The position numbers were made by a program, and so were the translations under genes. From contig NW_026262734.1 of the NCBI RefSeq assembly GCF_021869535.1, positions 16,182,001-16,246,000 on the forward strand: a DNA stretch of 64,000 bases, given 5' to 3'. How positions within the stretch are numbered: the stretch's first letter is position 1; each line of letters opens with the position of its first letter. The DNA comes from Mytilus californianus (lineage: Eukaryota). The notes below the pieces were generated by a model. That model did no database searches, was not told the origin of the DNA, and saw nothing but the letters and a program-made list of their open reading frames with translations. This document shows positions 1 through 64,000 of this stretch, piece by piece.

Positions 1-890
1 GTCTATATAGGACTATATAGTTTCTGTCTATCTTCTTTAGTTTTTGCACTAAAGAGGGTAACAAAAAATCCTCATTTAAGGGCAATCGCTCCTATAAAGA
101 GTGACAGTCTACTAACTAAAATTGACTTGTAAGTAGATCTTGTCTTGCTTATCATTTTTGCTTATTTAAGTTTCTATCTATCTATGTCTATTATAATTTT
201 TATCATGAGACAAAACGTCAAAAAAAAAATGGTAAAAATCGCCATTAAAGCGCAATAACGCCAATAAGGAATCCTCGGACGATTTCCACCATATATTGTA
301 TTAATTGTAGATCTTGTCTTGCTGGACGTTTTTGCTTATTTAAGTTTCTATCTATCTATAATAAGTTTTAAGATATAAGGCAAAAACGCAAACATTTGGA
401 AAAAAATGTCATCTAAAGGCAATAACTTTAATAAGGAGTCGACTGACGATTTCAACCATTAGACTTATTTGTAAAACTTGTCTTGCTGATCATTTTTGCA
501 GTTTAAAGTCTCTCTCTCTATATATAATAGTTTTCAAGATAATAGGCAAAAATGAGAAAAAAAAAGTTAAATTTGTCATTTAAGGGCAATAACTCCTTTA
601 AGAAGTCGTCGGACAGTTTTTATGTATATGGACAATTAGTAGAGCTCAACTGACATTCTAGTATACTTATTTGTAGAACTTGTCTTGCTGATCATATTTG
701 CAGTTTAAAGTCTCTCTCTATATATTACAGTTTTCAAGATAATAGGCAATAATGAAAAAAAAAAAGGTAAAATTTGTCATTTAAGGGCAATAACTCCTAA
801 AAGAAGTCGTCTGACAGTCTTATCTATATGGACAGTTGGTAGAGCTCAACATTCTGAACATTTCTGTCCCTGTCAGATTTTCTCTATTTA
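1..890 (-). mobile_element. Partial non-autonomous Helentron-type (HINE) repeat, family A
   Basis: Internal degenerate subrepeats with AAGGGCAATAACTC. Near-collinear with 12020-12690 and the reverse complement of units at 61531-64000, which carry the hairpin plus GTC-microsatellite end. Confidence 0.65.
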
Positions 891-899
891 TAACGGTTT

Positions 900-2028
900 T
901 ATGTTTATAAAGGGACATAACTCAAGAATGGTAAAAGTGACGCCACCGAATTTCGTAATTAATCTGTATTATGTAGTAATAAGCATTGTGTATAAGTTTC
1001 ATACCATTTGGTTGAGGCAAACTAAAGTTAAAGAATGGAAACAATATTTGTACTTGATCTTAGTTTTGTGGTAATGAGTATTGTGTATAGGTTTCATAAT
1101 GTTTAATTGGGGCAAACTTAAGTTCTAGAATGGAAACTAAAAATTTTGCAATTTTTCGATTTATTAACGGGCATAATAATGGTTAAAGTGACACTACCCA
1201 AATTCAACTTGATCTGTGTTTTATCAGTGGAAGTCAAAATTAAACATTGCATTGTATAAAGCATTGATTGTAGTTGATTTAACTATAATCATGGACAAAG
1301 GAAGATAACTCCAATTTGAAAAATTACTTGAATAATGACATGATATTTTTGGAAAAAAAATGAGAAATTTAGGAATTTTTCCATTTGTAAAGGAGCATAA
1401 CTCTAGAACAGTAAAAGTGACGCTCCCAAAATTCAAACTTGATCTGTGTATTGTGGTAATAAGCATTGTGTATAAGTTTCATAACATTTGGATGAGGCAA
1501 ACTTAAGTTAGAGAACGGAAATTTATAAAGGGGCGTAACTCTAGAACGGTTAAAGTGACGCCACCAAAATTCAAACTTGATCTGTGTATTGTGGTAATAA
1601 GCATTGTGTATAAGTTTCATAACATTTGGATGAGGCAAACTTAAGTTAGAGAACGGAAATTTATAAAGGGGCATAACTCTAGAACGGTTAAAGTGACGCC
1701 ACCAAAATTCAAACTTGATCTGTGTATTGTGGTAATAAGCATTGTGTATAAGTTTCATAACATTTGGATGAGGCAAACTTAAGTTAGAGAACGGAAATTT
1801 ATAAAGAGGCATAACTCTAGAACGGTTAAAGTGACGCCACCAAAATTCAAACTTGATCTGTGTTTTGTGGTAATAAGCATTATCTATAAATTTGATAACA
1901 TTTGGTTGAGGCAAACTTAAGTTAGAGAACGGAAACCAATTTTGGGACGTACGTACCGACGCACGTACGGACGGACGGACAAGGGTAAAACTTAATGCCC
2001 CCTTCCGCTTCGGCGGGGGCATAAAAAA
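900..2028 (-). mobile_element. HINE family B with 138-bp internal tandem repeats
   Basis: ATTCAAACTT recurs at 1431, 1569, 1707 and 1845 (period 138). It is followed by a GGAC/GTAC microsatellite, the hairpin ATGCCCCC-n12-GGGGGCAT (1995-2022) and an A-run, which is HINE end architecture on the minus strand. Confidence 0.7.
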
Positions 2029-2290
2029 TACAAGACTAACAAAGGCCAGAGGCTCCTGACTTGGGACAGGCGCAAAAATGCGGCGGAGTTAAACATGTTT
2101 TGTGAGATCTCAACCCTCCCCTATATACCTCTAGCCAATGTAGAATAAACAAACACACAGCAATACGCACAGTAAAACTCAGTTTAAAAAAAAAGTCCGA
2201 GTCCGATGTCAGAATATGTAACATAAGAAACTAAGCAAAATGACAATGATACATAAATTAACAAAGGACTACTAGCAGTTACTGACATGC
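2029..2290. repeat. Dispersed interspersed repeat (GGCTCCTGACTTGGGACAGG family)
   Basis: The same core recurs at about 9965 and 61268 in this window. Confidence 0.5.
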
Positions 2291-2488
2291 TTTACTTTTG
2301 AAGCTGTTTACATCGTTTAAACGAACAGTAGACAGAAAAAGGGTAAAATTTGCCTAAATTTCATATTGAAGATTGTTATGGGTATTTACATATGATATTA
2401 CAATAGTCGATTATAAGGTCCAAATTAAGGCCATCGTGGCCCTCTTCTTTGCTTCAATCAAGTCATTAAAGTAAAATAAAAGCTATTG

Positions 2489-4578
2489 TCATTTCTTTGA
2501 ATGTTCCTCCAATATCATCACTATAGATTTATGACCATTGTCCGATGCAATGTCCAACGGAGATTTTCCATCAGTCCGTTGCATGTCTATATTAGCACTT
2601 CTCTCTAACAATAAACAAACGATATCCTCATGTCCGACTTCACATGCAGAGAATAATGGTGTCGTTCCATCAACTTTTGTTACGTTCACATTTAGATTAT
2701 AGTCCAGGAGGACTTTGACTACATTTTTATGTCCCATGAAACTAGCAAGATGTAGTGGGTATGAACCAGCGAACATACCAAAAACATGTTCTGGTACTGC
2801 GTTTTTAACGAACTCTATAGTAACTAATGTACCGTATTTATTTGCAACATTGAGCCAACTTTGTTGTACACTTTTAATTTTCTTTGGCGGATGCTTAGCT
2901 ATAGAATCTACAATCAACTGTTTGCTTTGTAGACATTTATTACAGTCAGCTCTTTTAGCTAATAACAACTCTACAATGTCTGCAAAACCATTCCGGGTGG
3001 CTGTCAAAAGTGGATTGTCGCCATCATACATCTGTGCATTTATGTCCGCGTTATGTTCAATCAATAAACGGACAACATCAATATGATTTTTCTGAGAGGC
3101 CATTCTAAGAGGAGTTCCACCGGCATTGTTACTCAAATTGACGTTTGCATTATTTTTCAATAACATTCTCACGATGTCTGTGCGACCATTTTGCGCTGCC
3201 ATGTAAAGTGGAGTTACACCATTGGCTCTACTTACATTGACATTACCATTGTTAGATAACAACCACTCCACTATATCAGCATAACCCTCACGACATGCCT
3301 TTATAAAAGGAGTATTGCCTGCTGCAAAGTCCTCTCTTTCGTTATCCTTCTTATTGGCAAGATCGTTTCGTTGAGACTGATTCATTTGTGCAAGATTATG
3401 CAATAGATGTTGCCTAAATTCAGGAATTCTCATGCTATCATTGTAGAACACATTTGTGACTTTCCCGTCTGACCAATCTGAAATCAGTCTTTTTAAATAA
3501 GATTTGAGGTTTTTATCAGGAAGTCTTATTGTAAATTCGACATCATTTTCGTGATCCTCTTTAGTTACCTTCCACACGACACGTTCACGTAAGAAACTAC
3601 TGTCTCCATGCTTTATGACTAAATGTATCATTTTCATACCAAAATAGTGCGCAAAGAAGTCGAATAATCTGTCATGCAAACTGCTATAAACATTAATCTC
3701 TTTAGAAATATATGTACCAACTAAAGTGTCAGCAGCAACTTTCAGCTTCATCCTAGATGTTCCTCTATTCAGTTCACAAGCTTCAAAAGTGTCATCTAGG
3801 AGTTTTCTTTGTTCGTCAGCAATCTCTCCTGTAAAAATTTCTCCATCCAGTTTGTTATTATAGAGGACTATCATTACTAAGGAACAAATTTCCATCAACC
3901 CTTGATTTCCAGAACAGTATAATTTATCTAGTTCGTTTTTATACATTTCAAACGGGCGTTTGAAAAACATTTGCACGTCCATATCCGGTTTTCGACGACA
4001 TAGAGAACAGAGGAGTGGGAAAGATTGTTCTGACACTTCAGTTAAATCCAATTCATCCGCATATTTACCAAAATATGATTCTGCCATCTTCGTTTTTTCT
4101 GATCCTGTTAGACGCAATTCATCGGATGTCAAATTACATTCACAAGACTTGAAAGGTCGAGATAATACTCCAAACTGTCTGTCCTTATAGACTTGTAATC
4201 TACAGGTTACAATGATCTTGCAACATTTATCTTCTAATATTGTTTTAATCACAGGTAACAACTGTTGCCACTTTTCAATTTGCTGTTGGCTAGCAGTGAA
4301 TTTTCCACATATATCATCTACAACAAAAACCGTCTTCAAACCAGGTTGATAGTAATTTCTAATGTCTGTTGACTCTGTCACTGGTATTATTATGTACCTA
4401 TCTTTCTGTAAAATCAGCGCAACATGTCTGGAAATAAATGTTTTCCCTACACCGGCACTGCCTGTTATGGTCACGCAATTGTTGTCAAGTACGCAGTTTC
4501 TGACATGTTCACTGGCTCGTGTAAATACAAATGATCTGTCTTTGAGGACCCAGTCCTCAATCTGTAGTCTCATTTGGG
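2489..4578 (-). CDS. Terminal exon: STAND-class (nSTAND3-like) NTPase, helical region and 7 ankyrin repeats
   Basis: Walker A GSAGVGKT, Walker B VFVVDDICG, IIVTCR motif; seven GxTPL..A-type ankyrin repeats; acceptor TTTTCTCAG at 4579. Confidence 0.92.
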
Positions 4579-7500
4579 CTGAGAAAAGAACAAAAATCGA
4601 ACTTTACACATGAAATCACATAATGTTCTGTTCATTTGAGAATGTTTCCTTTTGAAAATGGTGCTTTCTGTTAAAGCTATGATTTTTCTTGTCTCTTTTA
4701 TATCTTCTTTTATCCTATGTTATTTATATCAAAGAAAACAGTCCAATACCAGGTAAATAATCAACGAATCAAGTAATCAACACGGAATAAGAAAGAAAAA
4801 AAAATGAAGATTCATCAAACGTTACTCTTTAAAGAATGATACGAGATATGTTGATATGGCCATTCTCTCCTGTTCATTTATATTAAGTATAATTCAGATA
4901 ATATTCCATAAACATACATACGAGATAGATCAGACTTTATGTATTGGAAAAATAGAAAGACATGGTCCCTTCTAGTCGGCTTAATCAATAAAATTAAATC
5001 CAATTACCTCGAATATTTCCAGGAATAACTTCGTGTAGTTCACTTTGTATCTTTTTTAAGTTCTTATTTACTTGTGATATCATGTCTTGTCCTAAATGAG
5101 AATAATAAAAAGGTAATAGTTTTCATATACATTCCCTACTTTCATTAATTGTATTTTCTCAGTTCTTATTTATGTTGTTGTTTTGGTAGTTTTTTTACAT
5201 GTCTATTGTCTAGATTGCATATATTATTGTTCTGAAAATGTTTAGAATTATATTGTTTATGTGTTAAATAATTAAAGTTTAGTCTCTTTTAAATCTTTAC
5301 ATTACATGGTAGGAAATAAAAGTTATTGGACTAAGGTAGTATACGATTGCAAAAAACATCGTAATAACATTAATCAGATATTTACCTTGTTCTTTCATCC
5401 TCTGCCTTTCTCTAAATTTCACCATTCCTATAAATAAGTGAATGAAAATTGTATCTGAAAAGTTGCATGAACGTTATGAAATTCAACATGCATTTGATAT
5501 ATACGAGTATCTAAACGGAAATTATAAAATATGTATAAAAACATGTATTATCTTATATGATATAATAAGGTGTATGTACAATTAATATTATTCAAATATG
5601 ATTGGACGACTTTGCACAATAAAACATCCTAGCTGGATGATCTCCAGCCGTATTATCAGTTATAACTTTGTAGTGGACAATTGACAGTTTTCATGTGCAA
5701 CAATATAATAAAATATTATTGATACAGAAAAAGTGAAACTTTACCAAAGGACAATTAAAATTAGCAAAAACAAAGAAAAACGGACAGTGTCATACCAAAT
5801 TTTTTTTAGATGAAACGCAAACAAAACTGAACAAAACCCCTTCGCTCTACAACTTCATACTTTTTTTTGGCATTCTAAATTTTTTTGATTTGAGTATTTT
5901 GTAGACGAAACGTGCATCTGGCGTACAAAATGATAAGCCTTGTGTCTATTATAACATTATTCACAAAAGGCAAACAATTACGCAATATAAAGTTTTATTT
6001 CGTGCATTTTGTTATTTTTTGTAAATTACCTATTTGACATAACTCCTTATCATGCGTTGTCACCTCAGTATTTTCAAGGTCATCTACAATCTGTTCATAA
6101 GATGCATATCGTAGAGCTCCCAGAAACATATTGTATACGTTTTCATCTTTGCACACTAATTTAGCCAATAGACGTCTATTACTCTCTTGTTTTGTAAGGT
6201 TAAGAGTACATATTTCCTCTCGGTCTTCAGGTTCTAGGACTTCTGATTGTAGAAGATGGTCAACTACATCTGTTGTACAATCCATATCGTGTACCAACAC
6301 GTTGTAGTTTTTCTGTAATTTTATTGTATTTGTGTTAACAACTACAAAATAAAGAAAACAATTCAGTAACGGACAGTTACTGATACTATATAAGATGTTT
6401 GTGAGCTAAGGATGACGTACTATATAAGATGTTTGTCAGCCAATAGATTTCATTAAAAAAACTAGCGCCATCAACTGTTACCATACCAAATGTTGCAAAA
6501 TTTATAAGAACTTATTGTGCTGCGCATATCCAAATAAAATTTCTAGTCCGCCCTGCTAAAAATTAATGTTGGAATCCTAAAGTATCAAATAATTTTAACG
6601 GCACCAGACTTGCATTTCAAAAATTGATGTCACATCGAAAGATCAATTATCTCCAAAAAACACCGAAAAGGGTGTCAAAACCAGCTGCGGTCTGTTAGGA
6701 TAAACAATGCGTTTCGAGAAGGTAACCTTAAAATTAACATGAGTGTAATTGTGTATGCACCGAATACATGTGTCTAGTCATTGAGGCTCAATACACAATA
6801 TAAGATCACAAAAGTACCAACACCAGAAGTTCAATAAACTCAAAAACAATACGTCAAAGCACGTCAAAACAAAGTATTGAACGCGTGAGTTTCCAGAGGA
6901 TAACATTAGAATCATACGGCTCATTGTCAATAAATATCAGTCAAGTATCAAATGAATGAACAAAATGATGTTGTCAATAAATATCAGTCAAGTATCAAAT
7001 GAATGAACAAAATGATGTTGTCAATAAATATCAGTCAAGTATCAAATGAATGAACAAAATGATGTTGTCAATAAATATCAGTCAAGTATCAAATGAATGA
7101 ACAAAATGATGTTGTCAATAAATATCAGTCAAGTATCAAATGAATGAACAAAATGATGTTGTCAATAAATATCAAGGACAGAAATGCATACCAACAAAAG
7201 TAGAAGTTCTACTTCGTGATGCACATTTAGAATACGACAATTTTATTTTGTGTGCTTCATAGCCTCTCATATCGTAGCATTATGGCAAACCCTGGTTTTC
7301 TTTAATTTCATGTAACTGTTACTACTTACTAATTTCAGTCTGTGAAAGACTGGAAGGTTCTTCACTCTTCACTCTAATTTTCATTCTATTAAATAGTTCT
7401 TGGACATCAGAATTACACTGGTCCAATTGTATCAAGGTATCTTTACATGGCTGGAAATTATCATATGGACGTTCCGTTAGGATTTCCAAAAGAACTTTAT

Positions 7501-9339
7501 TACGTTCAAACTGTGTTGTCGGCTTTATTATTTCTTCTCTGTCCTCTATCATTATAATACATTTAGAAATAAGGTTATCCAAAACATGTTTGTCCAGTAC
7601 TGTTATATGAGCTACTTTATCAAGATGAAGAGGAAGTCCTTGTTGGGGTTGACCTGAAGATAAAATATACACAGCAATATTAGATAAGCAGAATGGGGGT
7701 TCTAGTATATAAAACAGTTTGTCCAGTACTGTTATATGAGCTACTTTATCAAGATGAAGAGGAAGTCCGTGTTGGGGTTGACCTGAAGATAAAATATACA
7801 CAGCAATATAAGATAAGCAGAATGGGAGTTCTAGTATATATAAAACAGTTTGTCCAGTACTGTTATATGGGCTACTTTATCAAGATGAAGAGGAAGTCCG
7901 TGTTGGGGTTGACCTGAAGATAAAATATACACAGCAATATTAGATAAGCAGAATGGGAGTTCTAGTATATAAAACAGTTTGTCGGTGACTACCATAAGTA
8001 ACAAGCAAAATGTGGAAAACAGTTTGATAGTTTTCAAACTTAAGGATGTTCGCTACTCTGTTTTAAAATAACAAGCTTTTTAAAAGACTGTTCTAAATTT
8101 ATAGTATATAAATAAAGGAACCAAAAAAGCAGAAAAAAATGAAGGGTCCGTGTACTTGTTTTTGAGATATAAGCCATTGAAAATTTGGCGGGAAATGATT
8201 CTCTCTAGATTTTTCATACTTTTAACATTGTCCGCTTTTCTCTTTTAAAAACTATGAAAAAATAACAAGGATTTTATAAGATTTTCAAATATGGCTTTTA
8301 AAACTATATGAAATAAAATTATGAAAAGAAAAGTAGGGGTTAGTGGACAAAATTATTTAATGGCAAAACATGGATAAAACCAGAGGATTCCGAAAATCTG
8401 GCAAAATTTTAAAAACCAGAGGAGCGAGCATCCTTAAACATAACATTTGTATATGATCGAAAAGTGTACCTATTCGTATGGTTAATCCTCTCACAAAAGG
8501 TCTTTGTTAAATTTGAAAGCGTTGCTCTCGTCGCTAATCTAAAATTATGGGCATTTTTTTCTTTTCTCTTAGTAAGTGTGTTCTTCTTTTTCATTAATGT
8601 CTATCCCTGGTTATAACTCCATCTAAAAACTATGATAATTTATGAGGAGGGTAAATGGTTGACAGGTGTATTTAACACGCATCCGACCAACATAGAGATA
8701 GGAATCAATGCTTCTCCTCATTTGAAAAGCTTTCAATGGTCATTCGATCTAGCGGTATATGGTAAAGTGTATTAGGGAATTATTAGTATTTGAAAATGAT
8801 TTACTGAAATGATGTGGTTCCTTCACCAATACAAATGACCATCGTGAATTGTATGAGGGTTCAGAAAGAAACGAAAATTTTATTTAAGAAAGTGTAAGGT
8901 TACAATTCCTTTTATGGCTGTGAGTAACATACGATTTGAAAAACACAATAAACCATTATGTGGGGCCCTTTATAGCTTGCTGTTCGGTGTGAGCCAAGGC
9001 TCCGTGTTGAAGACCGTACTTTGACCTATAATGGTTTACTTTTATAAATTTTGACTTTTGGATGGAGAGTTGTCTCATTGGCGCTCATACCACATCTTCT
9101 TATATCTATATACCATATTCGATTAAAAACTAACCTATGTTTGAACTAGACAAAGACTGTATTTCTGTCGATTTGTTGCTTTTTGACACTTTATCTTTAT
9201 CTTTATGGACTTCTGTTTGGACAGCAACACCATTTAATTCTATCGATCCATGTTGAAGAACATCATTATTTGTTTCTGTTGATGTGCGAAGAGAAATATC
9301 ACTGGTGTCTGGCTTCATATCTGATGAGGCCATATCCAT
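2489..9339 (-). CDS. CARD-CARD-nSTAND3 NTPase-ankyrin repeat protein (NLR-like), about 1018 aa, 6 coding exons
   Basis: Exons 9339-9135, 7653-7330, 6341-6030, 5427-5386, 5091-5008 and 4578-2489. All introns are GT-AG, all phase 1, and join in frame (3057 nt). The start ATG at 9339 is tentative (in-frame TAA upstream). Confidence 0.8.
5008..5091 (-). CDS. Internal exon (QDMISQVNKNLKKIQSELHEVIPGNIR)
   Basis: 84 nt, phase 1-1, TAG acceptor and G|GTAATT donor; joins the terminal exon as NIRAQMRLQ. Confidence 0.75.
5386..5427 (-). CDS. Internal mini-exon (MVKFRERQRMKEQ)
   Basis: 42 nt, phase 1-1, TAG acceptor and AAG|GTAAAT donor. Confidence 0.6.
6030..6341 (-). CDS. CARD domain exon 2
   Basis: LQKNYNVLVHDM..VVDHLLQSEVL..EDREEI..T.QESNRRLL..L...Y.MFL.AL fits the CARD consensus; 312 nt, phase 1-1. 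Confidence 0.85.
6925..7174. repeat. 47-bp intronic minisatellite, about 5.3 copies
   Basis: GTCAATAAATATCAG starts at 6926, 6973, 7020, 7067, 7114 and 7161. Confidence 0.95.
7330..7653 (-). CDS. CARD domain exon 1
   Basis: VLDNLISKCII..EDREEII..TQ.ERNKVLLEIL.ERP is CARD-like; acceptor TCTTCAG at 7654, donor A|GTAAGT at 7329. Confidence 0.8.
7591..7983 (-). repeat. 129-131-bp tandem triplication of splice acceptor plus exon start
   Basis: Unit starts at 7591, 7720 and 7851. Each unit contains TATTTTATCTTCAG|GTCAACCCC and about 63 nt of the CARD1 exon. Confidence 0.9.
8044..8433. mobile_element. Kolobok-type MITE, 390 bp
   Basis: TTAA on both flanks, GG...CC termini, about 27-bp imperfect TIRs (GGATGTTCGCTACTCTG / CCAGAGGAGCGAGCATCC). 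Confidence 0.75.
8967..9102 (+). repeat. Dispersed repeat (GGAGAGTTGTCTCATTGG family), forward copy
   Basis: Inverted copy at 9709-9843; fragments at about 29400-29545 and 36460-36500. Confidence 0.8.
9135..9339 (-). CDS. Probable first coding exon (MDMASSDMKP..., low complexity)
   Basis: Donor ATAG|GTTAGT at 9134 joins CARD1 in frame (NIG-QPQ); upstream acceptor at 9422. Confidence 0.6.
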
Positions 9340-9708
9340 GGGTTGTTTCGAGGGCTTTTCTTCAGGTTTTTATTGATCTCTTAGCTGGGATATCCCATTT
9401 AGTAAGTTGATTTTATAATATCTGCAAATAGAATGATAGTATTATGTTACTTATGTCCAAATGACTGCTTTAAAAGATATATGTTATGTATTGCAAATGC
9501 TTACTCCGTTTATGATTATTTATATAGGTTACACCATTTATTTGTACATTTAATTTGTAGTTTTCTACATATACTTGTGATTTGATTCTAGTATTTATTT
9601 ATCACCATTTCGCAAAGTCAGTTTTTGTTTTTACTGCTTCGTTTGAGACGAAATGTTCAATTTGTATACCAGTTGATCTGTTTGCTATATACAATTTTTA
9701 ATTGGAAA

Positions 9709-9843
9709 TAAGAAGATGTGGTATGAGTGTCAATGAGACAACTCTCCATCCAAGTCACAACGTATAAAACGTAAACAATTATAAGTCAAAGTACGGCCTT
9801 CAACACGGAGCCTTGGCTCACACCGAACAGCAAGCTATAAAGG
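9709..9843 (-). repeat. Dispersed repeat, inverted copy of 8967-9102
   Basis: Reverse-complement match over about 135 bp. Confidence 0.8.
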
Positions 9844-12009
9844 ACCGCAAAATGACTAGTGTAAAACAATTCAAACAGAAAAGCCATCGGTCTAATTTAT
9901 ATAAAAAAAACGAGAAACGAGAAACACTTATGAACCACATCAACAAACGACAACCCCTGAACATCAGGTTCCTGACTTAGGACAGGTGCAAACAAATGCA
10001 GCGGGTTTAAACGTTTTAATAGGCGCCAACCTTACTGTTGACTGCTGTACACCAACTTTTGACATTTTTACCTATTATGCATGTTTGTTTTGCTCACACA
10101 TTGTTGTCAATATAGTGGAGTACATAAGGAAATGCCTGTACCAAGTCAGGAATATGATAGTTGTTTTCCATTCGTTTGATGTGTTTGAGCTTTTGATTTT
10201 GCCATTTGATGAAGGACTTTCCGTTTTGAATTTTCCTTGGAGTTCGATCGGTATTTTTGTTATTTACTTTTTATGTTCTACAAGAAATTAAAATGATTCA
10301 TTTCCGAAAGGATTTAAAAGTTTCTTTACAACATTTGCCTGATCAAGAATAATTTTTTGCACGACTGAGCTATATCTACTGATACAGTGAGTGTTTGTTC
10401 CCTTCACTACGGATAATTATGATATCTGCAAATGTGATATGATCCGATTATCAGGTTTTCTGCATGTTGTAAAATATCATCTGCGAGTCACAATAATTAT
10501 GGAGCTTTTTGTCGAGTGAGCGCAGTGAACGAGTTCAAAAATTAAGGCTTCATATTATGTCGGTATATTTTCTTCGTGTATAGATATAGAACAAGTTTGT
10601 AAGGAGCGTCCAATATACTACATTGCCTTTCCCAATATTGACGGAAATGTGATCTTATTTTCAAGATCACATTAAGTCATTACACTTATGTAGTTTTACA
10701 ACTGAGACGGAATCAAGTATGTATATCTGGATCTCCATAACATGTATTAACAGTGAACATTTACAAAGGGAACGACCATTTTATATTCGGGGAAATGAAT
10801 GTTTGGCCTGGTAAGACCTAATAATAAATATTTACCTATTCCCACTCCCCTTCTGGTCGTCCGGCCACTACTTATTTGATCAAATAATCATTAGTTTTAA
10901 ACAATACATTTGAAAACTGATGACTGTATTCGTTCTAAGATGATAAATCCAAGATATTTTCAAGATACGCATATATATCATATTTCGAAAAGAAAACCAG
11001 TTGTACTTTCTGTTTTGTCGCCAAGGTTGCATTTTGTCACATGGTAAAAACATATACCCCCCCCCCCAAACAAAATATGTATTACCTCGGACTAAAGCTC
11101 CCATAACTATATATAATATTAATTATCTTGGTAAATCCTCCCATCTACCTCATTAACAGTCATTAATTGCACACATAACTTCTGTTAATATACTTACATT
11201 TAACGTTCGTTTTCAATGACATATATATATATATTCAAAATCAAGTGTATAAATACCTCCGGTCAGTACAAATCTTACATATATATATGCTGGGGTTAAA
11301 CACAGTTCAACTTATACATATCAAAATGAATTTCCAGTATTACGTTCCGGTTTTTTAAGTACTTATCATCATATGATCAATTTCCTGAATGTTTCATTGT
11401 TTGGGTGCAGCACTTAAACAATGCATGTCTTTCTTACAGTTACGTGAAAATGGTGACATTAAAGTCATTTTAAAACTGATTATGGTTAATTGTTTAATAA
11501 ATAAATCATTCAGTAGTAGAGAAAGTCTCACAAAGTTGTTTGAAAATCTTTGAAAGGCCTCCTTTTCGTCACGAACACGTCAAATTATGTTATCAAAACT
11601 AAATATAGAATGCGATAATAATGCTACCGTTAGCTATTTTTAGATTTCAAAATTCCGGTCGAACGGAAATATCTCGGAATGATGAAATAACTTTCGACAA
11701 GTAATATTTAAATGACATTTATATTTAAATTAATTCAAATCAAATTATCTCTCTCATCTTTAGATATTTATTTTTTAGCCGTTTATTTTCAAAGTGACTC
11801 ATTTGTAATACAAAATTTAAGGATGAAAGAGGTGATTTCACTAGAAGCTCTTAATAACATGTGTCATGTGTGTCGCTCAGCTTGGTATATATGCATATTC
11901 AACCATGGAAGTATTATATTGACTGAATATAATACTTCCATGCTCCAACATTGTAGATGACAATAGAATTCATGACAAAAATCTGTTTTGTTGATCTTGT
12001 ATTGCTGAT

Positions 12010-12950
12010 CATTAAGTGTATATAGTTTCTGTCTTACTACTTCTTTAGTTTTTGCACAAAACACAAAAGGGTAACAAAAAATCCTCATTTAAGGGCAAAC
12101 ACTCCTATAAAGAGTGACAGTCTACTAACTAAAATTGACTTGTAAGTAGAACTTGTCTTTGCTAATCATTTTTGCTTTTTTAAGTTTCTATCTTTCTATC
12201 TATTATAATTTTTATCATATGAGGCAAAACGCAAAAAAAAAACACTAAAGCGCAATAACGCCAATAAGGAGTCCTCGGACGATTTCCACCATAGTGTATT
12301 AATTGCAGATCTTGTCTTGTTGGTCATTTATGCTTATTCAAGTTTCTATCTATTATAATTTTTAAGATATAAGGCAAAAACGCAAAAAAATGGAATAAAA
12401 ATTGTCATCTAAAGGCAATAACTCTAATAAGGAGTCGACTGACGATTTCAACCATTAGACTTATTTGTAAAACTTGTCTTGCTGATCATTTTTGCAGTTT
12501 AAAGTCTCTCTCTATATATTATAGTTTTCAAGATAATAGGCAAAAATGAGAAAAAAAAAAGTAAAATTTGTCATTTGAGGGCAATAACTCCTTTAAGAAG
12601 TCGTCGGACAGTTTTTATGTAAATGGACAATTAGTAGAGCTCAACTGACATTCTGAACATTTCTTTCCCTGTCAGATTTTCTCTATTTATAACGGTTTTC
12701 AAAATGATAGACAAAACTTGCATTTTACCCCTATGTTCTATTTTTAGCCATGTCGGCCATCTTGGTTGGCAGGCGGGGTCATCGGACACATTTTAAAAAC
12801 TAGATACAATAATGATTGTGGCCAAGTTTGGTTAAATTTGGCCCAGTAGTTTCAGAGGAGAAGATTTTTGTAAAAGTTAACAGACGACGACGGACGACGG
12901 ACGCCAAGTGATGATAAAAGCTCACTTAGTCCATTGGGCCAGGTGAGCTA
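12010..12950 (-). mobile_element. HINE family A with terminal hairpin
   Basis: Matches 1-890, then a GACG microsatellite and the hairpin AGCTCACTTAGTCC-ATT-GGGCCAGGTGAGCT at about 12919-12949. Confidence 0.75.
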
Positions 12951-13469
12951 ATAATTTGAACAATTGAAACAAAACCATTGAATTATTTAGTGTAGTAGAA
13001 AATATGGATAACTCAGAATAATATGTAATTTAATATACAAACATATATCTGAGTGAAGATTATAATATACATACATAATTTGAAAATTTTGCTGTATATA
13101 CTAATCAATGTGAACGTCACATACCAGCTGCATACTGGCATACTTATAAATTGGAAGATATATTCTGATTTTAAATACATTTTTTGTTTCTATAAATGAA
13201 TTTGTATATGCAAGTCTAAATTGAAAACAACGTTCAAACCTATGATTCCGTTGGGTAAAAACCGCAATTTTTTGGAATTTGTATATATATATATATCATA
13301 ATGACATCGTCCCCTTCTGTCAACTGGATTCAAGATGCTTAATTGATACAGGTAGGATAAAAACATTTCCACATATGTATTTAGCATGCCAGTCAGTTTT
13401 TTCTGCACCACTTGATTTAATTGAATGCAATTTGTTTATTTTCGAATTATTGATGTTATTGTCATGTCA

Positions 13470-13985
13470 AATGTGAAAATTGTGACAGTTATCTATCATA
13501 CTGGCATATATCAATACTCGTATTTGCCTAATGAAAGAATGGGAATAATAGTATTTAAAAAAAGTGTGGGAATCAACTGTGATATCAATACACATCTTGA
13601 TCCAAATTTTATTCAATGGCTTACAGGAACATAAGATACTGATAAAACGCTTTCATTATTCTTATCAACTGCTTAAATTTGAAAAATCACATTTTCCACA
13701 TTAATTAGTAAATGGCAATGTAAAATAAACTTTGATTATTACAAATGAACTATATGCAAGTGGCACTATATCTAAAATAAAGAAGGTTGTTCGCCCAACC
13801 TTTTCGTAATTTAAGGACAAATAACCTAGTAAAAGTAGGCAGTTGGTGATTAAAATGGTGTATAAAGTTTCTGCAAGTCATAGAAACACACAATTATTTT
13901 CATAATATGTGTTCAACTTAGAATTTTTCACCATCTCCAAATCTTGGGTGATCACATAGATCCAGCATGGCTGAATCAAAAATGT
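13470..13985. repeat. Diverged dispersed repeat, second copy at about 27800-28320
   Basis: Collinear blocks AAAAAAGTGTGGGAATCAAC, AAAGTTTCTGCAAGTCATA and CATGGCTGAATCAAAA in both copies, same orientation. Confidence 0.75.
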
Positions 13986-14417
13986 TCCAAACCTTTGACC
14001 ATGTACAGTATTTTTCAATTAAACAACCACCGTAATAGAAATGTACAATTCAATGAATAAAAAAGGTGAGATCCCAGGGGACATCCCCATCCCTTGTCAT
14101 TTGAGAATGTTCAAATGTCTGCAATATCGTTGAGAACACTAGCCCTAAACCATGTATTTTCTCGTTTTGCATGTGAAGACATGTTGAATGATTCCCCGCT
14201 CAATTACAATTTAGAATCTTTAAATGTCTCGTAAATGTGAAATCCACACTTCTCAACCATATGTTTTGTTGGACATATGTCAAAATGCATTGAATTATCT
14301 ATAGAGTGGGTTCCAATGGGTCTTTCCCAAATCCTGCCTTTTGAGATCAATAGATGGTTGTGCCTACTATAGAAACCTATGGGTTTTTTTTGTTAAAGAC
14401 TTGAGTTCAAATTACTT

Positions 14418-17400
14418 ACAATGTTACTAGTTATTCTGGCATTGTACTTGGTAGTATGACACATTGACTCCTACAATACACAATGTAGCTAGTTATTCCG
14501 GCATTGTACTTGGTAGTATAACACATTGACTCCTACAATACACAATGTAATTAGTTATTCCGGCATTGTACTTGGTAGTATGACACATTGACTCCTACAA
14601 TACACAATATAACTAGTTATTCCGGCATTGTACTTGGAAGTATGACACACTGACTTCTACAATACACAATGTAACTAGTTATTCCGGCATTGTACTTGGT
14701 AGTATGACACATTGACTCCTACAATACACAATGTAACTAGTTATTCCGGCATTGTACTTGGTAGTATGACACATTGACTCCTACAATACACAATGTTACT
14801 AGTTATTCCGGCATTGTACTTGGTAGTATGACACATTGACTCCTACAGTATACAATGTAATTAGTTATTCCGGCATTGTACTTGATAGTATGACACATTG
14901 ACTTCTACAATACACAATGTAACTGGTTATTCCGGCATTGTACTAAGTAGTATGACACATTGACTCATACAATATACAATGTAACTAGTTATTCCTGCAT
15001 TGTACTTGGTAGTATGACACATTGACTCCTACAATACACAATGTAACTAGTTATTCCGGCATTGTACTTGGTAGTATGACACATTGACTCCTACAATACA
15101 CAATGTTACTAGTTATTCCGGCATTGTACTTGGTAGTATGACACATTGACTCCTACAGTATACAATGTAATTAGTTATTCCGGCATTGTACTTGATAGTA
15201 TGACACATTGACTTCTACAATACACAATGTAACTGGTTATTCCGGCATTGTACTAAGTAGTATGACACATTGACTCATACAATATACAATGTAACTAGTT
15301 ATTCCTGCATTGTACTTGGTAGTATGACACATTGACTCCTACAATACACAATGTAACTAGTAATTCCGGCATTGTACTTGGTAGTATGACACATTGACTC
15401 CTACAATACACAATGTTACTAGTAATTCCGGCATTGTACTTGGTAGTATGACACATTGACTCCTACAATATACAATGTAATTAGTTATTCCGGCATTGTA
15501 CTTGGTAGTATGACACATTGACTTCTACAATACACAATGTAACTAGTTATTCCGGCATTGTACTTGGTAGTATGACACATTGACTCCTACAACACACAAT
15601 GTAATTAGTTATTGCGGCATTGTACTTGGTAGTATGACACTTTGACTCCTACAATATTCAATATAACTAGTTATTCCGGCATTGTACTTGGTAGTATGAC
15701 ACTTTGACTCCTACAATACACAATGTAACTAGTTATTCCGGCATTGTACTTGGTAGTATGACACATTGACTCCTACAATACACAATGTTATTAGTTATTC
15801 CGGCATTGTACTTGGTAGTATGACACATTGACTCCTACAATACACAATGTAACTAGTTATTCCGGCATTGTACTTGGTAGTATGACACATTGACTCCTAC
15901 AATACACAATGTTACTAGTTATTCCGGCATTGTACTTGGTAGTATGACACATTGACTCCTACAATATACAATGTAATTAGTTATTCCGGCATTGTACTTG
16001 GTAGTATGACACATTGACTTCTACAATACACAATGTAACTAGTTATTCTGGCATTGTACTTAGTAGTATGTCACATTGACTCCTACAATACACAATGTTA
16101 CTAGTTATTCCGGCATTGTACTTGGTAGTATGACACATTGACTCCTACAGTATACAATGTAATTAGTTATTCCGGCATTGTACTTGGTAGTATGACACAT
16201 TGACTCCTACAGTATACAATGTAATTTGTTATTCCGGCATTGTACTTGGTAGTATGACATTGACTCCTACAATACACAATGTAACTAGTTATTCCGGCAT
16301 TGTACTTGGCAGTGTGACACATTGACTCCTACAATATACAATATAATAAGTTATTCCGGCATTGTACTTGGTAGTATGACACATTGACTTTGACTCCTTC
16401 AATATACAATGTAACTAGTTATTCCGGCATTGTACTTGGTAGTATGACACATTCACTTCTACAATATACAATGCAACTAGTTATTCCGGCATTGTACTTG
16501 GTAGTGTGACACATTCACTTCTACAATATACAATGTAACTAGTTATTCCGGCATTGTACTTGGTAGTATGACACACTGACTCCTACAATATACAATGTTA
16601 CTAGTTATTCCGGCATTGTACTCGGTAGTATGACACATTGACTCCTACAATATACAATGTAATTAGTTATTCCGGCATTGTACTTGATAGTATGACACAT
16701 TGACTTCTACAATACACAATGTAACTGGTTATTCCGGCATTGTACTAGGTAGTATGACACATTGACTCCTACAATATACAATGTAACTAGTTATTCCGGC
16801 ATTGTACTTGGTAGTATGACACATTGACTCCTACAATACACAATGTAACTAGTTATTCCGGCATTGTACTTGGTAGTATGACACATTGACTCCTACAATA
16901 CACAATGTAACTAGTTATTCCGGCATTGTACTTGGTAGTATGACACATTGACTCCTACAATATACAATGTAATTAGTTATTCCGGCATTGTACTTGGTAG
17001 TATGACACATTGACTTCTATAATACACAATGTAACTGGTTATTCCGGCATTGTACTTGGTAGTATGACACATTGACTTCTACAATACACAATGTAACTAG
17101 TTATTCCGGCATTGTACTTGGTAGTATGACACATTGACTCCTACAACACACAATGTAATTAGTTATTGCGGCATTGTACTTGGTAGTATGACACTTTGAC
17201 TCCTACAATATTCAATATAACTAGTTATTCCGGCATTGTACTTGGTAGTATGACACTTTGACTCCTACAATACACAATGTAACTAGTTATTCCGGCATTG
17301 TACTTGGTAGTATGACACATTGACTCCTACAATACACAATATTATTAGTTATTCCGGCATTGTACTTGGTAGTATGACACATTGACTCCTACAATACACA

Positions 17401-20400
17401 ATGTAACTAGTTATTCCGGCATTGTACTTGGTAGTATGACACATTGACTCCTACAATACACAATGTTACTAGTTATTCCGGCATTGTACTTGGTAGTATG
17501 ACACATTGACTCCTACAATATACAATGTAATTAGTTATTCCGGCATTGTACTTGGTAGTATGACACATTGACTTCTACAATACACAATGTAACTAGTTAT
17601 TCTGGCATTGTACTTAGTAGTATGTCACATTGACTCCTACAATACACAATGTTACTAGTTATTCCGGCATTGTACTTGGTAGTATGACACATTGACTCCT
17701 ACAGTATACAATGTAATTAGTTATTCCGGCATTGTACTTGGTAGTGTGACACATTCACTTCTACAATATACAATGTAACTAGTTATTCCGGCATTGTACT
17801 TGGTAGTATGACACATTGACTCCTACAATATACAATGTAACTAGTTATTCCGGCATTGTACTTGGTAGTATGACACATTGACTCCTACAATATACAATGA
17901 AACTAGTTATTCCGGCATTGTACTTGGTAGTGTGACACATTCACTTCTACATTATACAATGTAACTAGTTATTCCGGCATTGTACTTGGTAGTGTGACAC
18001 ATTCACTTCTACAATATACAATGTAACTAGTTATTCCGGCATTGTACTTGGTAGTATGACACATTGACTCCTACAATATACAATGTAACTAGTTATTCCG
18101 GCATTGTACTTGGTAGTATGACACATTGACTCCTACAATACACAATGTCACTAGTTTTTCCGACATTGTACTTGGTAGCATGACACATTGACTCCTACAA
18201 TACACAATGTAACTAGTTATTCCGGCATTGTACTTGGAAGTATGACACATTGACTCCTACAATACACAATGTAACTAGTTATTCCGGCTTTGTACTTGGT
18301 AGTATGACACATTGACTCCTACAATACACAATGTAACTAGTTATTCCGGCATTGTACTTGGTAGTATGACACATTGACTTCTAAAATACACAATGTAACT
18401 AGTTATTCTGGCATTGTACTTAGTAGTATGTCACATTGACACCTACAATACACAATGTTACTAGTTATTCCGGCATTGTACTTGGTAGTATGACACATTG
18501 ACTCCTACAGTATACAATGTAATTAGTTATTCCGGCATTGTACTTGGTAGTATGACACATTGACTCCTACAGTATACAATGTAATTTGTTATTCCGGCAT
18601 TGTACTTGGTAGTGTGACACATTTACTCCTACAATACACAATGTAACTAGTTATTCCGGCATTGTACTTGGTAGTGTGACACATTGACTCCTACAATATA
18701 CAATGTAATTAGTTATTCCGGCATTGTACTTGGTAGTATGACACATTGACTCCTACAATATACAATGTTACTAGTTATTCCGGCATTGTACTTGGTAGTA
18801 TGACACATTGACTTTGACTCCTACAATATACAATGTAACTAGTTATTCCGGCATTGTACTTGGTAGTATGACACATTCACTTCTACAATATACAATGCAA
18901 CTAGTTATTCCGGCATTGTACTTGGTAGTGTGACACATTCACTTCTACAATATACAATGTAACTAGTTATTCCGGCATTGTACTTGGTAGTATGACACAT
19001 TGACTCCTACAATATACAATGTAACTAGTTATTCCGGCATTGTACTTGGTAGTATAACACATTGACTCCTACAATATACAATGAAACTAGTTATTCCGGC
19101 ATTGTACTTGGTAGTGTGACACATTCACTTCTACATTATACAATGTAACTAGTTATTCCGGCATTGTACTTGGTAGTGTGACACATTCACTTCTACAATA
19201 TACAATGTAACTAGTTATTCCGGCATTGTACTTGGTAGTATGACACATTGACTCCTACAATATACAATGTAACTAGTTATTCCGGCATTGTACTAGGTAG
19301 TATGACACATTGACTCCTACAATATACAATGTAACTAGTTATTCCGGCATTGTACTTGGTAGTATGACACATTGACTCCTACAATACACAATGTTACTAG
19401 TTATTCTGGCATTGTACTTGGTAGTATGACACACTGACTCCTACAATACACAATGTAACTAGTTATTCCGGCATTGTACTTAGAAGAATGACACATTGAC
19501 TCCTACAATATACAATGTAACTAATTATTTCGGCATTGTACTTGGTAGTATGACACATTCACTCCTACAATATACAATGTAACTAATTATTCCGGCATTG
19601 TACTTGGTAGTATGACACATTGACTCCTACAAAACACAATGTAACTAGTTATTCCGGCATTGTACTTGGTAGTATGACACATTCACTCCTAGAATATTCA
19701 ATATAACTAGTTATTCCTGCATTGTACTTGGTAGTATGACACATTGACTCCTACAATACACAATGTTATTAGTTATTCCGGCATTGTACTTGGTAGTATG
19801 ACACACTGACTCCTACAATATACAATGTAACTAGTTATTCCGGCATTGTACTTGGTAGTATGACACATTGACTTTGACTCCTACAATATACAATGTAACT
19901 AGTTATTCCGGCATTGTACTTGGTAGTATGACACATTGACTCCTACAATACACAATGTTATTAGTTATTCCGACATTGTACTTGGTAGTATGACACACTG
20001 ACTCCTACAATATACAATGTAACTAGTTATTCCGGCATTGTACTTGGTAGTATGACACATTGACTTTGACTCCTACAATACACAATGCAACTAGTTATTC
20101 CGGCATTGTACTTGGTAGTATGACACATTGACTTTGACTCCTACAATATACAATGTAACTAGTTATTCCGGCATTGTACTTGGCAGTATAACACATTGAC
20201 TCCTACAATATACAATATAACTAGTTATTCCGGCATTGTACTTGGTAGTATGACACACTGACTCCTACAATATACAATGTAACTAGTTATTCCGGCATTG
20301 TACTTGGTAGTATGACACATTGACTTTGACTCCTACAATACACAATGTAACTAGTTATTCCGGCATTGTACTTTGCAATTTGACACATTGACTCCTACAA

Positions 20401-22837
20401 TATACAATATAACTAGTTATTCCGGCATTGTACTTGGTAGTATGACACATTGACTCCTACAATATACAATGTTACTAGTTATTCCAGCATTGTACTTGGT
20501 AGTGACATATTGACTCCTACATTATACAATTTAACTAGTTATTCTGGCATTGTACTTGGTAGTATGACACATTGACTCCTACAATATACAATGTTACTAG
20601 TTATTCCGGCATTGTACTTGGTAGTATGACACATTGACTCCTACAATACACAATGTTACTAGTTATTCCGGCATTGTACTTGGTAGTATGACACATTGAC
20701 TCCTACAATATAACTAGTTATTCCGGCATTGTACTTGGTAGTATGACACATGGACTCCTACAATATACAATATAACTAGTTATTCCGGCATTATACTTGG
20801 TATTAATACACACTGACTCCTACAATACACAATGTTATTAGTTATTCCGGCATTGAACTTGGTAGTATGACACGTTGACTCCTCCAATATACAATGTAAC
20901 TAGTTATTCCGGCATTGTACTTGGTAGTATGACACATGGACTCCTACAATATACAATATAACTAGTTATTCCGGCATTATACTTGGTATTAATACACACT
21001 GACTCCTACAATACACAATGTTATTAGTTATTCCGGCATTGAACTTGGTAGTATGACACATTGACTCCTACAATATACAAAGTTATTCTGGCATTGTACT
21101 TGGTAGTATGACACATTGACTCCTACAATATACAATGTAACTAGTTATTCTGGCATTGTACTTGGTAGTATGACACATTGACTTTGACTCCTACAATATA
21201 CAATGTAACTAGTTATTCCGGCATTGTACTTGGTAGTATGACACATTCACTTCTACAATATACAATGCAACTAGTTATTCCGGCATTGTACTTGGTAGTG
21301 TGACACATTCACTTCTACAATATACAATGTAACTAGTTATTCCGGCATTGTACTTGGTAGTATGACACACTGACTCCTACAATATACAATGTTACTAGTT
21401 ATTCCGGCATTGTACTTGGTAGTATGACACATTGACTCCTACAATACACAATATAACTAGTTATTCCGGCATTGTACTTGGTATTATGACACACTGACTC
21501 CTACAATACACAATGTTATTAGTTATTCCGGCATTGTACTTGGTAGTATGACACATTGACTCCTACAATACACAATGTAACTAGTAATTCCGGCATTGTA
21601 CTTGGTAGTATGACACATTGACTCCTACAATACACAATGTAATAAGTTATTCCGGCATTGTACTTGGTAGTATGACACACTGACTCCTACAATATACAAT
21701 GTAACTAGTTATTCCGGCATTGTACTTGGTAGTATGACACATTGACTTTGACTCCTACAATATACAATGTAACTAGTTATTCCGGCATTGTACTTGGTAG
21801 TATGACACATTGACTCCTACAATACACAATGTTATTAGTTATTCCGGCATTGTACTTGGTAGTATGACACACTGACTCCTACAATATACAATGTAACTAG
21901 TTATTCCGGAATTGTACTTGGTAGTATGACACATTGACTTTGACTCCTACAATACACAATGTAACTAGTTATTCCGGCATTGTACTTGGTAGTATGACAC
22001 ATTGACTTTGACTCCTACAATATACAATGTAACTAGTTATTCCGGCATTGTACTTGGCAGTATAACACATTGACTCCTACAATATACAATATAACTAGTT
22101 ATTCCGGCATTGTACTTGGTAGTATGACACACTGACTCCTACAATATACAATGTAACTAGTTATTCCGGCATTGTACTTGGTAGTATGACACATTGACTT
22201 TGACTCCTACAATACACAATGTAACTAGTGATTCTGGCATTGTACTTTGCAATTTCACACATTGACTCCTACAATATACAATATAACTAGTTATTCCGGC
22301 ATTGTACTTGGTAGTATGACACATTGACTACTACAATATACAATGTAACTAGTTATTCCGGCATTGTACTTGGTAGTATGACACATTGACTCCTACAATA
22401 CACAATGTAACTAGTTATTCCGGCATTGTACTTGGTAGTATGACACAATGACTCCTACAATACACAATGTAACTAGTTATTCCGGCATTGTAATTGGTAG
22501 TATGACACATTGACTCCTACAATACACAATGTAACTAGTTATTCCGGCATTGTAATTGATAGTATGACACATTGACTCCTACAATACACAATGTAACTAG
22601 TTATTCCGGCATTGTAATTGGTAGTATGACACATTGACTCCTACAATACACAATGTAACTAGTTATTCCGGCATTGTAATTGGTAGTTTGACACATTGAC
22701 TCCTACAATACACAATGTAATTAGTTATTCCGGCATTGTACTTGGTAGTTTGATACATTGACTCCTAAAATACACAATATAACTAGTTATTCCGGCATTG
22801 TACTTGGTAGTATGACAAATTGACTCCTACAATACAA
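14418..22837. repeat. 62-bp satellite array, about 8.4 kb, about 135 copies
   Basis: Consensus ACAATGTAACTAGTTATTCCGGCATTGTACTTGGTAGTATGACACATTGACTCCTACAATAC; 68-bp variants with a TTGACT duplication; no unique spacers. Confidence 0.98.
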
Positions 22838-22910
22838 TTGATCTTTCCATTCTAATTAAGGTAAATTTCAGGCTCACAATTTATGAATAATAAAATTGAG
22901 AATGGAAATG

Positions 22911-24510
22911 AGAAAAGAACAATTATAGCTGTTAATATCAGATTTATTAAAAATCAGTTCCTTTGGGTTTATTTTCAATTATAATCAGAGACATACATGT
23001 ATACTTTGTAGTAAAGGTACATATAGTTTGCATTAGATAACTTTTGTACTTTGTACCATTACTACATTGTACCTTAAGTTAGATTTTTAACTTTTGACAT
23101 AACTGCTGTTTTTAAGGTTATGTCCCATAAATTGTCTAAAGATTGTTTCTTCTTGAAGATTACTGAAGTTTTGTTTATTTAAAGAAAGACCTTGTTAAAG
23201 CTACCTAGCAACCATATCATTTTGTTTATTTTGTTCCAAACTTTTATTTGGAACAATTGGAGTCCGAAGGATGCGATTCAAATATTAGGAAGTTTCCCTG
23301 AAGTCTTTTATAACAAAATCAATTGAGCAAAGTACCTAGCAACTTATTTTTTCTTAAACAGTATTACACAAACTTTGACATCAAACAATGAAACTTTAAA
23401 GGATGGGATTCCAATTTTGATAAATTTTTTGAGAAGTCTCTCAAAACAATGATTTGGAAAAGCACCTAGTGGACTATGTTGGGGGAAAACATTATGACCG
23501 AAATTTTGATGGATCTATTAAATTACAAAAGGATGGAGTTCCAGATTTTGTTAATTGCCTGAAAGATTCTCTGACCAACCATTTTGAAGAAAGGTTAATA
23601 GAAACCACATATGTTTGTAACATATTGCCCAAACTTTTATTTGGAACAGTTTCTTGTGATTCCAAGATTTGTAAATTTCCGAAAGGATGATCAGCCCAAC
23701 AGTTTTTAAATAAAGGCACCTAGAAACCATATATATTGAGATTTAGCAACAAATCTATATGGAATCATTAGATTTCAAAGGCTGAAATTTTGAAGTTTGG
23801 TTAATTTCGCTAAAGTCTGTTAGAAAAATATTTATCGAGAAAAACACATAGCAATCAGAAATTTTTGGAAATATGATAAAATTTGACATTGGTCAATTGA
23901 ATTTTCAAATGATATGATTCCAATTTTGGTAAAATTTACTGGACTCTCAGAAACTGTGTCAAGATTCATTAATATTTGTCCAGTTGTTTTGGAAGACTTG
24001 TGCTAACAAGACACATGGACAGAAAAATGGATCGACAGGGAGGACTGGTGGGAGTTTTGTATGAAGGGGGTATAAGTTAACATATTGTTTCAGATTTTAT
24101 GAGTTTTATTAACAACTTAATTGTTAAAATTAGATGTGATAGAAGTAATATGTTTTCTACAGGTACAGCCATGAGTTATAAGTTTTTGTAGAGAGTTTTC
24201 TGTGTGAAACTGAAATATCTGAATCAAGAAAAGAACAATTATAGCTGTTAATATCAGATTTATTAAAAATCAGTTCCTTTGGGTTTATTTTCAATTATAA
24301 TCAGAGACATACATGTATACTTTGTAGTAAAGGTACATATAGTTTGCATTAGATAACTTTTGTACTTTGTACCATTACTACATTGTACCTTAAGTTAGAT
24401 TTTTAACTTTTGACATAACTGCTGTTTCAAGGTTATGTCCCATAAATTGTCTAAAGATTGTTTCTTCTTGAAGATTACTGAAGTTTTGTTTATTTAAAGA
24501 AAAACCTTGT
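22911..24510. repeat. Two near-identical 285-bp direct repeats (22911-23195, 24227-24510) around about 1 kb of degenerate repeat
   Basis: Only a few differences between the copies. The interior has decayed periodic ACCTAG-containing units. Confidence 0.85.
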
Positions 24511-26258
24511 AACATTGCAACATTAAAACATACCAAGAAGTTCATGTTGTTGGATTTTCACTGTTTCAGACGTTATCATTCCAGAGTAATGTACCTTGAA
24601 TTGTTAACAATGGTTAACTTTGGAACATTTCTACCTGCCATGCTATGTATACTCAACACCAAAACCTTTTCGGTTTTCAATTAGTATATTTAAATTAGGA
24701 AGCATAATTTTCCTTGTTTAAAATTATGGTAACAGATAATCAGCTTTTATTTGGTGTCCATTGTAAATTAGTCACATTGAAATTAACAAATAAGAGAAAA
24801 ATATTTAATTTACATTCAAATATAGGACATGGTTTAACAAAATTGTAATAATAATAAATAAATAAACAATGCAACTATAAATGGTAATAACAACTTGAAA
24901 AGGATTTCTGACTGAATGTGTAACTTAACCTGCCACAAGTCAACTGAAAAATTAATTTAATGCTTTTTGATTTATACATGTTTTGTCTTAAACCTGCAAA
25001 AGTTAGATAATAAGTCAGACAGGGATACTCAATCTTCAAAATAATCCTGAGATGAGATTGGTTGATTGATGCTTGGGACTATTAGTTCGGTGGCAGTGAA
25101 CATTCAGGACCAGAACAAATTAACTATTTTCACAAATGTAGGTTCTGCAAGGGGGAACAACTTGGATGAATGGCAGGAAATTTTGACTGTCGCTAAAAAA
25201 TCAGGAGGAGAAATACTGGTTAGAAACTTGATCAAGGAAGTACGATACCGCCTGTAAAACACAAAGCAGTCTCTATTACTGTTACTCGGGTTATTTTTTT
25301 GTAGGGATATTTATGTGGTTTTTACCCAAAAAGAATCGGTTATGTTTTGGTGTGTTTAATTTTGGCACTTGTGGAAATGGTCATAAATTCACAAGGGAAT
25401 GGTTTATATTAAGTACTGGTTTTAAAAACATTTGTATGCTTATTTGTGGTTATGTCAACATGAGATAACAGAAACAAAACATTATTATGATATGTTATTT
25501 CTCATCATACAATTACATTCTTTTTGTTACCAAATAACAGCACAATATCACTATGAATAGCTGGTAACTGAGTATGAACCATATTTAAGTTAAAAGTAGG
25601 TTACTGGAATGGAGTTCATATGTAACTAATCGATACACATCATAAAACAAAAATCACAAACTAACAACCCAATTTTATTCAAACATTATTCAAGTTATAA
25701 CCATCACATCAAACTGAGGACAGAACATAAGAAAATCCAATGGACAGAAATGCATTTTTTCAGATGTAATGTTGAGGTGTAATGGCTAAAATATAATATT
25801 GCAATGTTGAAACCCAAACAAATCATTCAGGTTACTATATGGAAACAAAGATGATGATTTATTTTCAAGGGGCATATCTCCAAAATGTAGACAATGATTC
25901 TGTGGAAATTAAATACAGATTTATTTTTTTTTAAATGTTTGTGTGAAATAAAAGATAATTTACAAACAAATAAGAGTGAATAAAATACAAATTTTCATTT
26001 TTTGTAGTCTTAAAGATGAGTATTTTTTTCTATTTCAACTTGGTTAATTCTCTTTACAATGGAAGTTTGGTTCAGTCTTAACAATAAAATAAATGCATAG
26101 ATACAATGTCATACAGCTTCTTCTCTGATGATTTGATACATTTTATTTCTTGTAAATATTTTTCCAACCTTCAATATGAAGATTAGATATATTTTATTTC
26201 TTTTAGATATTGTTCCAACCATCAATAAATGTATTATACTATTTTTTGTAATGTTAGA

Positions 26259-26837
26259 TCATGAAATCTTGACACGCTTTACCATTGGTTCACCGATTGT
26301 TTCTACACTATCTTCTGTAGCCATTTCAACCATTACGTTAGCACACTTAGGATCACCAGTGTCTTCATACTGTATACACACAACAAACGGATCACCTGAA
26401 CCACTTTTCTCAAAGTGAACTTTAGTACCCTCTATTTTATGTTCGGAAGATTCGTCAGTAATTTCATTATTGCCATTACAAATGTTTTCTGCGATAGCCT
26501 CCTCTAAGTTCATACTTGTTGGCATATCTAAGTTAGAACTGGAAACATTGTCTGTGGATGAACACATACTGGTGGCAGGGGACACCTCCTGTCCAAGTTC
26601 TATACTGTTTTGTGGCAGGTATTGATGGTTCTCGGTTGACATTGTATTTAATATTAAAGGAACTGGTTTATATTCACGTTTAAGATTAAGTAAATGTTGA
26701 TGAAGTAAACTCCTGTGTTGATTTTCCATTTGTTTAAGAATGTTTTCTATATTTTTGTCTAGGGGTACACTCAACTGTTCTAAATAATCCTGTTCACGCT
26801 TCTGATATTCTGCTATTTCATTTCGCAATTCATTAAC
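26259..26837 (-). CDS. Terminal exon of the zinc-finger gene (coiled coil, acidic tail, basic C-terminal PMVKRVKIS)
   Basis: Acceptor TTTTGTAG at 26838; 193 codons to the stop. Confidence 0.8.
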   Translation of the reverse strand, partial: VNELRNEIAEYQKREQDYLEQLSVPLDKNIENILKQMENQHRSLLHQHLLNLKREYKPVPLILNTMSTENHQYLPQNSIELGQEVSPATSMCSSTDNVSSSNLDMPTSMNLEEAIAENICNGNNEITDESSEHKIEGTKVHFEKSGSGDPFVVCIQYEDTGDPKCANVMVEMATEDSVETIGEPMVKRVKIS

Positions 26838-29800
26838 CTACAAAATAAAATATAAATTATGATACAGGTTTTATTCAGAGGTTAAATTGGTCTGTAAGAA
26901 TGGTTAATCCTGACTTTACATTAAATCAAAGCATCGTTGATGTTGTGATCCAGCCATATTCATAGCTAGTCTTATATTCTTTCTGACCATACTTTTTTCT
27001 AAATTTTTTTCTCTTTTCATTTCCAATATTACTGTAAAATTTCTATGTTATTGTCCAAAGGTAGGGAATTTCGCAATATTGATGCAAATATAGATATATA
27101 TACTGATCTTTCAATTTTAGACTCTGTCAGATTCTATTTTTGACAAGAATGGAAAGGAAAATCGTCAAAAAAAGTAATATATTTTTTATATGCCATTAAT
27201 AATGACAGGTTTAATCATTTCCAGAAAGAGGCCTTATAAATGCACTTTCTCAACAACATAAATTAAAAAAAATAATAACTATGTTTTATCTAAATTGGTG
27301 TTCATTCTTCATTAAGAATAAATACATTTCCTGTATTCAAATCTGAATGTACAAATACCTAATGCTGAGATATTTCCAATTACTCTTAAATAGCAATATA
27401 ATGGGATATAAATGTAAAACAAACAAATAAATTTTATTGCAGAAAATGCTCAGGTAAGAGTTATGCAATTTTGTTCAATATTTCAACCAAATTTCTGATA
27501 ATTGTAACTAATTAATTAGAACTTGATTATTGACTTATGTCAGATGATCAGGGCACAAGTAAAGTAAAATTTGATTGCATTTTTATACATATTTTTTTCA
27601 TTTTAAGTATTTTCTTTGAAAAAATAATTAACAGAATATTTAAATGTAGTGTAGATCAAAATAAATAATACATTTGTAGGTTTACTATTGAGGTATTCAG
27701 TTAGGTGTGTAATAAATTGTGTCTATTAAATTATGTAACTGGTCATGAGATATTAACTGTTTTGAATTAAGCCTGGGTTTTTTTCTTATTAATATATACA
27801 CCTTTGAGTGTAATTATTTGAAAATCATGACAGTTAATAATCATTCTGACTCTTACTTGCCTATGGAAAGAATTGGAGTAATACAATTTCAAAAAAGTGT
27901 GGGAATCAACTTAGATATATTAATACACATGTTGACCTACATTTCATTGAACAATAATTTACACAAGCACAAGATACTAATATAATACTTTCAAAATTCT
28001 TATCAACTGATTAAATTGATGTACAAATACTTTTTCAAATTAATTCATAAATAGTAAATCATCATGAATTTTGATTTAGAAAGGAACTATATGCAAGTGT
28101 ATATATATCTAAAATAAAGTCACTATTTGACCAATCTTTTCATAATTTAAGGGCAAATAACGTGTCAAAAGTTTGCAGTTGATGATTAAAATGGTGTAGA
28201 AAGTTTCTGCAAGTCATAAAAACACATAATTAGTTTCATGATATGTCTTCAACTTAGTACTCTGCACCATCTCCAAAACCAGAGTGATCGCATAGATCCA
28301 ACATGGCTGAATCAAAAAAATTAGCCATATAAAAGTAGAGATTTTATATGGTTGTGTAATTCATTTGTCTGTCTAAACTTACCCGTGTTTGGAATTCAAA
28401 TATTTCTGACTTGTAAGATATTTTGCCAGTGTTTGTAATTTAAATAATTTTTAATTGTAAGATTGTTTTGCTGGTCTAAACTTACCTGTGTTTGTAATTC
28501 AAATATTTTGGACGTGTAAGATTCTTTTGCCCATCTAAACTTACCCATGTTTGTAATTGAAATATTTCTGACTTGTAAGATTGATTTGCCCATCTAAACT
28601 TACCCGTGTTTGTGATTGAAATATTTCTGACGTGTAAGATTCTTTTGCCTGTCTAAACTTACCCGTGTTTGTAATTCAAATATTTTTTATTTGTTATGTC
28701 TCAACCTACCTGAGTTTGTAATTCTGATATATCTGTTTTGTACGATTGTTCCACTAAGATTTTCTCCACCTCTAGTTTTTTATATTTCTGTTTTAGATCT
28801 TCAAATTGATTATCTGTATTCTGATCCTCAGCAATCTCTTTTTCTTCCTCTATATTCACTTCTATATTCACCTCCTTAAAAGATAGAAAGATCATTCTTT
28901 TACTTGTAAATAAAAAAAGAATGCTATTATAAAAGCATTCCCCTACTAATAATTGAAGTATTGGAAAACAGGCAGTGAGTGTATGACATATCCTAAAAGC
29001 TACCACAAACACTACAACTCAGCAGTGTTGAACTGCTGACCAATTATGAAGTCATTCTGTACATTTGATTTGAAAAAAGTGTGGCAAAATTTCTTAAGTT
29101 CTTTTTGCACATTGAAAATTCAAATTATTGGCAAACATTCAGTAGGTATCTGACAGATCTGAAAAGTTCTCATGTCTTACAACTCTTGATTGTCAAGTTG
29201 ATGACTCAATATAAATTCATTCTGTATGGTAGTTTCAGAGAGAAATATGATGAAAAAATTAGTTGGGCACAATGAAAGACAGATAATGTGATTACAACAT
29301 AGCCCCCCTTCCCCATCCTTGAATGAGGTATAATTTATCCCATTTAGCAAACTATTAATCATGCCATTAGTTTTCTCGTTTGAATTGTTTTACATTTGTC
29401 ATTTTGGGGCTTATATAGCTTGCTATGCAGTATGTGTTTCGCTCATTGTTGTAGGATGTACGGTGACCTATAGCTTATAACTTCTAAGTGATTTGGTCTC
29501 TCGTGGAGAGTTGTCTCATTGGCAATCATACCACATCTTTTTATTTTTATATATGCAAGTACTAAAGGATCCTCAGATCTGCATTTTATCTTTATTGGAC
29601 AAGCATTTTTGTTTTATGTAGATCAAACATAACAGGGCAGTTTCCCAACACGCTGAGTCTAATTTTTAGTTCACAAGGTAATAGTCCACAGATAGACATG
29701 TCACCCTACCTGGACACATTATTCTGACTCTGAGCTGACCATTCTTTACTCTTACTCCTTAATGCTGTGTGAGAAGCAGCAAATACCAATTCTAAGCCTA

Positions 29801-32800
29801 AGGTCCTTGGTTTGACTAGAACGGGGTTCGAACTCACAACCTCTTGCACTCAGGCGAAACATGATACCACAGACAACCAAGGCAGTTCATTGGATACAAG
29901 ATACTTACATCATTAGATATAACTTGTGATGGAGGTTCCTCCTGTATTATCATTATATGGTGTGTCTGACCATTAGAACTATCTACAGTTTCTTCAGCAG
30001 CAACAGATGTGTGGATTTCACCAGACTTTACATTAGTTAAACTCACTTGGGTGGGATGACTTATTGCAGCTAGAAAGTAAAAATAAATAATCAAAGCATT
30101 GTCAGTGCTATAATCCAGCCAATCTGACTTGAACATCCTTTATGTTAACTAGATATAAAACTACCTATATGAGTTATGTTGAAAATGAGGCTTTTTTTAA
30201 ATATTACTTATATAAGTTACTTAAATTTGAAAATTCTATTTACAGAGGCATCCATTCATACAGTTTAAACTAGCATAAAGATTTTTTCTCAGACATCTAG
30301 TAATGTTTCTAATGAAGCAGAGTAACTTTTTTTAATATTTTCTTATAAATGACCTATATAGATAATTAAAAAAATAACTTGTTTAAGTAAAGCCCTGACT
30401 GTTAGAAACCTTGCATTTGATAAATCCTTTCAAATGAATATATTGCATTTCCTTCCAGAGATTATAAAATAACAGGTTAGATAGATATATCATTTCAAAT
30501 GAATATACTGCATTCCCTTCCAGAGATTATAAAATAACAGGTTAGATAGATATATCTTTTCAAATGAATATACTGCAATTCCTTCCAGAGATTTTAAAAT
30601 AACAGGTTAGATAGATATATCATTCCGTTCAACAGTTACAATGTATTACTGACCTAATTCATGGCCAACAGATGTAGACATGACAGCTTCTGTAAGAGCT
30701 GGGTGGATAGAAAGACCTGTGCTATCAACAGCTGATGATGTCATCTCATCTTCATATTTAGGAGGGTAAACTTCCTGAAAATATTTTAAAGTCAAACAAT
30801 AGAATTTTTTTTAACTATCTTTTTGTAATCTGTCACTAGACACTGCTTCACAATATTCAACATTACTCCAAAATGTAAGCAAATTTATTATTTAAAAAAG
30901 ATGTTCGTGTACTTTAGTTTTGCAAGTTATATCTGTTTTGGGATTTCTTCTATATAGAAGTATCTTTCTTTAAAAAACTAACTTAGGGTGTCACATGTAG
31001 AGTAGGATCTGCTAACCTATGTGAAGCACCTGAGATCACCCCTGGTTTTTGGCGGGGTTCATGTTGCTCAGTCTTTAGTTTTCTAGTAGTGTTTTGTGGA
31101 CTTTTGTTTTTTCATGGTTTTATATTGTTTTGCCATGGCTTGGTCAGTTTCGTTTTATGAGTTTTGAATGTCCCCTTTGTCTCTTTTGCATCTTTTCAGT
31201 AACTAACGTGATCAACATAAATACATAAAACATAAAAGATTGGCTAGATATTATGATAATAAATGTCCGGTAATCTTCTTTAGACCGTATTCTACATTTG
31301 TTTCCTTCTGTATTATTTTTAGCAGAATATATATATATGTGCACTGTATCATTTCAATATTTTTAAATTATGTTTTTACAGACAAATTTCCCTTTCATAT
31401 TTTGATAAATCTCATTCATGAATTTGAAAATAATGCTTTTTTTTTCTTAAAAATATTTTTCAATAAAATTCTTCATTATTTTCAAGTTATATTTTTCAAT
31501 GCCATCTGAACAACTTTGATTTTAAGAAGTTATACTTCAAATCTTTACCTGAGCAATTTGAATCTGAAAAGTGGTTTGTGGATTTCTGAAGTGGGTTTTG
31601 TAATGTTTAATTGCTTCATCTCTCCTGTTAAAACCATTACGACATTTATAACAATGCCAATGTGCTCCTTTAAACTTTTTCTCTCCTTTAATTATACCAA
31701 CAATGTCACAATGATCACAACATCGTAAAATTTTCAAACCTGGAATTATAAAATATGACTTGTAAAATCAGCTAGAGCACATATTTGGTGTTTAAAGTTT
31801 GTCTGATATTAAACAAATATATTGTAGTTCCTGTTACTCTAGGAGTCAGTACTCTTAATTTTTCTTTCTCTCCGACTCATCTAGCTCCATATTGTCTGAC
31901 AGTTTTTTTATTACAACTTATACTCTTGAGTTAAAGATCAGAGTAATATTTATTTACATGTTAAGTGTTCGTAAATTTCAAAGTTCAGTCCTGCAAATAT
32001 TTTATTTACATAAATTAATATTGCACAAACAGTTTATCTATTATCTGTCAAGGTATGTGAAATTCAGGAAAAATGTATTAAAAAAACCCCAAGAAATCTA
32101 TGACGAAAACTAACCCAATTTAGGAGGGTTAGCCATCCATGCATGGCTAAGGGGGGTTAGTTAGTTCATATTGAAATATCAGTGAAAGTAAAATTAACTT
32201 TAGCGGCATAGCCATGCACTCATGGCTAACCCTCTTTAGTTTGGTAAGTTTTTCATCATACATTTCTTATCAAATTTTCCAGAATTCAAAATTATTCCCG
32301 ATTCAAATAACTCCTTGTTTTAAGGTGATTTTATTGTGATTTTTTTATAATATAATTACCAGCAAAATCTATTCCCTTATCTACATGTTTAACTCTATAA
32401 TGAGCCTTCAGTATGACTGGGTCATGATACAGTTCAGTCTTCACACAGAATGGGCAATGCATGTGTAATGTACCATCACCACACCTCTGATCCACACATC
32501 TCATTGGAGTCAAATTATTTTCTGTACCTTTAATCCGAACACTTGGATGAGTCTGAAATATCAAACAAATCATATTTCAATATATAGATATCTACAGCTT
32601 AATTGGTATCACAGTTCCTAAAAACTCTGTGGAAACTTTCAACCAATCAAGAAATAGGAAATGTCACATAGGAGTTGCATTCGGCTTTGCCATTTTTGTT
32701 GTCAAATTTGTAATTTAATATTTCTGATGTTCTGGTTTTCCAAACAATATTCATGATATTCCAGAGTTATGCTATTTAATTTGCAAAGACAGACTACACA

Positions 32801-34032
32801 GGGCTTGAACTGATTTTTCTTTCAATTTTCAATAAATTTGGGGGCCCACTATAAATCTTAGTAGCCCACAAAATTTTATGGCAAAACAATTCTCAATAAA
32901 TATTTTTGGAAACCTGAGAAAAATTAAATAAAGATCAATAAAGAGCTGTGACCCACAACAGTATTGAATCATAATGAAATTTAAATGTCTGGTGTTATAT
33001 ATATATTACATGCATTGACATGTATTATTGTGTTTTAATTCTTTCAATGAAGATTATAAACAAATTTTGTTCTCTCTGTTGTGTAACATTTCCTTTTACC
33101 TTAGATTAAACTTCAGGTAATGACTAATGTCAGTTACACCAGATATTTTCATGAAATATTTCATACAAAGGATTTTTTTCTCTTCAACAGGAGGTCGGGA
33201 GGAGACCCCTGAAAACGGGATTATTGTACTCCCGCCGGGAGGTTCACATGTATGTTTAATATTTCAGGATATTATTTTCAAATTATAATCTGTGAAATTA
33301 TTTCCCATTATAATACATTTATTTGGTTTTTTATTTTCTAATTTAGCTTATAATAGTTTTAACTTATATTCAAATACACTTTTATAAGTCAATAGTATTT
33401 GCAAAGATTAAGTTTTTTTTTTATTAACTATTCAATATTTTTACTTCCCAGATTGAATTTCACGGCAATGGATAATATATCACAGTGAAATATTTTCCTC
33501 CAGATAAAAAAATAACAACTCCTGTAACATTTTTTCAACGGATATTTCATCTGGATAGAATTTTACTTTACATAATAACATTGTAGGAAGGTGTCACAGA
33601 AAAAAGTTTGAAATAAAAAAAATTAAAATAGCCTTTCAAGAAGTCATAATTATTTTAATTGGGTGAATGTTTATTTCTGACTACAAAATGTCATACCAAG
33701 GAGTTGTTTCCCTTTTCCAAAAAAAAAAAAAAAAATAGTAAAATTGAAACAAAAATGAATGCATTCAATTGAAGTAATTATCCATGTTTTTTTTGGTAAT
33801 TTGTGGTCAAGTTCACCATGAAGCTACTTTCTATGAATTGCATGAAAGTACATTCCACAAAGAAAGACAAGACAAGAAAGTGATTCTCACAAAAATAAGA
33901 TCATGGAAAATGCATGGCTTGTGATTTCTGAATAAAATCATAAATTGTTGGCAAAAATCATTATCAATTTTCAATTTTGCACGAACTTTGAAGGACTTAA
34001 ACAAGTTACTCGCTTACAACATATGTATTCAT
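26259..34032 (-). CDS. Uncharacterised zinc-finger (two HxHC-C2H2 fingers) and coiled-coil protein, about 474 aa, 7 coding exons
   Basis: Exons 34032-34018 (tentative, MNTYV), 32552-32360, 31739-31549, 30774-30654, 30069-29909, 28874-28710 and 26837-26259. GT-AG introns with consistent phases 0,1,0,1,0,0. Confidence 0.8.
28365..28700 (-). repeat. Degenerate 59-bp tandem repeat derived from exon end plus splice donor
   Basis: TCTAAACTTACC units at 28371, 28474, 28533, 28592 and 28651. The reverse complement encodes ESYTSKIFELQTQ|GTAAGT versus exon QSYKTDISELQTQ|GTAGGT. Confidence 0.8.
28710..28874 (-). CDS. Zinc-finger gene exon (coiled coil)
   Basis: 165 nt, phase 0-0, EVNIE...ELQTQ. Confidence 0.8.
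29640..29880 (-). mobile_element. tRNA-derived SINE, degenerate, intronic
   Basis: The minus strand reads GTGGTATCATG (A-box-like) ... GAGTTCGAACCCC (B-box), followed by a non-tRNA body. Confidence 0.6.
29909..30069 (-). CDS. Zinc-finger gene exon
   Basis: 161 nt, phase 1-0, AISHPTQV...VISND|GTAAGT. Confidence 0.75.
30425..30622. repeat. 65-bp intronic tandem repeat, 3 copies
   Basis: CAAATGAATA at 30431, 30496 and 30561. Confidence 0.9.
30654..30774 (-). CDS. Zinc-finger gene exon (missed by the ORF track)
   Basis: 121 nt, EVYPPKYEDEM...GHEL; acceptor TTTCAG, donor G|GTCAGT. Confidence 0.75.
31549..31739 (-). CDS. Zinc finger 2 exon
   Basis: CCDHC...HWHCYKCRNGFNRRDEAIKHYKTH. Confidence 0.85.
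32095..32322. mobile_element. Partial copy of the foldback MITE at 43716-44003
   Basis: Shares GAAAACTAACCCAA..GGGTTAGCCAT and the right arm TTCCAGAATTCAAAATTATT...CCTTGTT. Confidence 0.7.
32360..32552 (-). CDS. Zinc finger 1 exon
   Basis: CVDQRC...HMHCPFC...ILKAHYRVKH. Confidence 0.85.
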
Positions 34033-34099
34033 TGTCAAAGACAATGCTTCTGTCAGCTAGAAGCAAATTCAGTTCGAACAACGATGAAATTAGTGTCTC

Positions 34100-34260
34100 C
34101 CTCTTTCTTTCCTTGTGTTCACGTCACCAAAATATGTCGACAAGCGCAGAAGGATATGAACGTCACTTCCTGAATTTTCAAAGTCAAAATCCAGGACGTT
34201 ATATTCCTTTGCCGGGAATTTATTTACGCTGACGTCTTCTATCGGATTTTGGACACAGTT
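34100..34260 (-). promoter_or_regulatory. Putative promoter of the zinc-finger gene
   Basis: CpG-enriched patch with ETS-like CACTTCCTG (34164) and CRE-like TGACGTC (34230) just upstream of the tentative first exon. Confidence 0.4.
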
Positions 34261-34517
34261 ACAAAATCGTTTAATAGAGTAAAACATAACTTATAAGAAA
34301 CACGCTTATTCCAGGTATTTATAATTTTAGTCATACTTTGACAATGAACAAAGTTATCTGACGCAAGGCTCCTTCAAATTTCCACTGACATGCTGACAAA
34401 TGTAAATCTTGGAATCCTCTTATGTACCTGCAAAGAGGACTAACCAAATATCTTCACGCAGGTATAGTTATCGATGAAATGAACATGTAATTTGGTTTTA
34501 CATCTTGAATATTTAAT

Positions 34518-34900
34518 TGTCCCCTGTGCGACAAGTTGCAGGGGACATAGAAATACCACCATTACGGCATTAGTAGTGGCATTACTGGGTGTCTGTCTGT
34601 CCGTCCTGTCTTGTTAGCGCTTTCACATGTACAATTCTTATCAGATTTTTATAAAACTTATATTATAGGTTTATATCACCAATGTCTCGGACAAGTTCGA
34701 AAATTCAACAGAGTTATGCCCTTTGGAAATATTTTTACATGTAAAAATTGCTTTGTTAGCGCTCTTATGTGTACAATTCATGCAAGATTTTTTTGGAACT
34801 TGTATCATAGGTTTATATAAGCAATGTCTCAGAAGAGTTGGAAACTCAGTGTGGATCATTATTTTTAAAAGTACTCTGCCCCTTGTGATAGATCCGTGTA
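34518..34900 (+). mobile_element. HINE-like element, degenerate
   Basis: Hairpin TGTCCCCTG-n12-CAGGGGACA, GTCT/GTCC microsatellite and subrepeats; related sequence resumes at about 35965-36180. Confidence 0.55.
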
Positions 34901-35429
34901 TTACTCGCTCGGATTATTAAAATTAAAAACTATATCTTTGTAATTATTTTGTATTCTCAAAACTACATATATACAGTTATGCTACCAATGTACAACTCAA
35001 CTCCCAGTTTTTTGGCTACACATGCTGTTCTTATCTACATGTATCAAATCATGAATATTCATTAGCTATGTAGGCGTGTCAAAATCATATTATACGTGAT
35101 AATTACCAGCCAGTACACACTGTATTATATTTTCATTAACCAGTATTAAAAAGATAAATATAACATCACCGCCCACAAATTAGAAATTTCTAAAAATTTC
35201 TTACTGGTAAATGAAATCTGTATATATAAAAATTATGAATATTAACAAAAAAACTGAAACCAATCAATAAGCAAATAAATTGTACTTATACACACATCAA
35301 AAGTTCTCATTAAGATACTGTGTTTTAAATTGAATAACTGCGAAATTTGGTGACCAAAAATAAAAACAAAAAATATAAAAAATTTAGATGAAAAGGTTTC
35401 TTTTTCTTCGCTAAAATATGCAGTTTAAA

Positions 35430-35960
35430 GAGTTTTATGTACAACATAAAATAAATCTTAAAGCTGATGTTAAACCAAAACACCAACAACCTTATCGACT
35501 CCCGCCACATAAAAGGGAAGTATTGCGGCACCATTTAGATGAACTCCTTAAACAAGGAATCATAGCACTGATTAGCAAGGAAGAAAATGTGCCTATCACA
35601 AGTCCAATAGTCTTGGTAACTAAACGAAAAAGACAAAATGATACTTTTCAAAACGAAAAGGATGCAGCCTTATCACAATATAGATTTTGTTGCGATTTTA
35701 GATATTTAAATTCTTGAACCGAACAGTTTAAATATTTTATTCCCAATCTACAAGAACTTACACAGACTCATTTTCACAATTTTTTTCCAAATTATATATC
35801 GTCAATTGATTTGTCCTCTGGATTTTTCCAGTTAGGTATTGACCCCAATTCTACATGCTACACAGTATTTAATACATGCTTTGGTAAATATAAATTTTTG
35901 CGTTTACCAATGGGACTTTCGTCATCCCCGGCATCTTTCCAATTACTCATGGACAAAGAT
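35430..35960 (+). mobile_element. Ty3/Gypsy reverse-transcriptase fragment (pseudogenised)
   Basis: PYRLPP, SPIVLV.K, RFCCDFRYLN, IDLSSGFFQL and LRLPMGLSSSPASFQ in one frame with one TGA at 35715; truncated before YxDD. Confidence 0.9.
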
Positions 35961-36499
35961 TAATTTTATGGAAAATTGCATTGAAAGCACTCTCATGTAC
36001 CATTTTTGCCAGATTTTTATCAAATTTATATCAAAGGTTTATATCAACAACTTTGAAAATTAGTGCCATTCAAATAACTTTAAAAGAGTTATGCCCTTTG
36101 GAAATATTAATTATATTGGAAATTGAACTGCATTTGCTCTATAGCCTTTATTTCTCTAAGATATTTATAAAATGTTTAGAACCAAAAAAAACCCCAAGTA
36201 TTTGCCCTTGGACAGGTAAAATATGTGCAACGCAGGGAACATTGGAACACTGTTCTTTTATTCCTATTGGGTGAATGTGCGGACCAATTTTCTCATCCTG
36301 GGCGGTCATATCCGAAAATTGCTCTAGACTCAGAATTCAAAAAGCACTGTGCTTAAACGGCTGTGGTTTAAGTTAAGTTTGAGCTTCGTTATTATATAAT
36401 TGATACAAAACCTACTTTGTGCAATGTTTTTCTTGCACTACACGTATGTACATTCAATAGATATAAGAAGATGTGGTATGAGTGCCAATGAGACAACTC

Positions 36500-39400
36500 T
36501 CCAAACCTGTATTAAGCAGTCACTCTTGGTAAGTATCAAAAGTGACCGCTCAAGAGAGGTGACCTGTAAATGAGGTTCTTAAAAAGTCCAATTCCAACAT
36601 CGCCCGTGCCTGGGATCAGGGCAAATTGTTTTAGTGTTTCTAATTGGTAGAGTTATCGTTCTTGTGAGCAGTAATATAAGAAATGGCGGATTCTGGCTCT
36701 GTAAACATGAAGACAAATTCGAAATATGTTAATATTCTTTGAGAAATAAGTAGACGATACGGTTTTCAATGGAAACTGAAAGGTTGAAACATGGAGTTGA
36801 CGAATTCATCTTGTATTACGCGAGCTAGGTTGCAAACGGATTTCAATTCAATTTTTACTTCGATATTTACAACATATATTTTTCTGTATGAAGATTTTTG
36901 GTAGTTTAAAATCTTAAAATGACCATTGTTAAAAGTTGAAATTACGATTTTGTTAAAAAATAAGGTGACCGCTGACCGCGTTAAAGACAGGTGACCGCTG
37001 AAACAAGTTAAATTATATGGAAAAAAAGTTTGGGAGGGTTTGAAAGTGACTGTTATAGGTCCAAGGACACAGTTATCGTCCTTTGGTTTTCGTTGTCTAC
37101 GAATATAGTCCCTAGTGTAAACAGTGTATAACTTGCAATTTTTTTTCATATACTTTCCCAATTTATTTCTTGATATTTGATGCATGAAATATTAAGTAAG
37201 GGGATGAAATTACATGTTAAAAAAATTTGGGTGCTGAATCTTTATGTTAAGTAGTGATTAGGTCTAGGTAAAAAAGGTCAAAAATTAGTATGTCTGAAAC
37301 TGTCAAACTGAATTTTAGACCCCCTTAACATAGAATTGTCAATATTTTGAGTTAGAGCTGGTAGACTTTTCTATAATTTTGATATTATTTGTCCCAATAG
37401 TAGTACACTACACTGTAAAAATCTTTTTGAGATAGAGCAGGTGCGATTTTTTTAATTTGAATTTATTGTCTAAAAGAAATGAACTACGAAATAACTGTGT
37501 TCTCGGGCCTTAAGAGATGAATTCAGTAAATGTAGATTCTGTACTTTGGCAACTTCCCTGAATGGTTTGCTGGTTTAAATTTGTCAAACTCAATAAAAGT
37601 AAAGGTATTACATCTTTATTTGATAGAAATTCTGTTAAAATGTCACATTTTGGCGTTATATGGCTAAAATAAGAATTTTAAAGTAATTTCCATTTGTATG
37701 CCTAAGAGGCAAGCTGACCTTCTCCCTGACAGGTTTTTATGTTTTTATATTTGTGTTTTTATGCTTAATTCAAATTTAATTAACCATTTGTGAACTCTGA
37801 ATCTAGAGAAAAGTAGATTATCACAGAAAAATTGTGCAAAATGTGTTGTATTTATGGCCCTGGTCAAACGGCCTGTTTGATGCGTGTGAAATGTGAAGAG
37901 CTTTGTACATAAAATTTGAAGTCCATCATAAATATTTCACTAATTCTATAAAAAAGCACTTTACAATGATCAGTGTACCTTATTCATTTCATATACAACC
38001 TTCAGTTTCTTCTGTAGGATAGTAAGTGGTCCAAATATATGCCATTTGAGACTAAAATTACATGAAACTTTTCCATTGAAAAGTTAAAAAACTGTGCATC
38101 AGACCATACTGTCTGCATAAAAGTTTAAATTCAAGAGTCCTTTTGCATTCAAACTTCTAGTATTATGTCATAATAGCATAGAAAAGAGCAAAAAGTTACA
38201 AATTTCCATTTCTTATAGCTTCTGTATGCATTTTTATATGTGAATATGTGCTACGGCCTAAATGACTCTAAATAATTATAAGTCTTACATGGCCAAAGAC
38301 CATTTTATACTCATGTGGTATGCTATTGTAACTTTTCTTTCCATTTAAAGTTCATTAGATATATATGGAAGAATAATTTAAGGTTAAAAAACTTTAAAAA
38401 ATTCAAATTGGTTGAAAAAAATTAATCTTTATATAAGGCCCCCCTTAATTCGAAAATCTCTATTTTCAGGCACAGGCTCATATAAATTTGACTTTTGAAT
38501 AATTGTTATAAATCTGATAAACCAAATGAGTGTTCAGTTGATTTTAATACATAATATATTATATTTAAGGGCCTTTAAAAAGCAAATGTTTGCAATATTT
38601 AAATTTTTTAGGCCCAAATCTTGATAGTTGAAATCATTTGATTTAAATGTCAAAATTAAACATCCAACTTTCAATATTAAAATGGCTCTAGTTTCTATAA
38701 TATAATTCCTATGGCCATGAAACTTGGCCAACTATCTTATAATTGTCTAAGCTTTGTCCATGCAAAGTTTCATAAGATTTGGTCAAGTCTTTATGTCCTA
38801 TAAGAGATGAATTCAGTAAATGTAGATTCTGTACTTTGGCAACTTCCCTGAATGGTTTGCTGGTTTAAATTTGTCAAACTCAATAAAAGTAAAGGTATTA
38901 CATCTTTATTTGATAGAAATTCTGTTAAAATGTCACATTTTGGCGTTATATGGCTAAAATAAGAATTTTAAAGTAATTTCCATTTGTATGCCTAAGAGGC
39001 AAGCTGACCTTCTCCCTGACAGGTTTTTATGTTTTTATATTTGTGTTTTTATGCTTGATTCAAATTTAATTAACCATTTGTGAACTCTGAATCTAGAGAA
39101 AAGTAGATTATCACAGAAAAATTGTGCAAAATGTGTTGTATTTATGGCCCTGGTCAAACGGCCTGTTTGATGCGTGTGAAATGTGAAGAGCTTTGTACAT
39201 AAAATTTGAAGTCCATCATAAATATTTCACTAATTCTATAAAAAAGCACTTTACAATGATCAGTGTACCTTATTCATTTCATATACAACCTTCAGTTTCT
39301 TCTGTAGGATAGAAAGTGGTCCAAATATATGCCATTTGAGACTAAAATTACATGAAACTTTTCCATTGAAAAGTTAAAAAACTGTGCATCAGACCATACT

Positions 39401-41886
39401 GTCTGCATAAAAGTTTAAATTCAAGAGTCCTTTTGCATTCAAACTTCTAGTATTATGTCATAATAGCATAGAAAAGAGCAAAAAGTTACAAATTTCCATT
39501 TCTTATAGCTTCTGTATGCATTTTTATATGTGAATATGTGCTACGGCCTAAATGACTCTAAATAATTATAAGTCTTACATGGCCAAAGACCATTTTATAC
39601 TCATGTGGTATGCTATTGTAACTTTTCTTTCCATTTAAAGTTCATTAGATATATATGGAAGAATAATTTAAGGTTAAAAAACTTTAAAAAATTCAAATTG
39701 GTTGAAAAAAATTAATCTTTATATAAGGCCCCCCTTAATTCGAAAATCTCTATTTTCAGGCACAGGCTCATATAAATTTGACTTTTGAATAATTGTTATA
39801 AATCTGATAAACCAAATGAGTGTTCAGTTGATTTTAATACATAATATATTATATTTAAGGGCCTTTAAAAAGCAAATGTTTGCAATATTTAAATTTTTTA
39901 GGCCCAAATCTTGATAGTTGAAATCATTTGATTTAAACGTCAAAATTAAACATCCAACTTTCAATATTAAAATGGCTCTAGTTTCTATAATATAATTCCT
40001 ATGGCCATGAAACTTGGCCAACTATCTTATAATTGTCTAAGCTTTGTCCATGCAAAGTTTCATAAGATTTGGTCAAGTCTTTATGTCCTATTAAGAGATG
40101 AATTCAGTAAATGTAGATTCTGTACTTTGGCAACTTCCCTGAATGGTTTGCTGGTTTAAATTTGTCAAACTCAATAAAAGTAAAGGTATTACATCTTTAT
40201 TTGATAGAAATTCTGTTAAAATGTCACATTTTGGCGTTATATGGCTAAAATAAGAATTTTAAAGTAATTTCCATTTGTATGCCTAAGAGGCAAGCTGACC
40301 TTCTCCGTGACAGGTTTTTATGTTTTTATATTTGTGTTTTTATGCTTAATTCAAATTTAATTAACCATTTGTGAACTCTGAATCTAGAGAAAAGTAGATT
40401 ATCACAGAAAAATTGTGCAAAATGTGTTGTATTTATGGCCCTGGTCAAACGGCCTGTTTGATGCGTGTGAAATGTGAAGAGCTTTGTACATAAAATTTGA
40501 AGTCCATCATAAATATTTCACTAATTCTATAAAAAAGCACTTTACAATGATCAGTGTACCTTATTCATTTCATATACAACCTTCAGTTTCTTCTGTAGGA
40601 TAGTAAGTGGTCCAAATATATGCCATTTGAGACTAAAATTACATGAAACTTTTCCATTGAAAAGTTAAAAAACTGTGCATCAGACCATACTGTCTGCATA
40701 AAAGTTTAAATTCAAGAGTCCTTTTGCATTCAAACTTCTAGTATTATGTCATAATAGCATAGAAAAGAGCAAAAAGTTACAAATTTCCATTTCTTATAGC
40801 TTCTGTATGCATTTTTATATGTGAATATGTGCTACGGCCTAAATGACTCTAAATAATTATAAGTCTTACATGGCCAAAGACCATTTTATACTCATGTGGT
40901 ATGCTTTTTGTAACTTTTCTTTCCATTTAAAGTTCATTAGATATATATGGAAGAATAATTTAAGGTTAAAAAACTTTAAAAAATTCAAATTGGTTGAAAA
41001 AAATTAATCTTTATATAAGGCCCCCCTTAATTCGAAAATCTCTATTTTCAGGCACAGGCTCATATAAATTTGACTTTTGAATAATTGTTATAAATCTGAT
41101 AAACCAAATGAGTGTTCAGTTGATTTTAATACATAATATATTATATTTAAGGGCCTTTAAAAAGCAAATGTTTGCAATATTTAAATTTTTTAGGCCCAAA
41201 TCTTGATAGTTGAAATCATTTGATTTAAACGTCAAAATTAAACATCCAACTTTCAATATTAAAATGGCTCTAGTTTCTATAATATAATTCCTATGGCCAT
41301 GAAACTTGGCCAACTATCTTATAATTGTCTAAGCTTTGTCCATGCAAAGTTTCATAAGATTTGGTCAAGTCGTTATGTCCTATTAGGTCCAAGGACACAG
41401 TTATCGTCCTTTGGTTTTCGTTGTCTACGAATATAGTCCCTAGTGTAAACAGTGTATAACTTGCAATTTTTTTTCATATACTTTCCCAATTTATTTCTTG
41501 ATATTTGATGCATGAAATATTAAGTAAGGGGATGAAATTACATGTTAAAAAAATTTGGGTGCTGAATCTTTATGTTAAGTAGTGATTAGGTCTAGGTAAA
41601 AAAGGTCAAAAATTAGTATGTCTGAAACTGTCAAACTGAATTTAAGACAACCTTAACATAGAATTGTCAATATTTTGAGTTAGAGCTGGTAGACTTTTCT
41701 ATAATTTTGATATTATTTGTCCCAATAGTAGTACACTACACTGTAAAAATCTTTTTGAGATAGAGCAGGTGCGATTTTTTTAATTTGAATTTATTGTCTA
41801 AAAGAAATGCACTACGAAATAACTGTGTTCTCGGGCCATGCTGGTGACTGCTGAAACTATGTGATCATTAAGGCAGTTTTGACTGT
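36500..41886. mobile_element. Older GTGACCGCT-rich MITE interrupted by the composite element
   Basis: AAACCTGTATTAAG at about 36502 and GGCAGTTTTGACTGTA at about 41872 look like decayed inverted ends; GTGACCGCT motifs occur on both sides of the insertion. Confidence 0.45.
37058..41837. mobile_element. KolobokP-like non-autonomous composite transposon: LTDR-INT-INT-INT-LTDR
   Basis: 452-bp direct repeats at 37058-37509 and 41386-41837, each with 16/19 TIRs (GG...CC). Three near-identical 1287-1288-bp internal units are joined by TAA and TTAA. Confidence 0.8.
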
Positions 41887-42249
41887 AAATATTTATAGGA
41901 TTCTTGAATAAAGAAATCACTTACCATTACCATAAATTTGTTAATTTTGAGTTCTCTTTAGCGCAAGGCCAACTTTAAAAAATGCATAAGATTTCCGAAA
42001 CTTTTTGGTCAAAACTAATCAGAATGTCTGCTACTTTCTTTTCCAATGTGGGTAACTTTTGTTTTCAAAATTGTAAGATTGATAATTTCAAAAATTAAAG
42101 AACAATAAACACTATCAAACCACTTATTTATTGCCTAGTTTTATACTATTACGATGTGCATCAAAATAACAAAGAGAAAAGAGAATATAAAAAATCAGAC
42201 CTGAGTTTAAAGGATTTACTGTTATTTTAAAAAAAAAATTATTTCCGAT

Positions 42250-42860
42250 TTTTGGATACTATTTTGATAGATAAATCCAGTAAACCTGGTTAGCAGCATC
42301 CAAAGTATACTTTGCAGAGTGTTTACATAAAACGGGATCTGATGGTACGGCGAAATTTATCTTACTTTCTTCTGGCTTTATAGATTGTTCACTGTTGAGT
42401 CCTTGGCCTTTGTAGCCGCGGACAAAATTGATACCCTTTCTTTTAAATAATTTCCGAATTGTTAGTCAAAAAAGTATGGTCTCTTCACTATACCTAGCAT
42501 TATGTATTGTAGACTGTGAAAAAAAATTGCCAACATCTAAGAGTAAATGGAAGGCTATATTGTTGAACAGGTGTCCGGTTTATTACAGCAATTAAGGTAG
42601 ATTTAAAATCTTCTAAACATATTTCATTGACCTCAGGGATTCAATAACATCTGGTATCAAAGAATAATAACTTCTTCAGGGACTGCATGAGCTTCATCTA
42701 TGTATTCCGCTCAGGATTGACATCTGAACTTGTTCTCTTAAAGGTGATTATTATTAATGTATGGTTTAAAGCCTTTAGTAATTTGATCTGAAATTTGTAA
42801 TATCTGCAGTGGGAAGTGGTGAGATTTATAAGCTGCATGTCCTGATTTTTCGTCCAAAAA
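42250..42860 (-). pseudogene. Degraded ORF remnant, probably transposon-derived
   Basis: With about two frameshifts the minus strand reads NIAFHLLLDVGNFF..ARYSEETILF-LTIRKLFKRKGINFVRGYKGQG..INFAVPSDPVL. Confidence 0.4.
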
Positions 42861-43399
42861 TTGTTTTCTTAATACTTAATAAATTTTGTTGTTCTATTGT
42901 GTTGGCTGATTGAGTGATAAAGTATGGTATCTATGTCACTAGATGTATAATGGCAGAGAGAATAATAACACATGTAATTAAAAAAAAGAGTCAAGTTTAT
43001 TAGCTGGGTATAATACCAGAAATCATGGTATTCACAAAAGAATTATAGTAGAAATCTACTTTATTTCTGATTATACATGTTATATGTTCGATGCAATCTC
43101 TATAATAATGTTTAATTATTTCATCCATGAATATCGATTCTTTGAAAGTTACGGCAGGGACTATTATACTATAATATATTATGTCCAAGGTTACAGAAAT
43201 CATGTTTAAGTTATCGGACATCCCTATTGGTATAATGAAAAAAGTTACGGACAAGTTGTTTTCAAGTTATCGGACATCCTATGTTATTTCGCAAATCGTG
43301 CTGTGATTGTTTATTTTGTAGTATTTAATCACCTTTTACGTTTATGAGTTTTCCTAAAAGATTGATCGTGTTGATACAACTTTTTATTTCCTGAACATT

Positions 43400-43630
43400 T
43401 GTGTTGTATTCATGGTATTGTTATTATATAGGAGAGAAGTTTCTAACGGACGCCAGGCGGCTCCATCTTGGGCTGTGGGTAACTTACGCAGTTTAAGCAC
43501 AGTGAAAAGGGATAACTTAAGAATTTGTTTTACTTTTTCTCGTCAAGGTCGTTGCCTTGTTTCCAGCGGCAGCGTTGACAATTTCTTAAATTTTGTGATT
43601 AGGTTAATAGTTGATATTTGGTATGCAGAG
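43400..43630. promoter_or_regulatory. Putative CpG-rich promoter / non-coding first exon upstream of ADAT2 and NDH-2
   Basis: Local CpG enrichment, YY1-like GGCGGCTCCATCTTG at 43456-43470, and candidate donors (e.g. TTTG|GTATGC at 43621). Confidence 0.45.
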
Positions 43631-43715
43631 GTATTAGCATTGACACTTATATAAAATCCATGTACATAATTGTCTGTTAGGGGTCACTTGACAATTTGAC
43701 CTTATTTCATGTTTA

Positions 43716-44003
43716 AACAAGGAATTATTTGAATCTGAAATGATTTTGAATTCTGGAAAATTGATAAGAAATTAATGTATGATGAAAACTAACCCAACTA
43801 AATAGGGTTAGCCATGCGTGCATGGCTAAGGCACGCATGGCTAAGGGGGGTCAGTAAGTTCATACTGAAATATCGGTGAAAGTAAAATTAACCTTAGCCA
43901 TGCGCGCTTGGCTAACCCTATTTAGTTGGGTTAGTTTTCATTATACATTGATTATCAATTTTCCAGAATTCAAAATTATTCCAGATTCAAATAATTCCTT
44001 GTT
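43716..44003. mobile_element. Foldback MITE with about 105-bp TIRs
   Basis: AACAAGGAATTATTTGAATCTG... and ...CAGATTCAAATAATTCCTTGTT arms are reverse complements. Confidence 0.8.
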
Positions 44004-44317
44004 TTTATTTGTTAATGTAAGGTTTTCATGTAACTTTTAGTACAGATCTCTTTTTATTATATTATAAAAATGTACTGCCTATGTTTGTACATGATCAAAA
44101 TGTGATGTATTCAAAACAAGGACACCTCATAGGCACACCAAACTTGAGTTTTGGATATTCTTGGAGAAGGTTCATCCAGAATAGAGCTTCAAACATGAAG
44201 GGAAAAATGTTTGGTTCACTGGGGTCATCCTTGTTCTTGTAGTGTTTTAAAGTTATGCCTCCATGCCTTACATACACATTATTTAGTAAATACTCTAAAA
44301 CGTACATGTACATCTGA

Positions 44318-44875
<558 letters not shown>

Positions 44876-45114
44876 ACAATAAAGTAGATTAATATTTTAA
44901 CAATAGTGTGCTATGCTGTAAATGCATTTACATGTATTCTTAAGTATTGAAAATATATTTTTTTATTTGTAGACAATTAAGAGGAGAAATCCTTCCAAAT
45001 CTGATATTGAAATGTTTGGTATATGCACATTTTACATAACATTAGTGTGACACACAGTGTCAGGAATACTTTATACTTATTGTTGAAATAATTGAAGAAT
45101 AGAATTGTGTCGAA

Positions 45115-45365
45115 ATGGCCTTAAGAGCAATTAGACTGCTAGTAAGTAAAGGAAAGACTAACTTAGCTAGAATAAATGACATTACAAATCCAACATCGAC
45201 AGTAAAACGTGAAAGACTAGTTATTCTTGGAACAGGTTGGGGAAGTTACAGTGTATTGAAGACAATAGACAAAAACAAATTTGATGTGATAGTTGTCAGT
45301 CCAAGGAACCACTTCCTGTTTACACCATTGTTATGTAGTACAACTGTTGGGACTCTAGAATTTAG
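45115..45365 (+). CDS. NDH-2 exon 1 (mitochondrial-targeting-like N-terminus, FAD-binding GxGWG)
   Basis: Donor AG|GTATGT at 45366. Confidence 0.9.
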
Positions 45366-48300
45366 GTATGTTTTGACAATGTCTTAAGGTCAACAGTTAC
45401 AATGGGTTTTGTCACAGATTTTTCTAAAATTTTGCATACACTTTTGGCATGTTGAACTATAACTGAAAATCGAGAAAAAAAATGCATTTATCTCTTTTAT
45501 TATCTGAAATATTACTGATTGAATTATTTCAAGATAGGTGAACACTTGTACAGAAAGCACACAAAATCTGCAAAAAACCTTCTTAAATTTGTCTTAAAAT
45601 CATCAAATCTCTAATTTCTAATACATAGGTTTTTCTTAAAAAACGATATGTTGTTGATACATAAATTTCTGTTTTAATGATATAAAGTAATCATATGGTC
45701 ACCGACTTTGTTTTTTGTCTAATAATCAATCTGTTACCTACATGTAGTTGGTACTGAAAAATGTCTAAAATTAATGTTTTATTGCCTGCAACGCGATGAT
45801 GTTACGATTATTTCGAAGTTTTATAGTATTTTTTCACATAGAACACCCCTTTGAATGATGTATACTGTAAAAACGAAGTGAGTGACCCTATCATTCATTA
45901 AAACAAAAATTTAAGAAGGTTTTTTGCAGATTTTATGTGCTTTCTATACAAATGTGCACCTATTTTGAAAGAATTCAATCAGTAATATTTCAGATGATAA
46001 AAGAGATAAATGCATTAGTTTTTTGCTTTTCAGTTAAAGTTCAACGAGCCAAAGTTGTATGCAAAATTTTACTGTGACATAGTCCATTTACTCTAACTTG
46101 ACCTTAAAGTTTGATAGTAAACAACTAATTTGTGAGAAGGGAGATAACCATATATATCATGTATATATTATCGATATTTATACCATTAAAATACAATTAC
46201 AGTACAAATGTAGTAGGTGGACACTTTAACAATTACAGTAGTAGGTTGACACTTCAATAATTACAGTAGTAGGCTGACACTTCAACAATTACAGTAGTAG
46301 GTGGACACTTCAACAATTACAGTAGTAGGTTGACACTTCAACAAAATATTCTGCATACAAGGCTACAGGAAATTTGTATTTCGTTGAACATTTAAATGTT
46401 TGTTTCACTAATTATAAATGCAATGAAATTCCCAAAAGCTGCTTGCCACAAATAACTTATGAGTATAAATTGTAAAATAGAACAAGATCAATAATACCAG
46501 TATCTTAGAAATGTTAACTGAAAAAAACAATTTGATAGAAGAATCACAAAAGTTTATAAAAAAATGTATATAAATACAGAATACATTTGAACCTACTTTT
46601 GTACAAGCTCCAGGTGCTTAGACACAATGATAATACAGAATTTTTTTATTTATCAATGATGACCTAGATAACTTCAAGATGATAAATAGCAATAATAGTG
46701 ACTGATAATTCACAACATGCATCAGCAGGGTTTTCACAAAGATGAGTCCTGAACTCATGAAAATCTATCTGAACTCATTATTTTCTCACAATGTGAATGA
46801 TGGGTTAGTCTATAGCTAAAGATACATCATCATGATCATGATTGTATCACAATAAAAAGCTCAAGTTATAAACTTAGACTTATTATATCTTGTAATGTAT
46901 TACCTGTTTTGAAGCTTTAAAATCAATTTAATGGATTTAATACACAATAAGAATGTAAAGTTGATTAAATTCACAGTTGTCTTCTGTTGATCTAGTTCAT
47001 ATCATGTTATAATTGCAGATCTGTCATAGAACCTGTTAGGAACACAATATTTCGGCAGCCGGATCATTTCCACTTATCATTTGCTACAAAACTAGATATT
47101 GAAAACAAAAAAATACATTGTGAGAGTGTATTGAAATCTGAGCTGAAATATACAATAGACTTTGATAAACTGTTGATTGGTGTAGGAGCTTTGAGTAATA
47201 CGTTTAACGTGCCTGGCGTTCAGGAACATTCCTTCTTTCTCAAGGTAAGATTTAACGTGCCTGGCGTTCAGGAACATTCCCTCTTTCTCAAGGTAAGATT
47301 TAACGTGCCTGGTGTTCAGGAACATTCCTTCTTTCTCAAGGTAAGATTTAACGTGCCTGGCGTTCAGGAACATTCCTTCTTTCTCAAGGTAAGATTTAAC
47401 GTGCCTGGCGTTCAGGAACATTCCTTCTTTCTCAAGGTAAGATTTAACGTGCCTGGTGTTCAGGAACATTCCTTATTTCTCAAGGTAAGATTTAACGTGC
47501 CTGGTGTTCAGGAACATTCCTTCTTTCTCAAGGTAAGATTTAACGTGCCTGGTGTTCAGGAACATTCCTTCTTTCTCAAGGTAAGATTTAACGTGCCTGG
47601 TGTTGAGGAACATTCCTTATTTCTCAAGGTAAGATTTAACGTGCCTGGTGTTCAAGAACACTCCTTCTTTCTCAAGGTAAGATTTAACGTGTCGTGTTCA
47701 GGAACATTCCTTCTTTCTCAAGGTAAGATTTAACGTGCCTGGTGTTCAGGAACATTCCTTATTTCTCAAGGTTAGATTTAACGTGCCTGGCGTTCAAGAA
47801 CACTCCTTCTTTCTCAAGGTAAGATTTAACGTGCCTGGTGTTCAGGAACATTCCTTATTTCTCAAGGTAAGATTTAACGTGCCTGGTGTTCAGGAACACT
47901 CCTTCTTTCTCAAGGTAAGATTTAACGTGTCTGGTGTTCAGGAACACTCCTTCTTTCTCAAGGTAAGATTTAACGTGCCTGGTGTTCAGGAACACTCCTT
48001 CTTTCTCAAGGTAAGATTTAACGTGTCTGGTGTTCAGGAACATTCCTTCTTTCTCAAGGTAAGATTTAACGTGCCTGGTGTTCAGGAACATTCCTTCTTT
48101 CTCAAGGTAAGATTTAACGTGCCTGGCGTTCAGGAACATTCCTTCTTTCTCAAGGTAAGATTTAACGTGCCTGGCGTTCAGGAACATTCCTTCTTTCTCA
48201 AGGTAAGATTTAACGTGCCTGGCGTTCAGGAACATTCCTTCTTTCTCAAGGTAAGATTTAACGTGCCTGGCGTTCAGGAACATTCCTTCTTTCTCAAGGT

Positions 48301-51300
48301 AAGATTTAACGTGCCTGGCGTTCAGGAACATTCCTTCTTTCTCAAGGTAAGATTTAACGAGCCTGGCGTTCAGGAACATTCCTTCTTTCTCAAGGTAAGA
48401 TTTAACGTGCCTGGCGTTCAGGAACATTCCTTCTTTCTCAAGGTAAGATTTAACGTGCCTGGCGTTCAGGAACATTCCTTCTTTCTCAAGGTAAGATTTA
48501 ACGTGCCTGGCGTTCAGGAACATTCCTTCTTTCTCAAGGTAAGATTTAACGTGCCTGGCGTTCAGGAACATTCCTTCTTTCTCAAGGTAAGATTTAACGT
48601 GCCTGGCGTTCAGGAACATTCCTTCTTTCTCAAGGTAAGATTTAACGTGCCTGGCGTTCAGGAACACTCCTTCTTTCTCAAGGTAAGATTTAACGTGCCT
48701 GGCGTTCAGGAACATTCCTTCTTTCTCAAGGTAAGATTTAACGTGCCTGGCGTTCAGGAACACTCCTTCTTTCTCAAGGTAAGATTTAACGTGCCTGGTG
48801 TTCAGGAACATTCCTTCTTTCTCAAGGTAAGATTGATTTATAACCAGTCCATCATGTTAACCTGTCTGACCATACATTCAACTCACCAGTTACACTCTGT
48901 TTGAAAATGCCATTGAAAATTATCTAATTAAATACAAGTAATCTGCACTTTACTTAACTCACCCGTTACAGATCAGCCATTTCAGCTGTACAGAGTAGAT
49001 TGTGCCACTTATTACACAGTAATGGTTTTATTGTCCCATATATACGAAATTCATCTAAAAATTACTTATAACTTTAATATAAAACAAAAAATGAAAATTC
49101 ATCAGGAACACACAATGGCAAATGTTTGAAAGCCAAGGATGTGTAAGAACCGAAACAGTTGAAGAGCTGTATGACCAAAAAGGAACTAAAAATAATAGCC
49201 AAATCAATCTTTGGTCAACTTTGCCTGAGGGAGTTGAAACCTTAGTTTCTTATAAAGATCTTGTTGAATCTGCGAAAATAATAAATTTTTCTGACTACAA
49301 AATATTTTATTTTTCTCAATGACTATTTTTGGATGGATTAAAATCTTTTTATTTTATCTTTTCTTAAATATAGGAAGTAGCAGATGCCAGGAGAATAAGG
49401 AACAGAATATTAAAGAATTTTGAATTGTCGGTACAGCCAGGAATAGAAGAATCAGAAGCAAATAGGCTATTACATACAGTCATTGTAGGAGGGGGACCAA
49501 CCGGTGTGGAGTTTGGTGCAGAGCTTTATGACTTTGTAGAACAGGTAAAGTAAAGAGGTTACATGATCATGGACATATGATATAAACTTGAAATCTTGAT
49601 CTTTATCAGCAAATGTTAAAATTGGATAGGAGTCAGATAAGGTCATGAGTAGACTGAAATCTTGAATTATGTGACTCAGGTTACTCTAAATGTATGGTAC
49701 TACTATTACATTATACAAGGCTTATCCACCATTTATTCATGAGTTATTTTTAAGATTACAAACTTTGCAAAAGTTTTTATTTGAACACTGCATGTTTTCT
49801 AGGATATTTCCCGTCTGTATAAGCAGAAGAAACATCATGTAAATGTAACCCTCGTAGAATCTAATCAGATCCTCGCATCGTTTGATGAAAGTCTAAGGAA
49901 ATATGCAGAGAAAAAGATCAAAGAAAGAGACAGGTTTCAACTGGTCAAATCAATAGTAACAGGTAATACTGAGTTATCGTCAATGAATATCACGTGTTAC
50001 ATTAATGTTTTAGTACATTACAAAAATCACCAAAAAAAACCTGGCAGTCTGTCTATTCAAATTTATATTTATCTGAGGTTCACATGACAGTCAGCAATTT
50101 TCAGAGGTCATGTCAACATGAAACAGGATTCTTTATAACAATTCCATGCATTGTTTATTGTTTCCTATGGAACCTTTGTAAATTGGATATATGATTTAGT
50201 ATGTTATGAATATGTTTGAAAGTTTGAGTTATTAAGGTGGGCATAATACTATGGAAATAATGGATACATAATAATATAGTGATGTGTATTTCATAATTTA
50301 GATCACTAACAATTACTAGCTAGTTCTAATAAATATATACTACTAATGTTTAGTGTGGCCAGGATAAGGAACCAGCCAGTACTTTCTGTATCTAACTAAA
50401 AAATGTTAAAATTTTCAATAAAGTATGAAAAAAAAAAGTATGTGGACATAATTTTGCACCAAATGCTGCTTTAAGATACATACATAATTAAGTTTTGATT
50501 CAATAAGAATTTTAGTCAGTACATTTTGTTTTAGAGGTGAAAAAAGATTGTGTTATATTAAGTAATGGAGAGACAATACCATGTGGAATGGTTGTATGGA
50601 GTGGCGGTATAGCTCCCCGACAGTTTGTCAGTGATTTAGATCTGAAAAAAAATAAACAAGGACAGGTAAATACTTATAGTTATCAATAGAATGTGAGACT
50701 TGGATATATGAATACAATAAGATTTGGATATACATCATTGAGACAGCAACCCAAGGACAAATAAAAAGACATCTAGAGATCTCCATGCTGTCTACAAATA
50801 AAAAGACATCTAGAGATCTCCATGCAGTCTACAACTAAAAAGACATCTAGAGATCTCCATGCTGTCTACAACTAAAAAGACATCTAGAGATCTCCATGCT
50901 GTCTACAACTAAAAAGACATCTAGAGATCTCCATGCTGTCTACAACTAAAAAGACATCTAGAGATCTCCATGCTGTCTACAACTAAAAAGACATCTAGAG
51001 ATCTCCATGCAGTCTAGAACTAAAAAGACATCTAGAGATCTCCATGCAGTCTACAACTAAAAAGACATCTAGAGATCTCCATGCAGACTACAACTAAAAA
51101 GACATCTAGAGATCTCCATACAGTCTATAACAATAAACAGGTTTCTATGTGATATTGTAACGTTTTGGGGTTTTCGAGTCAGGATACCTGTCGTTACTTA
51201 TGTGGGCCTTTGGTGAAGGAAGTAATAATAAAAACCATATTGGAGTTCATAAATTGTATTATTTCTGCTTAAGCAATACAACAAATACAGTGGTTCATAA

Positions 51301-54300
51301 AACACATGAAAAGAGATATATCTTATAATAAATAAAGGTGCATTTGTCCCTAAAAGCTTTATAATGATTCCAACTAGCACTCGGTGCAAGAAAATCTAGT
51401 TTGCGCACAGCAAATAATTTTGCTTGGTGCAATATGATTGTTTTCTACAATTTAAAACGGCGAACGTTCTGCATTGAGGTGAAAAGACTACTCAGTGCAT
51501 GCAAACCTGCTATTTATACTTTGGCTCTGCCCACAAATGATGTAATACACAAGAAACGCACAACATACAGAATGGCGCCCAAAAGTGAAAGTAGCAATGA
51601 ACAGAGACGAATTTGGACAAATGCACCTGTAAATGAATATGATACATCAATTAAAGAGCATCTTTTAATAGATTTAAGTTCAGGTAAACCACTCCTTTCA
51701 TAAAAATTCTGTATTAGGCGTATCCAGGGACATCTGCATGGAGAAGTGTGGAACGGAGGCCACTACTATATAGTGAAAAATGCAAGTTTTAGTTCATGAC
51801 ATGAGGCTATTGACCAGAGCATAACAATATGTCAAGCTCTAAATGGTCTCAAGTTAAAAACATTGTAGATAGATTTAACATAGATAATCAAAGATCTGCC
51901 ATCCACACCCAAAAGTTTCCATCAACACTCAAAAGTTTCCATCAACACCCAAAATTTTCCTAACAACAACAAAATACATTACAATATAAATAAAGGGAAC
52001 CATTAAGTAGGGACTGGCCTATTGACATTTTTTTTTTAACTCAACTCCATCCCTTTTAAACTGGGTTAGTATGATGTCATGAGTATAGGCATGTTAATAA
52101 CTCTACTGATGGGCAATTTGGGTGATATTAAAACCATAAGTTCTAATATGATGATCTTCTTTTGCTTTGCAACGCAAATTGTATTATGAACAATGCTGAG
52201 ATCAAAATGGATATTTCTGTTCGTGTTGCTGGCTAGAAAATAAAACAATATTGTTCTCAAAGTAAGTCTACATGATTTAAACACTTTTTATTTATGAAAG
52301 ATTGGTTTTCTTGAACGTTTTTTTTTTCATCAAATTTAAAGGGATTCATTTCGAACATGGCTTGTAGGTCCACTTCGAGGTACAAAATTTCGGATTTTTC
52401 CTGTTAAATTCAAATTTTTTATTTCATGTCATGCTCATTTTAACATGTGAAGGGATTATAATTATCAACATTTTACACCTAACTTTAAAGATATTGACAA
52501 ATATGGTGCCTACCCATTTTAAAATGAGCATAGAGTATGACATGAAAGAATTATTTCTTAAATAGCACACCCGTTCATCAGAATTTGTTTTCATTTCAGA
52601 TATTGACAGATAAATACCTGCATGTTTTAGGAGATGACAGTAAGAGTGTATTTGCAATAGGAGATTGTGCTGATATACAAGACATGCCATTACCATGTAC
52701 TGCTCAGGTAGTGTTGTATATTCTAGTCAGCGCTTCTGTGTTGACATGAATATCATTTATATAGTCATTTTTATAAATTTCCTGTTACAAAACTTTGAAT
52801 TTTTCAGAAAAATAAGGATTTTCTTATCCCAGGAATAGATTACCTTAGCGGTATTTGGCACAACTTTTTTGGAATTTTGGGTCCTCAACGCTCTTCAACT
52901 TTGTACTTGTTTGGCTTTATAACTATTTTGATCTGAGTGTCACTGATGAGTCTTATGTAGACGAAACGCTCGTCTGGCGTATTAAATTATAATCCTGGTA
53001 CCTTTGATAACTATCTTATTGACCAAGCAAAGAGATTGATATTATTACATTTGTAGTAAAGTAAATTCATATTTTTTAAATAATTTTTCCAGTTTGACTG
53101 TCATACAATATACCTGGTACATGTTACAAAATAACATGCACAAGTGATCTAGATAACTGGTCTCTTGGTAGATCTGCTCTTGAAGCAATTGACAGAAATT
53201 CTGAATTATTCAATACTGGTTAACTTAAATGATATTTCAAGCAAGAAAGCTAACAGGTTGAAATTTGAAAATTTTTAGTGTAATGTGACAGTCAAGAGAA
53301 ATATTTGGTGTTTTTTAAAGCATATTTTTTAGGGTGGGGTTGTTTAGGGATCATAGATTTATTCTTACGAGGAAGCTCCGAGCATGCTCGGAGGATGCTC
53401 TGAGCTTTTTAAGTAGGCTCTTCTCAGCAGTTTAAGTGACAATAATTATCATGATCCATTAAAAGGTCAATCAAATCTATAGCACTTCTATAATAAGGAA
53501 AGTAGAGCATTATAGAGGAAGCTCAATTAACACCTGTGTAAGCATCTGATCTATTTAAATCCATTTTGCATGAAATTTTACAAAACTGTAAAATAGATGA
53601 GAAATTCTTTAATAGTACTGTACAATGCTTGGAAGGATTATCAAGTCCTCACAGAAAGAAAATGTTTTAAAAATAATTATCATTCTTTTTCAATACAAAA
53701 AAAAATAATCAAAATTGATATTTAAAATATAAATATATTTTACATTTATACTACAAAAGTCATCAAAGACGCAAACTATGGTTATTGATTTATAACCATA
53801 CTACCAAAACATAGTACATTCAGTTTCATGCGAAAAAGGGTTGATTTTTTTTTATATTGCATTTAATTTGATAGTTGTTGGAAATTAACCCTCCATTTCA
53901 TTTCAGAAAAGTGTTTTTGAGACGTAAACATATATCTTGGGTGTTTCAAAGCAATAAAAAAAAAATTATTTGGTATTCTATAAATATTTTGAAAATTTTA
54001 GGGGACATGGCTACTAAAGCTTGTAAACAGGTAAAAAAAGGGGGAGAGAATTTGATTTGTTAACTTCTGGTGATGTTTACTTTTTTATATGCACTGAAAA
54101 GTTATGTTGTATTGTTACTATAGTACAGGACAGGATAAAACTTTACTCATGTCAAGTAATTCTTTATTTAAAACATAGATAAATTCTGCACATTTTTTTT
54201 TAAATACCAAAGACTGATAAGGGAAACACAATTTTATGTTTGATTTTCACTAAAGTACAGGACAGGATCAAACTTTACTCATGCCAAGTATTTCTTTATT

Positions 54301-57300
54301 TAAAACAAAGCCAAATCCGCACAATTTATAAAATTGCCAATTAAAGAGAGACGTACTAGAGGGAAAACAGTGGTGGTATTACCCCCTCAACTTTTCCCAA
54401 AGTAGTCATATTTTCTATAAAAGAACTAAGTTTGCTATTTTATAAAAAAAAACATATTACCATTGTTTAGTTAGAGCCATTAATTAAACAAGTAATTTTC
54501 AAAATTACCTATACAAGTTATGTTGAAAACGAGGCTGTTTCAAATATTACTTCTATATCATGAATATAAGTAACTTCTGTTAATATTATTTTTATAGGTT
54601 CATTCATACAGGTTTTACTAGCTTTAACAAATTTTAACAGACATCTGGTTTGTTTTCCTCCTAAAATATAAAACTATTTAAATCCTCCTGAAACACTAAT
54701 TGCCTTTCTGATGCCACACTTCTTGGTCAAAGATTGGTCTCTTGGGGCTATCAAAATATCATTTTCCCTTAAAATCTTAGAGATAGACAGATATAAATAG
54801 ATGGAATTTTGTGATTTAATCAAGACTTGAAGTTATTTATAATTTGTAATCTTAATAAAAAACAATTACATATGTTCCTTAAAAAATTGTAAGTACTAAG
54901 TCTTTCAAAGATGTATAAAATAATTTATAAAAGTAATATTTTTGTCATTATTTTTAAAGTAACCTCTCTATACTCATCTCAAATTGGACAAAACTTAATT
55001 GTATTTAATGAAATGATATAAAAATTCTTAAAATCTACATTTAGTCTATTCTTCTTTTGACATTTAAAATAACTATTGAGTTATCAAATAATTTTTAAAA
55101 ACAAAAATACCTATATATAAGTAACTAAAAAAAATAACTTGTTCAGTATCACCCCCTGACTGTTGTTTGTGTCTTGATAACTTTTATGTATCATATTATA
55201 TAATATAAACTATATTTAAGTCATATCATCTAATTATAAAATTTGAGAGTTTTTTTTAATATAAAATAAGGAATTATTATTAAATATGATAAGTAATTAT
55301 TTGAATCACTTTTACTTTTTGTGGAGATTTATTCCCAAGCATTACACAGTACTGTTGAAGAATTTTTAATCTATTTTATAGTTTTGTAAAATTTCATGCA
55401 AAATGTATTTAAATAGACCAGATGTTTACACAGGTGTTAATTGAGCTTCCTCTATAATGCTTTACTTTCTTTATTATAGAAGTGGTGTAGATTTGATTGA
55501 CATCTTAATGGATCATGATAATTATTGTCACATAAACTGCTGAGAAGAGCCTACTAAAAAGCTCCGAGCATCCTCCGAGCATGCTCGGAGCTTCCTCATA
55601 AGAATAAATCTATGATCCCTTATATGTATAATTTCATATTGTTTTTATTTATCATTTTCTTTTCATTTCTATATTTGATACACTGGCTGTTCCAGCAAAG
55701 TCCTTTAAACAATTACAAAAACTTATTGAATACGTTTGAGGTAAATTCAGTTAAGTCAGGTCAAAAAGAAGATTGAATTATGTAGTTCATTTCTAAATAT
55801 GTACATGACCATTAGTGTTTATTATTTTAGGTAGCAGAAAGAGAAGGCAGATACTTAGCTAAGATGTTAAATCATGGTAAAGAATTTGCTGAACCATTTG
55901 AATTCCAGAGCATGGGCATGCTGGCTTATATTGGGAAATATCAGGCCCTTACAGATGTAAAACAAATCAAAATGCAAGGTATATAAATTCATTAGCAATT
56001 GTACAAAGGGTAGGTGTTTTTTCGGATTAAATTTCACTATTTGTAATTGAAGCGCTTCTGTATGCATTAATGTTTGCTAGTTACTTGCTGTATGTTAGTC
56101 GCTTTTTCACGCTTGTTTACAGGATGTATTATGGTATACTGTTGTCTGTCTGTCGTCAACACTTCAGACAATAACTCGAAAATTCTTTCACCAATTTTCA
56201 TGAAACTTTGGTGAATTGTTTATATCTATTGACATAAGATCACTTTTGATTTAATAAAAATTCTGATTTTAAATTTTGGAGTATCAGGACTTTATTCATA
56301 AAAAAGGGGGGATTTGCCCGTTTTTGGACAATTACTCAAAAACGCTTTTAGCAGTTTTCATGAAATTTTAGTGACTTGTTTATATCTATTGAAATTAGCT
56401 CCCTTTTGTCTTTTTATAACATTTTATGACATTGTGGAGTTATAGAACTTTATTCGTTGAAAAATCTTCAAAAACTATCCATTTTTCACACAATTTTATT
56501 CGTTCAAAATTTGAGGCCACAAACTTAGTTAAACTTGAGGTAGCCTTAGTGCCAAATTATTCATGTTTTGTGTCATTGGGTACCACTGTGTGTTCATGTC
56601 TTTTTTTAATTTTTTTTTTCTTGGGGGGGGGGGGGGGGGGGTTGTCTATTTGAGCAGTGTTCACAGTATTTCTAGTTGATCATATATATTCATTTAAAGC
56701 ATAAAGATGAGCAAAAGGGGTGACAGGTGTATCATGCTTTATTATATTTCCTTTATTTTCTGCTAAAGTATCAAATATCTATGATAGAAATATAAGTTTT
56801 AACAAATTGTGATACAATAATTCTCTTCTGGAGACTGTTAAATAGTTAAAAAATTTAACTGTTGGGAGTGGAGAAATATTGTGTCACATGAGATACAGTA
56901 TTCTCTTCTGACTTTCAGACTATATTCAGGACAATTTTATCTTTCTTTTTCAATGATATGCAAAAGAGTGTCTTCTTTTTATGTAACATATATATTTAAT
57001 CAGGAATGGTCACCTTTTTGTGACATACCAATAGTGAGATCAGTGGTAAGAAAGAATGATTGAATTTTGACTAAAAAGTAATGAAATCAAGCTAACCACA
57101 TGTTGTTTGTAAAAATATAATCAACCGTTCAGGAGAAAGTATAAATTAGAGAAAAGTGAATATCAAATTAAAGGGATAAGCATAGTAATGATAATAGCCA
57201 GGATACCAAATACACAGAAAGCAATTGTTGATGAATACATTTTACATAAAAAAAAAATCTGGAACAAACACTCCATTGTATTTTATGATTAAGGACTATT

Positions 57301-57515
57301 TTTGTTTCGTCTTCTAATGTTTGTGCACTTATAGCTTTGAAAAAGAAATACTAGAAATGTTATGACAATATGTTTTGTTCCTAGGTTTCACATCATGGAT
57401 AGTATGGAGATCAGCCTATTTAACAAGGTTAGGAAGTTGGAGACTAAGGATGCAGGTTCCCATAGACTGGCTTAAAACTTTAATGTATGGAAGAGATATA
57501 TCTAGATTTGATTAA
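45115..57515 (+). CDS. Type II (alternative, non-proton-pumping) NADH:quinone oxidoreductase NDH-2, 441 aa, 8 exons
   Basis: Exons 45115-45365, 47019-47244, 49374-49544, 49803-49962, 50535-50665, 52600-52707, 55831-55978 and 57385-57515 (1326 nt). Motifs [51 protein letters not shown] and WRSAYL...DWLKT...GRDISRF. Confidence 0.93.
45388..46103. mobile_element. Kolobok-type MITE, 716 bp, in NDH-2 intron 1
   Basis: TTAA flanks (45384, 46104), GGTCAA...TTGACC ends and about 200-bp imperfect inverted arms. Confidence 0.8.
46195..46345. repeat. 28-bp minisatellite, about 5 copies
   Basis: TAGTAGG recurs at 46211, 46239, 46267 and onward. Confidence 0.9.
47019..47244 (+). CDS. NDH-2 exon 2
   Basis: SVIEPVR...[28 protein letters not shown]|GTAAGA. 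Confidence 0.9.
47203..48833 (+). repeat. 48-bp tandem array of exon-2 end plus splice donor, 34 copies
   Basis: Unit TTTAACGTGCCTGGCGTTCAGGAACATTCCTTCTTTCTCAAG|GTAAGA. Donors run from 47244 to 48826 (33x48 minus one 2-nt deletion near 47690). Confidence 0.97.
49374..49544 (+). CDS. NDH-2 exon 3 (NADH-binding GGGPTGVE)
   Basis: 171 nt, phase 0-0. Confidence 0.9.
49803..49962 (+). CDS. NDH-2 exon 4
   Basis: DISRLY...[14 protein letters not shown]; phase 0-1. Confidence 0.9.
50535..50665 (+). CDS. NDH-2 exon 5
   Basis: [11 protein letters not shown]; phase 1-0. Confidence 0.9.
50761..51125. repeat. 37-bp minisatellite, about 10 copies
   Basis: AAAAAGACATCTAGAGATCTCCATGCTGTCTACAACT units. 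Confidence 0.95.
52600..52707 (+). CDS. NDH-2 exon 6
   Basis: VFAIGDCA...LPCTAQ; phase 0-0. Confidence 0.9.
52724..53014 (+). mobile_element. Retrozyme / Penelope-derived short repeat monomer carrying a hammerhead
   Basis: About 290-bp segment around the hammerhead core. It resembles, from recall, the common Mytilus hammerhead-bearing repeat; a decayed fragment lies at 5886-5945. Confidence 0.6.
52936..52980 (+). ncRNA. Minimal type I hammerhead ribozyme
   Basis: CUGAUGA (52943-49), stem II GUC/GAC with a 7-nt loop, GAAA (52963-66), 2-bp stem III with loop GCUC, predicted cleavage after GUC at C52974, stem I GUGUCA/UGGCGU. Confidence 0.8.
53347..55619. mobile_element. Non-autonomous PIF/Harbinger-like element with about 290-bp TIRs
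   Basis: TTA on both flanks, GGGATCATAG...CTATGATCCC termini; arms 53347-53635 and 55332-55619 are reverse complements. Confidence 0.75.
55831..55978 (+). CDS. NDH-2 exon 7
   Basis: [10 protein letters not shown]...[14 protein letters not shown]; phase 0-1. Confidence 0.9.
56103..56520 (+). mobile_element. Degenerate HINE-like repeat
   Basis: T-run, GTCT microsatellite and two decayed subrepeats (TTTTCATGAAA..TTGTTTATATCTATTGA). Confidence 0.45.
57385..57515 (+). CDS. NDH-2 terminal exon (membrane-anchor region)
   Basis: [42 protein letters not shown]. Confidence 0.9.
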
Positions 57516-60214
57516 AATCTGAAGACTGGTTTAACACTTTTCTATATGACTCAAATAGCTTTTAGATTTGAATATAACCTTAACAAATGGCTTATGATTT
57601 TACACTTAGGTAGAATTTTGTTAGATCTGAATGAAATCAATCGACTGAATAACCGGATTTTCGAAGGAAAAATCGGTTATTGATTTGGGGATGTATGGGG
57701 GTGGCTGCCAAACAGTGTTCGTTCATTAACATGAAAACGCTTTGATGAAATCTTTTCAAATTTAGATATGTTGTTTCCTGTGACTAAATGAAGGTCAAGT
57801 TCAATTTTCATGATTTTAACTGTTCTCGTTGTTGAGTTGTAGACCTTTCAGAAGCAAAAGTGATACTTATAATATGATTTATTTATTTTGAGTTATTTCC
57901 CTTTGAACAGAAAGGGTGTAATTAATAAGTATATGGATAGATAGTCTATCAATGATTATATCTGTTTTATTCATGCAATAATTTCCACCTTTTATCAAGA
58001 TAACAAACATGTGGTAATTATCAACTAACAAAATTATAATTGGAGTGACAGATTTATTTGAAAATTTTGTGTTTCCTAAGTGTTGTTGATGATAATCTCT
58101 GTAGGACTGTATAATTATAGTTTGAAATTTACTGCTCATTATTATATATTTGTTTTACCTCATTTGGATCAAATGGCTATGTGATTTATTTCCATCACTC
58201 AGCATCTGTCATCATCGGTGTCCATACTAGTCGTAAACTTTTACACTCCTCAGAAACCACAGGATTAATTTCAACCGAAAAATTTAACTGAATAATCCTT
58301 AGAGTATCTAGTAAAAAGTTATTTTGTTTGTTTCTGTCACTCAACCAACATGGCCACCATGGTTAGAATAGAACATAAGAGTAAATGCATTTATTGTGGA
58401 CAAAAATGCTCAGGAGTTATTGCCCTTAAATTATGATTCTGGACTAATTTTTTAGTTTTTGCCTTTTTTCTTGAAAACTACAACATCTACAAGTATTCAA
58501 ATATGACTGAACCATAGGATGAAAATTACCATTTAATGATGATTTTTGACTAATTGTGAGTGATTGCTTATTATTTCAATTTTTAACTGGTGAGTGATTT
58601 CACCTGTGCTTTTAAATATGTTGTAGTATTGTATCTATTTTGTCACATTTTTCACTGGTTTATCTAAGTTATCAAGTAACTAGTGTTATATCTTTATGGG
58701 AAAATGTGAAAAGTCACAATTAAGAAATATATTTTGAAATTTTTATGGTCATAAATATAAGAAATATATTTTGAAATCTTTATGGTCATAAATATAAGTA
58801 ACAGCTTTAAAAAACCAACTAGGAAATAATGCCATACTGTGATGATATACTTATTGTTTGTTGTTATTTATGAAAACGACTTAAATTTTATTTATTAAGT
58901 CATGGCTGACAGTTTTGATAAACTTATGATGTCTCTGCTTTTTAAATGACACAAAAATGTGCAGACTGAAATTGCAGGATCATAACATATGATTGACAAT
59001 AACATGAACATATAGGTACCAATACCTGAATTTTTTTCCCCCTTTTTGGTGTTTAGTTTACCCCATTATTTCATCATGAAAAATTAAAATTAGTAACATA
59101 CATTTCATTTGTGCCAAGTCAGCGAATTTTCTGTTATATTAAAAAAGGTGTACATGGTGTTCTGTTTAAATCTTACATGAAAATGTATGGGTATTTATGA
59201 CAAACCTATCTTATATTTTCTTCTTTGTAGGATGACTTTAAAAATTTTATGTATTTGGGCATTCATTTTACAGTTATATTGTTGGCAGCTAGTAATATTA
59301 AAAAAAATATTAAAATATGGATCACATTTTGTAATCCTCAAGGGAGGCATTAATGTATACAGAGAAGGGAAATATTTTCCTTTAACCAAATGATGTCTGT
59401 GTTATTGTAGTTGTCATACTGACTTTGTATTACTAGTGTGATTGTCACGGATGATTGTTTAAATTTTATATTGTGTTCCTTAGAACTTACAGAGAGCTCT
59501 TGTTTAATATACATTTATATGTAAATAAAAATATAATTTTGATGTTTATCTTTATTTTACTGTTTGGGTTACATGTTGGATTTGTTTCTTGAAACAAATG
59601 AATATATTTTGTTTTAGGACAAAAGTGAGTCACTTCTGTTAGTGTTCAATCATAACAAAATCTATTGTTTTGATCTTACTTTATTTAATAATTGTTTTTT
59701 GGTTGTCCTGTTTCAGGGGTGTAGTCTTATATTGTAGAATGATGCATTGCTGTTAATGGTCATGAATGACTTTTTGAGATTTATATTTTTCTCTCTTTTA
59801 CGGTTTATTGTCTTGCCGACAACAAAAGTCATAGAATGTGAGAAAAGGCATGCTAGTGCCGCAGCAGCGTAAACTATTTGTATAAAGCTTTATATTTCAG
59901 AAGGCAGAAGTACCTTGTATACAGATACCGTTTGTTATGAAGTTTTTGTCCTGTACATGTCTTTTGTCCTTGAACTCAGGGTTCAGTGAGTGTGTTTTTT
60001 TATTAAGTGAATTTTCTCGCTCATTTTGAGTAATATGATAACTATAGTTGGGTTTATATCCTGGCATGGTCTTCATGTCTGTCAGACAGGGTTTACCTGA
60101 CCTTGGCCTCATTTCATGTATCAGTGATCAAGGTGTAGTTTTTGTGGTCAAGGGTGTTTCTCAGATACTATAAGCAATAGGTCAACTATATTTGGTGTAT
60201 GGAATGATTAAATA

Positions 60215-61220
60215 AACTGCTTCGCTGAGCGCAGCTGGATACGACCACAGAGGTCCAACCCTGAACAGTTGGGGCAAAAATGGACACAATATTCAAGCTT
60301 GATACCGGTCTGAATTTGGATTGTAATTAAATATTTGACACATTATAAGTTTCTGACTCAGAATAAATGTAGTCAAAGAACTTGAAATTTATTAATTTAT
60401 ATTCAATAGAAAATTTCTTGCTGTTCTGCAATACACTGTGCTGTTGCGCAATACTTAGCAAATCCGTTTTCAGACTATATACAAAGAATAATCAAAATAA
60501 ATTGTGACCCCCATTTTTTCTTTGGAAAATTGACAATTTCTTAAATCTTGAGGGAAAAAAAGTTGACACCTCCCCCAAAATTTTTTTTTTACCCCCCACA
60601 CACACACTTTTCAAAAAAAAAATTTGAATAATTGAAGAAATTTTCTTTTTAATTTCTTAAATCTGAAAAAAAATGACCCCCCCAAAAAAAATTACCCCCC
60701 CCCCCCCCCCCTTCAAAAAATAACAGTTGAAGAAATTTTCTTTTTGCAAAATGTGGTACAACTTAAGAGACATCCATACACTTAAACAAAAGTTATTGTC
60801 TGAAAACTAGAAAAATGCTTGTTTTAGACCCTTTTTGGCCCCTAATTCCTGAACTGTTTGGGCAATTACCCCCAAAATGAATCCAAACCTTCTACTTGTG
60901 GCATTAAACCTTGTGGTACAATTTCAGAGCAATCAAAATACTTATACACAAGTTATTGTCCTGAAACTATAGAAAAATGCTTGTTTTGGGCCCCTTTTTG
61001 GCCCCTAATTCCTAACTGGTTGGGACCATCACCCCAAAAACAATCCCAACCTTCCTTTAGTTGTATTGAACCTTTTGGTTAAATTTCATAGAGATCCATA
61101 CATTTAAACTAAAGTTATTGTCTGGAAACCAAATGTCTTCGGAAGACGAAGACGTTGACGACGTTGACGACAACGTGATAGCAATATACGACCCCAAAAT
61201 TGTTTGCAGTCATATAAAAA
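60215..61220 (-). mobile_element. HINE-like element with about 170-bp subrepeats
   Basis: Repeated CTAGAAAAATGCTTGTTTT..CCC units, a GAC microsatellite and a decayed hairpin plus A-run at about 61180-61220; start motif repeated at 61443. Confidence 0.55.
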
Positions 61221-61530
61221 TCAAATATGAGCTGACACACATGAACCAACGACAATCACTGAACTAAAGGCTCCTGACTTGGGACAGGCACATAAAGAAT
61301 ATGACAGGGTTAAACATGGTTGTGAGCCGTCAACCCTCCCCTAAACTGGGACAGTGGTGTAACAGTACAATATAAGAACAAACTGTAAAAATCAGTTGCA
61401 ATTAGATTAACTCAAAAGATCAGTACGAGACACACAATAAAATGCTTCGCTGAGAGCAGCCTAATACGACCGCAGAGGTCGAACCCTGAACAGTCTGAAC
61501 ACTAGAAAAATGCTTGTTTTTTGCCCTTTT

Positions 61531-64000
61531 TAGCTCACCTGGCCCACAGGGCCAAGTGAGCTTTTCTCATCACTTGGCGTCCGTCGTCGTCTGTCGTCGT
61601 CCATCGTCGTCGTTAACTTTTACAAAAATCTTCTCCTCTTAAACTACTTGGCCAAATTAAACCAAACTTGGCCACAATCATCATTGGGGTATCTAGTTAA
61701 AAAAATGTGTCCAGTGACCCGGCCAACCAACCAAGATGGCCGCCATGGCTAAAAATAGAACATAGGGGTAAAATGTAGATTTTGGCTTCTATCTCTGAAA
61801 CCAAAGCATTTAGAGCAAATCTGACATGGGGTAAAATTGATTATAAGGTCAAGATCTATCTGCCCTGAAATTTTCAGATGAATGTGACAACCCGTTGTTG
61901 GGTTGCTGCCCCTGAATTTGTAATTTTACGGAAATTTTGCCGTTTTTAGCTCACCTGGCCCAAAGGGCCAAGTGAGCTTTTCTCATCACATGGCATCCGT
62001 CGTCCGTCGTCCGTCGTCCTGCGTCGGGCGTCCATTATCCTGCGTCCGTCATCCGTAAACTTTTACAAAAATCTTCTCCTCTGAAACTACTGTGCCAAAT
62101 TTGACCAAACTTGGCCACAATCATCATTGGGGTTTCTAGTTTAAAAAATGTGTCCGGTGACCTGGCCAACCAACCAAGATGGCCGCCATGGCTAAAAATA
62201 GAACATAGGGGTAAAATGTAGATTTTGGCTTATATCTCTGAAACCAAAGCATTTACAGCAAATCTGATTGGGGTAAAATTGTTTATCAGGTCAAGATCTA
62301 TCTGCCCTGAAATTTTCAGATGAATCTGACATCCCGTTGTTGGGTTGCTGCCCCTGAATTGGTAATTTTAAGAAAATTTTGCTGTTTTTGGTTATTATCT
62401 TGAATATTATTATAGATAGAGATAAACTGTAAACAGCAATAATGTTTAGCAAAGTAAGATCTACAAATAAGTCAACTTGATCAAAATGGTCAGTTGACCT
62501 CTTAAGGAGTTATTGCCCTTTATAGTCAATTTTTAACCATTTTTCGTAAATTTTTGTAATCTTTTACAAAAATCTTCTCCTCTGAATCTACTAGGACAAA
62601 TTAAACCAAACTTGTCCACAATCATCATTAGGGTATTGAGTTTAAAAAATGTGTCCGATGACCTGCTCGCGAACCAAGATAGCTGACATGGCTAAAAAAT
62701 AGAACATAGGGTAAAATGCAGTTTTTGGCTTATATCTCTGAAACCAAAGCATTTAGAGCAAATCTTACAAGGACAAAATTGTTCATTAGGTCAAGATCTA
62801 TCTGCCCTGAAATTTTCAGACCAATCAGGCAACAAGTTGTTGGGTTGCTGCCCCTGAATTGGTAATTTTAAGAAAATTTTGCAGCTTTTGGTTATTATCT
62901 TGAATATTATTATAGAGATAAACTGTGAACAGCAATAATGTACAGCAAAGTAAGATCTACAAATAAGTCAACATGACCAAAATTGTCAATTGACCCCTTA
63001 AGGAGTTATTGCCCTTTATAGTCAATTTTTTACAATTTTGTAAATTTTTGTAAATTTTTACAAAATATTTTCCACTGTAACTACTGGGCCAAGTTCATTA
63101 TAGATAGAGATAATTGTAAGCAGCAAGAATGTTCAGTAAAGTAAGATCTACAAACACATCACCATCACCAAAACACAATTTTGTCATGAATCCATCTGTG
63201 TCCTTTGTTTAATATGCACATAGACCAAGGTGAGCGACACAGGCTCTTTAGAGCCTCTAGTTGGTTATTATCTTGAATATTATTATAGATAGAGATAAAC
63301 TGTAAACAGCAATAATGGTCAGCAAAGTAAGATCTACAAATAAGTCAACTTGACCAAAATGGTCAGTTGACCCCTTAAAGAGTTATTGCCCTTTATAGTC
63401 AATTTTTAACCATTTTTCGTAAATTTTTGTAATCTTTTACAAAATTCTTCTCCTCTGAAACTACTAAGACAAATTTAACCAAACTTGTCCACAATCATCA
63501 TTAGGGTATCTAGTTTAAAAAATGTGTCTGATGACCCTGCCTGCGAACCAAGATGGCCGACATGGCTAAAAAATAGTACATAGGGTAAAATGCAGTTTTT
63601 GGCTCATATCTCTGAAACCAAAGCATTTAGAGCAAATCTGACATTGGGTATAATTGATTATAAGGTCAAGATCTATCTGCCCTGAAATTTTCAGACCAAT
63701 CAGACAACATGTTGTTGGGTTGCTGCCCCTGAATTGGTAATTTTAAGAAAATTTTGCAGCTTTTGGTTATTATCTTGAATATTATTATAGATAGAGATAA
63801 ACTGTAAACAGCAATAATGTACAGCAAAGTAAGGTCTACAATAAGTCAACATGACAAAAATTGTAAATTGACCCCTTAAGGAGTTATTGTCCTTTATAGT
63901 CAATTTTTTACAAATATCATAAATTTTGTAAATTTTTGTAAATTTTTACAAAATATTTTCCACTGTAACTACTGGGCCAAGTTCATTATAGATAGAGATA
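61531..64000 (+). mobile_element. HINE family A cluster with two hairpin ends and tandem internal repeats
   Basis: Hairpins AGCTCACCTGGCCC-n3-GGGCCAAGTGAGCT at 61532 and 61948 in T-runs, GTC microsatellites, and repeated GAGTTATTGCCC subunits to the window end. Confidence 0.75.

Follow-up and report, generated by a model that had tools for sequence, protein, structure and literature searches.

A transcribed 2CARD-nSTAND3-ankyrin gene of Mytilus californianus, a candidate STAND receptor

Described STAND receptors and the mussel locus

The characterised nSTAND3 proteins are the anti-phage Avs5 proteins of bacteria (bioRxiv 10.1101/2025.07.08.663546 / PMC12931631; PMC11897194). The gene analysed here, LOC127711329, lies in a window of 64,000 nucleotides from the mussel Mytilus californianus and encodes, on one polypeptide (a single open reading frame in six exons, backed by RNA), the tripartite order of effector, STAND NOD and repeats. 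With Avs5 (SIR2-nSTAND3-TPR) and the Mrr_cat-nSTAND3 and PUA-nSTAND3 proteins, it has in common the PF20720 family and this effector-NOD-repeat logic. However, the bacterial heads are enzymatic (SIR2, Mrr nuclease), whereas the mussel head is an adaptor, CARD, and the bacterial sensors are TPR, Sel1 or PPR repeats, whereas that of the mussel is ankyrin. Membership of Avs5 / AVAST type 5 was considered and rejected, as the protein has no SIR2, no Avs model of PADLOC matched it and its gene is eukaryotic, with introns.

Among animal proteins, NOD1 and NOD2 (CARD or 2CARD-NACHT-LRR) are likewise tripartite with CARD heads, which are also in tandem in NOD2. Unlike them, the mussel protein has nSTAND3 for NACHT and ankyrin for LRR, and there is no orthology. 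It is not an NLR in the strict sense: the NACHT and NB-ARC HMMs score below cut-off, and no LRR family matched in the protein, whose C-terminus is ankyrin. [quoted passage not shown] The identity of an Apaf-1-type apoptosome protein was thus rejected; a CARD is present, but NB-ARC reaches 12 bits, below its cut-off, and there is no WD40. RIG-I and MDA5 are the only solved proteins aligning to both CARDs (about 200 columns), and by sequence CARD2 has its best PDB match in the second CARD of MDA5 (E 7e-5). However, the modelled orientation between the two CARDs differs from theirs (rmsd 13-14 A), and a STAND NTPase takes the place of their RNA helicase as the body.

Fungal and basal-metazoan NLR-like proteins also place a non-LRR repeat sensor (ankyrin, TPR or WD40) on a STAND NOD and combine it with interchangeable heads (PMC4986451, PMC13449251, PMC8195603). 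Most of their NODs are of the NACHT or NB-ARC type, whereas the mussel NOD is nSTAND3, and in fungi high internal conservation of the repeats is common, unlike in the mussel protein (mean identity between ankyrin repeats 37%). The original prediction for this locus had claimed an effector-STAND-repeat sensor architecture with ankyrin replacing LRR, and HMMs, predicted folds and RNA bear this out. They do not extend to its functional suggestion, a bivalve inflammasome- or apoptosome-like immune system signalling by CARD-CARD contacts, for which no CARD partner was found. The novelty of the gene is also smaller than was implied: RefSeq contains this very protein, UniProt relatives carry the nSTAND3 name, and the class of death-fold, STAND and repeats has been published in marine invertebrates, with nSTAND3 counted among the NLR ATPases (PMC8195603, PMC13449251).

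Gene structure and transcription

LOC127711329 is a real, intact and transcribed gene. It occupies 2489-9339 on the minus strand, exactly from stop codon to start codon, in six exons whose product has 1018 aa; in the gene model all introns are GT-AG and of phase 1, and the reading frame is free of stops. The spliced model is identical to that of RefSeq, where the product is an "uncharacterized protein" of Mytilus californianus. All five splice junctions are supported by RNA contigs and raw reads, single contigs span exons 1 to 5 and exons 3 to 6, and the strandedness fits RNA from the minus strand; expression depth was low in the RNA runs examined. Since RNA confirms these junctions, the CARD exons are spliced to the NTPase exon, as had been supposed. 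That earlier reading had the CARD exons and the long exon right, but the coding exons number six, not three, and include small linker exons at 5386-5427 and 5008-5091.

The protein consists, in order, of a disordered tail, two CARDs, a helical linker, the nSTAND3 NTPase (NBD, helical domain and winged helix) and seven ankyrin repeats. In the gene model, exon 1 (9135-9339, minus strand, as for all exons) holds the start codon (9339) and a disordered N-terminal tail rich in Ser, Thr, Lys and Asp (aa 1-68), in which a Pfam search matched no family, and ends at the donor ATAG/gttagt. A polymorphic in-frame deletion of 6 nt occurs at 9189 in this exon. Its junction with exon 2 (7653/9135) is present in RNA contigs of the runs coded X1, X2 and X4. 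Exons 2 to 5 are all of phase 1-1. Exon 2 (7330-7653) encodes CARD1 (aa 69-176) and exon 3 (6030-6341) encodes CARD2 (aa 177-280), joined at 6341/7330 in RNA of X1, X2 and X21; exon 3 begins at 6341, as the nearer AG at 6312 would break the frame. Junction 5427/6030, in RNA of X1, X2 and X4, leads to exon 4 (5386-5427, 42 nt; gene model and RNA), a basic linker (aa 281-294) that falls within a long helix of the AF2 model (about residues 272-293) and is kept in 2CARD relatives. The linker continues in exon 5 (5008-5091, 84 nt; aa 295-322), defined by the RNA junctions 5091/5386 and 4578/5008, which are supported by contigs and, in X21, also by 3 and 7 raw reads, respectively.

The acceptor of exon 2 and the first 72 nt of this exon have been duplicated in tandem, as 3.1 copies of a 129-bp unit (7581-7983, minus strand; Tandem Repeats Finder, 96% matches). 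The duplication creates two decoy acceptors upstream, with the acceptor motif at 7921, 7790 and 7661. RNA contigs use the 3'-most of the three copies only, and the extra copies lie outside the mature mRNA seen. The tandem paralogue described below does not have this duplication.

CARDs, NTPase and ankyrin array

Both CARD exons lie where they had been predicted. CARD2 is recognised by Pfam (CARD 58.1 bits, E 8.8e-16), and its AF2 model, with a split H1, superposes on the CARD of Apaf-1 (Z 16.0, rmsd 1.5 A, 89/91 residues). CARD1 scores 24.5 bits, barely over the Pfam cut-off of 23.9. A profile search with it retrieves the Apaf-1 CARD (E 4.6e-5) as well as RAIDD and BCL10, hhalign relates it to CARD2 (96% probability, E 1e-9), and its AF2 model has six helices; CARD1 is thereby confirmed as a true CARD. 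The CARD of NOD1 is also among the nearest by sequence. In our domain survey, tandem CARDs of the LOC127711329 type are fused to nSTAND3-Ank bodies only.

These matches bear on a rival explanation, in which the protein would be no pathogen sensor but a substitute for the apoptosome, activating caspase-2/caspase-Y in intrinsic, stress or developmental death while the ankyrin array reads an endogenous signal. No structure matches CARD2 better than the Apaf-1 CARD, and the CARD1 profile finds its top PDB sequence matches in Apaf-1 and RAIDD, partners of caspase-9 and caspase-2, respectively. The likeness to Apaf-1 is, however, at the level of the fold only (about 21% identity).

The NTPase is a STAND of the nSTAND3 type, not NACHT or NB-ARC, and on this point the HMMs, the predicted structures and the original prediction agree. 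PF20720 scores 90.9 bits (E 8.9e-26; Pfam cut-off 27.2) over profile positions 1-152 of 155, whereas NACHT (12.8 bits; cut-off 26.7), NB-ARC (12.0 bits; cut-off 23.5) and nSTAND5 (12.8 bits) were rejected as below cut-off. The pre-NBD helix and the P-loop NBD (aa about 323-490) are encoded by the 5' part of exon 6 (4076-4578, minus strand), as judged by PF20720, motifs and AF2. The two predicted motifs are both found in this long exon (2489-4578, minus strand): Walker A GSAGVGKT at aa 362-369 (window 4439-4462), with K368 as its lysine, and Walker B VFVVDD at aa 406-411, with the acidic pair D410/D411. Sensor-1 is R449 within IIVTCR. In an alignment of 84 homologues, conservation of G45/K46, D88/D89 and R127 (alignment numbering) is complete or at least 90%.

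The middle of exon 6 (3329-4075, minus strand; aa 491-739) encodes the helical domain, the winged-helix domain and further STAND helices, according to AF2 topology and structure matches, and its product includes a nearly invariant LHD motif (aa 623-625). The AF2 model of the NOD (pLDDT 88.5) has the NBD, helical domain and winged-helix topology, and Foldseek matches it to NLRP3, EfAvs5, NOD2, Dark, Apaf-1, Avs4, NLRC4 and RPP1, all with probability 1.0. Its PDB matches include the filament structures of EfAvs5 and AVAST5, the fold of the NOD2 NOD is similar (Z 11.6 over 312 residues), and every protein that it matches over more than 260 residues is a STAND (MalT, NLRP9, NLRP3, NOD2, NRC2 and SAMD9). 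Models of bacterial nSTAND3 proteins align with 380-393 residues of the 423-residue NOD at TM 0.71-0.74 (rmsd about 4 A), whereas the NACHT and NB-ARC structures of the PDB reach TM 0.46 or less. A sequence search found no solved STAND detectably related to the mussel protein, the Avs5 chains included. The models that PADLOC matched were its candidate system PDC-S73 (E 1e-13) and others of Ank type, none of them Avs.

The 3' part of exon 6 (2489-3328, minus strand; stop codon 2489-2491) encodes the seven ankyrin repeats that had been claimed (aa 740-1018), in register, with starts at aa 740, 773, 806, 839, 924, 957 and 990 and a 52-aa insert separating repeats 4 and 5. The Ank families of Pfam match at E 1e-37 to 1e-53 (Ank_2 177 bits, Ank 160 bits). 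Among close relatives the array matches the NBD in conservation. In a weak test on four sequences, with low power, variation was not enriched at the canonical ankyrin contact positions (8/41, against 41/186 elsewhere; p 0.84), with no signature of a fast-evolving contact surface or arms race. An endogenous ligand, as the apoptosome explanation supposes, would fit such a conserved sensor.

A Mytilus family with exchanged heads

The gene has an intact tandem paralogue about 10 kb downstream, and both copies keep the full architecture. The dN/dS of the pair is 0.32 overall, 0.15 in the NBD, 0.33 in the Ank region and 0.67-0.85 in the CARDs. Thus, the pair is under purifying selection, strong in the NBD, and the CARDs evolve under relaxed constraint. 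This relaxation would suit a regulator or decoy, in which the protein, or truncated 2CARD-only derivatives, would not signal but modulate 2CARD receptors elsewhere in the family, either through hetero-oligomerisation or by the capping of CARD filaments, much as mammalian CARD-only proteins do with caspase-1. Truncated 2CARD-only gene products do exist, and at least one derives from a receptor gene that has decayed; the only stand-alone 2CARD gene examined is of this kind. The tandem CARDs are about 50-51% identical to those of the larger SAM-2CARD-nSTAND3-Ank clade. However, a mere decoy would need neither intact NOD motifs nor the constraint on the NBD, and the complete architecture is kept in both tandem copies, so that we find this explanation improbable.

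The family is a large Mytilus expansion, already annotated in RefSeq/UniProt as 'Novel STAND NTPase 3 domain-containing protein' and confined to this genus in the searches made. Its heads have been exchanged repeatedly between 2CARD, SAM-2CARD, HEPN and none, with at least six well-supported changes of the CARD head on the family tree; head exchange is typical of immune STANDs. Relatives such as HEPN_DZIP3-nSTAND3-Ank and SAM-CARD-CARD-nSTAND3-Ank have the same NOD and Ank body as LOC127711329, in addition to the genus, the single large 3' exon and the tandem arrangement. Compared with the HEPN-type or headless members, LOC127711329 is 53% identical in the NOD and 46% in the Ank. LOC127711329/30 and two close relatives form their own long-stemmed clade (100% support, stem 0.58). 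Unlike the SAM-2CARD clade, it has no SAM, and in the tree its body falls with the HEPN-rich crown.

Some relatives have been named automatically as 'ankyrin repeat domain-containing protein 50-like' or 'ankyrin-1-like', which would suggest a non-immune scaffold, a trafficking or cytoskeletal STAND-ankyrin protein like the vertebrate P-loop and ankyrin proteins ANKRD50 and TANC1/2, with the CARDs as generic protein-protein modules. The conserved ankyrin array and NPHP3_N, which matches weakly and below its cut-off (15.9 bits), point the same way. To our knowledge, however, CARDs are dedicated to death and inflammation signalling. Moreover, sister subfamilies bear a HEPN RNase head (a toxin-type effector), bacterial relatives of the NOD are fused to Mrr-type nucleases, and a massive lineage-specific expansion is atypical of trafficking scaffolds. 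This explanation is therefore very improbable.

Mussels suffer transmissible neoplasia, and it is tempting to ask whether the family could sense non-self conspecific cells, in allorecognition or against transmissible cancer, as fungal ankyrin-, TPR- and WD-repeat NLRs sense non-self. This role would suit a sessile, aggregating animal whose NLR-like family is expanded and swaps its heads (a theme in PMC8195603), and fungal NLR-like ankyrin-repeat proteins do act in allorecognition (PMC13449251). Nonetheless, the ankyrin repeats are not highly conserved internally, close relatives show no hypervariable sensor, and foreign cytoplasm would have to come within reach of an intracellular receptor. 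We consider such a role extremely unlikely.

Proposed function in molluscs

By its architecture and family, LOC127711329 is probably a tripartite STAND receptor, with a 2CARD signalling head, an nSTAND3 switch and a presumed ankyrin sensor, whose CARDs would drive cell death or an inflammatory output. We propose the following mechanism because of the analogy with all characterised STAND/NLR proteins. At rest, the NOD would hold ADP and the ankyrin array would keep the protein closed. Binding to the array of a ligand, perhaps a molecule from a microbe or virus or a host protein that has been perturbed, would lead to nucleotide exchange, and the NOD would then drive oligomerisation into a ring, or into a filament as in bacterial Avs5. 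The clustered 2CARD heads could form a helical seed for homotypic CARD-CARD polymerisation and so recruit proteins with a CARD, most likely a CARD adaptor or the CARD-caspases, which are expanded in molluscs; cell death or inflammatory signalling would be the likely output. Against this proposal stand the restriction of such tandem CARDs to nSTAND3-Ank bodies, the decay of the stand-alone 2CARD gene examined, the conserved ankyrin array, the negative sequence searches for a related solved STAND or Avs model, and the low expression depth.

Molluscs and annelids have no detectable Apaf-1 and diversified CARD-caspases, while cytochrome c release persists (PMC10959488), and 12 caspases with CARD prodomains are found in mussels (M. 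coruscus; PMC10967218). These observations, too, favour an apoptosome substitute reading endogenous signals. However, a housekeeping platform would be expected to be single and conserved, whereas this family is lineage-specific, tandemly duplicating and head-swapping, and confined to Mytilus in the searches made; we regard that explanation as unlikely. Returning to the receptor that we prefer, we could speculate, tentatively and against our own expectation, that (SAM-)2CARD-nSTAND3-ankyrin receptors are the missing platforms for CARD-caspases in molluscs: a bacterial-type NOD of the Avs5 kind, possibly filament-forming, that would have been linked to animal death-fold signalling by exon shuffling and that, once a ligand binds, would seed CARD filaments and activate caspase-2/caspase-Y. 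The main interest of the gene lies here, because molluscs are without Apaf-1 yet have many CARD-caspases. If this idea is true, these receptors would functionally replace both Apaf-1 and the inflammasome NLRs in a phylum without Apaf-1.

Structure and transcription of the gene

The ORF listing of the window contains, on the minus strand, an open exon of 694 aa at 2489-4573 and two further ORFs that resemble CARDs, at about 5995-6300 and 7322-7801. Splice-phase testing yielded a gene of six coding exons on this strand (9339-9135, 7653-7330, 6341-6030, 5427-5386, 5091-5008 and 4578-2489), with GT-AG introns throughout, every one in phase 1, and a coding sequence of 3057 nt that encodes 1018 aa with no internal stops. 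The nearest AG acceptor would start the exon of the second CARD (CARD2) at 6312 and put it out of frame. An acceptor further upstream, with a start at 6341, keeps the reading frame and is also what the RNA uses.

Transcription was followed over window positions 4300-9400 with three contig sets, from as many samples of one study, and the raw reads of one stranded RNA-seq run from a second study. The junctions recovered were exactly the five predicted (4578/5008, 5091/5386, 5427/6030, 6341/7330 and 7653/9135), each bounded by CT..AC when read on the plus strand and hence by GT..AG on the minus strand. A single contig covers exons 5, 4, 3, 2 and 1, while a second one covers exons 6, 5, 4 and 3. 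In the raw run, the first mates lie on the plus strand over exons only, as expected of minus-strand RNA in a dUTP-type library. The original prediction had placed two CARD exons and an NTPase exon in one gene, and the RNA confirms that they are spliced together across all five junctions. Moreover, a word-index protein search retrieved the RefSeq entry ‘uncharacterized protein LOC127711329 [Mytilus californianus]’, whose 1018 aa are identical to our model residue for residue. The gene was thus previously annotated, though merely as uncharacterized. Because the ORF is intact, the RefSeq protein is identical, spliced RNA was found in two studies and the gene is under purifying selection, we rule out a pseudogene or an assembly artefact.

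The gene and its flanks are rich in repeats. At 7581-7983, a 129-bp unit is present in 3.1 copies with 96% identity, each comprising 57 nt of intron 1 with its acceptor and the first 72 nt of exon 2. This creates two decoy acceptors, from which exon 2 would start at 7782 and 7913: read-through of the middle copy is in frame (43 extra codons, stop-free), and the upstream copy runs into a stop. Of the three acceptors, the RNA contigs use the 3'-most alone. In the tandem paralogue LOC127711330 the unit is single, and therefore the triplication is younger than the gene duplication. In exon 1, the RNA contigs of two samples carry an in-frame 6-nt deletion at 9189, within a short AAAGAT-type repeat (Lys-Asp codons). 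The same two codons are absent from the paralogue, and the deletion looks like a slippage polymorphism in the disordered tail. Two stretches of intron 1 (8040-8400 and 8960-9115) reach RNA and contig depths in the thousands on both strands, with many variants and loose ends; these are dispersed repeats or transposable-element fragments unrelated to the gene, and not its exons. Intron 2 contains a perfect 47-bp tandem repeat in 5.3 copies (6924-7174). In the 3' flank, a 138-bp repeat in four copies (1383-1935) produces a spurious 217-aa ORF, and the paralogue has further copies of this unit in its intron 4, which is 9 kb long.

Elsewhere in the window, a 171-aa ORF on the plus strand (44360-44875) encodes a cytidine/tRNA-adenosine deaminase domain (dCMP_cyt_deam_1, 84 bits; MafB19-deam, 90 bits), and a long minisatellite (47131-48904) leaves several frames open on both strands. 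An acidic, Ser-rich ORF of 189 aa on the minus strand (26259-26828), with no Pfam match, may be an exon of an unrelated gene.

The STAND module, the tandem CARDs and the ankyrin array

The long exon matches Pfam nSTAND3 (PF20720) with 90.9 bits (cut-off 27.2, E 8.9e-26), together with strong matches to the ankyrin families, while NACHT (12.8), NB-ARC (12.0), nSTAND5 and NPHP3_N each score under their own cut-offs. An AF2 model of the STAND module, or NOD (aa 323-745), built on an alignment of 84 homologues, is confident, with a pLDDT of 88.5 and a pTM of 0.83. In it, an alpha/beta core with the P-loop is joined by a helical domain (HD) and a winged-helix unit (WHD) made of a helix and a beta-hairpin. 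Foldseek against the PDB matched it to NLRP3, EfAvs5, NLRP14, Dark, NOD2, Avs4, Apaf-1, RPP1 and NLRC4 with a probability of 1.0 over 430-520 columns, the TM scores staying at or below 0.46 because the domain orientations differ. With an independent aligner, matches of more than 260 residues were to STANDs only, led by MalT (Z 12.9, 318 residues), NLRP9 (12.5, 338) and NLRP3 (12.3, 327) and followed by NRC2, SAMD9, NLRP1, NOD2 and an archaeal STAND-TPR protein; generic AAA+ proteins aligned over only ~180 residues. In a comparison with ESM Atlas models, bacterial Mrr_cat-nSTAND3 and PUA-nSTAND3 proteins match the entire module with TM 0.71-0.74 (380-393 residues, rmsd ~4 Å), and molluscan nSTAND3-Ank clusters do so with TM 0.81. 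The Pfam scores and the fold matches thus agree with the proposal that the NTPase belongs to nSTAND3 rather than to NACHT or NB-ARC, and no HMM places it outside the STANDs.

Neither the single sequence nor the 84-sequence profile retrieved a solved relative: a direct sequence tie to the solved Avs5 or to any other solved STAND was sought, and the matches were generic, at the level of the P-loop (e.g., McrB). Similarly, the Avs models of PADLOC were unmatched, and NCBIfam gave only sub-threshold, ankyrin-driven and uninformative matches to Legionella Ank effectors and MzaA. Across the 84 homologues, the Walker A lysine (K368), the Walker B aspartates (D410/D411) and the sensor-1 arginine (R449) are invariant or nearly so. 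The triplet LHD in the winged-helix region (aa 623-625) is nearly invariant as well, and we infer that it recalls the MHD motif of plant NLRs.

Once the exons are read in their correct frames, Pfam CARD matches both CARD1 (24.5 bits, cut-off 23.9) and CARD2 (58.1 bits). Modelled by AF2 (pLDDT 78), aa 60-300 fold into two bundles of six helices each and then a long linker helix; in the second bundle, CARD2, the first helix is split, as is typical of CARDs. CARD2 superposes on the Apaf-1 CARD with Z 16.0 and an rmsd of 1.5 Å over 89 of 91 residues, followed by the CARDs of RIG-I, MDA5, NLRC4, CARMA1 and CARD8. A profile of CARD1 only retrieves the CARDs of Apaf-1 (E 4.6e-5), RAIDD, BCL10, MDA5 and RIPK2, and matches the CARD2 profile with 96% probability. 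For the two-domain head (2CARD), the only structural matches spanning both domains are the tandem CARDs of MDA5 and RIG-I, in a different relative orientation.

At the other end, seven ankyrin repeats lie in register (starts at aa 740, 773, 806, 839, 924, 957 and 990), the fourth and fifth being separated by an insert of 52 aa. Their mean identity to each other is 37%, and so they are not the highly internally conserved repeats of fungal allorecognition NLRs. Diversifying selection on the ankyrin contact surface was unsupported in a low-power test (p 0.84, dN/dS 0.33), in which contact positions were not enriched in variation and the array was as conserved as the nucleotide-binding domain (NBD) among close relatives. 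Both results count against an arms-race sensor.

A Mytilus family with exchanged heads

Mytilus has a huge expansion of the nSTAND3-Ank body. The search found this body in 161 clusters, and all named matches came from five Mytilus species, a distribution that reflects word-based searches biased to close relatives and carries no claim of absence elsewhere. The N-termini of this family are a DZIP3-type HEPN, a CARD, a BTB plus CARD, or none. The 2CARD query retrieved (SAM_NCD1)-CARD-CARD-nSTAND3-Ank proteins of 830-1556 aa from at least eight loci in M. californianus, with no caspase, helicase or kinase fusion among the matches of this search.

The same query also matched short 2CARD proteins, which we considered and rejected as downstream adaptors in general, this type of 2CARD being otherwise found only on nSTAND3-Ank bodies. 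One of them, LOC127710515 (P0129; positions 10001-33600 of its extracted locus, on the M. californianus chromosome at ~86.9 Mb), is annotated with 347 aa, a hydrophobic TM-like N-terminus and 2CARD. Its last exon directly precedes frame-broken nSTAND3 and ankyrin remnants, and therefore it is a truncated, decayed receptor gene and not a dedicated adaptor. The origin of its 2CARD-only product is analogous to that of the mammalian CARD-only proteins.

The paralogue LOC127711330 (10001-25080 of its own locus) encodes 1013 aa with an identical six-exon structure. It lies head-to-tail, starting 9.8 kb past the stop codon of LOC127711329, just outside the window. Between the two genes, dN/dS (Nei-Gojobori) is 0.32 overall, 0.15 in the NBD, 0.27 in HD/WHD, 0.33 in the ankyrin array, 0.67 in CARD1 and 0.85 in CARD2. 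In addition, dS is 3-4 times lower at the 5' side (0.05-0.13 in exons 1-3 vs 0.23-0.35 in exon 6), a contrast suggestive of a mosaic duplication history or of gene conversion in the 5' half, where the CARDs lie.

In a maximum-likelihood tree of 128 NOD modules, whose ‘short’ and ‘other’ classes are overcounted owing to incomplete gene models, LOC127711329 falls in a fully supported clade of four members with a long stem. This clade joins a HEPN-rich crown (97%) and not the SAM-2CARD clade (99%), in which all members carry CARDs. On the tree, 8 changes of the CARD state are required, with good branch support for at least 6, vs 26.5 when shuffled. Relative to the crown members, NOD is 53% and the ankyrin array 46% identical. 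Relative to the SAM-2CARD clade, the 2CARD heads are 50-52% identical and the NODs only 40-42%, despite the faster evolution of 2CARD than of NOD within its own clade, and therefore the heads appear younger than the bodies. It is possible that an ancestral 2CARD was retained here and replaced by HEPN in the crown; the sequence comparison favours instead the transfer of the head by exon shuffling, a process that classically draws on exons of symmetric phase (1-1), as here.

Likely function and meaning

The architecture first read from the genomic sequence, CARD-CARD-nSTAND3-Ank, is correct for one spliced protein, with support from HMMs, folds and RNA. By this architecture, the protein is likely an NLR-like STAND switch; to our knowledge, all STANDs characterised so far that combine an effector head with a repeat tail act as such switches. 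In RIG-I and MDA5, the tandem CARDs seed MAVS filaments once oligomerised, and caspase-9 is recruited by the CARD of Apaf-1. Among nSTAND3 proteins, those characterised are the Avs5 anti-phage sensors, which are activated through filamentation (PMC11897194; PMC12931631 / 10.1101/2025.07.08.663546).

The protein belongs to Pfam nSTAND3, CARD and Ank, and it differs from the known systems. It falls outside the NACHT/NB-ARC and LRR definition of NLRs sensu stricto; it differs from Avs5 in having neither SIR2 nor a match to the Avs models; and it is not a homologue of Apaf-1. A tree-of-life survey has ranked nSTAND3 among the NLR-type ATPases, alongside NACHT and NB-ARC (PMC13449251), and lineage-specific expansions mixing death-fold domains, STAND NTPases, HEPN and ankyrin repeats have been described in sessile marine invertebrates (PMC8195603). 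Our full-text search found no literature specifically on 2CARD-nSTAND3-ankyrin proteins or on their Mytilus expansion.

Twelve CARD-prodomain caspases are reported in M. coruscus (PMC10967218), and ‘caspase-Y’ is a lophotrochozoan-specific group of CARD-caspases (PMC10959488). Apaf-1 has been found in no mollusc genome (PMC10959488). With CARD-caspases expanded in molluscs and Apaf-1 missing, the LOC127711329 protein is a concrete, clonable candidate for the platform that switches them on. It carries two Apaf-1-like CARDs directly on a predicted oligomerising STAND switch, and is transcribed and selectively maintained, making cloning and testing feasible. If the proposed function were false, it would simply add to the annotated members of a large, lineage-specific family. 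In this family, 2CARD, SAM-2CARD, HEPN and BTB-CARD heads are swapped on one body, probably via symmetric phase-1 exons, and an animal combines death-fold heads with nSTAND3, the type of NOD known from the anti-phage Avs5 proteins of bacteria.
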